From: Minisyncoccota bacterium
Lineage (GTDB): Bacteria; Patescibacteriota; Minisyncoccia; Phycocordibacterales; SBAW01
Length of the DNA: 64,000 nt
Direction of reading: 5' to 3'
Assembly (NCBI GenBank): GCA_035546615.1
Contig: DASZWM010000006.1
Span: 1 to 64,000 of the forward strand
The notes beneath the pieces were generated by a model. It made no database searches, was not told the DNA's origin, and was given only the letters and a program-made list of their open reading frames with translations. A program made the position numbers and the translations under genes. Of this stretch, positions 1 through 64,000 are shown piece by piece (the first letter of the stretch is position 1; each line of letters opens with the position of its first letter).

Positions 1-1
1 C

Positions 2-1054
2 ACGGGTTCAGCCTCCAGCACGTGGCAGAGTAGCGCTACCTACACCGACACCGGCCTCCAGACCAACAAATGCTACGGCTACAAGGTGCAGGCAAGGGAC
101 GGCCTCCTTAACTACGGCGCCACCACGACGGCTTCGACCACCTACTCGGGAGCTGCGACACCGGGGGCGCCTGTTGCTACTCCTTTGGCGACTAGCAGCA
201 CCTTTACCAACAACGCCAACGGCAACCCGTCTTCGAACCCCACTACCAACTTTGCGGCGCAGATCGTCGCCACCTCACCGACCGACTCTACCTGGCTCAA
301 CAAATATATCGATTCCTCCGGCAATCCGCAGTCTGCCAAGCAGTGGCTCTCGGATGCTCAGCTGGACAGCGTAACCATCCAAAGCCTCACGCCCGGCACC
401 ACCTACACCATCCAGGTTATGGCGCGCAATGAGTCTCTACAAGAGACCGCCTCCAGTACCCAGACCGTCTTCCTTACTGCTCCTGCCGCTCCCGGCACAC
501 CCACCTACTCCAACATTACCGACTCCTCCATGACTGTCTCGTGGAGCGCAGCAACGGGCGCCACCTCCTACAAGCTCGAGCGCTGCTCGGGCGGCGGGTG
601 CAGTGCAGTGCAAATAGCGAGCGGCATCGCAGGCACCTCGTACAACGATTCCGGCCTCACGGGCAATACCACCTACTACTACCGGGTGCGGGGGAGCAAC
701 GCAGGCGGTGATGGCGCGTACTCCGCTACATCGAGCCAGCTTACCTTGCCAAGCCAGTCTGCTCCTCCTACCTACACCAATGTCACAACGAATAGTCTGA
801 GAGTTAATTGGTCTGCTCCCTCCGGCGGAGCCGTCTCCTACAAAGTAGAGCGCTGCCAGGGCGACCAGTGCACCAACTTCTCTGAAATAGCCGCGGGAGT
901 TACCACGCTCTACTACGACGACTCGGGGCTCACCCCTAACGTCAACTACCGCTACCGCATCCGGGCTACCAATGCGACAGGGGATGGGGTGTACTCGGGG
1001 ATTACTAACACTCTCTTATATAACGCACCCGCAGGCAGTGTCCGCTTCCGCTGA
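2..1054 (+). CDS. Fibronectin type III-like repeat surface protein (5' partial, continues upstream of window)
   Basis: Open frame runs from nt 2. Tandem ~90-aa modules with FN3-like signatures (TYKLERCSGGGCS...YYYRVRGSNAGGDGAYS; SYKVERCQGDQCT...YRYRIRATNATGDGVYS). S/T/N-rich. Confidence 0.55.
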   Translation, partial: TGSASSTWQSSATYTDTGLQTNKCYGYKVQARDGLLNYGATTTASTTYSGAATPGAPVATPLATSSTFTNNANGNPSSNPTTNFAAQIVATSPTDSTWLNKYIDSSGNPQSAKQWLSDAQLDSVTIQSLTPGTTYTIQVMARNESLQETASSTQTVFLTAPAAPGTPTYSNITDSSMTVSWSAATGATSYKLERCSGGGCSAVQIASGIAGTSYNDSGLTGNTTYYYRVRGSNAGGDGAYSATSSQLTLPSQSAPPTYTNVTTNSLRVNWSAPSGGAVSYKVERCQGDQCTNFSEIAAGVTTLYYDDSGLTPNVNYRYRIRATNATGDGVYSGITNTLLYNAPAGSVRFR

Positions 1055-1068
1055 AGTGACGTCAACTT

Positions 1069-1841
1069 TGAGCAAGGTTTCACCTTGCTCAGACTCAGAA
1101 CTACTCTTTATAGGATAGCCACTCCGTTATGTTTTGCCTGAAGTTCTCCGGCGTTTCAAAATACCGTGGGAGGGCCGTTGATTCCAATACTGTCGCTTCC
1201 GGGCGCCCACGCCCCAGGTAATCGGGATAGCTTGAGTACGCATACCTCTCCAAATATGCGTCGGTTTTTTTCCTATTCTTGATCCCGTGCTCTCTCCAGT
1301 TTTTGTCGATGAGTTTTACCGGATTCAGATGTATATACGAAAGGAGATATTTCAGATACCGGTCTTCTTCGGCGTGTTCCGATTTGAATACCCCCTGGAA
1401 CAGTGCGCCATTCCTTTCGTAGCGTTTATTAAAATACATCGTGTATCCCGTCGTCAGTTTCTGCATGAATCTGCTGATACCGTCGCCACCTTTCTCGCGT
1501 ACCAGCAGGTGAAAGTGGTTCGGCATCAGGCAATATGCAACGATATCGACGAGCGTCTCTCCGCGTTCTTGCGTCAACGCGCGCCCAAGCAAGGTGAAAT
1601 CTTTCGCAGGGTGGGCACGCTGCATATTGTCGATGCGAATTGGTTCTTTAGAATTGGCGAGATAGAGCAGGCATATAAAACGCTCGTAATCTTCCGTATG
1701 CACGAATACCTTTCTTTTGTCCGTGCCGCGGTTGTATAGGTGATAGAACTCTTGGGGAGCGAAAGGCGCGCGATTGGTCATAGGGGCAATATAGTAATGA
1801 ATCCCCATTTGAGCAAGGTTTAACCTTGCTCAAATGGGGAT
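1069..1841. mobile_element. tnpA-only IS200-like / RAYT unit bounded by near-identical palindromic hairpins
   Basis: Left hairpin TGAGCAAGGT-ttc-ACCTTGCTCA (~1069..1091). Right 41-nt perfect palindrome ATCCCCATTTGAGCAAGGTT-t-AACCTTGCTCAAATGGGGAT (~1801..1841) containing the tnpA start codon. Both share core GAGCAAGGTT. Confidence 0.6.
1101..1808 (-). CDS. IS200/IS605-family HUH (Y1) transposase, REP-associated tyrosine transposase (RAYT)-like
   Basis: YHLYNRG N-terminal motif; HUH motif in MPNHFHLLV; downstream Tyr-containing region. Locally lower GC. Flanked by hairpins. Confidence 0.7.
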   Translation of the reverse strand: MGIHYYIAPMTNRAPFAPQEFYHLYNRGTDKRKVFVHTEDYERFICLLYLANSKEPIRIDNMQRAHPAKDFTLLGRALTQERGETLVDIVAYCLMPNHFHLLVREKGGDGISRFMQKLTTGYTMYFNKRYERNGALFQGVFKSEHAEEDRYLKYLLSYIHLNPVKLIDKNWREHGIKNRKKTDAYLERYAYSSYPDYLGRGRPEATVLESTALPRYFETPENFRQNITEWLSYKE

Positions 1842-1871
1842 AGGAGAAAAAGAAGCTATATACTACTGGCT

Positions 1872-2891
1872 ATGGCGGTACGCGTTGCTATTAACGGGTT
1901 CGGGCGCATCGGACGCGCTTTTTTGCGCGCTTCCTGGGACGACCCGGCAGTAGAAGTAGTAGCTATCAACGACCTCGGCGATATCTCAAACTTGGTGTAT
2001 CTCCTCCAGTACGACAGCGTATACCGCACGTTCTCGCAGAAAGTCTCGGTTGAGAGCGGCCAGCTGATGGTTGGCGACAAGCATATCCATATCACCGCGG
2101 AAAAAGACCCGACCAAGCTGCCGTGGAGCTCTCTTAACATAGACGTGGCGGTAGAATCCACAGGAGTATTCGACTCCTACGAGAAGGCGAGCGCGCATCT
2201 GACCGCCGGCGCCAAGCATGTGGTCATTTCAGCTCCCGTGAAGGACGAAATGGCGGGTGCGGGGACAGTGCTCATGGGGGTGAACGAGGACAAGCTCGGC
2301 GCCTGCCAGATAACCTCCAACGCCTCGTGCACCACCAATTCAGTCTCGCCGCTCATCGCAATACTCGACGAAAAGATCGGCATCGAGAAGGCATTGCTCA
2401 ATACCACGCACGCCTATACCGCGACGCAGTCGATAGTCGACTCGCCGGTCAAGGGCTCCGACTTTCGCCGAGGCCGCGCCGCCGCGCAGAACATGTCGCC
2501 GTCATCGACGGGCGCCGCGGTCGCGGTGACAAAGGCGTACGAGCAGCTTACCGGAAAATTCGACGGCATTTCCATTCGCGTGCCGGTGGTGGCGGGCTCT
2601 ATCGCCGATGTTACCTTCCTCGCCAAGCGCGATACGACCGCCGAGGAAGTGAATTCGATACTCGAAGCCGCCGCACAAGAGGACCGCTGGAAGGGTATAT
2701 TCGACGCCACGCGCGAACAGCTGGTTTCGGGCGACATCATCGGCAACGGCCACGCGTCCATCGCCGACCTGGGGCTAACGCGCGTCGTGGGCGGCAACCT
2801 GGTGAAGGTCCTGGCCTGGTACGATAACGAAATGGGGTATACGCACACCCTCATCAGGCACGTAAAGAAAGCGGGCGCCCAAGCCAAGTAA
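1872..2891 (+). CDS. gap: Glyceraldehyde-3-phosphate dehydrogenase
   Basis: N-terminal NGFGRIGR Rossmann motif; active-site SNASCTTN; 339 aa. Confidence 0.92.
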   Translation: MAVRVAINGFGRIGRAFLRASWDDPAVEVVAINDLGDISNLVYLLQYDSVYRTFSQKVSVESGQLMVGDKHIHITAEKDPTKLPWSSLNIDVAVESTGVFDSYEKASAHLTAGAKHVVISAPVKDEMAGAGTVLMGVNEDKLGACQITSNASCTTNSVSPLIAILDEKIGIEKALLNTTHAYTATQSIVDSPVKGSDFRRGRAAAQNMSPSSTGAAVAVTKAYEQLTGKFDGISIRVPVVAGSIADVTFLAKRDTTAEEVNSILEAAAQEDRWKGIFDATREQLVSGDIIGNGHASIADLGLTRVVGGNLVKVLAWYDNEMGYTHTLIRHVKKAGAQAK

Positions 2892-2898
2892 TTTCTGT

Positions 2899-3339
2899 AT
2901 GACAAAAGTCTTTCTGGCATCCGACCATGCAGGCTACGAATTGAAAGAAGCGCTTACGCCGTTCCTCGCGGAGCGCGGATTTGCCGTTGAGGACCTTGGA
3001 CCTTCTTCGCTTGACCCCAACGACGACTATCCGGATTACCTTGGGTCATTGGGCCGAAAAGTGGCTGAAAATAAGGGTTCCTTCGGCATCGGCATCGGCG
3101 GCTCCGGCCAGGGGGAGGCTATGGCGGTGAACCGCAGCCTCGGCGCGCGCGCCGCAGTGTATTACGGCGGGCCCGAGGAAATAGTGAAGCTCTCGCGTCA
3201 GCACAACGACGCCAATGTGCTGAGCCTCGGCGCGCGCTTTTTGTCGGCTGACGAGGCGAAGAAAGCCGTCGAGCTCTGGCTCGCCACTCCTTTTTCCGGC
3301 GACGAGCGGCACGCGCGACGCATACAGAAGCTCGGATAA
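2899..3339 (+). CDS. rpiB: Ribose-5-phosphate isomerase B
   Basis: MTKVFLASDHAGYELKE... matches the RpiB/LacAB family; 146 aa. Confidence 0.85.
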   Translation: MTKVFLASDHAGYELKEALTPFLAERGFAVEDLGPSSLDPNDDYPDYLGSLGRKVAENKGSFGIGIGGSGQGEAMAVNRSLGARAAVYYGGPEEIVKLSRQHNDANVLSLGARFLSADEAKKAVELWLATPFSGDERHARRIQKLG

Positions 3340-3348
3340 TCTTCGGCC

Positions 3349-4050
3349 ATGGTAGAGATAATCCCCGCCATTCTCACGAAGTCGTACAAGGAGCTGGAGC
3401 GCCAGGCTGAAATCGCGCATGCGTTCGCTAAAAAGATCCAGATAGACGTGGTAGACGGCGTCTTCGCCAAGCACGCAACCTGGCCGTACAAGGACGGCTC
3501 TAATTTTCAGAAAATAAAAGAGGAAGAGCACGGCCTGCCGTTCTGGGAGGACCTCGATTTCGAGTTCGACCTCATGATAGAGAACCCGCACGAGCACGCG
3601 ATGGACTACGTTCGCGCGGGCGCCTCGCACATCGTCATCCATGCGGAGGCGACCGGCGCGGTCGAGGCCTTGCAGAAGCTTGCGGAGCTGCGGGGGGACG
3701 ACGCCGGCGCGTTTTCCATCACGACGGGCCTGGCGCTTCTGCCGAACATGCAGCCCGACGTGCTGGAGTCATTCGATACGCTGTTCGATTATGTGCAGGT
3801 GATGGGGATAAACACCGTCGGCCGCCAGGGCGAGCCGTTCGACGCTCACTCCGTGGCGCTTGTGGAGCGCCTGCGTCACCGCTACCCGGACCTTGTCATA
3901 CAGGTGGACGGCGGCGTGAATACGGAGACGGCCGGAGCGCTCGCGCACGCAGGTGCGAACCGGCTTATCGCCGGCTCCGCTATTTTTGGTGCGGATAACC
4001 CGGAGGAGGCGTACAAAGCGTTGTATACTTTAGCGAATGGCTCTCAGTGA
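3349..4050 (+). CDS. rpe: Ribulose-phosphate 3-epimerase-like
   Basis: IIPAIL.., IDVVDG, FDLM, ASHIVIHAEA, VDGGV, AGSAIF motifs parallel Rpe TIM-barrel motifs; 233 aa. Confidence 0.7.
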   Translation: MVEIIPAILTKSYKELERQAEIAHAFAKKIQIDVVDGVFAKHATWPYKDGSNFQKIKEEEHGLPFWEDLDFEFDLMIENPHEHAMDYVRAGASHIVIHAEATGAVEALQKLAELRGDDAGAFSITTGLALLPNMQPDVLESFDTLFDYVQVMGINTVGRQGEPFDAHSVALVERLRHRYPDLVIQVDGGVNTETAGALAHAGANRLIAGSAIFGADNPEEAYKALYTLANGSQ

Positions 4051-4894
4051 GGCGCGTATCGTTGAAATAGAGGATAAGGCTCGGGCAATACGCGAGACGA
4101 TACTCGAAATGCTCGTTGCCGCAGGCTCCGGCCATACGGCCGGCCCTCTGGGCATGGCCGATATCTTCGCCTCGTTCTACTTTCATATCCTCAACCACGA
4201 TCCGCAGAACCCGGAGCTTCCGGAGCGCGACCGTCTCATACTTTCAAACGGCCACATCGTACCGGTTCGCTATGCCGCAATGGCCCACGCGGGCTATTTT
4301 CCGGTGGAAGAATGCCTGACGCTGCGTAAGTTCGGCAGCCGGCTCCAGGGCCACCCCGAGCGCACGAGGCTTCCGGGGCTTGAGACCACCTCAGGCCCGC
4401 TCGGTTCAGGTTTGGGCCAGGCGGCAGGCATCGCTTACGGCGCGCGCATGGACAAGAAGCGCTTCAGAACCTACGTTGCCATGTCCGACGGCGAGCAGGA
4501 TGCCGGAAATATCTGGGAGTCGGCGATGTTCGCGGGCAACAACAAGCTCAGCAACCTCACCGCGGTCATCGACCGCAACAACATCCAGATAAACGGCATG
4601 ACGGAGGACGTGATGCCGGTCGAGAACCTGCGCGCCAAGTACGAGGCCTTCAATTGGCACGTGCTTGAGGTGGACGGGCACAATATAAAGCAGTTCTGCG
4701 ATGCGGTGGACGAGGCAAAAGCCATTTACGAAAAGCCGACGGTCATCATCGCGCACACCATACCGGGCAAGGGGGTGAAGGAGATAGAATTCGACTACAA
4801 GTGGCACGGCAAGCCGCCCACCAAGGACGAGGCGAAGAAGTTCCTCAACGAACTGCGCACCATGGGCGGGAAAATTGAGAGCGAACATCAGTAA
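4037..4894 (+). CDS. tkt: Transketolase, N-terminal (TPP-binding) subunit of split enzyme
   Basis: GSGHTAGPLGMADIF; GHPE; SDGEQDAGNIWE. 285 aa split form as in archaea and some reduced bacteria. Confidence 0.88.
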   Translation: MALSEARIVEIEDKARAIRETILEMLVAAGSGHTAGPLGMADIFASFYFHILNHDPQNPELPERDRLILSNGHIVPVRYAAMAHAGYFPVEECLTLRKFGSRLQGHPERTRLPGLETTSGPLGSGLGQAAGIAYGARMDKKRFRTYVAMSDGEQDAGNIWESAMFAGNNKLSNLTAVIDRNNIQINGMTEDVMPVENLRAKYEAFNWHVLEVDGHNIKQFCDAVDEAKAIYEKPTVIIAHTIPGKGVKEIEFDYKWHGKPPTKDEAKKFLNELRTMGGKIESEHQ

Positions 4895-4897
4895 ATT

Positions 4898-5899
4898 ATG
4901 CTTAATCCCGATGCAAAACTAGCCGCAAATACCTTCGACAAACCGGAGCAGGCGCCCACGCGCGACGGCCTCGGCAAGGGGCTTTTGGAATTAGGCGAAT
5001 CGAACCCGAACGTCGTTGCGGTATGCGCCGACCTGGCCGAAAGCACGCGCATTTTGCCGTTCAAGGAAAAGTATCCGGCCCGCTACATTGAAGCCGGCGT
5101 GGCCGAGCAGAATCTTGCCACTATTGCCTCAGGTTTGGCTAACTACGGGAAGATTCCGTTTATAGCCTCGTATGCCACGTTCAGTCCCGGCCGCAATAAC
5201 GAGCAGATACGCACGACTATTTCAATAAATAATGTGGCCGTAAAGATAGCCGGAAGCCACGCAGGCCTTTCGGTCGGCCCCGACGGCGCTACCCACCAGG
5301 CTCTTGAGGACATCGCGCTCATGCGCGTTCAGCCGAATATGACGGTACTGAGTCCTTGTGATGCCGAAGAAGCCCGCAAAGCTACGCTCGCCGCCGCCGC
5401 GCATCCGGGCCCGGTGTACTTACGCTTCGGACGCGAGAAGACGCCCGTCATGACGACGGCTGAGACGCCGTTTGAGTTCGGAAAGGCAAGCGTCGTATGG
5501 CAGCAGGCCGACCGCCGCAAGAATCCGGATGTCGCCGTGTTCGCTACGGGGCCGCTCCTATATAACGCCCTTATGGCGGCCAAGGAGGTCGAAGCAGAAG
5601 TCTCCTGCGTGGTAGTGAATATCCATACCATCAAGCCCTTGGACGAAGCGGCGGTCGTAGCCTGGGCCAAGAAGGCCGGCGCGGTCGTAACGGTCGAGGA
5701 GCATCAGATAGCCGGAGGCCTGGGCGGCGCCATTGCGGAAGTCCTTGCGCGCCAGTGCCCGGTGCCTATGGAATTCATCGGCGTGCACGACCGGTTCGGG
5801 CAGTCAGGCACGCCGGAGGAGCTGTTAAAGCACTATCGCATGGATGTGCCCAATATTGTGGATATCATGAAGACGGCGAAAAAGCGCAAGGTACACTAA
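4898..5899 (+). CDS. tkt: Transketolase, C-terminal (pyrimidine-binding/C-terminal domain) subunit
   Basis: Immediately follows the N-terminal subunit; FIEAGVAEQN, GPDGATHQALEDIA motifs; 333 aa. Confidence 0.88.
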   Translation: MLNPDAKLAANTFDKPEQAPTRDGLGKGLLELGESNPNVVAVCADLAESTRILPFKEKYPARYIEAGVAEQNLATIASGLANYGKIPFIASYATFSPGRNNEQIRTTISINNVAVKIAGSHAGLSVGPDGATHQALEDIALMRVQPNMTVLSPCDAEEARKATLAAAAHPGPVYLRFGREKTPVMTTAETPFEFGKASVVWQQADRRKNPDVAVFATGPLLYNALMAAKEVEAEVSCVVVNIHTIKPLDEAAVVAWAKKAGAVVTVEEHQIAGGLGGAIAEVLARQCPVPMEFIGVHDRFGQSGTPEELLKHYRMDVPNIVDIMKTAKKRKVH

Positions 5900-6099
5900 G
5901 GCCATGTTCGAAACCTTTACCCCCGTGCGCGGCAGCCTCTGGAAGCAGCGCGTCAACGCGGGGATAGGGAGCCTTTTCCTCGGCTCCGTCGCCTTGTGGG
6001 CCGCCCTTTTGATGTTCGAGATAGGCTGGGGGATGAATCCGGTCGCTAAAGCCTTCGCCGCCGCCGTCGCCCATGAGACGGCGCTTTCAAATAACTAAG

Positions 6100-7104
6100 C
6101 TAGCTAAGCGGCTCTATTGCGAACGCCGCAGGAGGGTTCGCGAGATTCTTTTGCAGTTGGTCGAGCTTGAGCAGGCCCTTTTGCGCGCCGATGCCCTGCA
6201 GTACTGAGGAGGCGTTCGTTGCGCCCCACATGAGCGCTTCTTCAAGCGGCTTGCCCAGCGCCAATGCCACGACGGTGGTGGAGGCAAGCGCATCGCCGGC
6301 GCCGGTTATCTCGTACGGCGGCCGCGGGTCCGGATAGCGCGGGCAATGCAGCATCTTTCCGTCCGGCGCGAGCGAGTAGGAGCCGCGGGTGTCGTCGGTT
6401 ATGACGACGGTCTTGGGGCCGAGCGCCTGCACGGCCTTGAGCAGGTCCTTGATGTCGCTTCCGGCGGGCTTATTCAGTATCTTTTCGGCCTCCTCCTTGT
6501 TGCAGAAGAAGATGTCCGCGCGCCCGTACACGGGCTTGAGCGCTTCGACGCCCATTTTCATCTGGAACGTTCCGGGCTGGAACGCGAGCTTCGTATCCGG
6601 CCACTCTTTGAGCTTCTCCATGAGCGCGAGATGGTACGGAAGGCTGTTCTCGCCCAGGCTTGAAAGGTAGAGCCACTTCGGACCGGCCCCCATCTGCGGC
6701 ACCGTATACTCGAACGCGTCGTGCTTTACCAGAATAGTGCGCTGGCTCTCGAACCACAGCACGTAGTGGTAGTTGGTGTGCTTGCCCGGCACTTTCTCTA
6801 TATAGTCGAGGCTCACGTTGTCTATTTGGAGCGCCGCGTAGCACTGCGTGGCGTACATGTCGTCGCCGACATAGGCGCGAAGCGCCGATGAGAGCCCTAG
6901 CCGGGCCGCCGCGACCGCCGCATTGGCGGAATTGCCGACTGCAGGCACCACTTCGGCGAACTCGTAGGGGATCTTGTCGCCCCAGCGCATGCATATCTCG
7001 CAGTCCTCGTTGTCCAGCCGGCAGTGCACGCTCGCGTCGTGGAGCCTGATGAACGCGTCTACGACGATATCGCCTACGGCGAAGAAATCCACGGCCTTTT
7101 CCAT
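6100..7104 (-). CDS. PfkB-family carbohydrate/ribokinase-like kinase
   Basis: N-terminal VGDIVVD; C-terminal TGAGDALAS (DTxGAGD motif); 334 aa; embedded in sugar-phosphate gene cluster. Confidence 0.75.
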   Translation of the reverse strand: MEKAVDFFAVGDIVVDAFIRLHDASVHCRLDNEDCEICMRWGDKIPYEFAEVVPAVGNSANAAVAAARLGLSSALRAYVGDDMYATQCYAALQIDNVSLDYIEKVPGKHTNYHYVLWFESQRTILVKHDAFEYTVPQMGAGPKWLYLSSLGENSLPYHLALMEKLKEWPDTKLAFQPGTFQMKMGVEALKPVYGRADIFFCNKEEAEKILNKPAGSDIKDLLKAVQALGPKTVVITDDTRGSYSLAPDGKMLHCPRYPDPRPPYEITGAGDALASTTVVALALGKPLEEALMWGATNASSVLQGIGAQKGLLKLDQLQKNLANPPAAFAIEPLS

Positions 7105-7157
7105 GCCCTTAGTATACCCGCTTTTTTTGCGCCGGCCGGAAATGGTACACTACATAT

Positions 7158-8018
7158 ATGAAGACACTGCGCGAAACGATAGGCGAGTTCAGGGCGGCGG
7201 GGAAGGCTATAGGCCATTTTAATTTTTCCGACTCCAACCAGCTCAAGGCTATCGCCGAGGCGGCGCGCGAGACGGGACTTCCGGTCATCGCGGGGCTTTC
7301 CGAAGGCGAGCGCACCTACTTTCACACCTCGCATGCGCGCGCCGTCATCGATATCTATCGCGCGGAAGGCGTGGAGATCTTCCTGAATGCCGACCATACC
7401 TACAGCGTCGAGAAAGTCCAGCGAGCTATTTCCGCGGGTGTCGATTCGGTCGTCGTGGACGGCGCGAAGCTCCCGTTTGAGGAGAATGTGCACATGCTCA
7501 CCGCCTGCGTTAAGTACGCCCGCGCGGCCGGGCGCGATGTCGTGATGGAAGGCGAGCTCGGCTACATCGGCCAGTCTTCCCAGCAGCTCGACTCTCTCCC
7601 CGAAGGCGTTACCGAGGGGAATCTCACGACCGTAGAGGACGCCAAGCGGCTCGTGTCGGAAAGCGGCATCGACTGCTTCGCTCCGGCCGTAGGCAACGTG
7701 CACGGCATGCTCAAGTCTGCCAAGGAACCGCGCCTCCACCCGGACCGAGTGAAGGAAATAGCAGAAGCCGTCGGCATCCCGCTGGTGCTTCATGGAGCGT
7801 CCGGCAATACCGAAGCGGAAATAGCGGAGTGCATCAAGGCGGGCGTGGCGATTGTCCATATAAACACCGAGCTGCGCGTCGCCTACCGCGACGCCCTTAA
7901 AAGGTCGCTCATGGAGCACCCGGAGGAGACCACGCCGTACAAGTTCCTCACTCCCGCCGTAGACGAGATGAAAGCGTTTCTCATGGGCAAGATGAAGGTA
8001 TTCGCAGGACAAGCATAA
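7158..8018 (+). CDS. fba: Class II fructose-bisphosphate aldolase
   Basis: FNFSDSNQ..; LHGASG; class II aldolase/tagatose-bisphosphate aldolase family length (286 aa). Confidence 0.85.
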   Translation: MKTLRETIGEFRAAGKAIGHFNFSDSNQLKAIAEAARETGLPVIAGLSEGERTYFHTSHARAVIDIYRAEGVEIFLNADHTYSVEKVQRAISAGVDSVVVDGAKLPFEENVHMLTACVKYARAAGRDVVMEGELGYIGQSSQQLDSLPEGVTEGNLTTVEDAKRLVSESGIDCFAPAVGNVHGMLKSAKEPRLHPDRVKEIAEAVGIPLVLHGASGNTEAEIAECIKAGVAIVHINTELRVAYRDALKRSLMEHPEETTPYKFLTPAVDEMKAFLMGKMKVFAGQA

Positions 8019-8058
8019 AGTTGCCAGATAGCCATACATCTGTTACATTATTCAGGCA

Positions 8059-8718
8059 ATGGAACTGGCAGTCACAAAGCGCGATACCTCGACGAAGGCG
8101 AAATCCTTGCGCAGCAAGGGCCTTTTGCCTGGCGTCATATACGGCCGTTCCGAGGAGTCCACTCCCATCACTGTAGACCGCAAGACCTTCGACAAGCTCT
8201 TCCACGCGGCGGGCGAGTCCACCGTCATCACGCTCTCGGGCCTCGGCGAGGAGAAGGACGCGCTCATCCACGAAGTGGCTGTTGACGCCGTTACCGGCAC
8301 GGCGGTCCATGTCGATTTTTACGCGATTCAGAAGGGCCAGACCGTTACCGTATCCATTCCGCTGGAGTTTGACGGCGAGTCCCAGGCGGTGAAGGAGCTC
8401 GGCGGCATTTTGGTGAAGGTCATGCACGAGCTTGAGATAGAATGCCAGCCGAAGGACCTCCCGCACGCCATCCATGTCGATATTTCGAAGCTCGCGACGC
8501 TTGAGGACCAGATAAAGGTGAAGGACCTCCAGGGCATTCCCGCATCGGCCAAGATCTCCGTCGACCCCGAGGAAGTCGTGGCCATGATCGACGTCGCCAA
8601 GGAGGAGCCGGTCGAGGAAGCCGCGGCCGACATCTCCGCTATCGAGATCTCCGAAGACCGCGGCAAGAAGGAAGAGGAAGGCGAAGGAGCCGCTCCGGCC
8701 GCAGAAGCGAAAGAATAG
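8059..8718 (+). CDS. rplY: 50S ribosomal protein L25 / general stress protein Ctc, with acidic C-terminal tail
   Basis: TKAKSLRSKGLLPGVIYG N-terminus typical of L25/Ctc; E/A-rich tail. Confidence 0.85.
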   Translation: MELAVTKRDTSTKAKSLRSKGLLPGVIYGRSEESTPITVDRKTFDKLFHAAGESTVITLSGLGEEKDALIHEVAVDAVTGTAVHVDFYAIQKGQTVTVSIPLEFDGESQAVKELGGILVKVMHELEIECQPKDLPHAIHVDISKLATLEDQIKVKDLQGIPASAKISVDPEEVVAMIDVAKEEPVEEAAADISAIEISEDRGKKEEEGEGAAPAAEAKE

Positions 8719-8753
8719 AAAGACCCGGGGAAACCCGGGTTTTATCGTGCGAG

Positions 8754-9074
8754 TTGTATAAGCGTATGAAAACGAAACCGTTCTATAACGCCGCGCTCGC
8801 CGCAGGCTACATCGTCGGGCTCGTGTATTTCATTTTCACGTTCGTGGCGCAGCCCAATACGCCGGATAGCGAATCGTCGCTGCTTGTGCCCATAGCCATG
8901 CTGTCCCTGTTCGTCCTCTCCGCGGCGGTCATGACGTACCTCTTTCTCTATGAACCGCTCACGCTGTATTTTGAGGGCAAGCGCCAGGAGGCGGTCCGGT
9001 TTTTCCTGGAAACCACGGGCATATTCGCGTTCATAACGTGCGCGTTCCTGGTTTTGCTTCTCATATTCCGGTAA
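8754..9074 (+). CDS. Small hypothetical membrane protein (3 TM)
   Basis: Hydrophobic segments; ORF only. Confidence 0.35.
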   Translation: MYKRMKTKPFYNAALAAGYIVGLVYFIFTFVAQPNTPDSESSLLVPIAMLSLFVLSAAVMTYLFLYEPLTLYFEGKRQEAVRFFLETTGIFAFITCAFLVLLLIFR

Positions 9075-9111
9075 GCGATAGCGCGCGTCGCCGTCTGTTA
9101 TACTTGTATAT

Positions 9112-10491
9112 ATGACGGTCGGATTACGGGGGACGTTGGCGCTCTTTTTGCTTGCGGCAAGCGCGCTCATGTGCGCCGGCGCGGCGTACTCCCTGGCTGT
9201 TTCCGCGCCTTTGGCGCATGCCGACGAGCTGACGCCCGAGCAGAAGGCAAAGCTCCAGGCCGAATACGACCAGCTCCAGGTCGAGATAGCGCAGTGGCAG
9301 AAGGTGCTCGACGATACGCGCGCCAAAAAAGGGACGCTCCAGGGCGACGTGACGCTCTTGGACGCGCAGATAAAGAAGGCGGAGGCCGAAATAAAGCAGC
9401 GCACCGCCACCATCACCACGCTCGCAAGCGAGATACAGGAAAAGAACGCGCGCATCTCAAGCCTTGAGGACAGCATCGAGGCGGGCCATGAGTCGCTCGC
9501 GAAGCTCCTGCGGCAGAAAAATGACGCCGAGACGCGCTCGCTGGTCCTGCTCGCGTTCTCCTCGCAGAGCCTTTCGGATTTTTTCTCCGACGTCGACTCG
9601 ATAGACTCCATAGACCGGAACCTCCAGGACCAGTTCGCCGAGCTGCGCGATACCCGCAGCGAGACCGAGAAGGAGCGCGCCGCGCTGGATGCCAAAAAGA
9701 ATCAGGAGCTCGACGCCCAGCACGAGGTGCAGGCAAAAAAGACCGCCATTGCGAACGACCAGACGCAGAAGAAGGAGCTTTTGGCCGTTACCGCCACGCA
9801 GGAGAAGACCTACGCCCAGGTGCTTGCGGCAAACCAGGCGAAGGCCGCGGCGATACGCGCGGCCCTCTTCCCCCTGCGCGACGCGTCGGCGATACAGTTC
9901 GGCGACGCCCTTACGTACGCGCAGGCCGCACAGAAGAAGACCGGCGTCGACCCGGCGCTCGTGCTGGCTATCCTGACGCAAGAATCCAATCTCGGCACCA
10001 ATGTAGGGCAATGCTACCTGGTCAACGACGCGACGGGTGCCGGCAAGGGAAAGAACACCGGCACCCCGTTCGCCGCCACCATGAACCCGACGCGCGATGT
10101 GCCGCCTTTCCTCGCGCTTTCAAGGCAGCTCGGCTTCGACCCGCACGCCCAAGTGGTCTCGTGTCCCATCGCGAGCGCCGGCGGCTGGGGCGGCGCCATG
10201 GGTCCCGCGCAATTCATTCCGTCTACCTGGGCAGGGCTGGCGAGCCGCATCGCGGCCGCGCGGGGCGTCTCGGTCGCCAACCCCTGGGACCCGCAGGATG
10301 CTATTGCCGCTATGTCGATATTCCTCGGCGATTTGGGCGCGGGCGCGGGCGGCTACACAGCCGAGCGCACCGCCGCGGCGAAATATTACGCCGGAGGAGC
10401 ATGGGCGACCGCGGGGCAGACCTACGCGACGCAGGTTATGGCTAAGGTCGCGCAGATACAACAGAATATTGATTTCCTTACCAATAATTAG
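9112..10491 (+). CDS. Secreted/membrane-anchored coiled-coil protein with C-terminal lytic transglycosylase (SLT/lysozyme-like) domain
   Basis: Signal anchor; long heptad coiled coil; C-terminal ILTQESN ... GAMGPAQFIPSTW ... YYAGG (ES/GLMQ/AYNxG-like SLT motifs). Confidence 0.6.
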   Translation: MTVGLRGTLALFLLAASALMCAGAAYSLAVSAPLAHADELTPEQKAKLQAEYDQLQVEIAQWQKVLDDTRAKKGTLQGDVTLLDAQIKKAEAEIKQRTATITTLASEIQEKNARISSLEDSIEAGHESLAKLLRQKNDAETRSLVLLAFSSQSLSDFFSDVDSIDSIDRNLQDQFAELRDTRSETEKERAALDAKKNQELDAQHEVQAKKTAIANDQTQKKELLAVTATQEKTYAQVLAANQAKAAAIRAALFPLRDASAIQFGDALTYAQAAQKKTGVDPALVLAILTQESNLGTNVGQCYLVNDATGAGKGKNTGTPFAATMNPTRDVPPFLALSRQLGFDPHAQVVSCPIASAGGWGGAMGPAQFIPSTWAGLASRIAAARGVSVANPWDPQDAIAAMSIFLGDLGAGAGGYTAERTAAAKYYAGGAWATAGQTYATQVMAKVAQIQQNIDFLTNN

Positions 10492-10534
10492 CCGGGGATT
10501 TGCATAAGCCGCTCAAAAGTGCTATTGTATTGAT

Positions 10535-10762
10535 ATGAAAGCTGATACCCATCCGACATATTTCCCGGAGGCCAAGGTTACCTGCGCATGCGGGAATACC
10601 TTTACCGTGGGCTCCACGAAGGAGGATATCCGCGTGGAAATCTGCTCTAACTGCCACCCGTTCTACACCGGCAACGACAAGATTATGGACACCGCCGGCC
10701 GCGTTGAGAAGTTCAAGGCCCGCCGCGCAGCCGCATCGACCAAGACTCCCAAGTCGAAGTAG
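10535..10762 (+). CDS. rpmE: 50S ribosomal protein L31
   Basis: [11 protein letters not shown]..Cx[11 protein letters not shown] zinc-ribbon L31 signature; 75 aa. Confidence 0.92.
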
Positions 10763-11737
10763 ATGGACCTGACCCCGTACAAGGAAAATCCCAAGACGGC
10801 CTTTCTGGCCCAGGAATATGAGCGTCTCCTCGCCGAGGAGATGGAGATTCGCGCCATAGACGACGCGGAGCTTCGCGACTTGGCGAAGGACGACATCGCG
10901 CGCATCGACGAGCAGAAAACCGCCCTCTTGGCCCAGATGGACAAGATACTCGATAGCGAGAAGGAAGAGGAGGAATTTCCGAACGAGATAATATTGGAAG
11001 TCCGCGCCGGCGTGGGCGGGGAAGAGGCCGCGCTCTTCGCCGAACAGCTCGCGCAAATGTACCGCGCCTACGCCGAAAGCGAGGGCTGGAACGTGCGCGT
11101 GCTTTCGGAATCGAAATCGGAGCTCGGCGGCTATAAGGAAGTGATGTTCGAGGTAAAGGGCCTCGGCGTCTACAAGCGCCTGCGCTACGAGACCGGCGTG
11201 CACCGCATCCAGCGCGTGCCCGCCACCGAGAAAAGCGGCCGCATCCACACCTCGACCGCGTCCGTGGCTATCATGCCCATCCGCAAGAAGCACAAGATAG
11301 AGGTGAATCCCGGCGACATCGACATGGAGTTCTCGCGCTCGGGAGGCGCCGGCGGCCAGAACGTCAACAAGGTCGAAACGGCCGTGCGCCTCATCCACCG
11401 CCCGACCGGCGTGGACGCGCGCTCGACCTCCGAGCGCAGCCAGGCCGCCAACCGCGAAAAGGCGATGGCAGTGCTCCTCGCCAAGCTCGAAGTGCTCGAG
11501 GAAGAGCGTACCCGCGCGAAGCTTTCAAGCGACCGCAAAGAGCAGATAGGCACCGGCGACCGCTCCGAGAAGATACGCACCTACAACAGCCTCCAGGACC
11601 GCGTTACCGACCACCGCATCAAGGAGTCGTGGCACAACCTGCCGGGCATCCTGGGGGGCAATCTCGCTCCCATACTGGACGCCCTTGAAACGGCGGCCCG
11701 GGCGGGGGTGCCTGTTGCAGAAGGGGCGGAAGAATGA
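10763..11737 (+). CDS. prfA: Peptide chain release factor 1
   Basis: GGQ motif ([11 protein letters not shown]); PAT tripeptide (RF1-type PxT); 324 aa. Confidence 0.88.
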
Positions 11738-11759
11738 TATTCTTGAGCCTCGTTCACCC

Positions 11760-12494
11760 ATGGAGAAAGACCAGATCATAGAGAAGCTTTTTTCGGTTGG
11801 AGCCCACTTCGGCTACAGCCCTTCGCGCCGCCACCCTTCGACGGCGCCCTTTATCTATGGCTCCAAGGGCGGCACCGAGCTCTTCGACCTCGAAAAGACG
11901 GCCGGCTGCCTTGAGGGCGCGCTCGCGTTCGTAAAATCGCTCGCGCAAGAGCGCAAGGTCATCCTCTTCGTCGGCGGCAAGGCGGAGGCCCGCGGCGCGC
12001 TCAAGCGCGTCGCCGAGCGTCTTAATCTCCCGTACGTCGCATCCCGCTGGATAGGCGGCACCCTCACGAACTTCGGCGAGATCCGCAAGCGCCTCAACCG
12101 CCTGACCGAGCTTTCCGACATGCGCGAGAAGGGCGAGCTCGGCAAGTTCACCAAGCTTGAGCGCCTGCTCATCGACCGCGAGATAACGGAGCTTGACCTC
12201 ATGTTCGGAGGCCTGCGCGGCATGAACAAGCTCCCCGACGCCGTGGTCGTCATTGACCCGCGCCAGGAGGACGGCGTCGTCCGCGAGGCGCGCCAGTTCG
12301 GCATCCCGGTCATCGCGCTCCTCAACTCCGACTGCGACCGCTCTCTCATCACGTACCCCATTCCCGCCAACGACGCGTCGGTAGACAACATCACGTTCAT
12401 ACTCGACAAGATAGGCGAGGCATACGCGGACAATCTCGCTCCCGCGCCGACAGCCGCCCCCGCCGAGGCTCCCGCGCACGACGCGCGCGCATAA
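11760..12494 (+). CDS. rpsB: 30S ribosomal protein S2
   Basis: LFSVGAHFGYSPSRRHP...LEKT; start moved to internal ATG at 11760 (ORF upstream portion overlaps prfA). Confidence 0.88.
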   Translation: MEKDQIIEKLFSVGAHFGYSPSRRHPSTAPFIYGSKGGTELFDLEKTAGCLEGALAFVKSLAQERKVILFVGGKAEARGALKRVAERLNLPYVASRWIGGTLTNFGEIRKRLNRLTELSDMREKGELGKFTKLERLLIDREITELDLMFGGLRGMNKLPDAVVVIDPRQEDGVVREARQFGIPVIALLNSDCDRSLITYPIPANDASVDNITFILDKIGEAYADNLAPAPTAAPAEAPAHDARA

Positions 12495-12497
12495 CCT

Positions 12498-12953
12498 ATG
12501 GCAGTTTCCGCAGAGCAGGTAAAGACGCTTCGCGACCAGACCGGCGTCTCCATGATGGAGTGCAAGAAGGCGCTTGAAGCGGCCGACGGCGACATGGACA
12601 AGGCGCTCGCAATACTCAGCACCCGCAGCGTCGAGATAATGGCCAAGAAGGCCGACCGCACGCTTGCCGCCGGCGTCATTTCTTCCTACATACACATCAC
12701 GGGGCAGGTCGGGGCGATGGTGGCCCTTTCCTGCGAGACCGACTTCGTCGCCAAGAACGAGGAATTCGTGGCGCTTGCGCGCGACATCGCGATGCATGCG
12801 GCCGCCATGCGCCCCGAGAGCGTCGAGGCGCTCCTCGCCCAGCCGTTCATCAAGGACGCGGAGAAGACCGTTACCGATCTCATATCGGCGGCAACGCAGA
12901 AATTCGGCGAGCGCATCGAAATAGGCTCGCTTTCGGTAGCCTCGATAGGGTAG
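12498..12953 (+). CDS. tsf: Elongation factor Ts (short form)
   Basis: VKTLRDQTGVSMMECKKALEAADGDMDKA UBA-like N-terminus; only 151 aa. Confidence 0.85.
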   Translation: MAVSAEQVKTLRDQTGVSMMECKKALEAADGDMDKALAILSTRSVEIMAKKADRTLAAGVISSYIHITGQVGAMVALSCETDFVAKNEEFVALARDIAMHAAAMRPESVEALLAQPFIKDAEKTVTDLISAATQKFGERIEIGSLSVASIG

Positions 12954-12995
12954 GCAGAGGCTCAAAGGGCTTTGCTATACTAAGAGGATACTCCT

Positions 12996-13412
12996 ATGGC
13001 GTCTTTCCTCACCATAACCCTCGTCGTTTCCGCATCCGGGCTTATTCTCATGCTTGCCCTTAAGTGCTACGAGATGCGGCGCGGCCGGCTTATCCTCGCC
13101 TCTGTCCGGCCCAAAGTCGGCGGCGCGGCGCACAACGCGGTCATGTTCATAGAGTCCGTTCTGCCCGCGCTCTTCCTGCGCGGCGCGCGCGGGCTCGTGG
13201 CCGGCGCGCGGGGCCTCGCGCGCCGGATCGTGGCCCGCAGCATAGTGCTCTTCGAGCGCCTGCTGCATAAGATGCTCGTGTTCATGCACGACATGACGCG
13301 CCCGCCGCAGGCCGGCGGCCCGGCTTCGGCCTTCCTCCAGGAGGTAGCGGAGCACAAGCGCGCGCTTCAGAAGCGCGCGCCGGGAAAGCGCATGATCCTG
13401 GACGACAATTAG
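12996..13412 (+). CDS. Hypothetical membrane protein
   Basis: ORF with N-terminal TM; Arg-rich; no recognisable motif. Confidence 0.3.
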   Translation: MASFLTITLVVSASGLILMLALKCYEMRRGRLILASVRPKVGGAAHNAVMFIESVLPALFLRGARGLVAGARGLARRIVARSIVLFERLLHKMLVFMHDMTRPPQAGGPASAFLQEVAEHKRALQKRAPGKRMILDDN

Positions 13413-13422
13413 CCCGCAGCGT

Positions 13423-13495
13423 GCCGGAGTAGCTCAGTTGGTAGAGCGCCGCTTTTGTAAAGCGAGGGTCGTCGGTTCAAGCCCGACCTCCGGCT
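13423..13495 (+). tRNA. tRNA-Thr (anticodon UGU), CCA not encoded
   Basis: Cloverleaf by hand: acceptor GCCGGAG/CTCCGGC, D arm GCTC-AGTTGGTA-GAGC, anticodon stem CCGCT/AGCGA with loop TTTGTAA (anticodon TGT), T arm GTCGG-TTCAAGC-CCGAC, discriminator T. Confidence 0.85.
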
Positions 13496-13561
13496 CAAGT
13501 AAAATTCCTCGTTTAGGCAATGCTATACTTTTTGCATACCCATTAATATCGGTACGCATAT

Positions 13562-14011
13562 ATGAATCAGCCCGAACGAGCGCCGCATCTGAGAGGCCCT
13601 ATAACGCCCCGGCAGATGGAAGATCCGGCCATAGCACTGGAAGACCTTACCCTTGCCCTTAAGAACGGAAGCCCGGAGAGCGTATATAAGACCGTTACCG
13701 AAAAGGCGGAGTATGGCGCTATAACTCCCGAAATCCGCGATGCCGTAAGCCATCTCGCGGAAGAATGGGTTATTGGCATGTTCGGGCCCTCATCCGGCGC
13801 GACTCCGTATGACGAGGAGTCCATTGGAAAGATACTCAAAACCGTACAGCGGCTGGAGGAAATTCAGCTCCTCAAGAAGGGGCAGCTTGCGGAAAGTCAG
13901 GAATTTGCGGATGCCGCCGCCGCTCGGCTTCAGGAATATGAGGCAAATGCTTTTTTAAGCTCGCTTGAAGCGTTCAAGAAATTTCTCTCCGCTGTAGGCC
14001 TCCAGCCCTAG
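13562..14011 (+). CDS. Hypothetical protein
   Basis: ORF downstream of an AT-rich promoter-like region following the tRNA; no motif recognised. Confidence 0.4.
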   Translation: MNQPERAPHLRGPITPRQMEDPAIALEDLTLALKNGSPESVYKTVTEKAEYGAITPEIRDAVSHLAEEWVIGMFGPSSGATPYDEESIGKILKTVQRLEEIQLLKKGQLAESQEFADAAAARLQEYEANAFLSSLEAFKKFLSAVGLQP

Positions 14012-14697
14012 CGCGTAGAGGTCGCGGCCTTTGTGGTGGCTCCGGTGGTCGTTGCCAGGGTCTTGAGTTCCGGTATCAGCTTCTCCATCTCGTCGAGGCT
14101 TTTGAAGCCGTATACAGGCGCGCGCGTTCCGGCGATGAACGCCGGCAGCTGTCCGTCCACCTTCCGCAGGGCGATCAGGGTCTGGAGCGCGGAAAGGTCG
14201 AGGTTGTAGTCAAAGGAATATACGCGCAGCTCGGGGTACGTCTGGCGCAGGTAGGTAAGCACGTCGCCCATGCGCCCGCAGTCGGGGCAATCGCCGGTGT
14301 TCGAGTAGAAATACAGCACTGCAACGGGCTTCGTCTTGCACTTGGCGGTTATCTGCTGCATCAGAAGGTAATCCTTTATCTCAAGCAGGGAGTACTGCTT
14401 CTTGAGCTGTATCACCTCCGCGTTGTCGGAGCCCAGGCGATTCTCGGTGAAGGAAAGCCGGTCGGCCAGGCCGTTGAGCTCATCGGTCAGTATCGGGTGG
14501 GCCGAGAGCGTCTCGCAGTCTAGGTTTCCGAGGAGCTCGAACTGCACTTCGGAGGACAGCAGGTCGATCGAAATGGCTTCGCCGGTGGCGCGTATGTCGG
14601 CCACCCGCGTGGAGTCGATGCGGGAGGCGATATAAAAAGCCGTGCCGAAAATGGCTGCGGTTATCGCGAACGCGACTACATAGCGGTTCAAGTTCAT
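14008..14697 (-). CDS. Membrane-anchored CxxC-motif protein (thioredoxin-like?)
   Basis: Start set at internal Met (MNLNRYVV) 4 nt after the GT2 stop; N-terminal TM; CPDC motif. Confidence 0.45.
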   Translation of the reverse strand: MNLNRYVVAFAITAAIFGTAFYIASRIDSTRVADIRATGEAISIDLLSSEVQFELLGNLDCETLSAHPILTDELNGLADRLSFTENRLGSDNAEVIQLKKQYSLLEIKDYLLMQQITAKCKTKPVAVLYFYSNTGDCPDCGRMGDVLTYLRQTYPELRVYSFDYNLDLSALQTLIALRKVDGQLPAFIAGTRAPVYGFKSLDEMEKLIPELKTLATTTGATTKAATSTR

Positions 14698-14701
14698 AGG
14701 G

Positions 14702-15937
14702 TTATACCAGCCAGCCGGTCTCCTTGGCGCGCAGCGTGTCCCAGGTCGCGCGCGCGAGCCAGAGCGGCGCAACCAGCCCGAAGAGCGCGAAGTACGTGAC
14801 GAGGGAGGTTGCGGAAATCCGGCTCCCCGCGATGCGGCTGCCGACCACGACCGCCACAAGCGTCAGGCCGGTCACCGCGATAACGAGGAAGGAGAGCATG
14901 CTGGTATCGAGGTAGAACCACTCAAAGTGAGGCAGATGGAATTGGGGCGGGATGCCGGTTACCCAGAAATCGATGCCGCGGGCCAGGAGCATCTTCACGA
15001 TGCCGTACAGGCCCCATGCGGCGGTGTAGAGGCCGCCGACGAACGCCAGCAGGCCGAAGGGGAGCGCGAACAGGCCAAGGTGGCCGAATCGCGGATTGAA
15101 GTACATATAGTAATAGTCCCGCGAGTTCTCAAGGAAGCCGCGCGACCACCGCACGCGCTGGCGCACGAGCCCGCCTATCGTGGTCGGGACCTTCGTTTCT
15201 ACCACCGCGGTGTGCGCGTTGGCGATTACCATGCGGTTGGCATGCAGGCGGAAGGCCATTTCCATGTCCTCAGTGTGATGCGCATGGCGGAAGAGGCCTA
15301 TCTTCTCAAATACGTCGCGGCGGTAGAAGGAGAACGGCCCCGGCAGGACGTTTATGGCCGAAAGGTTGTCGAACATCTTGCGGTAGAACACGCCGAATAT
15401 ATATTCCACCGACTGCATGCGCTCCAGGAGCGTTCGCGGCTCAAATACTTTCATGGCCGGCGTCACCGCCATGATGTTGGGGTCGCTCTCGAACTTCTTT
15501 ACCATCTCGATAAGCGCGTCGGGCGCCACGAACGAGTCGGCATCAAGGCATCCGACCAGCTCGCTGTCGGTATGCTTGAGGCCGAAGTTGAGCGCAGAGA
15601 ATTTGCTGCCCTCGTTCTCTTTGGCGAGTATGCGCACCTGCGCGTGCCCGGCGAATTCTTGCGCGGCCGCCAGCGTGCCGTCGGTCGAGCCGTCGTCGAT
15701 TATCAAAATAGAGAGCCGGTCGGCGGGGTACTCAAGCGCGAGGAGCGAATGCATGGTCGCTCCCAAAGTCTTTGCCTTGTTCCAGCAGGGCACCAAAATA
15801 GCCACGCTCGGGTAGCGTGCGGGCATCGCGGCGGTCTTCGCGTGCGGCCGCTTTTCGAGGAAGGAAATCAGCAGAAATACCTCGAAATACAGCCCCATGA
15901 ACAAGCATATATACATGCCTATAGCCCCTACTTCCAT
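14702..15937 (-). CDS. Processive family-2 glycosyltransferase (NodC/PgaC/cellulose-synthase-like), integral membrane
   Basis: DDGSTDGT, DAD, and QRVRWSRG (Q-x-x-RW) motifs; multiple TM segments. Confidence 0.8.
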   Translation of the reverse strand: MEVGAIGMYICLFMGLYFEVFLLISFLEKRPHAKTAAMPARYPSVAILVPCWNKAKTLGATMHSLLALEYPADRLSILIIDDGSTDGTLAAAQEFAGHAQVRILAKENEGSKFSALNFGLKHTDSELVGCLDADSFVAPDALIEMVKKFESDPNIMAVTPAMKVFEPRTLLERMQSVEYIFGVFYRKMFDNLSAINVLPGPFSFYRRDVFEKIGLFRHAHHTEDMEMAFRLHANRMVIANAHTAVVETKVPTTIGGLVRQRVRWSRGFLENSRDYYYMYFNPRFGHLGLFALPFGLLAFVGGLYTAAWGLYGIVKMLLARGIDFWVTGIPPQFHLPHFEWFYLDTSMLSFLVIAVTGLTLVAVVVGSRIAGSRISATSLVTYFALFGLVAPLWLARATWDTLRAKETGWLV

Positions 15938-15965
15938 GATGGAAAGTATAGCATTTTAGGGCTTT

Positions 15966-16727
15966 TTGAGCGATACTTTACGAATCCGTATGTCAGACAC
16001 GCCTACCGGCCACATCCATCCGATTTCAAGCCTTATCCGCGAGGCAAACCGCATATTTGCGGGCATGGGATTCTCCTTCGCCGAGGGCCCGCTCCTGGAG
16101 ACAGAATGGTACAACTTCGACGCGCTCAACGTGCCGAAGGACCATCCCGCGCGCGACATGCAGGACACCTTTTTTATAAAGGACGCGCCGGGCCACGTAT
16201 TGCGCACGCACACCTCGCCTGTCCAGGTGCGCTATATGGAAGCGCAGGCGAAGAAGGGCATCATGCCGCCGTATCGCATCATCGTGCCGGGCCGCGCGTT
16301 CCGCAACGAGGCGACCGACATGACGCACGAGGCCGAGTTCTTCCAGATAGAAGGGCTGGCGGTCGGGCCTGACATCACGCTTGGCAATCTCAAGGGCACG
16401 CTCGAGCAATTCTTCAAGGAATTATTCAAAGGCTCGGTCGAAGTGCGCTTCCGCCCGAGCTTCTTCCCGTTCGTCGAGCCGGGAGTCGAGGTTGATATGC
16501 GCCTGAGCGGCAATGACGTGCCCGAAAAGCTCAAGGATAAGTGGATAGAGATAATGGGCGCCGGCATGGTGCATCCGAATGTGCTAAAGAGCGCTGGGGT
16601 AGATCCGGTTCAGTACCGCGGTTTCGCCTTCGGCATGGGCCTCGACCGCCTCGCGATGCTCCGGTGGGGCATCGACGATATCCGCCTCATGCACTCCGCC
16701 GACCTGCGCTTCATCAATCAATTCTAG
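15966..16727 (+). CDS. pheS: Phenylalanyl-tRNA synthetase alpha subunit, catalytic core only (N-terminal coiled-coil arm absent)
   Basis: Class II core motifs (DHPARDMQDTFF; FRNEATDMTHEAEFFQIEG; GMGLDRLAML); 253 aa. Confidence 0.88.
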   Translation: MSDTLRIRMSDTPTGHIHPISSLIREANRIFAGMGFSFAEGPLLETEWYNFDALNVPKDHPARDMQDTFFIKDAPGHVLRTHTSPVQVRYMEAQAKKGIMPPYRIIVPGRAFRNEATDMTHEAEFFQIEGLAVGPDITLGNLKGTLEQFFKELFKGSVEVRFRPSFFPFVEPGVEVDMRLSGNDVPEKLKDKWIEIMGAGMVHPNVLKSAGVDPVQYRGFAFGMGLDRLAMLRWGIDDIRLMHSADLRFINQF

Positions 16728-16729
16728 AT

Positions 16730-17029
16730 ATGTGGAATATTGATTGGAGCTTAATAGGAATCGTAGGTCTTGCAGTAGCCACTATGTCTATTGCTATTAA
16801 GATTATCGGAGTACCTGACCAGATAAAAAGGAATTATCGTCGCAAATCAACGGAAGGAGTTTCTCTTTTATTCTATGTAATGTCTTTTGCCACTTATTTT
16901 CTCTGGGCATTATATGGATTTTTAAAAGATGATTGGGTTGTGTTTCTCGCTCAAGGTTCTTTAGGCTGTGTCACAAGTGGCATCATTCTTTGGCAATTTT
17001 TTGTGTATAGAAAAAACAAAAAGATATGA
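16730..17029 (+). CDS. SemiSWEET / PQ-loop family small transporter (AT-rich insert in pheST operon)
   Basis: 99 aa, 3 TM; architecture and motifs parallel to SemiSWEETs (…IGVPDQIKRNYRRKSTEGVSLLFYVM…LWALYGFLKDD…); stop overlaps pheT start (ATGA). Confidence 0.6.
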   Translation: MWNIDWSLIGIVGLAVATMSIAIKIIGVPDQIKRNYRRKSTEGVSLLFYVMSFATYFLWALYGFLKDDWVVFLAQGSLGCVTSGIILWQFFVYRKNKKI

Positions 17030-18849
17030 AAATCTCGCGCCGCTGGATTCAAAACTTTTTCAATGACGAACTGTCGAACACGCAGGCGCTTGCCGACGCG
17101 CTTACGTTCCACGCCTTCGAGATAGACGGCATCGAGCCGTATTCTGGACTTACGAAGTCCAGAATTTTGGACGAGATACTGGACGTTAAGGTTACCCCTA
17201 ACCGCGGGCACGATTGCCTGTGTCACCGCGGCATCGCAAAAGAACTTTCAGCCATTCTTAAGCTTCCGCTTAAGCAAGACCCGCTCGGCAAGAAGCCGGA
17301 GCTTGTCCCAGCTACCGATGCCGTTTCCGTAACGCTTGAGGACCCGGCGCTTAGCCCGCGCTACATCGCCGGATACATGAAGAACGTGAAGGTCGGTCCG
17401 TCGCCTGACTGGCTTGTAGAGGCCCTTGAAGCCATGGGCCAGCGCTCAATCAACAATGTCGTTGATGCGACGAACATGGTGATGTTCAATCTCGGCCAGC
17501 CCTTGCACGCCTTTGACGCGGGCAAGCTCGCGCAGAAAGACGGCAAATATGGCATCGTCGTCCGCAGGGCGCGTGCGGGAGAGAAGATCCTCGCGCTCGA
17601 CCAGAAAGAGTATGTCCTTCAGGATTCCATGCTCGTTATTGCCGACGGCAACAAGGACGAAGCTATCGGCATCGCCGGCGTGAAGGGCGGCACGCCGGCG
17701 GGCATTACCGAAGCGACGACCGACATCATCATCGAGTCCGCCAACTTCAACGGCGTGTCCGTCCGTAAGACCGCCCAGGCGCTGAAGCTGCGCACCGACG
17801 CGTCCAGCCGCTTTGAGCAGGGCCTCAGCCCCGAGCTGTGCGCATACGGCATGCAGCAGGTCGTTGATCTCATAAAAACAATCGCAAGCGGGGAACTGGT
17901 CGGCTTTGCCGATGTATATCCGGCGCCCCAAGGGCCCGCCTATGCTGCAGTATCGGTAGAGAAGGTCAATCAGATACTGGGTACTCAGCTCACCGGCACG
18001 GAGGTGGCGGACGCTTTTGCGCGCCTCGGCTTCGCATACAAAGAAGAGAATGGAGTATTCCAGGTCACGGTCCCGTTCGAGCGCCTCGACATAACGATCC
18101 CGGAAGATTTGGTCGAGGAGGTCGGCCGCATCGTCGGCTACGACAAGGTACCCGCTGTGCCTCTGCCTCCCATGCCCCCCTCTTCCCAAGCAAGCGCGAG
18201 CTTCTCGGCGACAGAGCGCGTCCGCGCGGATCTCATAAAGCAGGGATATTCGGAAGTTCTTACGTCCGTATTTTCAGACAAGGGCGAGCGCGCGGTGTTA
18301 AATAAAGTGGACAGCGTAAAGCCGTATTTGCGCAGCAATCTCACCGATGGACTTACCGAAGCTCTGAAAAAGAACATTCCGAACAAAGACCTGCTTGGAC
18401 TTAAGGAAGTAAAGCTGTTCGAGATAGGAACTGTCTGGAAAGGTGATAAGGAGGAAGTAGTGGTCGGCACCGTAAGCGAAAAGAAGCAGGCCGAAGAAAA
18501 AGCGCTGAGCGAATATGCGGCTGATTCGGCTCCTGTACAAGACCTGCCGCTTTCGCAAACGGAGCGGTACCAGTCATTCTCCAAGTATCCCTACATCGTG
18601 CGCGATATCGCTATGTGGACTCCTGCACGTACGACGCCCGAATCGGTTCAGGAACTTATACAGGCTGAGGCGGGGGAGTTGTGCACAAAAGTATCGCTCT
18701 TCGACCAGTTCCAAAAAGGAGAAAAGACTTCGCTCGCGTTCCGCCTAATATTCCAATCATTTGAAAAGACGCTCACGGAAGGGGATGCAAACCAGGCGAT
18801 GGAAAAGGTAGCGGCAAAACTGAAAGAAAAAGGCTTCGAGATCAGGTAA
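17026..18849 (+). CDS. pheT: Phenylalanyl-tRNA synthetase beta subunit (short, 607 aa)
   Basis: N-terminal tRNA-binding (VTPNRGHDCL), B5 domain, C-terminal FSKYPYIVRDIAMW anticodon-binding region. Confidence 0.88.
   Translation: MKISRRWIQNFFNDELSNTQALADALTFHAFEIDGIEPYSGLTKSRILDEILDVKVTPNRGHDCLCHRGIAKELSAILKLPLKQDPLGKKPELVPATDAVSVTLEDPALSPRYIAGYMKNVKVGPSPDWLVEALEAMGQRSINNVVDATNMVMFNLGQPLHAFDAGKLAQKDGKYGIVVRRARAGEKILALDQKEYVLQDSMLVIADGNKDEAIGIAGVKGGTPAGITEATTDIIIESANFNGVSVRKTAQALKLRTDASSRFEQGLSPELCAYGMQQVVDLIKTIASGELVGFADVYPAPQGPAYAAVSVEKVNQILGTQLTGTEVADAFARLGFAYKEENGVFQVTVPFERLDITIPEDLVEEVGRIVGYDKVPAVPLPPMPPSSQASASFSATERVRADLIKQGYSEVLTSVFSDKGERAVLNKVDSVKPYLRSNLTDGLTEALKKNIPNKDLLGLKEVKLFEIGTVWKGDKEEVVVGTVSEKKQAEEKALSEYAADSAPVQDLPLSQTERYQSFSKYPYIVRDIAMWTPARTTPESVQELIQAEAGELCTKVSLFDQFQKGEKTSLAFRLIFQSFEKTLTEGDANQAMEKVAAKLKEKGFEIR
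17141..17165. repeat. 25-nt perfect palindrome ATTCTGGACTTACGAAGTCCAGAAT inside pheT (codes YSGLTKSRI)
   Basis: Read directly; same core recurs at 43719 and 27626. Confidence 0.9.
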
Positions 18850-18858
18850 AAAGAAATC

Positions 18859-18884
18859 AGGCCGGCCCCGAAGGGGCCGGCCTG
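18859..18884. terminator. Bidirectional hairpin CAGGCCGGCCCC-gaag-GGGGCCGGCCTG between convergent pheT and a minus-strand gene
   Basis: Perfect 12-bp GC stem; a second 8-bp hairpin follows. Confidence 0.55.
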
Positions 18885-18907
18885 AACACTTGCCTGAACG
18901 CGGGTGT

Positions 18908-19492
18908 TCAGTTCGGCGAGACGAAGCTAGTGAACTCGCCCTTTTCGTTGACGTCCCAGATCTTCGCCGGGACGGCAAAGAGACTGAAGGCTGAGGGAGC
19001 GATCCACAGGATGGGATCCTTCCCGACGAACGAGAGCAGGAACTTCGCGTCCGGACGCTCCGCATGGACATTATCCAGGAGGCGTACAGCCTGTTCGGGA
19101 ACATAGAAGACCTTGTCGCGCTGCCCTGGCTGCCGCCACACCGTCATGTAGCCGGACAGATTGTGCGAAAGCGGGCGCGTGCGCCACGCGTTCCCGCGGA
19201 ACAGTGCAAAGATCAGCATGAGGTAGAGCAGGATGCCGCAGATGATGAGCGAGTTATCCTGCACGTCCGGCCCAAGTGCCAACAACGCCAGCGCAGGGAA
19301 CAGGCTAACTGCCAGCGCACGCCGGCCGAAAGCGAATGTAAGCGCCTTCAGGATCGGGTTGTCGACCTGCGCCGCCATGTGCCGGCGGACCTTCCAGAAA
19401 CTCCACGAGTCGGCCCCCGCGGCGATGAGCGCCGCGCGGAACGAAGTCGGAGCGGCAAAAACCCGCCCAAGCTCAAGGACATATGAACTCAT
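18908..19492 (-). CDS. Hypothetical membrane protein (2 TM + soluble domain)
   Basis: ORF with hairpin terminators downstream (18859..18884). Confidence 0.45.
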   Translation of the reverse strand: MSSYVLELGRVFAAPTSFRAALIAAGADSWSFWKVRRHMAAQVDNPILKALTFAFGRRALAVSLFPALALLALGPDVQDNSLIICGILLYLMLIFALFRGNAWRTRPLSHNLSGYMTVWRQPGQRDKVFYVPEQAVRLLDNVHAERPDAKFLLSFVGKDPILWIAPSAFSLFAVPAKIWDVNEKGEFTSFVSPN

Positions 19493-19679
19493 TGCAGGAC
19501 CTCCAAAAGTTCCATTGCCGGTTCGAACTCGCCCGCCTAAAAAAGAGCGTCGAACCTGCCCGCAACCTTACCACATTCTCCTTATTTATCAAGCTATTTT
19601 CACTGTCCACACCCTTTCAATCCGGTCTTGAATTTGCTATAATAAGGAGGTAAAGCCTTGGCGGGCTTTCTTCAATTCT

Positions 19680-21737
19680 GTGGCTGAAAACAAGGACAAA
19701 ACCAAGGCAAAAAAATCCTCCTACGGCGCCGATTCCATCACCGTCCTCGAAGGGCTCGAGGCGGTCCGCCGCCGCCCGGGCATGTACATCGGCACCACCG
19801 GCCCGGAAGGCCTCCACCATCTCATCTGGGAAGTCTTCGACAACTCGCGCGACGAGGCCATGGGCGGCTTCGCCAATGATGTCGAGGTGGCGCTCCTGCC
19901 CGGCAACATCGTGCGCGTGGCGGATAACGGCCGCGGCATTCCGGTCGAGGTCCACAAGCAGACCAAGGTCTCGACCCTTGAGACCGTCATGACAATTCTC
20001 CATGCCGGCGGCAAGTTCGGCGGCGACGGCTACAAGGTGTCCGGCGGCCTCCACGGCGTGGGCGTTTCGGTAGTGAACGCGCTTTCCACCTGGCTGCGCG
20101 CCGAGGTCCACCGCGACGGCGGCGCATACGTGCAGGACTACGCCATCGGCAAGAAAAAGGCCGCGGTAAAGAAGGTAGGCCCCAGCAAGCTCACCGGCAC
20201 CGTCATTTCTTTCACTCCCGACGCGAGCATTTTCGAGAAGACCGATTTCGATTTCGACAAAATAGTGGCCCACCTGCGCGAGCAGGCATACCTCGTTAAG
20301 GGGATGCGCATCACGATAATCGACGCGCGCGAATCCGGCCTCAAGTTCACCGACGCCGGGAAAGAACTGTACCTGCGCGACTACCTCACGCAGAGCCCGT
20401 CGCAGACGTTCTACTTCGAAGGCGGCCTGCGCTCGCTCATCTCCTTCTACAACCGCTACCAAAAACCGGTCCACAAGAATATTTTCTACATCGAGAAAGA
20501 AGTCGATAACGTCGCGGTCGAGGTTGCGCTCCAGTACGCCGACGACATATCCTCGCGCGTCTTCGCCTTCGCCAACAACATCTTCAACAACGAGGGCGGC
20601 ACGCACGTGACCGGCTTCCGCACCGCGCTTACCCGCACGCTCAATACGTACGCGCGCAAGGGCAATTCGGCTAAAGACAGCGACGAGAACTTCACCGGCG
20701 ACGACGTGCTCGAGGGCCTGACCGCCGTGGTATCCATCAAGATGCGCGAGATACAGTTCGAGGGCCAGACCAAGGGCAAGCTCGGCTCCGTCGAGGCGCG
20801 CAGCGCCGTGGAGACCGTGTTCGGCGAGGCGTTCAGCCTTTTCCTCGAGGAGAATCCCGACGATGCGCGCGCGATAATCTCAAAATCCCTCCTCGCGCTC
20901 AAGGCCCGCAAGGCCGCGAAGGCCGCCAAGGACTCCGTCATGCGCAAGGGCGCGCTTGAGGGCATGTCGCTTCCGGGCAAGCTGGCCGACTGCCAGACCA
21001 AGGACGCTTCCGAATCGGAGCTCTTCGTTGTGGAGGGCGACTCGGCAGGCGGCTCGGCCAAGATGGGCCGCGACCGCCGCACGCAGGCAATACTCCCGCT
21101 GCGCGGGAAAATTCTCAACGTCGAGCGCGCGCGTTTGGACAAGATGATCGCCTCCGAGCAGATACGCAACCTCGTGGTGGCGCTCGGCACAGCAATCGGC
21201 GACGTGTTCGACATCTCGAAGCTCCGCTATCACAAGATAATTATCGCGACCGATGCCGACGTGGACGGCGCGCACATCCGCACGCTTCTCCTTACGCTCA
21301 TGTACCGCCATTTCCGCTCCATCGTGGACGGCGGCTACGTCTACATCGCACAGCCGCCGCTCTATAAGATAAAGCGCGGCAAGGAGGTCATGTACGCGTA
21401 TTCCGACGACGAGAAGGCGAAGCTCTTGGGCAAAGACGCCGCCAACGTGCAGGAAGACGGCGCCGAAGAAGGGGATGAGCCTGCGGAAGAAGCCGAAGAG
21501 GAAACAGCGAAGAAATCCGGCAAAATCCGCATCCAGCGCTACAAGGGTCTTGGCGAAATGAACCCGGAGGAGCTCTGGGAAACGACCATGAATCCGGCCA
21601 ACCGCATTCTCAAGCAGGTAACGGTGGAGGACGCGCAGGATGCCGACCACGTGTTCGACATCCTCATGGGCGAGGACGTTCCCTCCCGCAAGAGCTTCAT
21701 TCAAAGCAACGCGAAGCTCGCGAATCTCGACATCTAA
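19680..21737 (+). CDS. gyrB: DNA gyrase subunit B
   Basis: GHKL ATPase motifs (EVFDNSRDEA, GLHGVG), Toprim EGDSAGG, C-terminal QRYKGLGEMN; non-ATG (GTG) start likely. Confidence 0.93.
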   Translation: MAENKDKTKAKKSSYGADSITVLEGLEAVRRRPGMYIGTTGPEGLHHLIWEVFDNSRDEAMGGFANDVEVALLPGNIVRVADNGRGIPVEVHKQTKVSTLETVMTILHAGGKFGGDGYKVSGGLHGVGVSVVNALSTWLRAEVHRDGGAYVQDYAIGKKKAAVKKVGPSKLTGTVISFTPDASIFEKTDFDFDKIVAHLREQAYLVKGMRITIIDARESGLKFTDAGKELYLRDYLTQSPSQTFYFEGGLRSLISFYNRYQKPVHKNIFYIEKEVDNVAVEVALQYADDISSRVFAFANNIFNNEGGTHVTGFRTALTRTLNTYARKGNSAKDSDENFTGDDVLEGLTAVVSIKMREIQFEGQTKGKLGSVEARSAVETVFGEAFSLFLEENPDDARAIISKSLLALKARKAAKAAKDSVMRKGALEGMSLPGKLADCQTKDASESELFVVEGDSAGGSAKMGRDRRTQAILPLRGKILNVERARLDKMIASEQIRNLVVALGTAIGDVFDISKLRYHKIIIATDADVDGAHIRTLLLTLMYRHFRSIVDGGYVYIAQPPLYKIKRGKEVMYAYSDDEKAKLLGKDAANVQEDGAEEGDEPAEEAEEETAKKSGKIRIQRYKGLGEMNPEELWETTMNPANRILKQVTVEDAQDADHVFDILMGEDVPSRKSFIQSNAKLANLDI

Positions 21738-21854
21738 GTAAAACGCGATCGAGCGACGGCGAGGAAGTGCCGGAATACAGCAGTCTATTCTGGCCAAAAC
21801 TGGCAAACCTCGATATTTAAAAGTTGGGGAAGTCAGACTTCCACAAAAGCAAAA

Positions 21855-21885
21855 GGCGCCGGAGAAATCCGGCGCCTTCTTCATT
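21855..21885 (+). terminator. Rho-independent terminator after gyrB
   Basis: GGCGCCGGA-gaaa-TCCGGCGCC followed by TTCTTCATTT. Confidence 0.6.
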
Positions 21886-21913
21886 TGCGTTCAGTGTCGA
21901 ATGCCTGCTTACA

Positions 21914-22225
21914 TCAGGCCGCGACGGGCGTCCGGCGCTTCTCGATTTCGGGCTTCCAAGCCGCCGTGAGCTCGGCGTACTCGTCATCGACCGGAGTACC
22001 GTCGATTCCCTTGGCCTGAGCTTCGCTGAAAAAGCCGTTGGAAATCGGGGCTTTCTTCAGATCGGCGGGTGCCCCGTTGTAGCTGCCGACGAGCTGTCCT
22101 AGGACGCAAGACTGGTCGTACTGAATGTCGAGTTCGCCGGTGTCGATATGACCGGCCCACCCGGGCATCAATTGGTCGAGCAAGGTAGCGCCTGCGGCTG
22201 CGCGTGCTGCTGAAACATGAAACAT
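21914..22225 (-). CDS. Hypothetical protein
   Basis: Start moved to Met preceded by GGAGGG RBS. Confidence 0.35.
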   Translation of the reverse strand: MFHVSAARAAAGATLLDQLMPGWAGHIDTGELDIQYDQSCVLGQLVGSYNGAPADLKKAPISNGFFSEAQAKGIDGTPVDDEYAELTAAWKPEIEKRRTPVAA

Positions 22226-22386
22226 TGAAGAACCCTCCAATCCATTGTTGCGGGATTCGGAGATGGTCACGATACTAGTGTGACTCCCCAAGATAACAAT
22301 ACTCCTCACCCGATTTTTATCAAACTAGAGTATAAGCAAAAACTCCGGCGCTTGGCCGGAGTTTTTGCTACCTTATTATTTAAGAT

Positions 22387-23553
22387 TTAGTTCGTGCGGA
22401 CCGAGACAGTGTTATTGCCCTCGTTGAGCTCGCGGACCCAGTTGCGCGGGTCGGCGGTGATAGTGAGCGTGCCGCCGCGGGAATCATAGCGGTCATCGTT
22501 GCGATCGTAGTCGTCGCAGTACTCGTCATACCAGTCCTCCCACTCGTCGGTGTCCCAGTCGTCGCGGCTGTGGCTCGAGGTGTCCCAGGCATCCTGGTAC
22601 CAGTCCATCCAATCCTCCTCGTCCCAGCTGTTGTGGCTCTCGTCGCACTCGTCGTAGCGCTCGTCATCGGAGCGGCTGTCGCGCGAGCGGTAGCCCTCGT
22701 CGAAGGTCAGGGTGTAGACGATGCGGTCGCCCGGGTAGAGCGCCTGCTGCGCGGGGGAGCTGTAGGCGTAGCCGCCGTCAACCGGAATGTCCGCGGAAAG
22801 GTTCCAGCCGGCCGGCACGGTATTGGAGCCGACGTTCGCTATCTCGAACTGCGCCGCGGTGCTGCCGTAGCGCGAGGAAAGGGAATTGACCGAAAGGATG
22901 CGGACAGAAAGGTCCGGGTAGCCGTACAGCGCGGTCGCGCGCGGCGCGGCATAGTAGGTGGCGCCGGCGTAGCTGGCACCGGTCGAGGCGGGAGCCGTGA
23001 CAGGAGCCGCCGCGGCAACCGCGGGATTAACGGTCACGTCGGCCGATGCGCTTGCGGTGATGGCTCCGTCGCTGAGGCGCGTCGCAAGCACGGTTATGGT
23101 CGTATTAGCCGCCTGCTTAGCCGTGTTCTTCGCGGTAAGCGTCATGTTGGAGGTCGCGCCCGTGTAATTGAAGGACGAGCCGCATGCGACGGTCTGCGAT
23201 TTGCCCGCCGGGGTAGGGGCCTGAATGGAGAGGCCGCTTGCGCACGAGAAGGAGAGCGCGTAGCTATACTCGCCGTCCTTGTTCGAGTGGTTCCAGGAAA
23301 CGCTGAACGACTGTCCGGAGGCGACAGCGGAGCTCGGCACGGTAAGAGTCATCTCTTCGGTGCCGTTATCGTTCGTGTCGTGCGCGGTGCCGGTCATGAG
23401 CGAGGTAAGGCTTGAGCCCACGCCGCCGACGATGGAGGAAAGGTTAAACGCGAGCAGGATAATGCCCCAAGCGCCCAAAAGCAGCACAAGAATAACCCCG
23501 AGGAGGGCTACGACGCGCAGAAAGGTGTCCCGGAAAGTCTTTTTTTCGTGCAT
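22387..23553 (-). CDS. Cell-surface protein with CARDB-like domains and an Asp/Trp/Glu-rich low-complexity insert
   Basis: N-terminal signal anchor; S/T/A-rich linker; FEIANVGSNTV... and C-terminal ...RELNEGNNTVSV (CARDB E-x-NE-x-NN hallmark); ~70-aa D/W/E/Y-rich segment. Confidence 0.55.
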   Translation of the reverse strand: MHEKKTFRDTFLRVVALLGVILVLLLGAWGIILLAFNLSSIVGGVGSSLTSLMTGTAHDTNDNGTEEMTLTVPSSAVASGQSFSVSWNHSNKDGEYSYALSFSCASGLSIQAPTPAGKSQTVACGSSFNYTGATSNMTLTAKNTAKQAANTTITVLATRLSDGAITASASADVTVNPAVAAAAPVTAPASTGASYAGATYYAAPRATALYGYPDLSVRILSVNSLSSRYGSTAAQFEIANVGSNTVPAGWNLSADIPVDGGYAYSSPAQQALYPGDRIVYTLTFDEGYRSRDSRSDDERYDECDESHNSWDEEDWMDWYQDAWDTSSHSRDDWDTDEWEDWYDEYCDDYDRNDDRYDSRGGTLTITADPRNWVRELNEGNNTVSVRTN

Positions 23554-23609
23554 ACGGTGCTGAAAGCGGATAAATGTTTACGAGCGCATCGTATCATGGG
23601 CATTTTAGC

Positions 23610-23654
23610 GTGTCAAGCCCTGTACTTGACAAAATGTCAATTCTGGTATAAGAT
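23610..23654 (+). promoter_or_regulatory. Sigma70-like promoter TTGACA-17-TAAGAT with overlapping operator-like palindrome TTGACAAAATGTCAA (and upstream TGTCAA)
   Basis: Sequence read directly; lies in the divergent intergenic region between the CARDB protein gene and the sortase gene. Confidence 0.45.
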
Positions 23655-23720
23655 AGTAATAGTCCTTTAAAACAGGCCATACAGTGCCTGACCGGCAAGC
23701 GGCCGGGAGGGCTACAACGT

Positions 23721-24344
23721 ATGACCCAGACTCACGGCAAAAAGCAGAGTGCAGCGGCGAAGACGGGGGCATTCCTGCTCACCTTCGTTATGCTCTTTGC
23801 TATTACGTACGGCTTCCTCGCGGTTGTCGACGTGTTGCCTGAGGACGGTCAAAAGGACGCGGCACCTTCCCATATCGCAGCGCAGGACGCAGGCGCTATA
23901 GAGGCTCCGGTTCGCGTGAAGGCTCTTGATGTCGGGCTTGATGCCAATGTCACGAACCCGAACACGACCGACCTCGACGCTTTGGACGCGGCGCTTGAAA
24001 ACGGCGCAGTGCGCTATCCGACCTCGGCGATGCTTGGCCAGGAGGGTACGGTGCTCCTTTTCGGGCACTCGTCCTACCTGCCGGTCGTGTACCACCAGTA
24101 CTACAAGACCTTCAATAAGGTGCAGAACCTTACGAAAGGCCAGGTAATAAGCGTCTATTCCGGCACCATGGAATACCGCTATGCGGTCACGAATGTCCGG
24201 GTTGCCGATGCGACCGAGGATGTGGTAGAACTTGCATCAAACGGCAAGCACCTTGTCTTGGTCACTTGCGACTCGTTCAAGTCCAAATCCAGCCGCTTCG
24301 TGGTTACAGCGGACTTTGTAGGGACGTATTCTCTCGCCAACTAA
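23721..24344 (+). CDS. Sortase-family transpeptidase
   Basis: N-terminal TM anchor; LLFGHSS (His) and LVLVTCDSF (TLxTC catalytic Cys) motifs; 207 aa. Confidence 0.65.
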   Translation: MTQTHGKKQSAAAKTGAFLLTFVMLFAITYGFLAVVDVLPEDGQKDAAPSHIAAQDAGAIEAPVRVKALDVGLDANVTNPNTTDLDALDAALENGAVRYPTSAMLGQEGTVLLFGHSSYLPVVYHQYYKTFNKVQNLTKGQVISVYSGTMEYRYAVTNVRVADATEDVVELASNGKHLVLVTCDSFKSKSSRFVVTADFVGTYSLAN

Positions 24345-24480
24345 CGTTGACGGGCGGATACCTCCTCGCAATGCGAGGAAAATTCACCAAGCGCTCGCCG
24401 AAAGGCTTGAAGCGAGGAGGGAATTGGAAAATGCACATTGATAGCCCTGAAAGGGGCAGAAACCAAGAGAAGGTTCAGAG

Positions 24481-24873
24481 ATGAACGACCACGGTAAAAA
24501 GGGGGTTCTGAAGCAAGTCATTGCTGAGGACCTCGGTGGCAAGACTCAGAAGTGGTGGCAAGGCAAGCTGCATGTTTACATGCGGCAAACCGAGCTTGCC
24601 CGGGAAGATCTTACAACGGTCAAAACCGAACTCGCAGCTGCTGTCGCCAAGGGCGAATCGGCCAAGAGCCAGGTTGCAGCCCTGGAAGAGCGCGTTACTC
24701 GCCTCGAAACCGAACTGGCTGAAGCCGGACGGAAAGAGAGCGAGTTCCGCGCGCAGATCGCTGAACTGGAAACGGAACAGTGGGAACCTGGTGATGTTGA
24801 AGATATCTTCAACATGATGACGGGTCCCTGGGAGACTGCCATCGCCAGCATGGAAAAGGAGCACGGGCTTTGA
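24481..24873 (+). CDS. Coiled-coil protein
   Basis: Heptad-rich ELA/ELE repeats; overlaps next ORF by 4 nt. Confidence 0.45.
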   Translation: MNDHGKKGVLKQVIAEDLGGKTQKWWQGKLHVYMRQTELAREDLTTVKTELAAAVAKGESAKSQVAALEERVTRLETELAEAGRKESEFRAQIAELETEQWEPGDVEDIFNMMTGPWETAIASMEKEHGL

Positions 24874-25757
24874 AAGATTCGTATCACAAGGCATTCGCGA
24901 CCCTGATCCTGTTCGGCGGGGTTCTGATTATCGGTGCCTGCCTTTACTGGGCTGGGGGAGTGGGCCGCGGTGGCCAGCTGACTCAGGACCAGGTCAATGC
25001 GCAAATCGCAGCCAAGGTTCCGACCAAGGAAGCGATCGTTGCAGGCATCGTCGCTGATCCGAACTTCACTACCGCCGCAAAAGCGGCAGTGAAGCCGGAA
25101 CTCGACACAAAGGCCAACATCGTCGACGTCATGTTCAAGAATGACTTCGAGGGCCTGGTCAAGCCGATCAACGACCGCCTCGCGGCGAACGAAACCGCTG
25201 TAGCGTCGAAGGTCGAGCAATCGGCCTTCGACGAAGAGTTCAAGCCTCTGAACGACAAGATTGCCGCGCTTGAGCCGAGGGTGAAAACCCTCGAAGATGC
25301 GCAGCAGGAAGCTCCGGCGCCTACGGCCGAAGCCGCTCCGCGTTCCAATCCGGATACGGCGGACGCAGTAACTTCACCGGTCGCCGGCAACCCGCCGGCG
25401 ACCAGCGATGACAGCTACGCGTCGTCGCACTACATCTCGATGAATGGCTACCGGCCGTGGACGAACTCGACGGCTTCCGAGCCTACAGAGAAGCCCAGCC
25501 GCGACGCCGCCTGGATGGATCGTATCGTGGCCAAGTGCCACATCGACCCGCCCGATCTGGAGACCGGAAAGTCCGAGATGAACATGGAGATGATCCATAA
25601 GACTCCGGACGACGTTCTCCAGAAGCTCTACGACGGGTGCCTAACCGAGGAGCAATACCAAGCCTCGTTGGACATCCCGACCGAAACCACAGAGATTTCA
25701 GTCTCATCAATACCTGAACCTACACCCGAAGAGATGAGTATCCTCGAAGGCTTCTAG
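24870..25757 (+). CDS. Membrane-anchored coiled-coil protein
   Basis: N-terminal TM, central coiled coil, acidic C-terminus; translationally coupled to the upstream ORF. Confidence 0.45.
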   Translation: MKDSYHKAFATLILFGGVLIIGACLYWAGGVGRGGQLTQDQVNAQIAAKVPTKEAIVAGIVADPNFTTAAKAAVKPELDTKANIVDVMFKNDFEGLVKPINDRLAANETAVASKVEQSAFDEEFKPLNDKIAALEPRVKTLEDAQQEAPAPTAEAAPRSNPDTADAVTSPVAGNPPATSDDSYASSHYISMNGYRPWTNSTASEPTEKPSRDAAWMDRIVAKCHIDPPDLETGKSEMNMEMIHKTPDDVLQKLYDGCLTEEQYQASLDIPTETTEISVSSIPEPTPEEMSILEGF

Positions 25758-25796
25758 CCAAGGTTCTCGTCTCCTCGATAATTGGAGTGAAGGAAG

Positions 25797-26069
25797 ATGA
25801 ATCGGAAGATAATCGGACTATTCTTTCTCGCTGCGATGACCGCCTCGGCCACAGCCGGCCAGAGCGTTCCTCCGCCAACCGGGCAAGAGCTCGAGGTGTT
25901 CCGGAACCGCGCTCAGCTGGTTCTCGGACACCACCTCGACGACTACTACTTCATGGGGCATAACGCGGGGCCGCCGCCGCGTCCCGGCTGCGTTCTCGAC
26001 AAGCGGGTGAAGGATCCGCATGTTCCGAACCTCTACCATGCGGGCTGGCGTTGCCCGAAACAGCACTGA
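25797..26069 (+). CDS. Small secreted hypothetical protein
   Basis: Signal peptide; followed by a 31-nt perfect palindrome. Confidence 0.35.
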   Translation: MNRKIIGLFFLAAMTASATAGQSVPPPTGQELEVFRNRAQLVLGHHLDDYYFMGHNAGPPPRPGCVLDKRVKDPHVPNLYHAGWRCPKQH

Positions 26070-26091
26070 CGTTCTTCGTTACTCTTTGTGC

Positions 26092-26122
26092 GCAGAGCGA
26101 TCGATATGATCGATCGCTCTGC
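26092..26122. promoter_or_regulatory. 31-nt perfect palindrome GCAGAGCGATCGAT-atg-ATCGATCGCTCTGC
   Basis: Read directly; between small secreted ORF and the repeat-protein gene; not followed by a clean T-run. Confidence 0.4.
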
Positions 26123-26232
26123 CACAAAATTTTTTCGCTATTTTCTGATTACAAATCTCTGTACGAGGTTTGTAGCCAGACTCTCGCGAAGGGAGTCGAG
26201 ATTATTACTAGTTTGATTTAGAAGAAAGTATT

Positions 26233-27531
26233 ATGAACAGCAATATTATAAACATAGGTCGTAAGATAAGCGTTGCTCTTATAGCGCTTATAGTTCTCGT
26301 GTTGCCTTTCGCTTCGGTGCAGGCAGCTGACTACTCTGACTATGATTATGTCGGGACCTCGTATTATGGTTCTGACTCTTCTAGCGATTACGTCGGGACT
26401 TCCTATTATGATTCCGGTTCTTCAAATAGTGGGAGCGATTACGTAGGAACGTCTTACTATACTCCTGATACTTCCAATGACTATGATTACGTTGGAACTT
26501 CGTACTATGAAGATAACTCTTCTGACTATGATTATGTCGGAACCTCCTATTATGGCTCTGGCTGCACCACGAACTGTGGCGGCGGTGGAGGTGGCGGCGG
26601 GGGCGGCGGATGCCGTTCTAACTGCACCCCTCCTCCTCCGAAGCCGGCCCCGGTTTGCGACCTCTCGGTCAGCCCTTCGCGCGTAGATTACGGCGATTCC
26701 GTAACTATCTCCTGGACCACGTCCAACGCCATCAGCGCCTTCCTCGCCGGTTTCGGCACGGTGTCCACTAACGGCTCCCGCACCAGCGGCGCTATCTATG
26801 GCACCAAGACCTACACTCTTACCGCGACCGCAAGCGGCGGCCGCACGGTAACCTGCTCCAAGACCGTTACAGTCGAGCGCGAGCATGAGCACACGCCCGA
26901 TCTCGAGTGCAAGCTTAAGGCTTCCGACACGAGCATCGAGCGCGGAGACTCGGTCCGCATCACCTGGTCTAGCGACGGCGCTGACTACGGCTACATCACT
27001 CCGGATATCGGTGATGTCGATGAAAGCGGTTCCGACACGGTAGAACCTCGCTCTGATACGACTTACAAGGGTACCTTCTACAACGACGACGGCGACAAGG
27101 TTACCTGCTCGGTCAAGGTAAACGTTGACCGCGAGTACAATCCGCCGGTCTACGAGAATCCGACTCCGTACATTAACCTCTCCGCTGTTCCGTACACCGG
27201 CCTTGACCTCGGTCCTGTCGGTACGGTTCTCTACTGGGCGTTCCTCATCGCATGGTGCCTCGTTGCCGCATACCTTATCGCGGTCAAGCGCGTCCACATG
27301 AGCGTGTACCGCTGGTACAAGAAGGCGCTCTTCGGCGAGGAGGTGCACTTCGCGCCGGCGCAGGAAGTCTCCTTCGCAGGGTTCTCCCACGCTGATGTCG
27401 CAAAGCTCGCAGAGATGCTTCGCGGCGCAGTCGCTCCCTCGCACGCTTCGGCACCTGTTGCTGCAGCTCCCGCAGGCGATGCGATAGACCCGTTCATCCT
27501 CTCGCAGATCCATCGCACTCCGCGCTCCTAA
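26233..27531 (+). CDS. Surface repeat protein: 5x DYVGTSYY repeats, poly-Gly/Cys spacer, two Ig-like C...C domains, TM, cytoplasmic tail
   Basis: Signal peptide; repeats D-Y-(D-Y)-V-G-T-S-Y-Y separated by S/D-rich spacers; CGGGGGGGGGGGGC; PPPPKP; two ~70-aa Cys-bounded beta-rich modules; VLYWAFLIAWCLVAAYLIAV TM. 5' third is AT-rich. Confidence 0.5.
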   Translation: MNSNIINIGRKISVALIALIVLVLPFASVQAADYSDYDYVGTSYYGSDSSSDYVGTSYYDSGSSNSGSDYVGTSYYTPDTSNDYDYVGTSYYEDNSSDYDYVGTSYYGSGCTTNCGGGGGGGGGGGCRSNCTPPPPKPAPVCDLSVSPSRVDYGDSVTISWTTSNAISAFLAGFGTVSTNGSRTSGAIYGTKTYTLTATASGGRTVTCSKTVTVEREHEHTPDLECKLKASDTSIERGDSVRITWSSDGADYGYITPDIGDVDESGSDTVEPRSDTTYKGTFYNDDGDKVTCSVKVNVDREYNPPVYENPTPYINLSAVPYTGLDLGPVGTVLYWAFLIAWCLVAAYLIAVKRVHMSVYRWYKKALFGEEVHFAPAQEVSFAGFSHADVAKLAEMLRGAVAPSHASAPVAAAPAGDAIDPFILSQIHRTPRS

Positions 27532-27590
27532 AGCGCCGAAGCGGATGCCTCTGCGCAAGCAGGGAACAAGCCTCCAAAATATTGTCAGCA

Positions 27591-27617
27591 AAATCCCGCC
27601 GTATGGCGGGATTTTGC
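27591..27617. terminator. Bidirectional terminator AAAATCCCGCC-gtat-GGCGGGATTTT
   Basis: A/T tracts on both sides of GC stem; between convergent repeat-protein gene and thrS. Confidence 0.6.
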
Positions 27618-27625
27618 GTTACAAC

Positions 27626-27652
27626 TATTCTGGACTTCGTAAGTCCAGAATA
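27626..27652. repeat. Palindromic element copy TATTCTGGACTTCGTAAGTCCAGAATA (opposite centre orientation), abutting thrS stop codon
   Basis: 27-nt palindrome; centre CGT instead of ACG; intergenic between convergent genes. Confidence 0.9.
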
Positions 27653-28900
27653 TTATTTGCGCTCGGCTATCTCTTCCTTCAGTTTTGAAACTATTTCGGC
27701 AATGGGGAGTGCTCCAAGTTTGCCTTCGCGGCCCTCAAGGCTTGCGGTGTTGGCTGCAACTTCCGCGTCGCCGATCACAAGCGTGTAGGGGATTTTCTGC
27801 GTCTTTGCCTCGCGTATCTTCTTGCCTAGGCTCTCATTGCTTTCGTCGATGTCCGCGCGGATGCCAGCCCTCTTGAGCTCCTGCGCGACCTTTGCGGCAA
27901 ATTCTTTGTGCGGCTCGGCAATAGGAATGACGCGAGCCTGAAGGGGAGAAAGCCAGGTGGGAAGCGTGCCGTCGTAGTGCTCAAGCAGTACCGCGATGCA
28001 GCGCTCGAGGCTGCCGGCTATAGCCGCGTGCACCATCACGATGCGCTCCTTCTCGCCCTTTTCATTGATGCAGGTAAGGTCGAAGCGCTCGGGGATGTTC
28101 ATGTCGAGCTGGATGGTCGCGACCTGCCACTCGCGCCCGGCGGAATTCTTTGCCATGAAATCGAGCTTGGGCCCGTAGAGCGCCGCCTCGCCCGGGCCTT
28201 CAAACGTGTCGGCCCCGCGTTCCTCGGCAAGGCTGCGCAACTCGCTCTCGGCCTTGTCCCATATCTCCGGGGTACCTAGATATTTCTCGGGAGTCGCCGG
28301 GTCGCGGAAGGAAAGCCGTATACGCAATGTGAAGCCGAATGTCTTGTAGAAGGTGTCAACGATATCCCAGATCTTTAGGAATTCCTCGCGCACCTGACTA
28401 GTGCGGCAGAATACGTGTGCGTCGTCCTGAGCAAAACCCAAAACGCGAGTGAGGCCGCCAAGCTCTCCGGACTGCTCGTCGCGGTAGACCATGGTGGTCT
28501 CGGCGTAGCGCTGCGGCATCTCGCGGTACGAGAACGGCCGCCGCGCGAATATCTGCGTGTGGTGCGGGCAATTCATCGGCTTCATCGCGTACTCGCGGCC
28601 CTCGCGCGACGTTATCTTGAAGAGGTCATCGGCGAACTTTTCCCAGTGGCCGCTTGTCTCATAGAGGTCTTTCTTGGTGATGTGGGGGATGGTGACGCGC
28701 TCGTAGCCTCGCGCTTCGCGCATCTCCCAAATAAAGCGGTCGAGCTCCTGGCGCAGAATAGTGCCGCGCGGGGTCCACAGCGGCAGGCCCGAGCCGACGA
28801 GGTCGGAGAAGGTGAAGAGGTCGAGCTCCTGGCCAATTTTGCGGTGGTCGCGTTCTTCCATAGATAGTTCCAAGAGTATCAAGTGTGGGGATTTTTGCAA
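27653..28900 (-). CDS. thrS: Threonyl-tRNA synthetase, catalytic + anticodon-binding domains only (no N-terminal TGS/editing domains)
   Basis: PMNCPHH, RVLGFAQDDAHVFC class II motifs; 415 aa versus ~640 aa canonical. Confidence 0.88.
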   Translation of the reverse strand: MQKSPHLILLELSMEERDHRKIGQELDLFTFSDLVGSGLPLWTPRGTILRQELDRFIWEMREARGYERVTIPHITKKDLYETSGHWEKFADDLFKITSREGREYAMKPMNCPHHTQIFARRPFSYREMPQRYAETTMVYRDEQSGELGGLTRVLGFAQDDAHVFCRTSQVREEFLKIWDIVDTFYKTFGFTLRIRLSFRDPATPEKYLGTPEIWDKAESELRSLAEERGADTFEGPGEAALYGPKLDFMAKNSAGREWQVATIQLDMNIPERFDLTCINEKGEKERIVMVHAAIAGSLERCIAVLLEHYDGTLPTWLSPLQARVIPIAEPHKEFAAKVAQELKRAGIRADIDESNESLGKKIREAKTQKIPYTLVIGDAEVAANTASLEGREGKLGALPIAEIVSKLKEEIAERK

Positions 28901-28956
28901 AAGAAAAAGAGGGCGGCCCGGCCTTCTTGTCGAAGGCCGGGCCGGCAGGAAAACCG

Positions 28957-29328
28957 TCAGGCGTAGCGCCGTTCAGTTTGCTGTACGCACGCAAGAGGGA
29001 GGTCAACGCAGGCGCTCAGCAGCTCGCGTACGCGCTGGAACTGCTGCGGGCTCCGGGAGCCTGCGGTGAAATCCATCAAGACATGGGTTTCGGTAGCGAC
29101 GGTGCGGCGTACGGAGGCCGCTTTGTCGTTCAGGACGCGCTGCAACTTGCGGCCGATCTCGGTATCCAGAAGCGGAAGCAGCTTCATGCTGAATGCACGC
29201 ATCTCGCTGTAGAAGGATTTCTCCTGCGCGTGATTCAGTCCTTCGTGGAATTTTTCCGCTTCCGCGGCAAGTTCGGTGGCTGTGCGGCGGAGATCCTCCG
29301 GTCGCGTGAGCTGCACAACTGTATTCAT
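28957..29328 (-). CDS. Hypothetical protein
   Basis: AAAGGA RBS upstream of ATG; hairpin + T-run terminator downstream (28908..28946). Preferred over an overlapping + strand ORF. Confidence 0.4.
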   Translation of the reverse strand: MNTVVQLTRPEDLRRTATELAAEAEKFHEGLNHAQEKSFYSEMRAFSMKLLPLLDTEIGRKLQRVLNDKAASVRRTVATETHVLMDFTAGSRSPQQFQRVRELLSACVDLPLACVQQTERRYA

Positions 29329-29458
29329 CTCGAACTTTTCCTTTCAGAAACGATGTTTAGGTTCGAGCCGCACCGAAATCTTTGTACGACCTCGACAACT
29401 ATCGCACGCATGGAAAATATTAAAAGGCTTTTGCGCCGAAAAACTGTGGAAAAAGTCT

Positions 29459-29492
29459 CGACCCGGCGCCCTCCAACGAGGGCGCCGGGTCG
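29459..29492 (-). terminator. Hairpin CGACCCGGCGCCC-tccaacga-GGGCGCCGGGTCG downstream of minus-strand ORF 29515..29802
   Basis: Perfect 13-bp stem; T-rich on the minus-strand continuation. Confidence 0.5.
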
Positions 29493-29514
29493 TGTTGTCG
29501 GAAATCGGGCGCGA

Positions 29515-29802
29515 TTAAACGGTATGGTAGGCGACGCTACGGCAGAGATTCTGCAGCTCGGTCCATGCCCCGATGCACTCTCCTCCGCTTGAAGGAGCGT
29601 TGCGGAACCGGACCACTGCGTGCTCGATCTTGATATCCCCGGTGTATGTCGATTGGGCATACGCCGTTTCGAGCTCGATGAGCATTCCGTCGGTAATGAT
29701 GTCTTCCTGGGGGTCGGCGTCGGCAATCGCCTTGGCCGCCTTTCGGAACCGGTCATCCTTCAGGCTGTCATGAATGAGGCGGGGGCGTTGAGCTGTATGC
29801 AC
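29515..29802 (-). CDS. Hypothetical protein
   Basis: GGGAGGG RBS; perfect 13-bp hairpin terminator just downstream (29459..29492). Confidence 0.4.
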   Translation of the reverse strand: MHTAQRPRLIHDSLKDDRFRKAAKAIADADPQEDIITDGMLIELETAYAQSTYTGDIKIEHAVVRFRNAPSSGGECIGAWTELQNLCRSVAYHTV

Positions 29803-29886
29803 GTTTCGTCCCTCCCGTGTACGAGTGATGTGCCGCTTACTGAAAAGTATTATACCACTAGGACATGAAAAAACAACTCTCCTGCG

Positions 29887-32871
29887 CTACAGCGCCTTCA
29901 GCTTGTCGGCCACCATCGAAAGCTCGCCGTTGCGGCTGGAAAGGCGGCCCTTCAGCGCGATGACCGTCTCGGGCTTGAGAATGTCGCGGAATTCCTTGTA
30001 GATGCGCGGAAAGACGGCCGCCTCTATCGTGCCGTCAAAGTCGGTCAGCCTTACGAACGCCATCTGGTCGCCGCCGCGCGTCAGTATCATGCGCACGTCC
30101 TCTATCATTCCCGCGGCCACGGCCGTCATGCCCGGGGCCAGGTCGCGGCGCATCTGCCCCAGCGTCATCGGGCGCTTGGAGAGCTGTTCCTTGAACCGGT
30201 CAAGCGGATGCCCGGACACGTAGAGGCCCAGCAATTCTTTCTCCCACGCCAGGCGGTCTGCCATAGGCGCTTCAGGCGCGGCGGGGAGCGTTATGTCGCT
30301 GACGGCCAAGTCGCTGCCGAAGAGGGAATCGTGCTGCTGCTCTTTGCAATTCTCGCGGTGATATTCCAAAAGCAATTCTATGGATGAGAGCATCTGGCCG
30401 CGCTCGCCCAAGGAATCAAGCGCCCCGCACTGGATGAGCGACTCGAGGCCCTTCTTGTTGAGGTTCTGGTCCTTCACGCGGCGCAGGAAATCGGAGAGGC
30501 TCACGAAGCGACCATTCGCCTTGCGCTCGCTGATTATCGCGTCGGCTACGCCGCGGCCGAAGTTCTTGATGGAATACAGCCCGAAGCGGATGGAATCGGT
30601 TTCGATATCGCCCGCGACCGCCGCCGCCTTTTCAGTGCGCGGGGTGTTCTTGCTGACGAGCGCGGTGAAGTCGCCGAAGCTCTCGTTCACGTCGGGAGGC
30701 AGCACCGGAAGCCCCAGGCGCTTGCACTCGCCGACCATTATGGAGACGGTCTCGACGTCGCCCGCTTCCGCCGTGAGCACCGCCGACATGTACTCGACCG
30801 GGTAGTTGGCCTTCATGTACGCGGTCTGGTACGCGACCTTGCCGTATGAGGCGGCATGGGCCTTGTTGAATCCGTACGCGGCGAACGGCTCGATGAGCTT
30901 CCACAGCTGCTCGCCGAGCGCCGGCGAGAGCCGGCCGTATTCCTTGAATCCCTTGATGAGCTTTTCTTTTTCCGCGGCCATGACCTCGGGAATCTTCTTG
31001 CCCATAGCCTTGCGCAGCTTGTCCGCCTCGAGCCACGAGTACCCCGCGAGCTTGATGGAGGTCAGGAGCACGTCGTCCTGGTACACGAGACAGCCGTAGG
31101 AGAAGTCGAGGAACTCCTTCATCCGCGGGTCGAGATACTTGATGAGCGCCGGATTATGCTTGCGCTCGATGTACTGCGGGATGGTTTCCATCGGCCCCGG
31201 GCGGAAGAGCGCCACCATGGCGTTTATGTCGTGGATGGTCGATGGCTTCAGTTCCTTCAAATAGCGCGTCATGCCGGCGCCGTTCAATTGGAACGTGCCT
31301 TCAGTCTCGCCGCGCGCGAGCATTTCGAACGTTTTCTTGTCGTCAACCGGCACGTTCTCGATATCGAGCGTAATGCCGCGCGTCGTTTCAACGAGCTCGA
31401 CCGCGTGAGCCAAAATTGCCAGGTTGCGGATGCCGAGGAAGTCGAATTTCAGGAGCCCCGCTTCCTCAATGGAGTACATATCGTACTGGGTGATGAGCTT
31501 GCCGCCCTTGGGGTCGCGCTGTATCGGTGCGTATTCGACAAGCGGCTTGGGGGCGATAACGACGCCGGCGGCGTGCACGGAGATGTGCCGCGCGCAGCCT
31601 TCTATTGTTTTGCCGAGGTCGATGATGTCCTTAACGTCGGGCTCCTCGTTATATATTTTTGCCAGCTCCGGGGTTTCGGCGATGGCGCGCTCCAGCGTCA
31701 TGGGGAAGCCCTGGCTGCCGAAGGGAATGAGCTTTGCAATGCGGTCGCCCACCCCGTAGGGGTAGCCCAAGGCGCGCGCCACGTCGCGCACGACGCCGCG
31801 CGCGAGCATGGTGCCGAAGGTGCCTATCTGCGCGACCTTCTCGTCGCCGTACTTGGCCCTGGCGTACTCGATTACCTCGTCGCGCCTGTTGTCGGCGTAG
31901 TCCATGTCGATGTCCGGCGCCGAGGGGCGCTCGGGGTTGAGGAAGCGCTCGAACGGCAGCTTGTACTCAAGCGGGTTCACGTTGGTGATGCCGGTCACAT
32001 AGGTTACGAGCGAGCCTGCGACCGAGCCGCGGATGGTGGTAAGTATCTTGTTGGCGCGCGCGAACGCGAGCAGGTCGGCCACCACCATGAAATACGGCGA
32101 GTAGCCTTTCTTGCAGATGATGCCGTACTCATACTCGATGCGCTCGCGTACCGCCGGATCGTCCAGGAGGCCGCGCTTCTCAATGCCCGCTTCGATAAGC
32201 TTTCGCAATTCCGCGTCATAGGTTGAGCCGTCAGGAATTTTCAGGTCGGGGAACACCCAGGTGCCGAGCGCAAGCTCCAGTTCGCACTGGCTCGCTATTT
32301 CGAGCGTTCGTGCAAGCTGGGCGGGGGTAAAGCGTTCCTCCATTTCGGCGGCTGAAGGAAAGTGATGGTCCGTATCCTCGGCGTCTATATCGCCGCCTTC
32401 GTTGGCGCCCTTGTTTTCGATAGCCCGCATCGTTTCCCACGCGCGCTGGTCTTCGGGCTTCAGGTAATAGATCTCAGGCAGGGCGATGGTTTGGTCGGCC
32501 GGGTCGAGCGTGATGATGCCGCTCGCGTGCGCTTTAAGCATCGCGTCGGTCACCGTCGGGTTGTCGGGGAACTCAAGCTGCGAGTCGGTGACAATCTTGA
32601 GCAGATTCTGGTAGCCTTCGAGGTTCTTGGCGTACAAAAGCACGCGCTTGCCGTCGCCCAAGTGGGCGGAGAGCCCGATAATGGGCTTGATGCCGGCGCC
32701 CTTGCACTCCTTGTAGAATTCGATGGCGCCGTAGAGGTTGCCGAGGTCGGTGAGCGCGAGCGCCTCGCAGCCTTCCGCTTTCGCGCGCTTCACGAGGTCC
32801 GGAATCTTCGGCAGGGCCCTGAGCAAAGAGTAGTGCGAGTGGACGTGGAGGAGTGCGAATCGAGCGGCCAT
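29887..32871 (-). CDS. dnaE: DNA polymerase III alpha subunit (short, 994 aa)
   Basis: N-terminal PHP domain (LHVHSHYSLL); polymerase core motifs; OB-fold region near C-terminus. Confidence 0.9.
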   Translation of the reverse strand: MAARFALLHVHSHYSLLRALPKIPDLVKRAKAEGCEALALTDLGNLYGAIEFYKECKGAGIKPIIGLSAHLGDGKRVLLYAKNLEGYQNLLKIVTDSQLEFPDNPTVTDAMLKAHASGIITLDPADQTIALPEIYYLKPEDQRAWETMRAIENKGANEGGDIDAEDTDHHFPSAAEMEERFTPAQLARTLEIASQCELELALGTWVFPDLKIPDGSTYDAELRKLIEAGIEKRGLLDDPAVRERIEYEYGIICKKGYSPYFMVVADLLAFARANKILTTIRGSVAGSLVTYVTGITNVNPLEYKLPFERFLNPERPSAPDIDMDYADNRRDEVIEYARAKYGDEKVAQIGTFGTMLARGVVRDVARALGYPYGVGDRIAKLIPFGSQGFPMTLERAIAETPELAKIYNEEPDVKDIIDLGKTIEGCARHISVHAAGVVIAPKPLVEYAPIQRDPKGGKLITQYDMYSIEEAGLLKFDFLGIRNLAILAHAVELVETTRGITLDIENVPVDDKKTFEMLARGETEGTFQLNGAGMTRYLKELKPSTIHDINAMVALFRPGPMETIPQYIERKHNPALIKYLDPRMKEFLDFSYGCLVYQDDVLLTSIKLAGYSWLEADKLRKAMGKKIPEVMAAEKEKLIKGFKEYGRLSPALGEQLWKLIEPFAAYGFNKAHAASYGKVAYQTAYMKANYPVEYMSAVLTAEAGDVETVSIMVGECKRLGLPVLPPDVNESFGDFTALVSKNTPRTEKAAAVAGDIETDSIRFGLYSIKNFGRGVADAIISERKANGRFVSLSDFLRRVKDQNLNKKGLESLIQCGALDSLGERGQMLSSIELLLEYHRENCKEQQHDSLFGSDLAVSDITLPAAPEAPMADRLAWEKELLGLYVSGHPLDRFKEQLSKRPMTLGQMRRDLAPGMTAVAAGMIEDVRMILTRGGDQMAFVRLTDFDGTIEAAVFPRIYKEFRDILKPETVIALKGRLSSRNGELSMVADKLKAL

Positions 32872-32972
32872 AAACCCAGTATAACAAACAAGGGCCGATT
32901 GTTTTTGCGAGGAATCGTGGTACTTTTTAAGCGGGAAGGGAACTCAGCACCTGCTACTCAGGGGAGGAAAAA

Positions 32973-33287
32973 ATGCATCCGATCGTTATCGTTCTTGCCA
33001 TAATCGCCGTCATCGTATTGTTTGCCGTTCTCCAGGCCGGCTCGGCGGGCTTGACCCCTGTCGTCTTCGCTGCGGCTTGGCAGGAATGGCGCTGCCGCCG
33101 GGCGCACGCCTATCTAATGCGGCACGACCCGGATTTCAGGGACCGGGAAGAGAAGCATGCGCGACACCAACGGAACCATGCCGTAGCGCGCGAGCGCGAG
33201 GAGTTGTATACCGAGGGCGTATCGCCGGACGATCCCCGCATCCCCAATTTTGAGTATCCAGGGGAACGCGATCTGAAATTCCTCTAG
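32973..33287 (+). CDS. Small hypothetical membrane protein
   Basis: ORF with one TM, His/Arg-rich tail. Confidence 0.3.
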   Translation: MHPIVIVLAIIAVIVLFAVLQAGSAGLTPVVFAAAWQEWRCRRAHAYLMRHDPDFRDREEKHARHQRNHAVAREREELYTEGVSPDDPRIPNFEYPGERDLKFL

Positions 33288-33361
33288 CGAGGGCGTGGAA
33301 CAAGGAAAAACGGGCGCTTGCGCGAGCGAGCGCCTGTTTTCTTTTTATATACAATAGGTAG

Positions 33362-33964
33362 GTGAAAAAGTTTTTAGCAGGCATAGACGAGGCAGGGCGC
33401 GGGCCTTTGGCGGGGCCGGTTTCGGTGGGCGTGGTAGTTGTGCCTATTGATTTCGACTTCAAGCTTTTTGACGGCGTGCGGGATTCAAAGCTCATGACCG
33501 AAGCCGCTCGCGAAGAATGGTTTCAGCGGCTGCCGGCGCTTGAGACATCTGCGGGCGTTCGGTGGAGCGTGCAATTCTCCTCCGCTCTATATATAGACAC
33601 ATACGGGATAGTGCCCGCGGTGAAGCGCGCCATCGCGCATGCGCTTCGGGAACTTGCGCTTGATCCGGAAGAGACCGAAATACGCCTCGACGGCTCGCTC
33701 AAGGCGCCCGCCGAATTTTTGCATCAGACGACCATCATCCGCGGCGACCAGACGCAGCCGGTAATAAGCATGGCGTCGGTCGCGGCCAAGGTCAGCCGCG
33801 ACCGGCTTATGAAAAAGCTCGCCGTAAAGTATCCGGAGTACGGCTTCGATATCCACAAGGGCTACGGCACCAAAAAACACCGAGAATTGATAGGGAAACT
33901 GGGGGTATGTAGCCTTCATCGCAAGACCTTCTGCAAGGTTGAAAAACAGGCACAAAAGGAGTAA
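33362..33964 (+). CDS. rnhB: Ribonuclease HII
   Basis: GIDEAGRGPLAGPV catalytic motif; 200 aa. Confidence 0.88.
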   Translation: MKKFLAGIDEAGRGPLAGPVSVGVVVVPIDFDFKLFDGVRDSKLMTEAAREEWFQRLPALETSAGVRWSVQFSSALYIDTYGIVPAVKRAIAHALRELALDPEETEIRLDGSLKAPAEFLHQTTIIRGDQTQPVISMASVAAKVSRDRLMKKLAVKYPEYGFDIHKGYGTKKHRELIGKLGVCSLHRKTFCKVEKQAQKE

Positions 33965-34048
33965 GGTTAATAGCCGGAATAGCTTAAGTACGTGCCTATG
34001 ACTAAAGCGGCGCAATAAGCGCAAGAATTCTGTTTTGGGAGAACAACC

Positions 34049-34246
34049 TTGCCTTTCGAACAACTTGCGAAAAATGTTGTCGGTGAAAACGCCGACCTTC
34101 AGAACCTCGCGCAGCAATGCTGTAACAAGTTCGGCCTTCCCGGAGGCTGTACGTGTGCCGACGAGGTGATCAACACGACTGCTTGGCAGGACTGGCCTCC
34201 GGGCCCTCTTGCCGAACTGCTGACACAGGCGAAACACCCGCACTAG
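34049..34246 (+). CDS. Small Cys-rich hypothetical protein (TTG start)
   Basis: GGGAGA RBS 6 nt upstream of TTG; CCNKFGLPGGCTC motif; followed by hairpin + T-run terminator (~34274..34313). Confidence 0.3.
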   Translation: MPFEQLAKNVVGENADLQNLAQQCCNKFGLPGGCTCADEVINTTAWQDWPPGPLAELLTQAKHPH

Positions 34247-34363
34247 CGGTTCCGCTTGTCATCAGCCTAAAAGGACCCAGCCCCTCGATTTCGGGGGACT
34301 GGGCCTTTTGCTTTATACCCAGTCTAAATTGCGTTTTAAGCCATATTTTGGTATAGTCTCGCC

Positions 34364-34600
34364 ATGGTCGTCCGAATGAGACATAACAGGAGCCAGACCG
34401 GTCAGCACCGGGCTCATCTCGCGCTTAAGGCGAAGTCGCTTATGAAGTGCGAATGCGGCGCCATGCGCGTGTCTCATAGGGCATGCCCGGAATGCGGCCG
34501 TTACAACGGCCGCGTCGTGGTTGACCTGGCGGGCAAAAAGCAGGCCCGCGCCGCAAAGAAGTCGAAGAAGGAAGGAGTTAAGAGCGAGGCGCAGAAGTAG
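34364..34600 (+). CDS. rpmF: 50S ribosomal protein L32
   Basis: RHNRSQ..HRACPECGRYNGRVV zinc-ribbon L32 signature; promoter-like TTGCGT-17-TATAGT upstream. Confidence 0.85.
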   Translation: MVVRMRHNRSQTGQHRAHLALKAKSLMKCECGAMRVSHRACPECGRYNGRVVVDLAGKKQARAAKKSKKEGVKSEAQK

Positions 34601-34677
34601 TTGTCTGCCTTTGGCTCTTAGGTCTATCTGAAGTTCGGTCGCTTGGCGCAGGTTCGAAAGCAGCTCTTTCATAAACA

Positions 34678-35586
34678 ATGGCAAATAGGCACCTATCCCG
34701 CTCAGTTGTCCTACAGACGCTCTTTGAGTGGGACATCCGCAATGCTTCGTCCGAAGGGGCGGGGGATGCCCTTGCGCGCAATGCCGCGGAGTTTGCTCCG
34801 GCGGCGGGCGACCTGCCGTTTATGGAAGACTTGCTCAAGGGAACTCTTTCCCGCAAAGCGGACCTTGATATGGTCATTGAAAAGGCGGCGCCCGAGTGGC
34901 CGCTTGATCGCATCGCGCCTGTGGACCGCAATGTCCTGAGGCTCGGGCTCTACGAGCTTCTTTTTGCCGACCGCGACAAGGTTCCGGCAAAGGTGGCGAT
35001 AAACGAGGCTATTGAGCTGGCGAAGTCCTTCGGCGGCGAGAATTCCGGACGCTTCGTCAACGGCGTGCTCGGCGCCGTGTACAAGGAGCTCGGCGAGCCG
35101 GGCAAGGACGAAGTCTCCAAGAAAAAGAAGGACGTTCCGTACGAGGAAATGCCGGTCCAGCACCTGGGCGGCGCTGTCGTCTACGCGCGCCAGGGCAAGG
35201 ACCTGTATCTGGCGCTCGTGCACGATATCTTCGGCCACTGGACGCTCTCTAAGGGCAAAATAGGCGACAAGCCCGAATTCGCCAACGAAACGGTGGAGGA
35301 AGGCACGATACGCGAGATAAAAGAGGAGATAGGCCTGGACATAACGCTCAAGGAGAAGATAGGCGAGAACGAGTACGTCGCAAGCGACCCGAAGACCGGC
35401 AAGAAGCGCAAGCACGTCACCTACTTCCTTGCGGAGTCGCCGTTCGCCGAAGTAAAGCTCGAGCAGAAAGGCGGGCTCGACGACGCGCGATGGTTCAAGC
35501 TACAGGACGCGCTCGACCTCAATTTCTACGAAGATATGCTCCCGCTCGTTACAAAAGCAGTGCAAAGATTAGCCCAAGAGAAATAG
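34678..35586 (+). CDS. nusB: NusB antitermination factor fused in-frame to a C-terminal Nudix hydrolase domain
   Basis: N-terminal ~140 aa NusB (RSVVLQTLFEWDIR...); C-terminal Nudix box GHWTLSKGKIGDKPEFANETVEEGTIREIKEEIGLD (G-x5-E-x7-REuxEExGu). Confidence 0.8.
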   Translation: MANRHLSRSVVLQTLFEWDIRNASSEGAGDALARNAAEFAPAAGDLPFMEDLLKGTLSRKADLDMVIEKAAPEWPLDRIAPVDRNVLRLGLYELLFADRDKVPAKVAINEAIELAKSFGGENSGRFVNGVLGAVYKELGEPGKDEVSKKKKDVPYEEMPVQHLGGAVVYARQGKDLYLALVHDIFGHWTLSKGKIGDKPEFANETVEEGTIREIKEEIGLDITLKEKIGENEYVASDPKTGKKRKHVTYFLAESPFAEVKLEQKGGLDDARWFKLQDALDLNFYEDMLPLVTKAVQRLAQEK

Positions 35587-35651
35587 GGTATAGCCACTAG
35601 CCAATAGTGAGCTCCCTACACCCTAAACCCTAACCACCAAACCCTACTCCC

Positions 35652-36344
35652 ATGCAGAAAGACTTTACGGCATTTGAGGCTTCCCTCGGCCTGACCTTCC
35701 GCGACCCGGCGCTTTTGCGCCAGGCTTTTACGCATCGCTCGTACCTCAATGAACACCGTTCTGAGGGCAGCGCGCACAACGAACGCCTCGAGTTCCTCGG
35801 CGACGCCGTGCTCGAGCTCATCGCCACGCACTTTTTGTACGAGAAATTCCCCGCGCATCCGGAGGGCGACCTGACGGCATTCCGCGCCTCGCTCGTGAAT
35901 GCCGTAACGCTCGGCGGCGTGGCGGCGGAAATAGGCATGAACGACTACCTGCTTCTTTCAAAGGGCGAAAGCAAGGACAACGGTCGCGCCCGCAGCGTGC
36001 TCCTGGCCAATGCCATTGAGGCGCTGGTGGGCGCGATATATCTTGACCAGGGCTATGATGCCGCGAAGGCCTTTATCGAAAAGCATCTCTTCCCCAAACT
36101 CGACGAGATAGTGCAGAAGAAGCTTTGGCGCGACGCCAAGTCGGTGCTTCAGGAGCGCGCGCAGGAAACGGAAGGCGCCACGCCATCGTACTCGGTCATG
36201 ACCGAGTCCGGCCCCGACCACGACAAGCAGTTCGTCGTCGGCGTCTACGTAAAAGACACGATGCTGGCCAAGGGAAGCGGCAAGTCAAAGCAGGAGGCGG
36301 AGCAGGACGCCGCCCGCAACGCGCTTGAAGCCAAGGGGTGGTAA
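35652..36344 (+). CDS. rnc: Ribonuclease III
   Basis: ERLEFLGDAVLEL catalytic signature; C-terminal dsRBD; 230 aa. Confidence 0.9.
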   Translation: MQKDFTAFEASLGLTFRDPALLRQAFTHRSYLNEHRSEGSAHNERLEFLGDAVLELIATHFLYEKFPAHPEGDLTAFRASLVNAVTLGGVAAEIGMNDYLLLSKGESKDNGRARSVLLANAIEALVGAIYLDQGYDAAKAFIEKHLFPKLDEIVQKKLWRDAKSVLQERAQETEGATPSYSVMTESGPDHDKQFVVGVYVKDTMLAKGSGKSKQEAEQDAARNALEAKGW

Positions 36345-36381
36345 GAGTACTGTTACTCCAGATCCAACGGAGGATGCAGGC

Positions 36382-36576
36382 ATGGCGATGTTTCTGGTAT
36401 CGGATTCTTCGCGGCGCGAAGCCCTGAGAAGAATGCACAGAGAACAGGTTGAGCCGATGATGCGAAGGCTGGCGTTCATCAGGAGCCCGGCTTTCGCTCG
36501 CGCGGTCAATGCGGCCAACCGAAAGGGCGAGCATCTGTGGAATAAAAGGAAGCGCGAGCAAGAGGGTGTCCGATGA
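36382..36576 (+). CDS. Small hypothetical protein
   Basis: GGAGGA RBS upstream of ATG; basic 64-aa ORF. Confidence 0.25.
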   Translation: MAMFLVSDSSRREALRRMHREQVEPMMRRLAFIRSPAFARAVNAANRKGEHLWNKRKREQEGVR

Positions 36577-36607
36577 GGGCATCCTAAACTTTTGCTACAA
36601 TAGCCCT

Positions 36608-38872
36608 ATGCGCTTAAAAAGCATCGAGCTGTCGGGCTTCAAGTCTTTTGCCAAAAAGACGACGCTTGAATTCGGCACGTCCATAACCTCCATCGTGGGC
36701 CCCAACGGCTCGGGCAAATCGAATACCGCCGAATCCTTCCGCTTCGTGCTCGGCGAGCAGTCGATGAAGTCGATGCGCGGGCGAAAAGGCGAGGACATGA
36801 TCTGGAACGGTTCGGCTTCGGTGCCGCGCGCGGGCCGCGCCAGCGTGAAGCTCATTTTCGACAACGCCGACCGGGCGCTCAATCTCGACTTCGACGAGGT
36901 GTCTATCGAGCGCGTCGTATACCGCGACGGCGGCAACGACTATCTGCTTAACGGCAGCCAGGTGCGCCTGCGCGATATTTCCGAGCTTTTGGCCCAGGCC
37001 AATATCGGCGCTTCCGGCCACCACATTATTTCCCAGGGCGAAGCAGACCGCGTGCTGACGGCGTCTTCCCGCGAGCGGCGCGAGATGATAGAGGACGCGC
37101 TGGGGCTGACCGCTTTTTTGTATAAGCGCGAGGAGGCCGAGCGCAAGCTCGAGAAGGCGGCGGAGAACATGCGCGAGGTGGGGGCCCTCAGGCGCGAGCT
37201 CATGCCGCATTTGAAGTTCCTCGCAAGCCAGGTAAAGAAAATAGAGGAGGCGCAGACGCTCAAAGACACGCTTGCGGAAAAGTTCGCCGAGTATCTGAAG
37301 CGGGAAAGCGTATATCTCGCCGCCGCCGAAGCGGAACTGAAGGAAGAAGAGGCCGCTCCGCATGCAGAGCACCGCGAGCTCGATTCCCGTATCGAACATC
37401 TTCGTCACGAGCTTGCGGGCAAGGGCAAGAAAGATGCTGAAACCCACGAACTCATCGCGCTTGAGGCAGAGGGCCGCACGCTCGCGGGAAAGCGCGATGC
37501 CCGGGCCCGCGAACTGGGGCGGGTGGAAGGCGAGATTGCCGCGCAGGAGCGCATGTCGCATGTAGTGGTGAGTACGGTGCCGATGGAGGAGGCAAATACA
37601 TTCGCTAACCGCGTGCAGGAAGAGCTTGAACTGTTTCTGACGCTCGAAGGCCAGCCGCTCAAGGCGCGGATACACGCGCTTGTCGTGCTTGCCAAGGACT
37701 TCCTGCGCCGCATCAAGGAGCGCGGCATGCCGCAGGGGACTAGCGTGGAATCGCTCAAGGCAAAGCATGCGGAGCTTGAACAGGAGCTGAAAGAACTCCA
37801 GGCCGGGGAAGCCCGCGTCGCCCGAGAGGTGGAAGCCCTGCGCCGCAAGATAGAAGGAGAAAAGGACGCTTCGCGCGAAGCGGAGCGCGAGCTCTTCCAG
37901 GCGATGGCAAAGCGCAGCGAGCTTGAGGTGGAACTTGCCCGTCTTAAGAACCGACGCGACATCCTGGCGCGCGAACGCGAGCAATTTAAGGCGGAAGTAA
38001 CTGAAGCAGGCGTTCTAGTAGGCCGCGCCGCGCTCGACTACGCCGACTACAGGGTGCAGGAAGGTTCCGGCGAAGCGGTTTCCGAGGCGGATATGGCAAG
38101 CGAGGAGCGCGGCGTGCAGTCCGACCGCCGCCGCAAGCTTGAGCGCATGAAGATAAAGCTTGAGGAAATAGGCGCGGGGAACTCGGAGGAAGTCTTGCGC
38201 GAGCACAAAGAGACGACCGAGCGGGACGAGTTCTTGGCACGCGAGCTGCTGGATCTTGAATCATCGTCCGAGAAGCTGCACGGCCTCATCAATGAGCTCA
38301 CCGCAACGCTTGAGACGCGCTTCTCCGAAGGCATCGAGAAGATAAATACCGAATTCGATACGTACTTCAAGCTCATGTTCGGCGGCGGCAACGCCAGCCT
38401 CACGCTTGTTAAGGAAAAGAAGGCGCGCCGCGCGGTGCCCACAGGCCTGCTCGGCGATTTTGAAGAGGACAGCGAACATGAAGAAACACGCGCTGATGCT
38501 GAGGAAGAGGATATAGAGGAGGGAATCGAGATAGCCGTTACCCTGCCGCACAAGCGCATCAAGGGCCTCCATATGCTCTCGGGCGGCGAACGCGCGCTTA
38601 CGTCCATCGCGCTCATATTCGCGATGAGCCAGGTCAACCCGCCCCCCTTCCTGATACTCGACGAGACCGACGCGGCGCTGGACGAGGCGAACTCGCGCCG
38701 CTATGGCGACATGATAGAGAATCTTGCCAAAAAGTCCCAGCTTATTTTGATAACGCACAACCGCGAGACCATGGCCCGCGCCGGCATCCTCTACGGAGTA
38801 ACGATGGGCAGCGACGGCGCGTCCAAGCTCTTGTCAGTCCGATTTGAAGACGCGCTCGCAGTGGCGAAATAA
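36608..38872 (+). CDS. smc: SMC-family chromosome segregation ATPase (short, ~754 aa)
   Basis: Walker A GPNGSGKSN at N-terminus; long coiled coils; C-terminal LSGGERALTSIAL signature + Walker B LILDETDAALD. Start moved to internal ATG (MRLKSIELSGFKSF). Confidence 0.8.
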   Translation: MRLKSIELSGFKSFAKKTTLEFGTSITSIVGPNGSGKSNTAESFRFVLGEQSMKSMRGRKGEDMIWNGSASVPRAGRASVKLIFDNADRALNLDFDEVSIERVVYRDGGNDYLLNGSQVRLRDISELLAQANIGASGHHIISQGEADRVLTASSRERREMIEDALGLTAFLYKREEAERKLEKAAENMREVGALRRELMPHLKFLASQVKKIEEAQTLKDTLAEKFAEYLKRESVYLAAAEAELKEEEAAPHAEHRELDSRIEHLRHELAGKGKKDAETHELIALEAEGRTLAGKRDARARELGRVEGEIAAQERMSHVVVSTVPMEEANTFANRVQEELELFLTLEGQPLKARIHALVVLAKDFLRRIKERGMPQGTSVESLKAKHAELEQELKELQAGEARVAREVEALRRKIEGEKDASREAERELFQAMAKRSELEVELARLKNRRDILAREREQFKAEVTEAGVLVGRAALDYADYRVQEGSGEAVSEADMASEERGVQSDRRRKLERMKIKLEEIGAGNSEEVLREHKETTERDEFLARELLDLESSSEKLHGLINELTATLETRFSEGIEKINTEFDTYFKLMFGGGNASLTLVKEKKARRAVPTGLLGDFEEDSEHEETRADAEEEDIEEGIEIAVTLPHKRIKGLHMLSGGERALTSIALIFAMSQVNPPPFLILDETDAALDEANSRRYGDMIENLAKKSQLILITHNRETMARAGILYGVTMGSDGASKLLSVRFEDALAVAK

Positions 38873-38943
38873 AAAAGCCGTGGTATAAAAGTAAGAATTC
38901 CGCGAATTTGGGCGGAAGCGAACATTTCCTAGGGAGAATCTAG

Positions 38944-39174
38944 ATGCAGCAGGCTCCGGTAGAGGTGCAGACCGCTGACGGGTCGTTCCTTGTCTCGAAA
39001 ATCGGGTACGAGCAGTTTCGGTGTCAACGCCAGACGCCCGAAGGGATCGTCGACGTTAATTACTGGAACGACATTCCCAGCAGCTCTTGGCCCCCGATCC
39101 AGCGGGCTGTTGAAGATCTTGCGCGCAGTCCGGCATTTCCTCCGGCTGCCAACACTAACCTCCGCTGGGATTAG
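38944..39174 (+). CDS. Hypothetical protein
   Basis: ORF followed by GC hairpin + T-run terminator (~39193..39230). Confidence 0.35.
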   Translation: MQQAPVEVQTADGSFLVSKIGYEQFRCQRQTPEGIVDVNYWNDIPSSSWPPIQRAVEDLARSPAFPPAANTNLRWD

Positions 39175-39242
39175 TCCGGTTCGAAATTCAAGGGTGCGGG
39201 CCGCAAGGCCCGCCCTTTTCTTTTTGACCCCTGGCGCATTCT

Positions 39243-39602
39243 ATGAAACAGTGGGAAGCGGCTGAATCGTTGGCAAGGAGAATGAGCATGCTGCAAAGAA
39301 TGCATGAGCCGGTGCCGTCAGCCGATATGGCAACGGGGCCCTATCTGGAAACAAGATCGGCCGAGGACGGCAAGCTCTACCGTTTGGTAGCCGCTCAGGG
39401 CGCCATCACCGCCTATGTTCACAACCGCGCTTTCGGCGCGTGGGAGCCGGTGAGTATTATTCCGCGCGACATGCGTGCGTTCGCGAGCCGGATGAGCGCT
39501 ACCCCGCAGGAAAACCGGTTCACGGAAGGCCGGTCCATCTTGTCCTTCAACCAGAAAAATTGGATAGGCAACAAGATGGCCAAAGACTATTACGGGCGCT
39601 AA
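39243..39602 (+). CDS. Hypothetical protein
   Basis: ORF followed by bidirectional terminator 39617..39650. Confidence 0.35.
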   Translation: MKQWEAAESLARRMSMLQRMHEPVPSADMATGPYLETRSAEDGKLYRLVAAQGAITAYVHNRAFGAWEPVSIIPRDMRAFASRMSATPQENRFTEGRSILSFNQKNWIGNKMAKDYYGR

Positions 39603-39616
39603 TAATGCCCGTAACC

Positions 39617-39650
39617 GGGACGCCCGCGCAACAGCGCGGGCGTCCTTTCT
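39617..39650. terminator. Bidirectional terminator GGACGCCCGCG-caaca-GCGCGGGCGTCC + T-run
   Basis: Between convergent hypothetical gene and rnr. Confidence 0.6.
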
Positions 39651-39652
39651 TT

Positions 39653-41614
39653 TTATTTTACCAATTCGAAATCCAGCTGGCGGCTGCCGAGGTCGGCTGC
39701 GACCAGCTTAACCTTCACTTTGTCGCCGAGCGTGTATTTCTGCTTCGTGCGCTGGCCTATGAGCGCGTACTCCTTTGCGGAGTAGTTATAAAAATCATTG
39801 CCTATGGTACGCACGCGCACGAGGCCTTCGGCGGCGGACTCCTTATCTTCCACGTACAGGCCCCAGTCGGTCACGCCGGAAATCACGCCCTCGAATGTTT
39901 GGCCAATTTTCCCCATCATGAACTCCACCTGCTTGTAGCGGATGGATTCGCGCTCGGCGTCAACGGCTTCGGCTTCGCGGGCGGAAGCTGCGATGCACAT
40001 CTTCTCCAGGTTTCCGTATTCCGTGCGGGTCATAGGCTTGCCGTCCAAATGGCTGGCGAGGATGCGGTGCGCGAGCATGTCCGGGTAGCGGCGGATGGGG
40101 GAGGTGAAGTGCGTGTAGTAATCGAACGCGAGACCGAAGTGCCCGATGTTCTTGGTCGAGTAAATAGCCTTGGCCATAGAGCGAAGGGTGGCGGTGCGGA
40201 TAAGATGCTCCTCCGGCTTGCCCTGGATATCCTTCAAAAGCTTCCCGATGTCGCGCGCGGATTTCTTCTTTTGCGTATTGAATTCGTAGCCTATCGCGCG
40301 CACGAACGTGGAAAGCTCCTCGATGCGGTCCTCTTTCGGCTGGTCGTGGATGCGGTAGAGGAAGACATAATTTTTTTCCGGAAGCTTTTCCGCAAGCTTC
40401 GATACGTACAGCGCAACTTCGCGGTTCGCCAAAAGCATGAACTCCTCGATCATGAGCATTGTCTCGATGCGGACCTTGCGGATGACCTTGAGCGGCTTTC
40501 CGGATTCGTCGAGCACGAATTTCACTTCGTTGTCGCCGAAGTCTATCGCGCCTTCCTTCTCGCGCTCGCGGCGCAGTATCCGCGCCAGCGCCCGCATCTG
40601 GCCGAGCTCTTCCACATAGGGGCCTTTGCCCGCATTCAAAACTTCCTGCGCCTCCTCGTAGGTAAAGCGTTTGTTGGACCGAATGACCGACTTCGTAAAG
40701 CGGCGGTCGAGCACCTCCGCCTGCGCGTTCATGCGGAATACCGCGGAGAACGCGAGCCGGTCCTCGTCGGCCTTGAGGCTGGCGATGCCGGCCGAAAGGC
40801 TGTGGGGAAGCATGGGAATGGTCGCGTCTACCAGGTACACGCTTGTGCCGCGCTTCACGGCCTCCTCGTCCAGGGCGGTCCCGGGGCGCACGAAGTGCGT
40901 GGCATCGGCGATATGCACGCCTATCTCGAACTCGCCGTTCGGGAGCGGCTTAACCGAAATGGCATCGTCGAAGTCCTTCGCGTCGGCCGGGTCGATAGTG
41001 AAGGTTGTCGTGTCGCGAAAGTCTTCCCGCTTAGGAAGCTCTTCCTCGATTATTTTCGCATGATTAGCCTCAAGTTCGCGCGCCTCGGCTTCCGCCGCTT
41101 CGGGAAATTCGGTGCGGAAGCCGTGCTCGAGCACGATGGCGTTCATCTCCACCCGGTGCTCGCCCGCGCGGCCCAGGTGCTGAGTTATGGAGCCGACCGG
41201 GTCGGTCTTTCCGTCAAAAGATATCAAATGCACGATGACCTTCTCTCCCTCCTCGTATTTGCTGTCGTCCGACAGCGTGATGGGGCGGTAGAATTTCACG
41301 TCCGCAGGCACGGCAACGATGCGGCCGCCTTGCTGGCGCAGCGTTGCGACGAAGTCTTCTTTGGCGCGGGCAACAATTTTTACCATCTTGCCTTTGGGGC
41401 GGGGGAATAGGCCCAGCACTTCTGCTTCGACAGTGTCGCCATTGAGCGCCCCAGACAGGTCGGGAGTCTGTATCTCTATATCCTCCTTCTCAGGGTCCTC
41501 AGGCCACGAAAGATAACCGACGCCTTTGCGGGTTACTTGGACGATTCCGGAAATGGTCTTCTTCTTGCCCGCTTGGGGGGCCGGTTTCTTGCTAGGAGGC
41601 ATTAACCCGCGCAC
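39653..41614 (-). CDS. rnr: Ribonuclease R / RNase II family 3'-5' exoribonuclease
   Basis: RNB domain motifs (FTIDPADAKDFDDAISV), cold-shock/S1-like flanks, K-rich N-terminus; 653 aa. Confidence 0.85.
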   Translation of the reverse strand: MRGLMPPSKKPAPQAGKKKTISGIVQVTRKGVGYLSWPEDPEKEDIEIQTPDLSGALNGDTVEAEVLGLFPRPKGKMVKIVARAKEDFVATLRQQGGRIVAVPADVKFYRPITLSDDSKYEEGEKVIVHLISFDGKTDPVGSITQHLGRAGEHRVEMNAIVLEHGFRTEFPEAAEAEARELEANHAKIIEEELPKREDFRDTTTFTIDPADAKDFDDAISVKPLPNGEFEIGVHIADATHFVRPGTALDEEAVKRGTSVYLVDATIPMLPHSLSAGIASLKADEDRLAFSAVFRMNAQAEVLDRRFTKSVIRSNKRFTYEEAQEVLNAGKGPYVEELGQMRALARILRREREKEGAIDFGDNEVKFVLDESGKPLKVIRKVRIETMLMIEEFMLLANREVALYVSKLAEKLPEKNYVFLYRIHDQPKEDRIEELSTFVRAIGYEFNTQKKKSARDIGKLLKDIQGKPEEHLIRTATLRSMAKAIYSTKNIGHFGLAFDYYTHFTSPIRRYPDMLAHRILASHLDGKPMTRTEYGNLEKMCIAASAREAEAVDAERESIRYKQVEFMMGKIGQTFEGVISGVTDWGLYVEDKESAAEGLVRVRTIGNDFYNYSAKEYALIGQRTKQKYTLGDKVKVKLVAADLGSRQLDFELVK

Positions 41615-41687
41615 TATACCACGGTTGACCGAATATATCTACTCTGATACAGTATGAGCCAAGCCCGAGAGGGCCTATTTTTAAGAA

Positions 41688-42122
41688 ATGCTTACCATCC
41701 GACTCCAGCGCCGCGGACGCAAGAACGACCCGTCTTTCCGGGTTATTCTCGTTGAGTCCAAGCGTGCAGCAAAGACCGGCAGCTTCCAGGAGGTCCTCGG
41801 CTCATACGACCCGCGCGTTGACCGCACCGACCTCAAGGCCGACCGCATCAAGCACTGGATAGGCATGGGCGCGACCGTTTCCGACACCGTGCACAACATC
41901 CTCATCAATCAGAAAGTCATCGAGGGCAAGAAGATAAACGTGCTCCCGCGCAAGAGCCCGCCGAAGAAGGCGGAAGAGGCGGCTGCAGCCGCTCCCGCAG
42001 CAGAAGCGGCAGCTCCTGAAGCAGCCGAGACCACTGAAGAAAAGGCAGAGGCGACGTCTCCCGAGGCAAAAGCGGAAGAAGCTGTGAATACCGAGGTTGC
42101 TGAGGAAACTCCCGCACAATAG
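41688..42122 (+). CDS. rpsP: 30S ribosomal protein S16 with K/A/E-rich C-terminal extension
   Basis: MLTIRLQRRGRKNDPSFRVILVESKRA S16 signature. Confidence 0.9.
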   Translation: MLTIRLQRRGRKNDPSFRVILVESKRAAKTGSFQEVLGSYDPRVDRTDLKADRIKHWIGMGATVSDTVHNILINQKVIEGKKINVLPRKSPPKKAEEAAAAAPAAEAAAPEAAETTEEKAEATSPEAKAEEAVNTEVAEETPAQ

Positions 42123-42235
42123 AATAGAGGCAGGGATTTATCATCAAACGAGTGAGGAACAAAAACGAGTTTTTGATTCCGAGCGAGAGCAGATGATACA
42201 GATTTCCTAATCTTTAATAAACTAAATATACTGAA

Positions 42236-42622
42236 ATGGCAGCAGAGAGAGATCAGGAGTTTTTGGAATTTGTCGTAAAAGGTCTTGTCGAGAATCCGGA
42301 CGCGGTTAAGATAACTCGCGCCGTAGACGAAATGGGCGTTCTTTTGACGCTCGACCTCCATCCGGATGACATGGGCAAGGTTATCGGCCGCTCGGGCAAT
42401 ACCGCCAAGGCAATACGCACGCTTCTTCGCGTCGTTGGCATGAAGCACAATGCCCGCGTGAACCTTAAGATAAACGAACCGGCAGGAGGGCTTCGCGATC
42501 CTGCTATGAGCGCTCCGAGCGGCGGCAGCGCTGCCCAGGGCTGGGACGGCAGCCACGAGGCTCCCGCAACCCCTGCGATGAAGTCGGTGGACGAGGCGAT
42601 GGACGAGCTCTCAAAGTTCTAA
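42236..42622 (+). CDS. KH-domain RNA-binding protein (YlqC-like) with C-terminal extension
   Basis: GKVIGRSGNTAKAIRTLLRVVG KH motif; classic position downstream of rpsP. Confidence 0.75.
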   Translation: MAAERDQEFLEFVVKGLVENPDAVKITRAVDEMGVLLTLDLHPDDMGKVIGRSGNTAKAIRTLLRVVGMKHNARVNLKINEPAGGLRDPAMSAPSGGSAAQGWDGSHEAPATPAMKSVDEAMDELSKF

Positions 42623-42660
42623 TCTCAGATATTTTAGCAAAGGCCGCCGCAAGGCGGCTT

Positions 42661-43500
42661 TTGCTTTTCCCGCCCTCCTTTATACTGTGGAGTATGTATC
42701 CTCCTGTTTCTGACCTGCTCGCAGAGCTCTCTTTATTTCCCGGAAGGGAAGACGGCTTGCGGAAAATTAAAAGGTATAGCAATGAGAAAGTAGCTTTTTA
42801 CCGCTCTTCTGATTTTTCTCATAGCAAGAGAGTGGCGTGGCTTGTATATAGTCTCATCCCATTATTATCAGAGGTAGATAAGACTTTTGATATAGGGCGC
42901 GCTGTGGCTATGGCGCTCGTGCACGACGATGCTGAACTGATAACGGGTGATCATCAAGCTGGTAATAAAAGCAAAATGACCAAAGAGCAGCTTGCTGCAA
43001 TTGCTGACGAAGAACGTGAAGCGATTGCCGCTTTGGCAAAGAGATATCCAAAAACTCTCGGCGGATATGTCTATCAGGACCTAGTACAAGATCTCGCTGA
43101 TCTAAAGAATTCTGAAGCTCATTTTGTTAAGTACTTTGATCGTTTTGATGCTTTGGGGGAGACTTACCATGAACTCTTTGCAGGGAATGTGGTTTGGACG
43201 CAAAACGTAGTTAATGAGTGGGGCATCATTCCCACACCTTTTATGTATTACTACGATAGGCTGCCGCCCATGGTTGAGAAGTATCCGATCCTGACTGCTT
43301 TAAAAGGAAAACATGTATTCTTCGATGTCCCTGAAGCCAGAGAATGGGAATCATTTGTCCTGACTCGTCAGCCTCATACAAAGGATTCAATACTTGCGTC
43401 TACTGGTCATAGGCAATATGATGCCTGGCGCTCTGTTGTTATTGATTCTGCAGATCAAGAAGAAATCGCAAATCTCTACTCTCAACAAGAATACCTATGA
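42661..43500 (+). CDS. HD-domain phosphohydrolase (YfbR/5'-deoxynucleotidase-like), AT-rich insert
   Basis: H...HD motif (ALVHDDAELITGDH); gene visibly AT-rich relative to flanks; stop overlaps trmD start (ATGA). Confidence 0.65.
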   Translation: MLFPPSFILWSMYPPVSDLLAELSLFPGREDGLRKIKRYSNEKVAFYRSSDFSHSKRVAWLVYSLIPLLSEVDKTFDIGRAVAMALVHDDAELITGDHQAGNKSKMTKEQLAAIADEEREAIAALAKRYPKTLGGYVYQDLVQDLADLKNSEAHFVKYFDRFDALGETYHELFAGNVVWTQNVVNEWGIIPTPFMYYYDRLPPMVEKYPILTALKGKHVFFDVPEAREWESFVLTRQPHTKDSILASTGHRQYDAWRSVVIDSADQEEIANLYSQQEYL

Positions 43501-44153
43501 ATTTCCATGTCGTAACGCTTTTTCCGGAAGTTATCGAGGCCTATACGAACGCTTCGATACTGGGCCGTGCCCAGAAAGAGAAGAAGTTTTCCGTTAAGAC
43601 CTACCAGCTGCGCGATTTCGTCAGCAATAAATGGGGCAAGGTAGACGAGCGCCCATACGGCGGCGGCCCGGGCATGGTTATCCAGGCCGAGCCGGTCATC
43701 AGGGCAGTCCAGAAAATATCTGGACTTACGAAGTCCAGAATTCGGCCGAAGGTCATTATTACTGCGGCAGGCGGCAAGCCTTTGACCAACGCGTATGCCA
43801 AAGCGCTTTTGAAGCAAAAGGACGTCATAATCGTTTGCGGCAGGTACGAAGGCATCGACGCCCGGGCAAAAAAAGTGCTCAAGGCCGAAGAAGTCTCCGT
43901 TGGGCCGTACATTCTGACCGGGGGCGAGGTTCCGGCCTTGGCAATCATTGATGCGACCGCTCGGCAGATAAAGGGCGTTTTGGGCAAGTTCGAGTCCCTC
44001 GAGGAGTCCCGGGTCGCAAGCCACGAGATATACACCCGCCCCGAGGTCCTGAAAGCAAAAGGAAAGAACTACGCGGTCCCGAAGGTCCTCCTCTCCGGCC
44101 ATCATGCAAAGATGGACCAGTGGAAAGAAAAGAAACGCAGCAAACCCCTATAA
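43497..44153 (+). CDS. trmD: tRNA (guanine37-N1)-methyltransferase
   Basis: MNFHVVTLFPEV...; RPYGGGPGMV; CGRYEGIDAR SPOUT-knot motifs. Confidence 0.9.
   Translation: MNFHVVTLFPEVIEAYTNASILGRAQKEKKFSVKTYQLRDFVSNKWGKVDERPYGGGPGMVIQAEPVIRAVQKISGLTKSRIRPKVIITAAGGKPLTNAYAKALLKQKDVIIVCGRYEGIDARAKKVLKAEEVSVGPYILTGGEVPALAIIDATARQIKGVLGKFESLEESRVASHEIYTRPEVLKAKGKNYAVPKVLLSGHHAKMDQWKEKKRSKPL
43719..43739. repeat. Palindromic element copy TCTGGACTTACGAAGTCCAGA inside trmD (codes ISGLTKSRI)
   Basis: Identical 21-nt core and identical reading frame as the pheT copy. Confidence 0.9.
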
Positions 44154-44171
44154 ATAGGGGTGGATAGCCCC

Positions 44172-44199
44172 TTGACGGGCCTTCCCAGGCGCGTATACT
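44172..44199 (+). promoter_or_regulatory. Putative promoter TTGACG-16-TATACT upstream of rpoBC
   Basis: Consensus-like hexamers; followed by an inverted repeat TGTATCGA-N10-TCGATACA (44233..44258). Confidence 0.4.
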
Positions 44200-44315
44200 G
44201 GTATATGAAACCAAAGCGGGGCAGATGATTGTGTATCGAGTGGCGCGGTTTCGATACAAACAGTGGTGAGTGCATCCACCTAAATATTGCTTGAGAAATC
44301 GGGCAAGGGAGCTTC

Positions 44316-51293
<6,978 letters not shown>

Positions 51294-51343
51294 GAAGAAA
51301 GCCACTAGCCACTAGGGTATAGCCAATAGCAAATAAAAAAGCG

Positions 51344-51376
51344 AACGGGCGCGGAGTTTTTAATTCCGCGCCCGTT
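51344..51376. terminator. Bidirectional terminator AACGGGCGCGGA-gttttta-TCCGCGCCCGTT between rpoBC and a minus-strand small ORF
   Basis: 12-bp stem; A-run upstream, T-run on the minus-strand side. Confidence 0.55.
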
Positions 51377-51390
51377 TGGCGTACATGAGG

Positions 51391-51633
51391 CTACGTCCGG
51401 GTGCTCTTGATGAGTTTTTCGACCTTCTCGAAGATACCCAGGATGAGCAGAGGAATGGCAATGCTCAGAGAAATGGTCCCCCAGACAAACGCGTCCATCG
51501 CCTGCTCTGGGGGCACAGTCATGAACATCGCCCGTGCGACTGTAATCCCTATTCCCACCGCCCCACAAATGATATATATCATGGCCAAATTCTCCTTCTG
51601 TTGGCCGACTATATATGCATAGTGTACACCCAA
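51391..51633 (-). CDS. Small hypothetical membrane protein
   Basis: 2 TM; hairpin + T-run terminator downstream on minus strand (51344..51376). Confidence 0.35.
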   Translation of the reverse strand: MGVHYAYIVGQQKENLAMIYIICGAVGIGITVARAMFMTVPPEQAMDAFVWGTISLSIAIPLLILGIFEKVEKLIKSTRT

Positions 51634-51678
51634 AGATGTATTTTGTCAAGTGGTATACTAAAGCGGTAAACTCTATAT

Positions 51679-53292
51679 ATGGACTCCCAGGTACAGCAAA
51701 TTAAGGACAAGCTCAATATCACCGATGTTATCGGCGAGTATATCCAGCTCAAGCGCTCCGGCCGCACCTACACGGCGCGCTGCCCTTTCCATAAGGAGAA
51801 GACGCCGAGCTTCCATGTCTCGGCCGAGCGCGGCACCTACAAGTGCTTCGGCTGCGGCGAAGGCGGCGATATCTTCACCTTTGTGGAGAAGATGGAAGGC
51901 ATAGACTTTCCGACCGCGCTTAAGCAATTGGCCGACAAAGCCGGGATTAAGCTTGAGCGCCAAGCTGTGCCGAATCCGGAACACAAGGAGCGCGACGAGC
52001 GCTTGCGGGAAGTGTGCGAGGAGGCGGTGAAATTCTTCGAATCCGTGCTCGCGAAGCGCTCTGACGTACGGGACTATCTGCATGCCCGCGGCGTGCACGA
52101 TGAGACTATAGCGAGCTGGCGGCTTGGCTACGCTCCGGCGGCATGGGAAGAGCTTTCAAAGCACCTGCTCATGCGCGGATTCTCGAAAGACGACATCGCT
52201 GATGCCGGCTTCGGCGTGAAGTCGGAGAAAAAGCCCGGCGAGATATTTGATCGCTTCCGCGGCCGCATCATGTTCCCGATATTCGACGCCGCCGGGCAGC
52301 CTATCGCGGTGTCGGGGCGCTTCTTCGAAAAGGTTCCGGGCCAGAAGGACGATGTGGAGCCGGCCAAGTATGTGAACAGTCCCGAAACATCGCTCTTCAA
52401 AAAATCGAAAACGCTCTACGGCTACGACCGGGCGAAGAATGCTATCCGCAAGGCCGACTGCATTCTCTTGGTCGAGGGCCAGTTCGATCTTATCTTATCC
52501 CACCAATCCGGGCTGCCGTTCACGGTGGCGCTTTCGGGCACCGCGCTCACTCCCGAGCATTTGTCGCTTCTTGGCAGGCTCTCCAAGCGCCTGGTATTGG
52601 CGCTCGATGCCGACGAGGCGGGCATACGCGCCGGTCTGCGCAGCGCGCAGATGGCCATCGCGGCGGGCTTCGACGTGAAAGTGCCGACCTTCCCGCAGGG
52701 CAAGGACCCGGCGGACGTGGCGCGCGAGAATCCGGAGCTGCTGAAGCAGGCAATACGCACGTCCCAGACCGCTGTTGAATTCTTTCTCGCCGCGCTCAGG
52801 CCTGCCGCGCGCGACGAACGGGCGTACGCCAAGCTGGTGGAAGCGCAGGTGGTGCCGCTTATTGCCGTAATGGGGAGCGCGATAGAGCAGGAACAGTTCG
52901 CGCGCATCGTTGCAAGCAAGCTCGGCGTGTCCGACGCCGCCGTACGAGCTTCTGTTGCAAAGGCGCCAAAGACTCCTTTTGAGCCCAGCACCACTTCACC
53001 GGAAACTCAGCCGCAAAGCGCAGACTCGATAGCGGGCTTCGAGCGCAAAGCGGGAATGCTTCTCTTCCGCTTCGGGACGGAGTCCGACATCGGCCGGCAG
53101 CTCTCGGAACTGCTCGGGCCTGAGCGTATTGCCGCCCTTGAGCAGACCCTTGCGCCCCGAAGCGAGGAGCTGCGTTTTATGTTCGACAGGGAAGTGGGCG
53201 AGCACTCGAGCGAAGAGGCCATAGCCAAGGATATGCTCGATGCCATAGGCGCCGTGGTGGCGAAGGAGCGTTTCAAAATGAAATTTGTGTGA
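51679..53292 (+). CDS. dnaG: DNA primase
   Basis: Zinc-ribbon CPFHKEKTPSFHV...CFGCG; Toprim EGQFD/DADEAG; 537 aa. Confidence 0.9.
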   Translation: MDSQVQQIKDKLNITDVIGEYIQLKRSGRTYTARCPFHKEKTPSFHVSAERGTYKCFGCGEGGDIFTFVEKMEGIDFPTALKQLADKAGIKLERQAVPNPEHKERDERLREVCEEAVKFFESVLAKRSDVRDYLHARGVHDETIASWRLGYAPAAWEELSKHLLMRGFSKDDIADAGFGVKSEKKPGEIFDRFRGRIMFPIFDAAGQPIAVSGRFFEKVPGQKDDVEPAKYVNSPETSLFKKSKTLYGYDRAKNAIRKADCILLVEGQFDLILSHQSGLPFTVALSGTALTPEHLSLLGRLSKRLVLALDADEAGIRAGLRSAQMAIAAGFDVKVPTFPQGKDPADVARENPELLKQAIRTSQTAVEFFLAALRPAARDERAYAKLVEAQVVPLIAVMGSAIEQEQFARIVASKLGVSDAAVRASVAKAPKTPFEPSTTSPETQPQSADSIAGFERKAGMLLFRFGTESDIGRQLSELLGPERIAALEQTLAPRSEELRFMFDREVGEHSSEEAIAKDMLDAIGAVVAKERFKMKFV

Positions 53293-53302
53293 TAAAAACT
53301 CC

Positions 53303-53330
53303 GGTATATGCAGTGTGCCCTGCATATACC
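53303..53330. other. Perfect 11-bp-stem hairpin GGTATATGCAG-tgtgcc-CTGCATATACC after dnaG, no T-run
   Basis: Read directly; lies between dnaG and the rpoD promoter region. Confidence 0.4.
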
Positions 53331-53399
53331 CGTCGCGGCGTTCGCAAATAAAGGAGGCCTTTATTTTCTCACTTTGCTAGGGTATAATATCTCCCATCA

Positions 53400-54632
53400 A
53401 TGGCTGCTAAAAAGAAGAAAAAGCCGGCCCCCCGTAAGGCGGGGTTGAAGGCGAAGAAGTTCCGCGCCGCCGCCGCAAAGCGCCGGGCAAAGCTCGCGCC
53501 CAAGAAGCCGGCCAAGAAGGCGGCGGCTCCGGCGGCCAAGATCAACCCGAAGATCGCCAAAAAGGTTGAGGAGCAGAACAAGAAGGCCGAAGCGCTTATG
53601 GCGCGCGGCCGCGAGCGCGGATTCGTCACCTACGACGAGATCTTGAAGGCGTTCCCGAATATCGAGACGGACGTCATGTTCCTTGAGGACCTCTATGAGA
53701 AGTTCTCGACCGCGCATATCGACGTGCTCGAAGGCGGCGGCATGCTTGAAATAGCCGAGGAGCCGGCAGAAAAGGGCTACTCGCGCTCCGACTCGCAGTA
53801 CGATTCCATCCAGATGTACCTGCGCGAGATAGGCAAGTACCCGCTGCTTAACGCGCAAAGCGAGCGCGATCTCGCAAAGCGCATTGTCGAGGGCGACGAT
53901 GAAGCCCGCAACCTGCTTGCCCGCGCGAACCTGCGCCTCGTGGTTTCCATCGCCAAGAAGTACGTAGGCCGCTCGCCGGACCTTACCCTTTTGGACCTCA
54001 TTCAGGAGGGCAACCTCGGCCTCTTCAAGGCCGTGGACAAGTTCGACTACTCCAAGGGCTTCAAATTCTCGACCTACGCCACCTGGTGGATACGCCAGGC
54101 CATTACCCGCGCGCTCGCCGACCAGAGCCGCACCATCCGCATTCCGGTGCACATGGTCGAGACCATCGCCAAATACAAGCAGGTCTCGCGCCGCCTTTCC
54201 CAGGATCTCGGCCGCGACCCGCTTGCGGAGGAAATCGCGCTTGAGATGGGCGTGGACGTCGACAAGATCTACCAGATAGAAAAGATCGACCAGGATACTA
54301 TTTCGCTTGAGAGCCCGGTCGGGTCCGACGACGGCGACGACGGCAAGTCGGTGCTCGGCGATTTCATAAAGGACGACAAGATACTCTCGCCGGACCAGGA
54401 AGTGGCCCGCCGCATACTCGCCGACCAGCTCAAGGAGATCCTTGAAGAACTGAGCCCCAAGGAGCGCGAGATCCTCAAGCTGCGCCACGGCCTTGAAGAC
54501 GGCATTTATCACACGCTTGAGGAAGTGGGGAAGAAGTTCGGGGTTACCCGCGAGCGCATCCGCCAGATCGAGGCGAAGGCCCTGGAGCGCATACGCACGC
54601 ACGAGAAGGCAAAGCGCCTCCGCAGCTACTAA
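53400..54632 (+). CDS. rpoD: RNA polymerase sigma-70 factor with Lys/Ala/Pro-rich N-terminal extension
   Basis: Regions 1.2-4 ([11 protein letters not shown]; region 2.4 [14 protein letters not shown]; region 4.2 [18 protein letters not shown]); first ~55 aa are AKKP-rich. Confidence 0.9.
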
Positions 54633-54703
54633 TTCATCTCTATAATAAAAACCGCGCCGGATGGGGCGCGGTTTATGTTCTTGTAAACATTGGTGTCTCC
54701 TAT

Positions 54704-54988
54704 TTAGTCGGTAAAGTTCTCTTCTTCGAAGTCGTCCATCTCTCTGCCCATTTGCTTAAGCCCTTCTTCGAAAAAATTGTGGGCTCTCGCGATTTCTGGG
54801 CTTAGCAGGACACTATTCTTCTCGGAAAACGCTTTGAATTTCCGAAGAAGAAAAGGTACAGGTTCCATAGAAGGATTCCACTCTATTGTTCCGGGTAGGA
54901 ACAGGTGAGTGAGGACTACCGTGCCATCTGGTTTGGTTGCCCGCGTAAAATCCTCTTTTTTGAGGACATAGTTTTCAACTTCTCCCAC
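54704..54988 (-). CDS. Hypothetical protein in AT-rich segment
   Basis: ORF; region 54640..55110 visibly AT-rich. Confidence 0.3.
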   Translation of the reverse strand: MGEVENYVLKKEDFTRATKPDGTVVLTHLFLPGTIEWNPSMEPVPFLLRKFKAFSEKNSVLLSPEIARAHNFFEEGLKQMGREMDDFEEENFTD

Positions 54989-55047
54989 GAAATATCTCCT
55001 TTGGTTGCGGACGAAAAAGTGTGTCCGCTTTCTTTATATCATGATAC

Positions 55048-56295
55048 TTAAATCATGTCAAATTTTTTATTAGGAAGTGCCTGATACAAATCCCAAATAA
55101 CGGCTGCAACATTATGCGGCTCGCCTTCAAACGGCAGATGATGATTGTCGAAGAACGGCCGGCCGTTTGTCTCTATGACGCCGCACTTGGGCGTTTCCTT
55201 CCACGAGCGGCTGATATCGCTCGTGATAAAGTCGATGCCGACGATGGGCGCATGCAAGACCCGCGCTATCTCCTCGAACAGCGCCTTATTGTCGGGATGC
55301 ACTTTTTCCGTCACGTCGGTGGTGGTGCCGCCGAGCGCCCAGTTTATTTTAGGATGCAGATAGACAGCACGGCCTTGTTCGGGAATGCTCTGCAAAGTCA
55401 ATCCTTGAAGCTTGAGTTCCTGCTCGCCTAGTGCGGTTAGTTTGATATGCGAGAAGTACGGGCCCTGGCGCTTGGGATGCGTGTTCGCCTGCGCAATAAG
55501 TTCCTCTATAGTATGCTCGCCGTCGCCCACCACGCGCGGCGGGTCGCGACGGATGGTAGCGACAAGTTTTCCATCCACCAGCGTCGGCCGATAGACGGAG
55601 CCTTCGAGTTCTTCCTCTATGACGACCAGCGGAGAAACCTCTTTAGCTATTTTGAATCCGCGCTCAAGCGCAGTTTCGTCGCTGATATGGAGCGTGGTGT
55701 GCCGCGAGGCCGAGCCTTCGGCGGGCTTTGCTATGACCGTGCCGTTGATTTCCTTGAATATGCGGTTTGCCTTGGCGAGCGAGAATGCGGACTCGCCGCG
55801 GGCAACCGGCAGGCCGAGCGCCCGGAACTTCTTCTTCATGACGGTCTTGTTGTCTATCCACCAGACCGGCTGCTCCATCCGCGCGGGGAACGGGATGCTT
55901 TCGAATCCGATCCGCCGGCCGCCCGGAAACGTTGCCAGGAAGCTTGCGGTAGGGAGGCCGAGCAGGCGGAACTCCCGCATACGGATGCCGCGTTTTTTCG
56001 CTTCTTCCCAAAGGACCAGATCAAGCAGGAGCGTTTTATCATCCGGCTCTTCAAGCAGTTCCGCCAAACCAAGACGCGCTAAGCCCTCAGCCACGAGACC
56101 CTTGCTGTCCCGCTTCGGCAAAAGCCTGGAGGCGCCGTCCGTTATCCGCCCCATCAGCGCCGAAAAAGGCGTAGCGGCAAGGCCGATAAGAAGCGTGAAG
56201 TACTGGATACGATGATGTATCGCATCGCCGCCGCATTCGATGCAGGGTTTTGCGGCGGGAAGTGCGATGCGCATATTCCTAAAGCATACGGGCAT
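55048..56295 (-). CDS. ATP-grasp domain protein resembling the N-terminal ATP-grasp module of cyanophycin synthetase (no Mur-ligase part)
   Basis: …GIRMREFRLLGLPTASFL…KTVMKKKFRALGLPVARG…VIAKPAEGSASRHTTLHIS…PLVVIEEELEGSVYRPTLVDGKLVAT…VVGDGEHTIEELI parallels the CphA N-terminal ATP-grasp layout. True start may be internal. Confidence 0.55.
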   Translation of the reverse strand: MPVCFRNMRIALPAAKPCIECGGDAIHHRIQYFTLLIGLAATPFSALMGRITDGASRLLPKRDSKGLVAEGLARLGLAELLEEPDDKTLLLDLVLWEEAKKRGIRMREFRLLGLPTASFLATFPGGRRIGFESIPFPARMEQPVWWIDNKTVMKKKFRALGLPVARGESAFSLAKANRIFKEINGTVIAKPAEGSASRHTTLHISDETALERGFKIAKEVSPLVVIEEELEGSVYRPTLVDGKLVATIRRDPPRVVGDGEHTIEELIAQANTHPKRQGPYFSHIKLTALGEQELKLQGLTLQSIPEQGRAVYLHPKINWALGGTTTDVTEKVHPDNKALFEEIARVLHAPIVGIDFITSDISRSWKETPKCGVIETNGRPFFDNHHLPFEGEPHNVAAVIWDLYQALPNKKFDMI

Positions 56296-56333
56296 TCCGC
56301 GTACATGAAAAGTCCATACGGGTGGGGTAGTAT

Positions 56334-57149
56334 GTGCCTATGGAAGCGCCTATAAAGCACTGGAGCCACTCCAGCCTCATGGCGTACCTGCGCAATCCGC
56401 TTGCGTGGTACAAGCGCTACGTCGAGGAGGTCTACGATACGCCCTATACCCCTGCTTCAATTGTGGGCCGGGCCGGGCATATCGCGCTCGAGCATTTTTA
56501 CGGCGGGCTTCCCAAGGAGGCGGCCGTGGCGCTGGGGCTTGAGTACCTCCAGAAGGTCCCTGATTTTGAGATACATTTCGGCCGGGCATCCACCCGCAAG
56601 GCCAGGAAGGAAAAACGGCTCTCTATGGAGCGTGAATACCTCCAGGCGATCGGCTTTTTCCTAAAGCGGCCCCCAAAGTACAAGGTGCTCGGAGTCGAAG
56701 TGAAAGGGCTGGTGGAAGTGAAGGGCCTGCCGCTGCCGCTTAAGGCCGTATCGGACCTCGTGGTGAAATCTAAGGTTGATTCGCGGGGCGTGGATATTGT
56801 CGACCACAAGTTCGTCGACTCCTTCAGCCCGGCCCGCGAGTACAAGGCGCTGTTCGTCATCCAGGCGATATTCAACTACTACACCGTCCGCGAGAAGTTC
56901 AAGAAGCCGGTTAGGCGCTTTATCGTGCATGAGTGCAAGAAATCGAAGAACAAGGACGGCAAGAGCCAGCTCAGGACCTACAAAATAGACTTCCGCGAGC
57001 ACAAGGCCGAGTTCGCCGTGTTCCACCGGCTTGTTAAGGACGCGACCGCGGAGATAAGCCGGCCCCGCGTGTATCTGCCGAACCCGTCTGACATGTTCGA
57101 GGGCGAGAACTCATTTGATATCTACCGCCTCGGGCTGGGGGAAGAGTAG
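56334..57149 (+). CDS. PD-(D/E)XK nuclease superfamily protein (Cas4/RecB-like N-terminal motif, no Cys cluster)
   Basis: WSHSSLMAYLRNPLAWY (SxSxLxxYxxCPxxYY-like), GRAGHIALEHF, VDIVDHKFV (D-x-K). Confidence 0.5.
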   Translation: MPMEAPIKHWSHSSLMAYLRNPLAWYKRYVEEVYDTPYTPASIVGRAGHIALEHFYGGLPKEAAVALGLEYLQKVPDFEIHFGRASTRKARKEKRLSMEREYLQAIGFFLKRPPKYKVLGVEVKGLVEVKGLPLPLKAVSDLVVKSKVDSRGVDIVDHKFVDSFSPAREYKALFVIQAIFNYYTVREKFKKPVRRFIVHECKKSKNKDGKSQLRTYKIDFREHKAEFAVFHRLVKDATAEISRPRVYLPNPSDMFEGENSFDIYRLGLGEE

Positions 57150-57203
57150 AACGAAAACGGCGGCCTTTTAGGCCGCCGTTTTTCGATCAGTGTAGTGTTC
57201 CGT

Positions 57204-57917
57204 TTATTGAGCCGTAGTAGAGGCGTTCTGGACCGCCGGGTTGCCCTGGAGCACCGCGTCGATAGCCGCGCGCATGGAGTCGTAGGGCTGGTTGCCCGCA
57301 AGCGTTACCGCTTCGCCGCCGACCATGATGAGCGTGAACGGCGTCCCCTGGGCACCGAGCGCGAGGGCCTCATTGTAGGAGTCGGTTATCTTTTTGGTGT
57401 ACTTGCCGCTGTTGAGGCAGGTGTTGAACGCGTTCACATCAAGCCCGATACCCTGCGCGATTATGGGAAGCTGGGCCAGATCGAGGCCGTTGTTGGACGG
57501 CGTCACTTCGAACACCTTCTCGACGAACTGCCAGTATGCCGTGTTGCCGCCCAGGTCAGCCGCGCATTCCGCGCCTTCGGCCTCCTTGGGAGCCTTGGAG
57601 TGTATCGAGCCGAGCGGGAAGGGGCGCTGGACCCACGCCACGTTGCCGGAGGCGCCGTAGTAGCTCATAACCTGGTTCATCGTGCCTTCGAACGTCTTGC
57701 AGTGCGGGCACTCAAGATCCATGTATTCGACGACCTTTACCGCGGCGCCGGGGTTCCCCAGGATATGGTCTATAGACGGATCATACTCGCGCGCCGTAAC
57801 CGTGGTGGACGCATTCCCGTTGGTCGGGACGTTTACCTTGCCGACCAGGAACACTGCGCCTGCGATAAGCAACCCTGCGACGATAATGGTAACGGGCAAT
57901 ACGTATTGGCTTTTCAT
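57204..57917 (-). CDS. DsbA-family thiol:disulfide oxidoreductase (membrane-anchored)
   Basis: N-terminal TM; CPHCK thioredoxin-fold active site; 237 aa. Confidence 0.75.
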   Translation of the reverse strand: MKSQYVLPVTIIVAGLLIAGAVFLVGKVNVPTNGNASTTVTAREYDPSIDHILGNPGAAVKVVEYMDLECPHCKTFEGTMNQVMSYYGASGNVAWVQRPFPLGSIHSKAPKEAEGAECAADLGGNTAYWQFVEKVFEVTPSNNGLDLAQLPIIAQGIGLDVNAFNTCLNSGKYTKKITDSYNEALALGAQGTPFTLIMVGGEAVTLAGNQPYDSMRAAIDAVLQGNPAVQNASTTAQ

Positions 57918-57987
57918 ATACCCTCAAGTATAGTACCAGCGGGAAAATTCATCAACGGCCCGAGGAGGCCTGTTTTGGGAGGTTCTG

Positions 57988-58461
57988 ATGCGGTTCTTTG
58001 CGCTATTTCTTCTGGCGTTTGGGGCGTTCATATCCGCCGCCCGGGCGGACGCGCGCGTATTCCATCTCAACAAGTACGTCGATTGCGCCACCAATTCGGC
58101 TTCTGTCACCGGCCTGCGGGTCGCCAAAGTGGCCTACGAGATCTCGTGGAATAAGGACGGCTCTTTCAAGAAGGCGTCCGGCACGGCGGAGGTGTACCTT
58201 GAGCAGGAAGGAAAATCCGACGAGCGCTACATCGTGAAGGCCGTTGCTGTGCCGGCAGCGCAGCATATCGAACCGAACGCCACGCTGCCGTTTGTTTCGT
58301 ATCGCGGCGTGCGCTGTACGGCGCATCATTGGGCGCTTGTTTCAGCGAAGCGACTCCGGTCAGGCGGAAACAGGACAGCCTATCTGGCCGGCGCCGACTT
58401 CTTCGGCATCCGCTTCTGGGTCGATGTGTCGGTCACGGTCTCGCGGGTTCGCGCGCCGTAG
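57988..58461 (+). CDS. Secreted hypothetical protein
   Basis: Cleavable signal peptide (FALFLLAFGAFISAARA). Confidence 0.4.
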   Translation: MRFFALFLLAFGAFISAARADARVFHLNKYVDCATNSASVTGLRVAKVAYEISWNKDGSFKKASGTAEVYLEQEGKSDERYIVKAVAVPAAQHIEPNATLPFVSYRGVRCTAHHWALVSAKRLRSGGNRTAYLAGADFFGIRFWVDVSVTVSRVRAP

Positions 58462-58506
58462 AACGTTCGAAGCCCGGGCCGCTATGCGGCCCGGGCTTTC
58501 TGCATC

Positions 58507-59079
58507 TCAAAACGGCAGGGTATGGGTCAGCGCGGCCCCCTCGGCCTCCTCCCATTTGCTCGTGTCGAGCTTTATTTCGCGCGGTCCGGCGAAGTCTTGG
58601 TATTTGAGGCTGCCGTGCTTTCGCGCGTAGTCATATATTTCTTTCGTGATGCGTACGTCGTCCAGGCAGTACTCGCGGATCTTTTCTATATTGCCCTCCT
58701 TCCACCAGACGATGGCCTCGGTGCCGTGCGCTATCTTGCCCTTGCCGAGCGTTGCCTGCGCAATCGAGTCGAGCCTGAGCCGCCTGCCGAGCACGTTCTT
58801 TATTTCCTTCAACAGGTCGAGACTTTTTATCTTCGTGAGGTCCCCGGCGTAATATTTGTTGAGTATGGGGATGTCGAAGTGGTCGGAATTGTAGCCCACC
58901 AGCATGTCCGCCGATTCGATAAGCGGCCACAGCTGCGGCAATTCCTCCTTGAGGTAGCTTGAATAGGTGTCCGTCTGCGAGTCGTGCACGCCGACGATGG
59001 TCAGCTCCTGCTTGGAGAAGTCGAACACGCCGTTCGTCATCTCGCCTGTGGTCTCGATATCGAAAGTAATGCGCCGCAT
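58507..59079 (-). CDS. DEDDy-type 3'-5' exonuclease (PolB-exonuclease-like/YprB family)
   Basis: Exo I FDIETTG, Exo II YNSDHFDIPIL, Exo III YCLDDVRITKEIY. Confidence 0.65.
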   Translation of the reverse strand: MRRITFDIETTGEMTNGVFDFSKQELTIVGVHDSQTDTYSSYLKEELPQLWPLIESADMLVGYNSDHFDIPILNKYYAGDLTKIKSLDLLKEIKNVLGRRLRLDSIAQATLGKGKIAHGTEAIVWWKEGNIEKIREYCLDDVRITKEIYDYARKHGSLKYQDFAGPREIKLDTSKWEEAEGAALTHTLPF

Positions 59080-59106
59080 GGGAAAAATCTTACAACGGAT
59101 ACGAAG

Positions 59107-60354
59107 CTACAGGCTCAGGAAGAACGAGGCTAATTCTTCGCGCGAAAGCTTCTTTTCCTCCCCGGAGGCCAGGTCTTTTACCTTGAACGCGCCCGAGGCG
59201 AGCTCGTCCTCGCCGACCACCAGCACGTAGGGCACCTTGTGCTTGGCTGCCGTCCTTATCTGGTCGCCTAGGCGCTTTTCCCCCAAGTCCACCGCCACGG
59301 CCACGTTCTCGCGGCGCAGAGCGTCGGCGAGCTTCATAGCCTCGGGCACGAACTCCGGGCCGGCCACGGCCATATATACCTTTGTGGTCGGTAGGTAAGA
59401 GGGAAGCAATCCGCGGACTTCGAGAAAATCCCGCAGAGTGGCGTCGCCCGCCGCGCAGCCCACCGCCGGCAGCGCTTCGTCGTCAAACAGCTGGGTCAGC
59501 CCGTCGTAGCGGCCGCCGCCGAAGACGGAGCGGTTGTTGTCCGGGTGCGTATCGAACACCTCGAACACGACGCCGGTGTAGTAGTCGAATCCGCGCACGA
59601 TGGAGGGGTCAAAGACCGCATTGGTAATCCCGAGTTCCCGCAGCATGTCGAGCACGAGCGCCACGTCTTCGGGCGGCTTCTCGTCCGACAGCATCTCCGC
59701 GGCAACGCCGAGGTCGGCAATGTCGCGCTCGAAGTCGCCTGCGGGCATCTTGGCGCGGCGGTCCAGAAGGCCGCGCAGCTTCTTGCCGCCTTCCTCATCA
59801 AGTCCCAGCTCGCGGACGACGCCGTCCAGGAAATTACGGCTGCCTATCTTTATGACGAAGTCGCTTTCCTTGGCGCCCAGGGCCGTCATGATGGCATGCG
59901 CCACCGCCATTACTTCCGCGTCGGCCGCCAGCGACTTGGAGCCGAAGATGTCGATGTTGAGCTGCCAGTGCTCGCGCAGGCGGCCCCGCTGCGGCCGCTC
60001 GTAGCGGAAAAGGTTGGGGATGGAATACCAGCGCAAGGGGAAGCCGAGCTCGCGGCGCTTGCCGGCCACCATGCGCGCCACGGTCGGCGTCATCTCGGGG
60101 CGCAGGGTCACTTCGCGGCCGCCGCGGTCGAGGAAGGTGTAGGTTTGCTCGTTCACCATCTCCTCGTTCTCCGCGCCTTTTGATTTGTAGAGCTCCGCGG
60201 GCTCCAGCACGGACGCGTGGTACTCCACATAGCCGTAGCGCTCGACGACCCCGCGCATAGTGGCGAGCAGGTAGGTAAGGAACGCCTGGTCCTCCGGGTA
60301 GAAGTCGCGCACGCCCTTGTAGCTTTCTGTAGACAGCTTCTCTTTTTTGGACAT
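59107..60354 (-). CDS. hisS: Histidyl-tRNA synthetase
   Basis: Class II motifs (YKGVRDF; RPEMTPTVAR; GGGRYDGL); C-terminal anticodon-binding domain; 415 aa. Confidence 0.9.
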   Translation of the reverse strand: MSKKEKLSTESYKGVRDFYPEDQAFLTYLLATMRGVVERYGYVEYHASVLEPAELYKSKGAENEEMVNEQTYTFLDRGGREVTLRPEMTPTVARMVAGKRRELGFPLRWYSIPNLFRYERPQRGRLREHWQLNIDIFGSKSLAADAEVMAVAHAIMTALGAKESDFVIKIGSRNFLDGVVRELGLDEEGGKKLRGLLDRRAKMPAGDFERDIADLGVAAEMLSDEKPPEDVALVLDMLRELGITNAVFDPSIVRGFDYYTGVVFEVFDTHPDNNRSVFGGGRYDGLTQLFDDEALPAVGCAAGDATLRDFLEVRGLLPSYLPTTKVYMAVAGPEFVPEAMKLADALRRENVAVAVDLGEKRLGDQIRTAAKHKVPYVLVVGEDELASGAFKVKDLASGEEKKLSREELASFFLSL

Positions 60355-60384
60355 ATGGGCCTTTGCTGGTACATTGTATCAGAA

Positions 60385-61233
60385 ATGGCGGATTTGGAGC
60401 ACGGCGAAAAAAAGCATACGAAGATTCTTTCATCTGAAGGCAATTCCAAGGAAGCGGGCAGCTTTAAGCACGAGGGCGGCGTGGTAAATCTCTACAAAGT
60501 CCTGGGCGAGACGCCGCTTGAGCGCCTGGACCGCCTGCGCCTTCAGAAGGCCCATTACGCGCACGAGGTGCTGTCTTACGCCGGGCGGCTGGACCCGATG
60601 GCCGAAGGCGTGCTCCTGTGCCTGGTAGGCGCCGCCAACAAGCGCCGCGAGCAGTACATGGACCTGTCGAAGGAATACGTGCTCGACATACTCTTCGGGT
60701 TCTCCACCGACACGTACGACGTGCTTGGCCGCGTCATGGACACCGGCGATCCTTCCAGCGTGCGAAAGAAGACTATTGAGAAAGCGCTCAACGAATTCCG
60801 CGGCCACGTGGCGCAGGAATATCCGCCGTTCTCAAGCAAGACCGTCGGCGGCAAATCTTTGTTCGAGTGGGCGCGCGGCAACGCGCTTGGAGCGCTCGTG
60901 CTCCCAGAGCGTTCGGTGCTGGTGTACGACATCGCGCTTGAGGGCGTGTACAAGATAAAAGAGCCGGACTTGCTGGCGTACATCGACTCCGGCGTGAACA
61001 AGGTGCAGGGCGACTTCCGCCAGGAGGAGATATTGCGCCTTTGGAAGCGCAACCTCAAGCCCGCGGGCGAGCGCGAGTTCCCGTGCGCCACGGTGCGCGT
61101 GGCGTGCTCCAGCGGCACCTATATGCGCTCCATAGCCCATGCGCTCGGGCGTGAGCTCGGCGTGCCGGCCCTGGCGCTCCATATTTTGCGGACGAAGGTG
61201 GGGGAGTACAGCGTCGAAAATTCGCTGAAATAA
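60385..61233 (+). CDS. truB: tRNA pseudouridine(55) synthase-like
   Basis: YAGRLDPMAEGVLLCLVG (HxGTLDPxAxGxL catalytic Asp motif); start moved to internal ATG after hisS end. Confidence 0.65.
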   Translation: MADLEHGEKKHTKILSSEGNSKEAGSFKHEGGVVNLYKVLGETPLERLDRLRLQKAHYAHEVLSYAGRLDPMAEGVLLCLVGAANKRREQYMDLSKEYVLDILFGFSTDTYDVLGRVMDTGDPSSVRKKTIEKALNEFRGHVAQEYPPFSSKTVGGKSLFEWARGNALGALVLPERSVLVYDIALEGVYKIKEPDLLAYIDSGVNKVQGDFRQEEILRLWKRNLKPAGEREFPCATVRVACSSGTYMRSIAHALGRELGVPALALHILRTKVGEYSVENSLK

Positions 61234-61349
61234 AGGGCTTTTCTGCACCTCAGTGCGTCTATTGACTTTTTTATAGTTTAGGTGTATAATAGCACTTGAA
61301 TGGCCTTTGTAAGTTCCGCATCGTAGCAGCCCGCAGGAGGGGCATACAA

Positions 61350-61829
61350 ATGAGAATGGTTCCGATACTGTTTTTTGCAGTGCCGATCATCATGTTGCTT
61401 GTCGGCTGGATCTTCGGCCGGGCACGCATCGCGCGGGCTATCGTGTTCTACGCCGTCTGGATCTTCGGATGCGAGGCGCTTGCCTTTGTGTCGCTGGTCG
61501 AGTTTCCGCTCGACCCGCGCGCCCTGATCGGCGTCATCGCCTCGTGCATTCTGGCGCTGTTGGGAGCCTGGCTCGCCGTTGCCTTCAGCGTCTGGACCAG
61601 CAAGCCCGTTTCGCCGGCACCCGGTGCGGTCATCGCGAAAGCGGCGATCGACGGAGGGCGTACGACCTACGGCCTGTACCAGGGCTTGAACGAAGAGGAC
61701 CAGCGGCGCGTGCGGTCCGCGGGGCGGATGGGCGTCAAGCTCGGCCTGTCCGGATTCGCCGACTATCTGCGCCGCACGGGCCGGCCTTCCGCCGCGCACG
61801 CGTTGCGCGCCGGAAGCCGGATACTCTAG
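61350..61829 (+). CDS. Hypothetical membrane protein
   Basis: AGGAGG RBS then ATG; 4 TM; terminator hairpin GGGCGCCGAC-ttg-GTCGGCGCCC-T5 at 61853..61880. Confidence 0.45.
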   Translation: MRMVPILFFAVPIIMLLVGWIFGRARIARAIVFYAVWIFGCEALAFVSLVEFPLDPRALIGVIASCILALLGAWLAVAFSVWTSKPVSPAPGAVIAKAAIDGGRTTYGLYQGLNEEDQRRVRSAGRMGVKLGLSGFADYLRRTGRPSAAHALRAGSRIL

Positions 61830-61956
61830 CCGCACGGCAGGAAAAGTTTGAAGGGCGCCGACTTGGTCGGCGCCCTTTTTGCGCTCGTGCGGCAGTTGAA
61901 AAAAAGCCGATTGTATCGTACTTTCGATACAGACCCTTCAACCGGCGGAGATTCCG

Positions 61957-62280
61957 ATGGATAACGTTTATGATTTTGAGGCGGAGCGCAGTCGGTTGCG
62001 CAGCGCCGCGGGCTTGCCGCGCAAAAAGCCTTTCCGGCCGTGCTACTGCATTGCCGTCAATATCTTCCAAGACGGCCGCGGCGGCCTTTACTACCTTGAC
62101 GTCAGGTATCACGGCACCGGCAGGAAAAGGAGGATCAACCTTGAGTATTTTGAGGAGGTGGGGAAAAAGCACGTTCCGGCACTCGAGGAGGAAATGCCCG
62201 ATGTCCCGATCCGCGTCTTCAACTGGACGGGCCTGCTCAGCGATATCTTCTGGGTCGAGTGCGAAGCGGCTCAGAAGTGA
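61957..62280 (+). CDS. Hypothetical protein
   Basis: ORF only. Confidence 0.3.
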   Translation: MDNVYDFEAERSRLRSAAGLPRKKPFRPCYCIAVNIFQDGRGGLYYLDVRYHGTGRKRRINLEYFEEVGKKHVPALEEEMPDVPIRVFNWTGLLSDIFWVECEAAQK

Positions 62281-62742
62281 GTGCCATGTCCGCCGCGGTC
62301 TTCCGCGGCGGCTTTTTTACGTCCCTGGGCCGCCCTTGAGTTTGCAGGTGCCCGGGTATAGAGTGGCGGCGGGAAGGAAACATAGGGAGAAGTACATGAC
62401 CGACAAGGTCGTTACGCTTGTGCCCGGCTCCGGCCGGCGGAGTACCCAAGGGCAGACGGGGCAGGTGCTTCCTTTTACCGGGGTGCATGCCGACCGGCTG
62501 GACGCGTATCTGGGAGAGCCTGAGCCGCATGTCAGCTGCGAGCCGTTGGATGCCGTAGCACTGCTTGACTGCGATTTCCCGCTTGATCTCAAGCACGCCT
62601 GACCTATATCGAAAGGGCCGGCCCAATCTGGGGCCGGCGTTCGTTGTTTGTACTCTCTTGATATTGACAAGAGTCTCTTCTCGAAGTAATGTATTTTGGG
62701 TTTGGCGTTCCTTATCATCTCAACGTAGGGGAGTGCACGCGC

Positions 62743-63528
62743 ATGCGACTTGGCAGCCTTATGTTCAAGATCTTCACGGCCTTTCTGTTTCCGGTAGCGC
62801 TTTCGTTTACCTTGACGCAGAGGGCAGCGACCGACGGCCTTCTGTATCCGGCGACGGTTATTGCCGCCGGAGCGGTTCTTCTCTTCTGGGCAGTGATCGA
62901 CCTGCTGAACATGAAGAAGAGCTTCATCCCCGGCGTGATACTGTCTTCGGCTGCGACGGCGATGCTCGCTGTTTCGTTCGCCTTCTACGCCGCGCCCTCC
63001 ATGAGCAGCCAGGTACTGCTTTTTGTCGCGGTCCTTGCCGCATTGGCAGGTCTTCCGGTGTTCATTCTGGTCGCGGGCGCGGGACGCGTCAAAGCCGAGC
63101 TTCTCGAAGATAAGATCAGCGGCGTCTACGAGACAGCCTTGGATATTATCGGCAATGCGTCCAGCGAGCCGGTGCTGGAAAAATTGCGCGAAGAAAGCAG
63201 GCCCCTTTCCAGCGGGTACGTCGTATTCCTTGGGCTGGTCCCCCCGGTATTTGCCGCGTGGGCCTGGGAGGTCCTCGCATGGATGCCGTCGATCACCATG
63301 ATGCCGCCGTGGACTGCGGTTCTGCTCTTCTCTGCGGCCGGGTTCGTCGTCGCGCTGATTCTCGTCCTTGCGGTGCGGGAAATATGCGACGAAACGGGCA
63401 AGAAAGACTTCAAGGATGCGTGGTACGCGCTTCATGATCCTGGGCTTCTTCCCACCCTGGTCGGAGACGGCCCGGTTTCGGAAGAGGGGCAGGCTGCTCC
63501 TATGGCTGCCGCTTCGGCAAGCGCCTAA
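62743..63528 (+). CDS. Hypothetical polytopic membrane protein
   Basis: Start at internal Met; ~6 TM; no motif. Confidence 0.4.
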   Translation: MRLGSLMFKIFTAFLFPVALSFTLTQRAATDGLLYPATVIAAGAVLLFWAVIDLLNMKKSFIPGVILSSAATAMLAVSFAFYAAPSMSSQVLLFVAVLAALAGLPVFILVAGAGRVKAELLEDKISGVYETALDIIGNASSEPVLEKLREESRPLSSGYVVFLGLVPPVFAAWAWEVLAWMPSITMMPPWTAVLLFSAAGFVVALILVLAVREICDETGKKDFKDAWYALHDPGLLPTLVGDGPVSEEGQAAPMAAASASA

Positions 63529-63591
63529 GCGCGAATCGCCGAAAACAAAAATGCCGCCGCGGTATCCCGCGGCGGCATTTTCTTTTTTATA

Positions 63592-64000
63592 TTACCAATC
63601 CAATTCTCCAGTTTTATATTCCGTCACGCGTGTCTCGAAGAAGTTCTTCTCCTTCGGCATGTCGGCTATCTCAGACATCCAGGGGAACGGGTTATCGACA
63701 TGATACTGGCGCTCAAGCCCGATGCGCTCCAGCCGGCGGTCGGCCACGTGCTCGACGTACTGCTTCACGCTGGCCGGGGCCAAACCCAGCACCCCGCGCG
63801 GCAGCGCGTCGTCGGCATACTTCTTTTCAAGCTCCACGCCGCGCTTTATGTTGTCGGTCAGCGTCTTTTTGAATTCGGCCGTCCAGATCTCCGGATTCTC
63901 GGCCACGATGGTATTGATGAGGTCCGCGCCGAAAGCCAGGTGCACCGACTCGTCGCGCAGGATGAACTGGAACTGCTCGCCCACGCCCACCATGCGGTTC
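63592..64000 (-). CDS. Ribonucleotide reductase class I small (R2/beta) subunit, C-terminal part (N-terminus beyond window end)
   Basis: …GEQFQFILRDESVHLAFG… ferritin-like diiron motif (E-x-x-H), C-terminal tail. Confidence 0.7.
   Translation of the reverse strand, partial: NRMVGVGEQFQFILRDESVHLAFGADLINTIVAENPEIWTAEFKKTLTDNIKRGVELEKKYADDALPRGVLGLAPASVKQYVEHVADRRLERIGLERQYHVDNPFPWMSEIADMPKEKNFFETRVTEYKTGELDW

What the first reader, a model, noticed from the sequence alone, without database searches (positions are those of the whole stretch)
43719..43739. trmD copy of the palindromic element (same frame and peptide as the pheT copy)
ATA TCT GGA CTT ACG AAG TCC AGA ATT encodes ISGLTKSRI at TrmD residues ~74-82. 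This sits between the PYGGGPGM motif and the CGRYEGID knot motif, i.e. in the loop that is variable among TrmD orthologs. It is a separate locus of the same element and shows the element is tolerated inside a SPOUT methyltransferase.
Basis: seen in the sequence. Interest (0 to 1): 0.7.

Follow-up and report, generated by a model that had tools for sequence, protein, structure and literature searches.

The report
REP-like hairpin repeat inside trmD
The 21-base palindrome in trmD is an in-frame copy of a small mobile hairpin repeat which, in related ultra-small (Patescibacteria) bacteria, flanks a REP-type tyrosine transposase gene; it adds seven residues to a floppy surface loop, and what evolution has kept is the DNA hairpin, not the peptide.

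Summary
Observation confirmed. TCTGGACTT-ACG-AAGTCCAGA lies at 43719-43739 and encodes S75-R81 of an intact TrmD. Two more exact copies lie in pheT (same frame) and directly after the thrS stop; 0 are expected by chance.

It is a REP-like element. In five related Patescibacteria loci the same hairpin, or a variant with one changed base pair, brackets a 224-227 aa Y1/HUH transposase. That protein's best solved structural match is E. coli TnpAREP bound to a REP hairpin (4ER8). Most clade members also carry a hairpin-encoded peptide inside the transposase ORF.

The trmD copy is old. Two orthologous lineages at 78-80% nucleotide identity keep all 21 bases, although 58% of third codon positions have changed. 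A further ortholog has, at the same codons, a perfect palindrome with two compensatory pair changes that alter the peptide (SGFTKPR). The pheT site shows the same pattern. Across 22 copies the nine core pairs are always Watson-Crick, with no one-sided change and an invariant ACG loop.

Orthologs without the hairpin have unrelated loops. In another lineage the same loop holds a different repeated palindrome.

Intragenic REPs are already known, so this is a new variant of a known kind. A cognate transposase for this hairpin was not found in the window.

The parts
43719..43739 (+). trmD copy of the hairpin element: TCTGGACTT-ACG-AAGTCCAGA, 9-bp arms. It encodes S75-G-L-T-K-S-R81.
   Evidence: Identical in the orthologous genes of L009/L010 and L011/L012. 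With AAAATA upstream (43713-43739) it is the longest run identical in all three genes.
43497..44153 (+). trmD, the host gene (218 aa)
   Evidence: Pfam tRNA_m1G_MT 136.8 bits. P0001 is an identical protein that NCBI names TrmD of a Candidatus Paceibacterota MAG. Matches solved TrmD structures at E 5e-45.
17141..17165 (+). pheT copy: ATTCTGGACTT-ACG-AAGTCCAGAAT, 11-bp arms, same frame (SGLTKSR). It makes the linker 7 codons longer than in the insert-free orthologues compared (e.g. P0141).
   Evidence: Alignment of 120 PheT homologues.
27626..27652 (-). Intergenic copy directly 3' of the thrS stop codon. 12-bp arms. The loop reads ACG on the thrS sense strand.
1101..1808 (-). The window's own RAYT-like Y1 transposase gene. 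It is a divergent relative of the transposases that are flanked by this hairpin elsewhere, and it is not shown to act on this hairpin.
   Evidence: tblastn E 1e-37, 38% identity to the L006 transposase. Pfam Y1_Tnp 37.4 bits. NCBIfam REP_Tyr_transpos 50 bits, below the 80-bit cut-off. Same position next to gap as in L006 and L029.
1069..1091 (.). A different palindrome, TGAGCAAGGT-TTC-ACCTTGCTCA, 3' of the window's transposase gene
1801..1841 (.). Long form of that second palindrome (20-bp arms), 5' of the window's transposase gene
   Evidence: (I1).

Best explanation
The palindrome is an in-frame, intragenic copy of a REP-like hairpin repeat. The family core is TCTGGAYTT-ACG-AARTCCAGA, usually extended to ATA...TAT.

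In related Patescibacteria the same hairpin brackets a single RAYT-like Y1 (HUH) tyrosine transposase gene. That gene is 224-227 aa, and in three loci it lies next to gap. Enzymes of this type bind and cut DNA hairpins in single-stranded DNA.

Inferred mechanism. Such an enzyme placed the 21-nt unit into the DNA that encodes a disordered surface loop of TrmD. The unit is 7 codons long and 5 of its 6 reading frames lack stop codons. It therefore reads through as SGLTKSR and leaves the SPOUT fold intact.

Shown. The insertion predates the split of at least three lineages. What has been conserved since is base pairing on both strands, not the peptide.

Inferred reason for that conservation. The resident copy stays a working member of the genome's hairpin population. 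Either the transposase still recognises it and it evolves in step with the other copies, or selection keeps the hairpin.

Not shown. No transposase cognate to this hairpin was found in the window. No transposition, cleavage or binding was observed.
For: 1. Repeat family. There are 3 exact copies in 64 kb against 0 expected. Exact copies occur in other Patescibacteria contigs: 6 in three contigs of one MAG, plus the JGI and ENA metagenome contigs L013-L022.

2. Transposase association. In L006, L016 and L017 the identical hairpin lies on both sides of the transposase gene. In L028 both flanks carry the GGATTT variant. In L029 the 5' flank carries that variant and the 3' flank a different stem with the same loop. 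L020 has an identical copy on the 5' side only. Where both flanks carry the hairpin (L006, L016, L017), the 5' copy reads CGT and the 3' copy ACG on the gene's sense strand.

3. The protein.
- Pfam Y1_Tnp is above its cut-off: 27.8-37.4 bits against 23.
- The best NCBIfam hit is REP_Tyr_transpos.
- The HUH motif (NHYHLL) and the YIHLNP tyrosine motif are invariant in the alignment.
- A profile search of PDB sequences ranks 4ER8 (TnpAREP) first, with both motifs aligned.
- A Foldseek search with the AlphaFold model ranks 4ER8_A first (TnpAREP bound to a REP hairpin, E 7e-6, probability 1.0). IS608 and ISDra2 TnpA follow.

4. Insertion into variable loops.
- The window's pheT linker is 7 codons longer than that of insert-free orthologues such as P0141.
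- The TrmD loop varies in length and is coil with low confidence in the model.
- holB in L022 carries the hairpin in the same frame.

5. Conservation of the hairpin.
- trmD of L009 and L011 is 78-80% identical to the window's at the nucleotide level, with 86-96 synonymous codon differences. All 21 nt plus AAAATA upstream are nevertheless identical.
- That 27-nt run is the longest identical run in the gene. Third-position identity is 0.416, so the chance that 7 third positions all match is 0.002. Only 182 of 10,000 codon shuffles gave a run as long.
- L023 has ATATCTGGGTTT-ACG-AAACCCAGATAT at the same codons. It differs by two compensatory pair changes, and the peptide becomes SGFTKPR.
- L025 pheT has ATGTTGGATTT-ACG-AAATCCAACAT at the same site, with three compensatory changes.
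- Across 22 copies the 9 core pairs are 100% Watson-Crick. Seven of the 9 show changes on both sides and none shows a change on one side only. The ACG loop is invariant. The covariation score is 0.332 against 0.109 in shuffles (0 of 500 reached it).

6. The complete absence of G-T (wobble) pairs fits a constraint on both DNA strands better than a constraint on RNA alone.
Against: - The window's only Y1 transposase (1101..1808) is 35-38% identical to the hairpin-flanked clade and is flanked by a different palindrome. A cognate enzyme in this genome is therefore unproven, since only 64 kb of it was seen.
- The element lacks the GTAG or CGTC tag of classical REPs (tag definition from PMC3733652). 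It is also a perfect rather than an imperfect palindrome.
- Two of the three window copies are inside genes, which is unlike 'extragenic' REPs.
- The transposases score below NCBIfam's curated REP_Tyr_transpos cut-off: 33-50 bits against 80.
- TrmD's loop is only 3-5 residues longer than in most relatives, not 7. A simple insertion into a pre-existing loop is clean for pheT but not for trmD.
- Genome-wide copy number is unknown.
- L031, the closest relative without the peptide, has no hairpin, so the hairpin is not indispensable to trmD.
Confidence: 0.78

Rival explanations
1. The hairpin is mainly a functional RNA element in the mRNA, and its link to a transposase is secondary. Possible roles are a ribosome pause, a stability element or a protein-binding stem-loop, as proposed for REPs just 3' of stop codons.
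For: - Strong predicted RNA hairpins, -11.9 to -15.2 kcal/mol.
- All coding copies examined (trmD, pheT, holB and the internal copies of the L006, L017 and L029 transposase genes) have ACG on the sense strand. So does the copy that abuts the thrS stop codon.
- The stem is conserved and compensated in orthologues.
Against: - There are no G-U pairs and no one-sided changes in 198 core cells. An RNA-only constraint would tolerate them.
- Intergenic copies occur in both orientations relative to the upstream gene.
- Peptides encoded inside other transposase genes of the clade (LR or IR against FV or IV) imply both loop orientations there.
- No Rfam family matches.
- L031 lacks the hairpin in an otherwise 89% identical TrmD.
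Confidence: 0.12
2. The trmD copies in the three lineages, and the variants in L023 and L025, are independent recent insertions into a hot-spot site. They are not one ancient insertion kept by selection.
For: - The same TrmD loop holds unrelated palindromes in L024. One of them (AGTCCCATATATGGGACT) recurs twice elsewhere on that contig.
- The same pheT site holds a different GC-rich palindrome in L026. It is empty in the equally close P0122 and P0123.
- IS200/IS605-type enzymes insert next to a short specific target sequence (established knowledge).
Against: - The three SGLTKSR TrmDs are each other's closest relatives (90-91% identity, top hits).
- The element sits at exactly the same codon with the same left flank. 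The right flank has diverged (ATT CGG, TTG AGG, TCA AGG), as expected after a single insertion.
Confidence: 0.2
3. It is a double-stranded DNA site for a dimeric DNA-binding protein, such as an operator, a partition or uptake signal, or a modification site. It is not a hairpin substrate.
For: - The arms are perfectly symmetric with strict Watson-Crick complementarity.
- Copies are dispersed, including inside genes, as is seen for DNA uptake sequences.
Against: - The conserved centre (ACG) is asymmetric and invariant.
- The arms change freely between genomes as long as they stay complementary. That fits a structure, not a base-specific double-stranded site.
- The copies bracket a hairpin-binding HUH enzyme.
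- Density is low, about 1 per 20 kb.
Confidence: 0.04
4. The peptide SGLTKSR is the selected feature, for example as a binding or modification motif shared by tRNA-related enzymes. On this view the DNA palindrome is incidental or due to chance.
For: The same peptide in the same frame occurs in TrmD, PheT and HolB. Two of the hosts act on tRNA, as does thrS, the neighbour of the third copy.
Against: - An exact copy is intergenic.
- Many copies elsewhere are intergenic or are read in another frame as LDLRSPD.
- Synonymous sites are frozen.
- The compensated variants change the peptide to SGFTKPR and GFTKSN while keeping the pairing.
- Chance expectation is 0.
Confidence: 0.01

Closest known systems
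REP / RAYT (TnpAREP) systems, or 'REPtrons', of Proteobacteria (Nunvar 2010, PMC2817692; Bertels & Rainey 2011, PMC3116915; Messing 2012, PMC3479197; Di Nocera 2013, PMC3733652)
   Same: - A short (21-27 nt) stem-loop repeat is dispersed in the genome.
- Copies in inverted orientation bracket one Y1/HUH transposase gene that keeps a fixed chromosomal position.
- The transposase's best structural match is 4ER8.
- Stems differ between genomes by compensatory changes.
- REPIN-like inverted doublets exist (L030 13926-13968).
- Copies sit right after stop codons.
- Intragenic REPs, including some in tRNA synthetase genes, have already been reported (PMC3733652).
   Different: - No GTAG or CGTC tag.
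- A perfect palindrome whose only asymmetry is a 3-nt ACG loop.
- The host is a Patescibacteria (CPR) lineage, for which I found no REP/RAYT description.
- The transposase is longer (about 225 aa against 165) and scores below NCBIfam's cut-off.
- Most clade members appear to carry a copy of the hairpin inside the transposase ORF (3 confirmed at DNA level).
- Two of three window copies are in frame inside housekeeping genes and are conserved there.
Rickettsia palindromic elements (RPE), especially the short RPE-4 and RPE-6 (Ogata et al.; summarised in PMC3733652)
   Same: Palindromic repeats are inserted in frame into protein-coding genes of a reduced genome. They add peptide segments to proteins that stay functional.
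   Different: The first-described RPE (RPE-1) is about 100-150 bp (from memory) and encodes tens of residues, whereas this element is 21 nt and encodes 7. RPE-4 and RPE-6 belong to the CGTC-tagged class. There is no sequence relationship, and the phylum is different.
IS200/IS605 insertion sequences (IS608, ISDra2)
   Same: A Y1 HUH transposase fold. The element ends are hairpins recognised in single-stranded DNA.
   Different: Here the gene is not a multicopy mobile unit. It keeps its position next to gap in three genomes whose GAPDH proteins are 59-63% identical. What is dispersed is the solo hairpin. No tnpB gene was seen next to it.

Membership tests
REP/RAYT system | A short (20-40 nt) palindromic stem-loop repeat in several dispersed copies per genome | tested here: met
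   3 exact copies in 64 kb against 0 expected. 6 copies on three contigs of one MAG. Total copy number per genome could not be measured.
REP/RAYT system | Copies of the repeat flank a RAYT gene in inverted orientation (in related genomes) | tested here: met
   L006, L016, L017 (identical hairpin), L028 (variant on both flanks) and L029 (variant on the 5' flank). Where both flanks carry it, the 5' copy has loop CGT and the 3' copy ACG on the gene's sense strand.
REP/RAYT system | A cognate RAYT flanked by this repeat in the same genome as the window | tested here: inconclusive
   The window's only Y1 transposase (1101..1808) is flanked by a different palindrome, TGAGCAAGGT-TTN-ACCTTGCTCA. The rest of the genome was not available.
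REP/RAYT system | A conserved GTAG (or CGTC) tetranucleotide at the foot of the hairpin | tested here: not met
   In the alignment of 22 copies the flanks are ATA/TAT or variable, with no GTAG or CGTC. Definition from PMC3733652.
REP/RAYT system | Predominantly extragenic location | tested here: not met
   2 of 3 window copies are inside ORFs. Elsewhere most copies are intergenic. Intragenic REPs are a known minority class (PMC3733652).
REP/RAYT system | The transposase is a Y1 HUH enzyme with an HUH motif and a catalytic Tyr motif | tested here: met
   Pfam Y1_Tnp above its cut-off. NHYHLL and YIHLNP are invariant. Aligned to PEHMHCIW and YIYINP of 4ER8.
REP/RAYT system | The transposase belongs to the curated RAYT family (NCBIfam NF047646) | tested here: not met
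   It is the best and only hit, but at 33-50 bits against an 80-bit cut-off. The protein is a distant relative.
REP/RAYT system | The transposase fold is closest to TnpAREP | tested here: met
   Foldseek against PDB ranks 4ER8_A first (E 7.1e-6, probability 1.0, TM 0.63 on the target), ahead of IS608 and ISDra2 TnpA. The model's mean pLDDT is 74.7.
REP/RAYT system | The enzyme binds and cleaves the hairpin in single-stranded DNA | not testable with these tools
   Needs biochemistry.
Rickettsia palindromic elements (RPE) | In-frame insertion of a palindromic repeat into ORFs that stay intact | tested here: met
   trmD, pheT and holB copies.
Rickettsia palindromic elements (RPE) | Element length of about 100-150 bp (RPE-1) or a CGTC tag (RPE-4 and RPE-6) | tested here: not met
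   21-27 nt and no CGTC tag.
IS200/IS605 insertion sequence | The whole transposase-bearing unit is mobile and multicopy | tested here: not met
   The transposase gene keeps its place next to gap in the window, L006 and L029. Solo hairpins are what is dispersed.
Intrinsic terminator | A GC-rich hairpin followed by a run of T | tested here: not met
   The trmD copy is followed by ATTCGGCC and lies mid-ORF. The stem is 44% GC.
Any Rfam RNA family | Match at the family's gathering score | tested here: not met
   The only hit in the window is a tRNA at 13423-13495.

The most novel reading that the evidence does not exclude
The in-gene hairpins may be maintained working parts of a domesticated transposase system rather than passive passengers.

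The pattern that suggests this:
- Most members of the transposase clade appear to keep a copy inside their own ORF, in either loop orientation.
- Copies at fixed codons of trmD and pheT keep perfect pairing, while their stems change by whole base pairs.
- Where several copies from one genome could be read, they mostly share one stem type.

Together these hint that the enzyme repeatedly rewrites or re-templates resident copies in place, as a hairpin-specific gene conversion. Alternatively, the hairpins may serve the cell, for example as replication or repair landmarks or as autoregulation of the transposase.
Probability: 0.15. Interest if true: 0.8.

Novelty: new variant of a known kind. Interest (0 to 1): 0.55.

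Why it matters
REP/RAYT systems have been studied almost entirely in Proteobacteria, and there the repeats are treated as extragenic. This case shows a distinct, untagged hairpin family with its own Y1 transposase clade. The clade has more than 3,000 homologues at E <= 1e-20, and the ones that carry a name come from Kaiserbacteria, Paceibacterota or Patescibacteria.

These genomes are very small and have little intergenic space. The repeats survive by sitting in frame in disordered loops of essential genes (trmD, pheT, holB) and of the transposase gene itself.

Orthologous copies that stay perfectly paired through compensatory changes give a natural experiment. They allow a test of whether REP-type hairpins are kept by selection or by transposase-driven homogenisation, which is an open question in REPIN biology.

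There is also a practical point. Such 7-residue inserts explain some of the short lineage-specific indels in CPR housekeeping proteins. They should not be read as adaptations of the proteins.

Tried and rejected
- **Chance palindrome.** Rejected: 0 expected.
- **Known RNA family.** Rejected: no Rfam hit.
- **Terminator.** Rejected for the trmD copy: it is mid-ORF with no T run.
- **Peptide-level motif.** Rejected.
- **Consistent orientation relative to transcription.** Intergenic copies are mixed. The ACG-on-sense pattern of the coding copies rests on few independent cases, so I did not build on it.
- **Anticodon-loop mimic.** If the two closing T-A pairs open, the loop UUACGAA looks like an anticodon loop, and two of the hosts (trmD, pheT) and the neighbouring thrS all act on tRNA. 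I considered this and dropped it. The flanking transposases, the hairpins with other stems and the holB copy argue against it, and I found no test.
- **phmmer of the transposase against PDB.** It gave only a spurious repeat-protein hit. The profile search and the fold search were needed.
- **Extending the window.** The exact-protein look-up for the window's transposase returned only a 1.4-kb contig. The DNA of P0003 was not retrievable.
- **Possible decayed copy in L031.** The bases GGC AAA TCC AGC could be the remnant of a right arm. This is too weak to use.
- **Chance hits in the genome-collection scan.** Hits in Ensifer, Actinomadura, Clostridia and Kofleriaceae carry other loops (CAT, ATG, TGC, GGC). 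They look like chance palindromes in large genomes.
- **L020 copy.** It lies near the N-terminus of a long surface-protein ORF and may be upstream of the true start codon, so I did not count it as coding.
Full report
**1. The observation**

Window 43716-43742 reads ATA TCT GGA CTT ACG AAG TCC AGA ATT. It lies in the 218-codon ORF 43497..44153 (+) and encodes I74-SGLTKSR-I82. The ORF is TrmD: Pfam tRNA_m1G_MT at 136.8 bits, E 5e-45 to solved TrmD structures, and identity to a protein that NCBI names TrmD of a Candidatus Paceibacterota MAG.

Bases 43719-43739 form a perfect hairpin with 9-bp arms and a 3-nt loop. The pattern has exactly three matches in the window, all exact, against 0 expected in 100 shuffles. 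There are no degenerate copies or isolated half-sites.

- Copy 1 (17143-17163; arms extend to 11 bp, 17141-17165) lies in pheT (17026..18849, +). It has the same orientation and frame and gives YSGLTKSRI.
- Copy 2 (27629-27649; arms extend to 12 bp, 27626-27652) is intergenic. Its loop is inverted (CGT on the + strand), and it abuts the stop codon of thrS (27653..28900, -).
- Copy 3 is the trmD copy.

Predicted RNA hairpins are stable, at -11.9 to -15.2 kcal/mol.

**2. What the element is**

Scans of the genome and metagenome collections for the exact palindrome found it in other Patescibacteria contigs. In L006, L016 and L017 the identical hairpin lies on both sides of a 225-227 aa gene. L020 has a copy on the 5' side of such a gene.

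Two further members of the same protein clade were then fetched:
- L028 carries TCTGGATTT-CGT-AAATCCAGA on both flanks. This differs from the window's hairpin by one compensatory pair change.
- L029 carries that variant on its 5' flank and a different stem with the same ACG loop on its 3' flank.

Where both flanks carry the hairpin (L006, L016, L017), the 5' copy reads CGT and the 3' copy ACG on the gene's sense strand.

The protein is a Y1/HUH transposase:
- Pfam Y1_Tnp is above its cut-off.
- NCBIfam REP_Tyr_transpos is the only hit, though below its curated cut-off.
- NHYHLL and YIHLNP are invariant.
- A profile search of PDB sequences ranks E. coli TnpAREP (4ER8) first, with both motifs aligned.
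- Foldseek with an AlphaFold model (pLDDT 74.7) ranks 4ER8_A, TnpAREP bound to a REP hairpin, first at E 7e-6. IS608 and ISDra2 TnpA come next.

The clade has more than 3,000 homologues at E <= 1e-20. The named ones come from Kaiserbacteria, Paceibacterota or Patescibacteria. The gene sits next to gap in L006, L029 and the window. This is the REP/RAYT ('REPtron') arrangement.

**3. A caveat specific to the window**

The window's own transposase (1101..1808, -) occupies the same place next to gap. It is only 35-38% identical to the hairpin-flanked clade. For comparison, the clade members compared are 61-70% identical to one another and the neighbouring GAPDH proteins 59-63%.

It is also flanked by a different palindrome, TGAGCAAGGT-TTN-ACCTTGCTCA, at 1069-1091 and 1801-1841. 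No enzyme cognate to TCTGGACTT was therefore seen in these 64 kb. Whether one exists elsewhere in the genome could not be tested.

**4. Is it an insertion into variable loops?**

*PheT.* Most of 120 homologues read FEIESV-ENDILDVKV or FEIDGV-EKVG-NDDVLDVKV. The window's linker is exactly seven residues longer than the second form (e.g. P0141).

*TrmD.*
- The segment between I74 and the strand VIITAAGG is the most variable part of the protein.
- Most relatives have loops 3-5 residues shorter and rich in Lys (IKKSKPKAK).
- S. aureus TrmD is 4 residues shorter there.
- The AlphaFold model shows helix 64-75, coil 76-84 (pLDDT below 50 at 78-80) and strand 85-95.
- L031, the closest relative without the peptide (89% identical), has an unrelated 19-residue loop and no hairpin.

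*Other palindromes at the same sites.*
- In L024 the TrmD loop contains AGTTCCATATATGGGACT. Perfect copies of that palindrome recur at two other places on the contig. A second palindrome (AAATACTACGAT-GT-ATCGTAGTATTT) lies in the same loop.
- In L026 the pheT site contains GCCTGTCTGC/GCAGGCAGGC.

These loops are therefore repeated landing sites, or tolerated sites, for hairpin repeats. The unit is 21 nt long, and 5 of its 6 frames are open. Only one frame of the CGT orientation contains a stop (TAA). That explains how it can survive inside ORFs. holB in L022 carries it in the same SGLTKSR frame.

**5. The hairpin is what is conserved**

The trmD genes of two relatives were read from independent assemblies (L009/L010 and L011/L012). 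They are 78-80% identical to the window's gene at the nucleotide level, with 86-96 synonymous and 21-22 non-synonymous codon differences. The 21 nt plus AAAATA upstream are nevertheless identical in all three.

This 27-nt run is the longest identical run in the gene. Third-position identity across the three genes is 0.416, so the chance that seven third positions all match is 0.002. Only 182 of 10,000 codon shuffles gave a run as long.

Variants at the same sites keep perfect pairing:
- L023 (86% identical TrmD) has ATATCTGGGTTT-ACG-AAACCCAGATAT at the same codons. It is a perfect 12-bp-arm palindrome with two compensatory pair changes, and the peptide becomes SGFTKPR.
- L025 (71% identical PheT) has ATGTTGGATTT-ACG-AAATCCAACAT at the pheT site, with three compensatory changes.

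In an alignment of 22 copies from 12 loci, the nine core pairs are Watson-Crick in every sequence. Seven of the nine show changes on both sides, and none shows a change on one side only. The ACG loop is invariant. The covariation score is 0.332 against 0.109 in shuffles (0 of 500 reached it), and the signal collapses when the partner columns are slid.

The absence of any G-T intermediate points to a constraint on both DNA strands, not on the mRNA alone.

**6. A hairpin inside the transposase gene**

L006, L017 and L029 carry a copy of the hairpin inside the transposase ORF. It lies in a loop that the model predicts to be disordered (residues 50-62).

Most of the 120 listed homologues have, at that position, a peptide of the form x[DE][LFI][RV][SNG][PR]. 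This is how the hairpin family translates in that frame. LR or IR corresponds to the ACG loop and FV or IV to the CGT loop, and different stems give DLRSP, DLRNP, EIRSP or DLRGR. For most of these proteins the inference rests on the peptide alone, because only three were checked at the DNA level. I found no description of this feature in the papers searched.

**7. Mechanism**

*Shown.* The repeat family. Its association with a Y1 transposase in relatives. In-frame residence in disordered loops. Ancient shared presence in trmD. Conservation of pairing through compensatory change.

*Inferred.*
- The unit was inserted as a single-stranded hairpin by a RAYT-type enzyme, by analogy with TnpAREP and IS608.
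- Perfect pairing persists either because resident copies remain substrates of the enzyme and evolve in step with the other copies, or because the hairpin is selected.

*Rivals.* An RNA-level function (probability 0.12), independent hot-spot insertions rather than one ancient insertion (0.2), a double-stranded protein-binding site (0.04), and a peptide motif or chance (0.01). Each is weighed in its own section.

**8. Comparison with what is known**

REP/RAYT systems and REPINs are well described (PMC2817692, PMC3116915, PMC3479197, PMC5581495). Intragenic REPs, including some in tRNA synthetase genes, and the in-frame Rickettsia RPEs have been reported (PMC3733652). The phenomenon is therefore not new in kind.

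The differences here are:
- a Patescibacteria host, for which I found no paper on REP/RAYT in CPR;
- no GTAG or CGTC tag;
- a perfect palindrome whose only asymmetry is the ACG loop;
- a longer and distant transposase clade;
- the copy inside the transposase ORF;
- orthologous in-gene copies that demonstrably keep their pairing.

**Verdict.** The element is a REP-like hairpin, a new variant of a known kind. Interest is 0.55.

Noticed in passing
window 1101-1808 (-), with 1069-1091 and 1801-1841: A RAYT-like Y1 transposase gene lies next to gap and is flanked by its own palindrome (TGAGCAAGGT-TTN-ACCTTGCTCA; the long form has 20-bp arms). The window holds no other copies of that palindrome. The protein is 35-38% identical to the transposases at the same locus in relatives, although the neighbouring GAPDH proteins are 59-63% identical. 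It looks like a replaced or fast-diverged transposase with a switched hairpin.
   Followed up: partly
L006 3467-3487; L017 4175-4195; L029 10153-10173; peptides of P0241-P0360: The transposase ORF itself contains a copy of the hairpin in a loop predicted to be disordered. Across the clade the encoded peptide alternates between LR/IR (ACG loop) and FV/IV (CGT loop) with various stems. This implies that an internal hairpin is kept in either orientation.
   Followed up: partly
window 44316-51293 (+); also L009 11333-18187: rpoB and rpoC are fused into one ORF of 2325 aa (2284 aa in L009, with Rpb2 and Rpb1 domains in one product). In L031 the region is called as 1945 aa plus 365 aa.
   Followed up: no
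L024 7834-7851 and 7863-7888 (in trmD 7603-8304); 1370-1387; 1847-1874: In another lineage the same TrmD loop holds two other palindromes. One of them (AGTCCCATATATGGGACT) recurs twice elsewhere on the contig, so it is a separate repeat family in the same loop.
   Followed up: partly
L026 270-289 (pheT); L025 10113-10137 (pheT): The pheT linker site holds a GC-rich palindrome (GCCTGTCTGC/GCAGGCAGGC) in one relative. In another it holds a stem variant of the ACG-loop hairpin. Several other PheT homologues have short inserts there whose DNA was not examined (e.g. LSHPMTEFE, GHPVSKFE).
   Followed up: partly
L030 13926-13968 and 10126-10164: REPIN-like inverted doublets of short ACG/CGT-loop hairpins (GGACTT-CGT-AAGTCC plus GGACTT-ACG-AAGTCC). 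One is intergenic and one lies inside the transposase ORF. This genome has at least three stem types.
   Followed up: no
window 27588-27617: A terminator-like hairpin, GCAAAATCCCGCC-GTAT-GGCGGGATTTTGC, lies between the convergent genes 26233..27531 and thrS, 11 nt from the 21-nt core of the REP-like copy (8 nt from its 12-bp-arm form).
   Followed up: no
window 26233-27531 (+): A 432-aa ORF with repeated DYVGTSYY motifs, a Gly run and a C-terminal hydrophobic segment. It looks like a repetitive secreted or surface protein.
   Followed up: no
window 43560-43574: A small hairpin, CTGGGC-CGT-GCCCAG, inside trmD over the conserved SILGRAQ motif. It shares the CGT loop but has only a 6-bp stem, so it is probably chance.
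   Followed up: no
window 43497-43500: The trmD start codon overlaps the stop of the upstream HD-domain (YfbR-like) gene 42661..43500 as ATGA. In relatives the gene upstream of trmD differs (NADAR in L009).
   Followed up: no
L031 1343-2017, codons 78-82: In the closest TrmD without the hairpin, the bases CTC GGC AAA TCC AGC resemble TCT GGA [TTT ACG] AAA TCC AGA with the centre deleted. This may be a decayed copy, but the evidence is weak.
   Followed up: no
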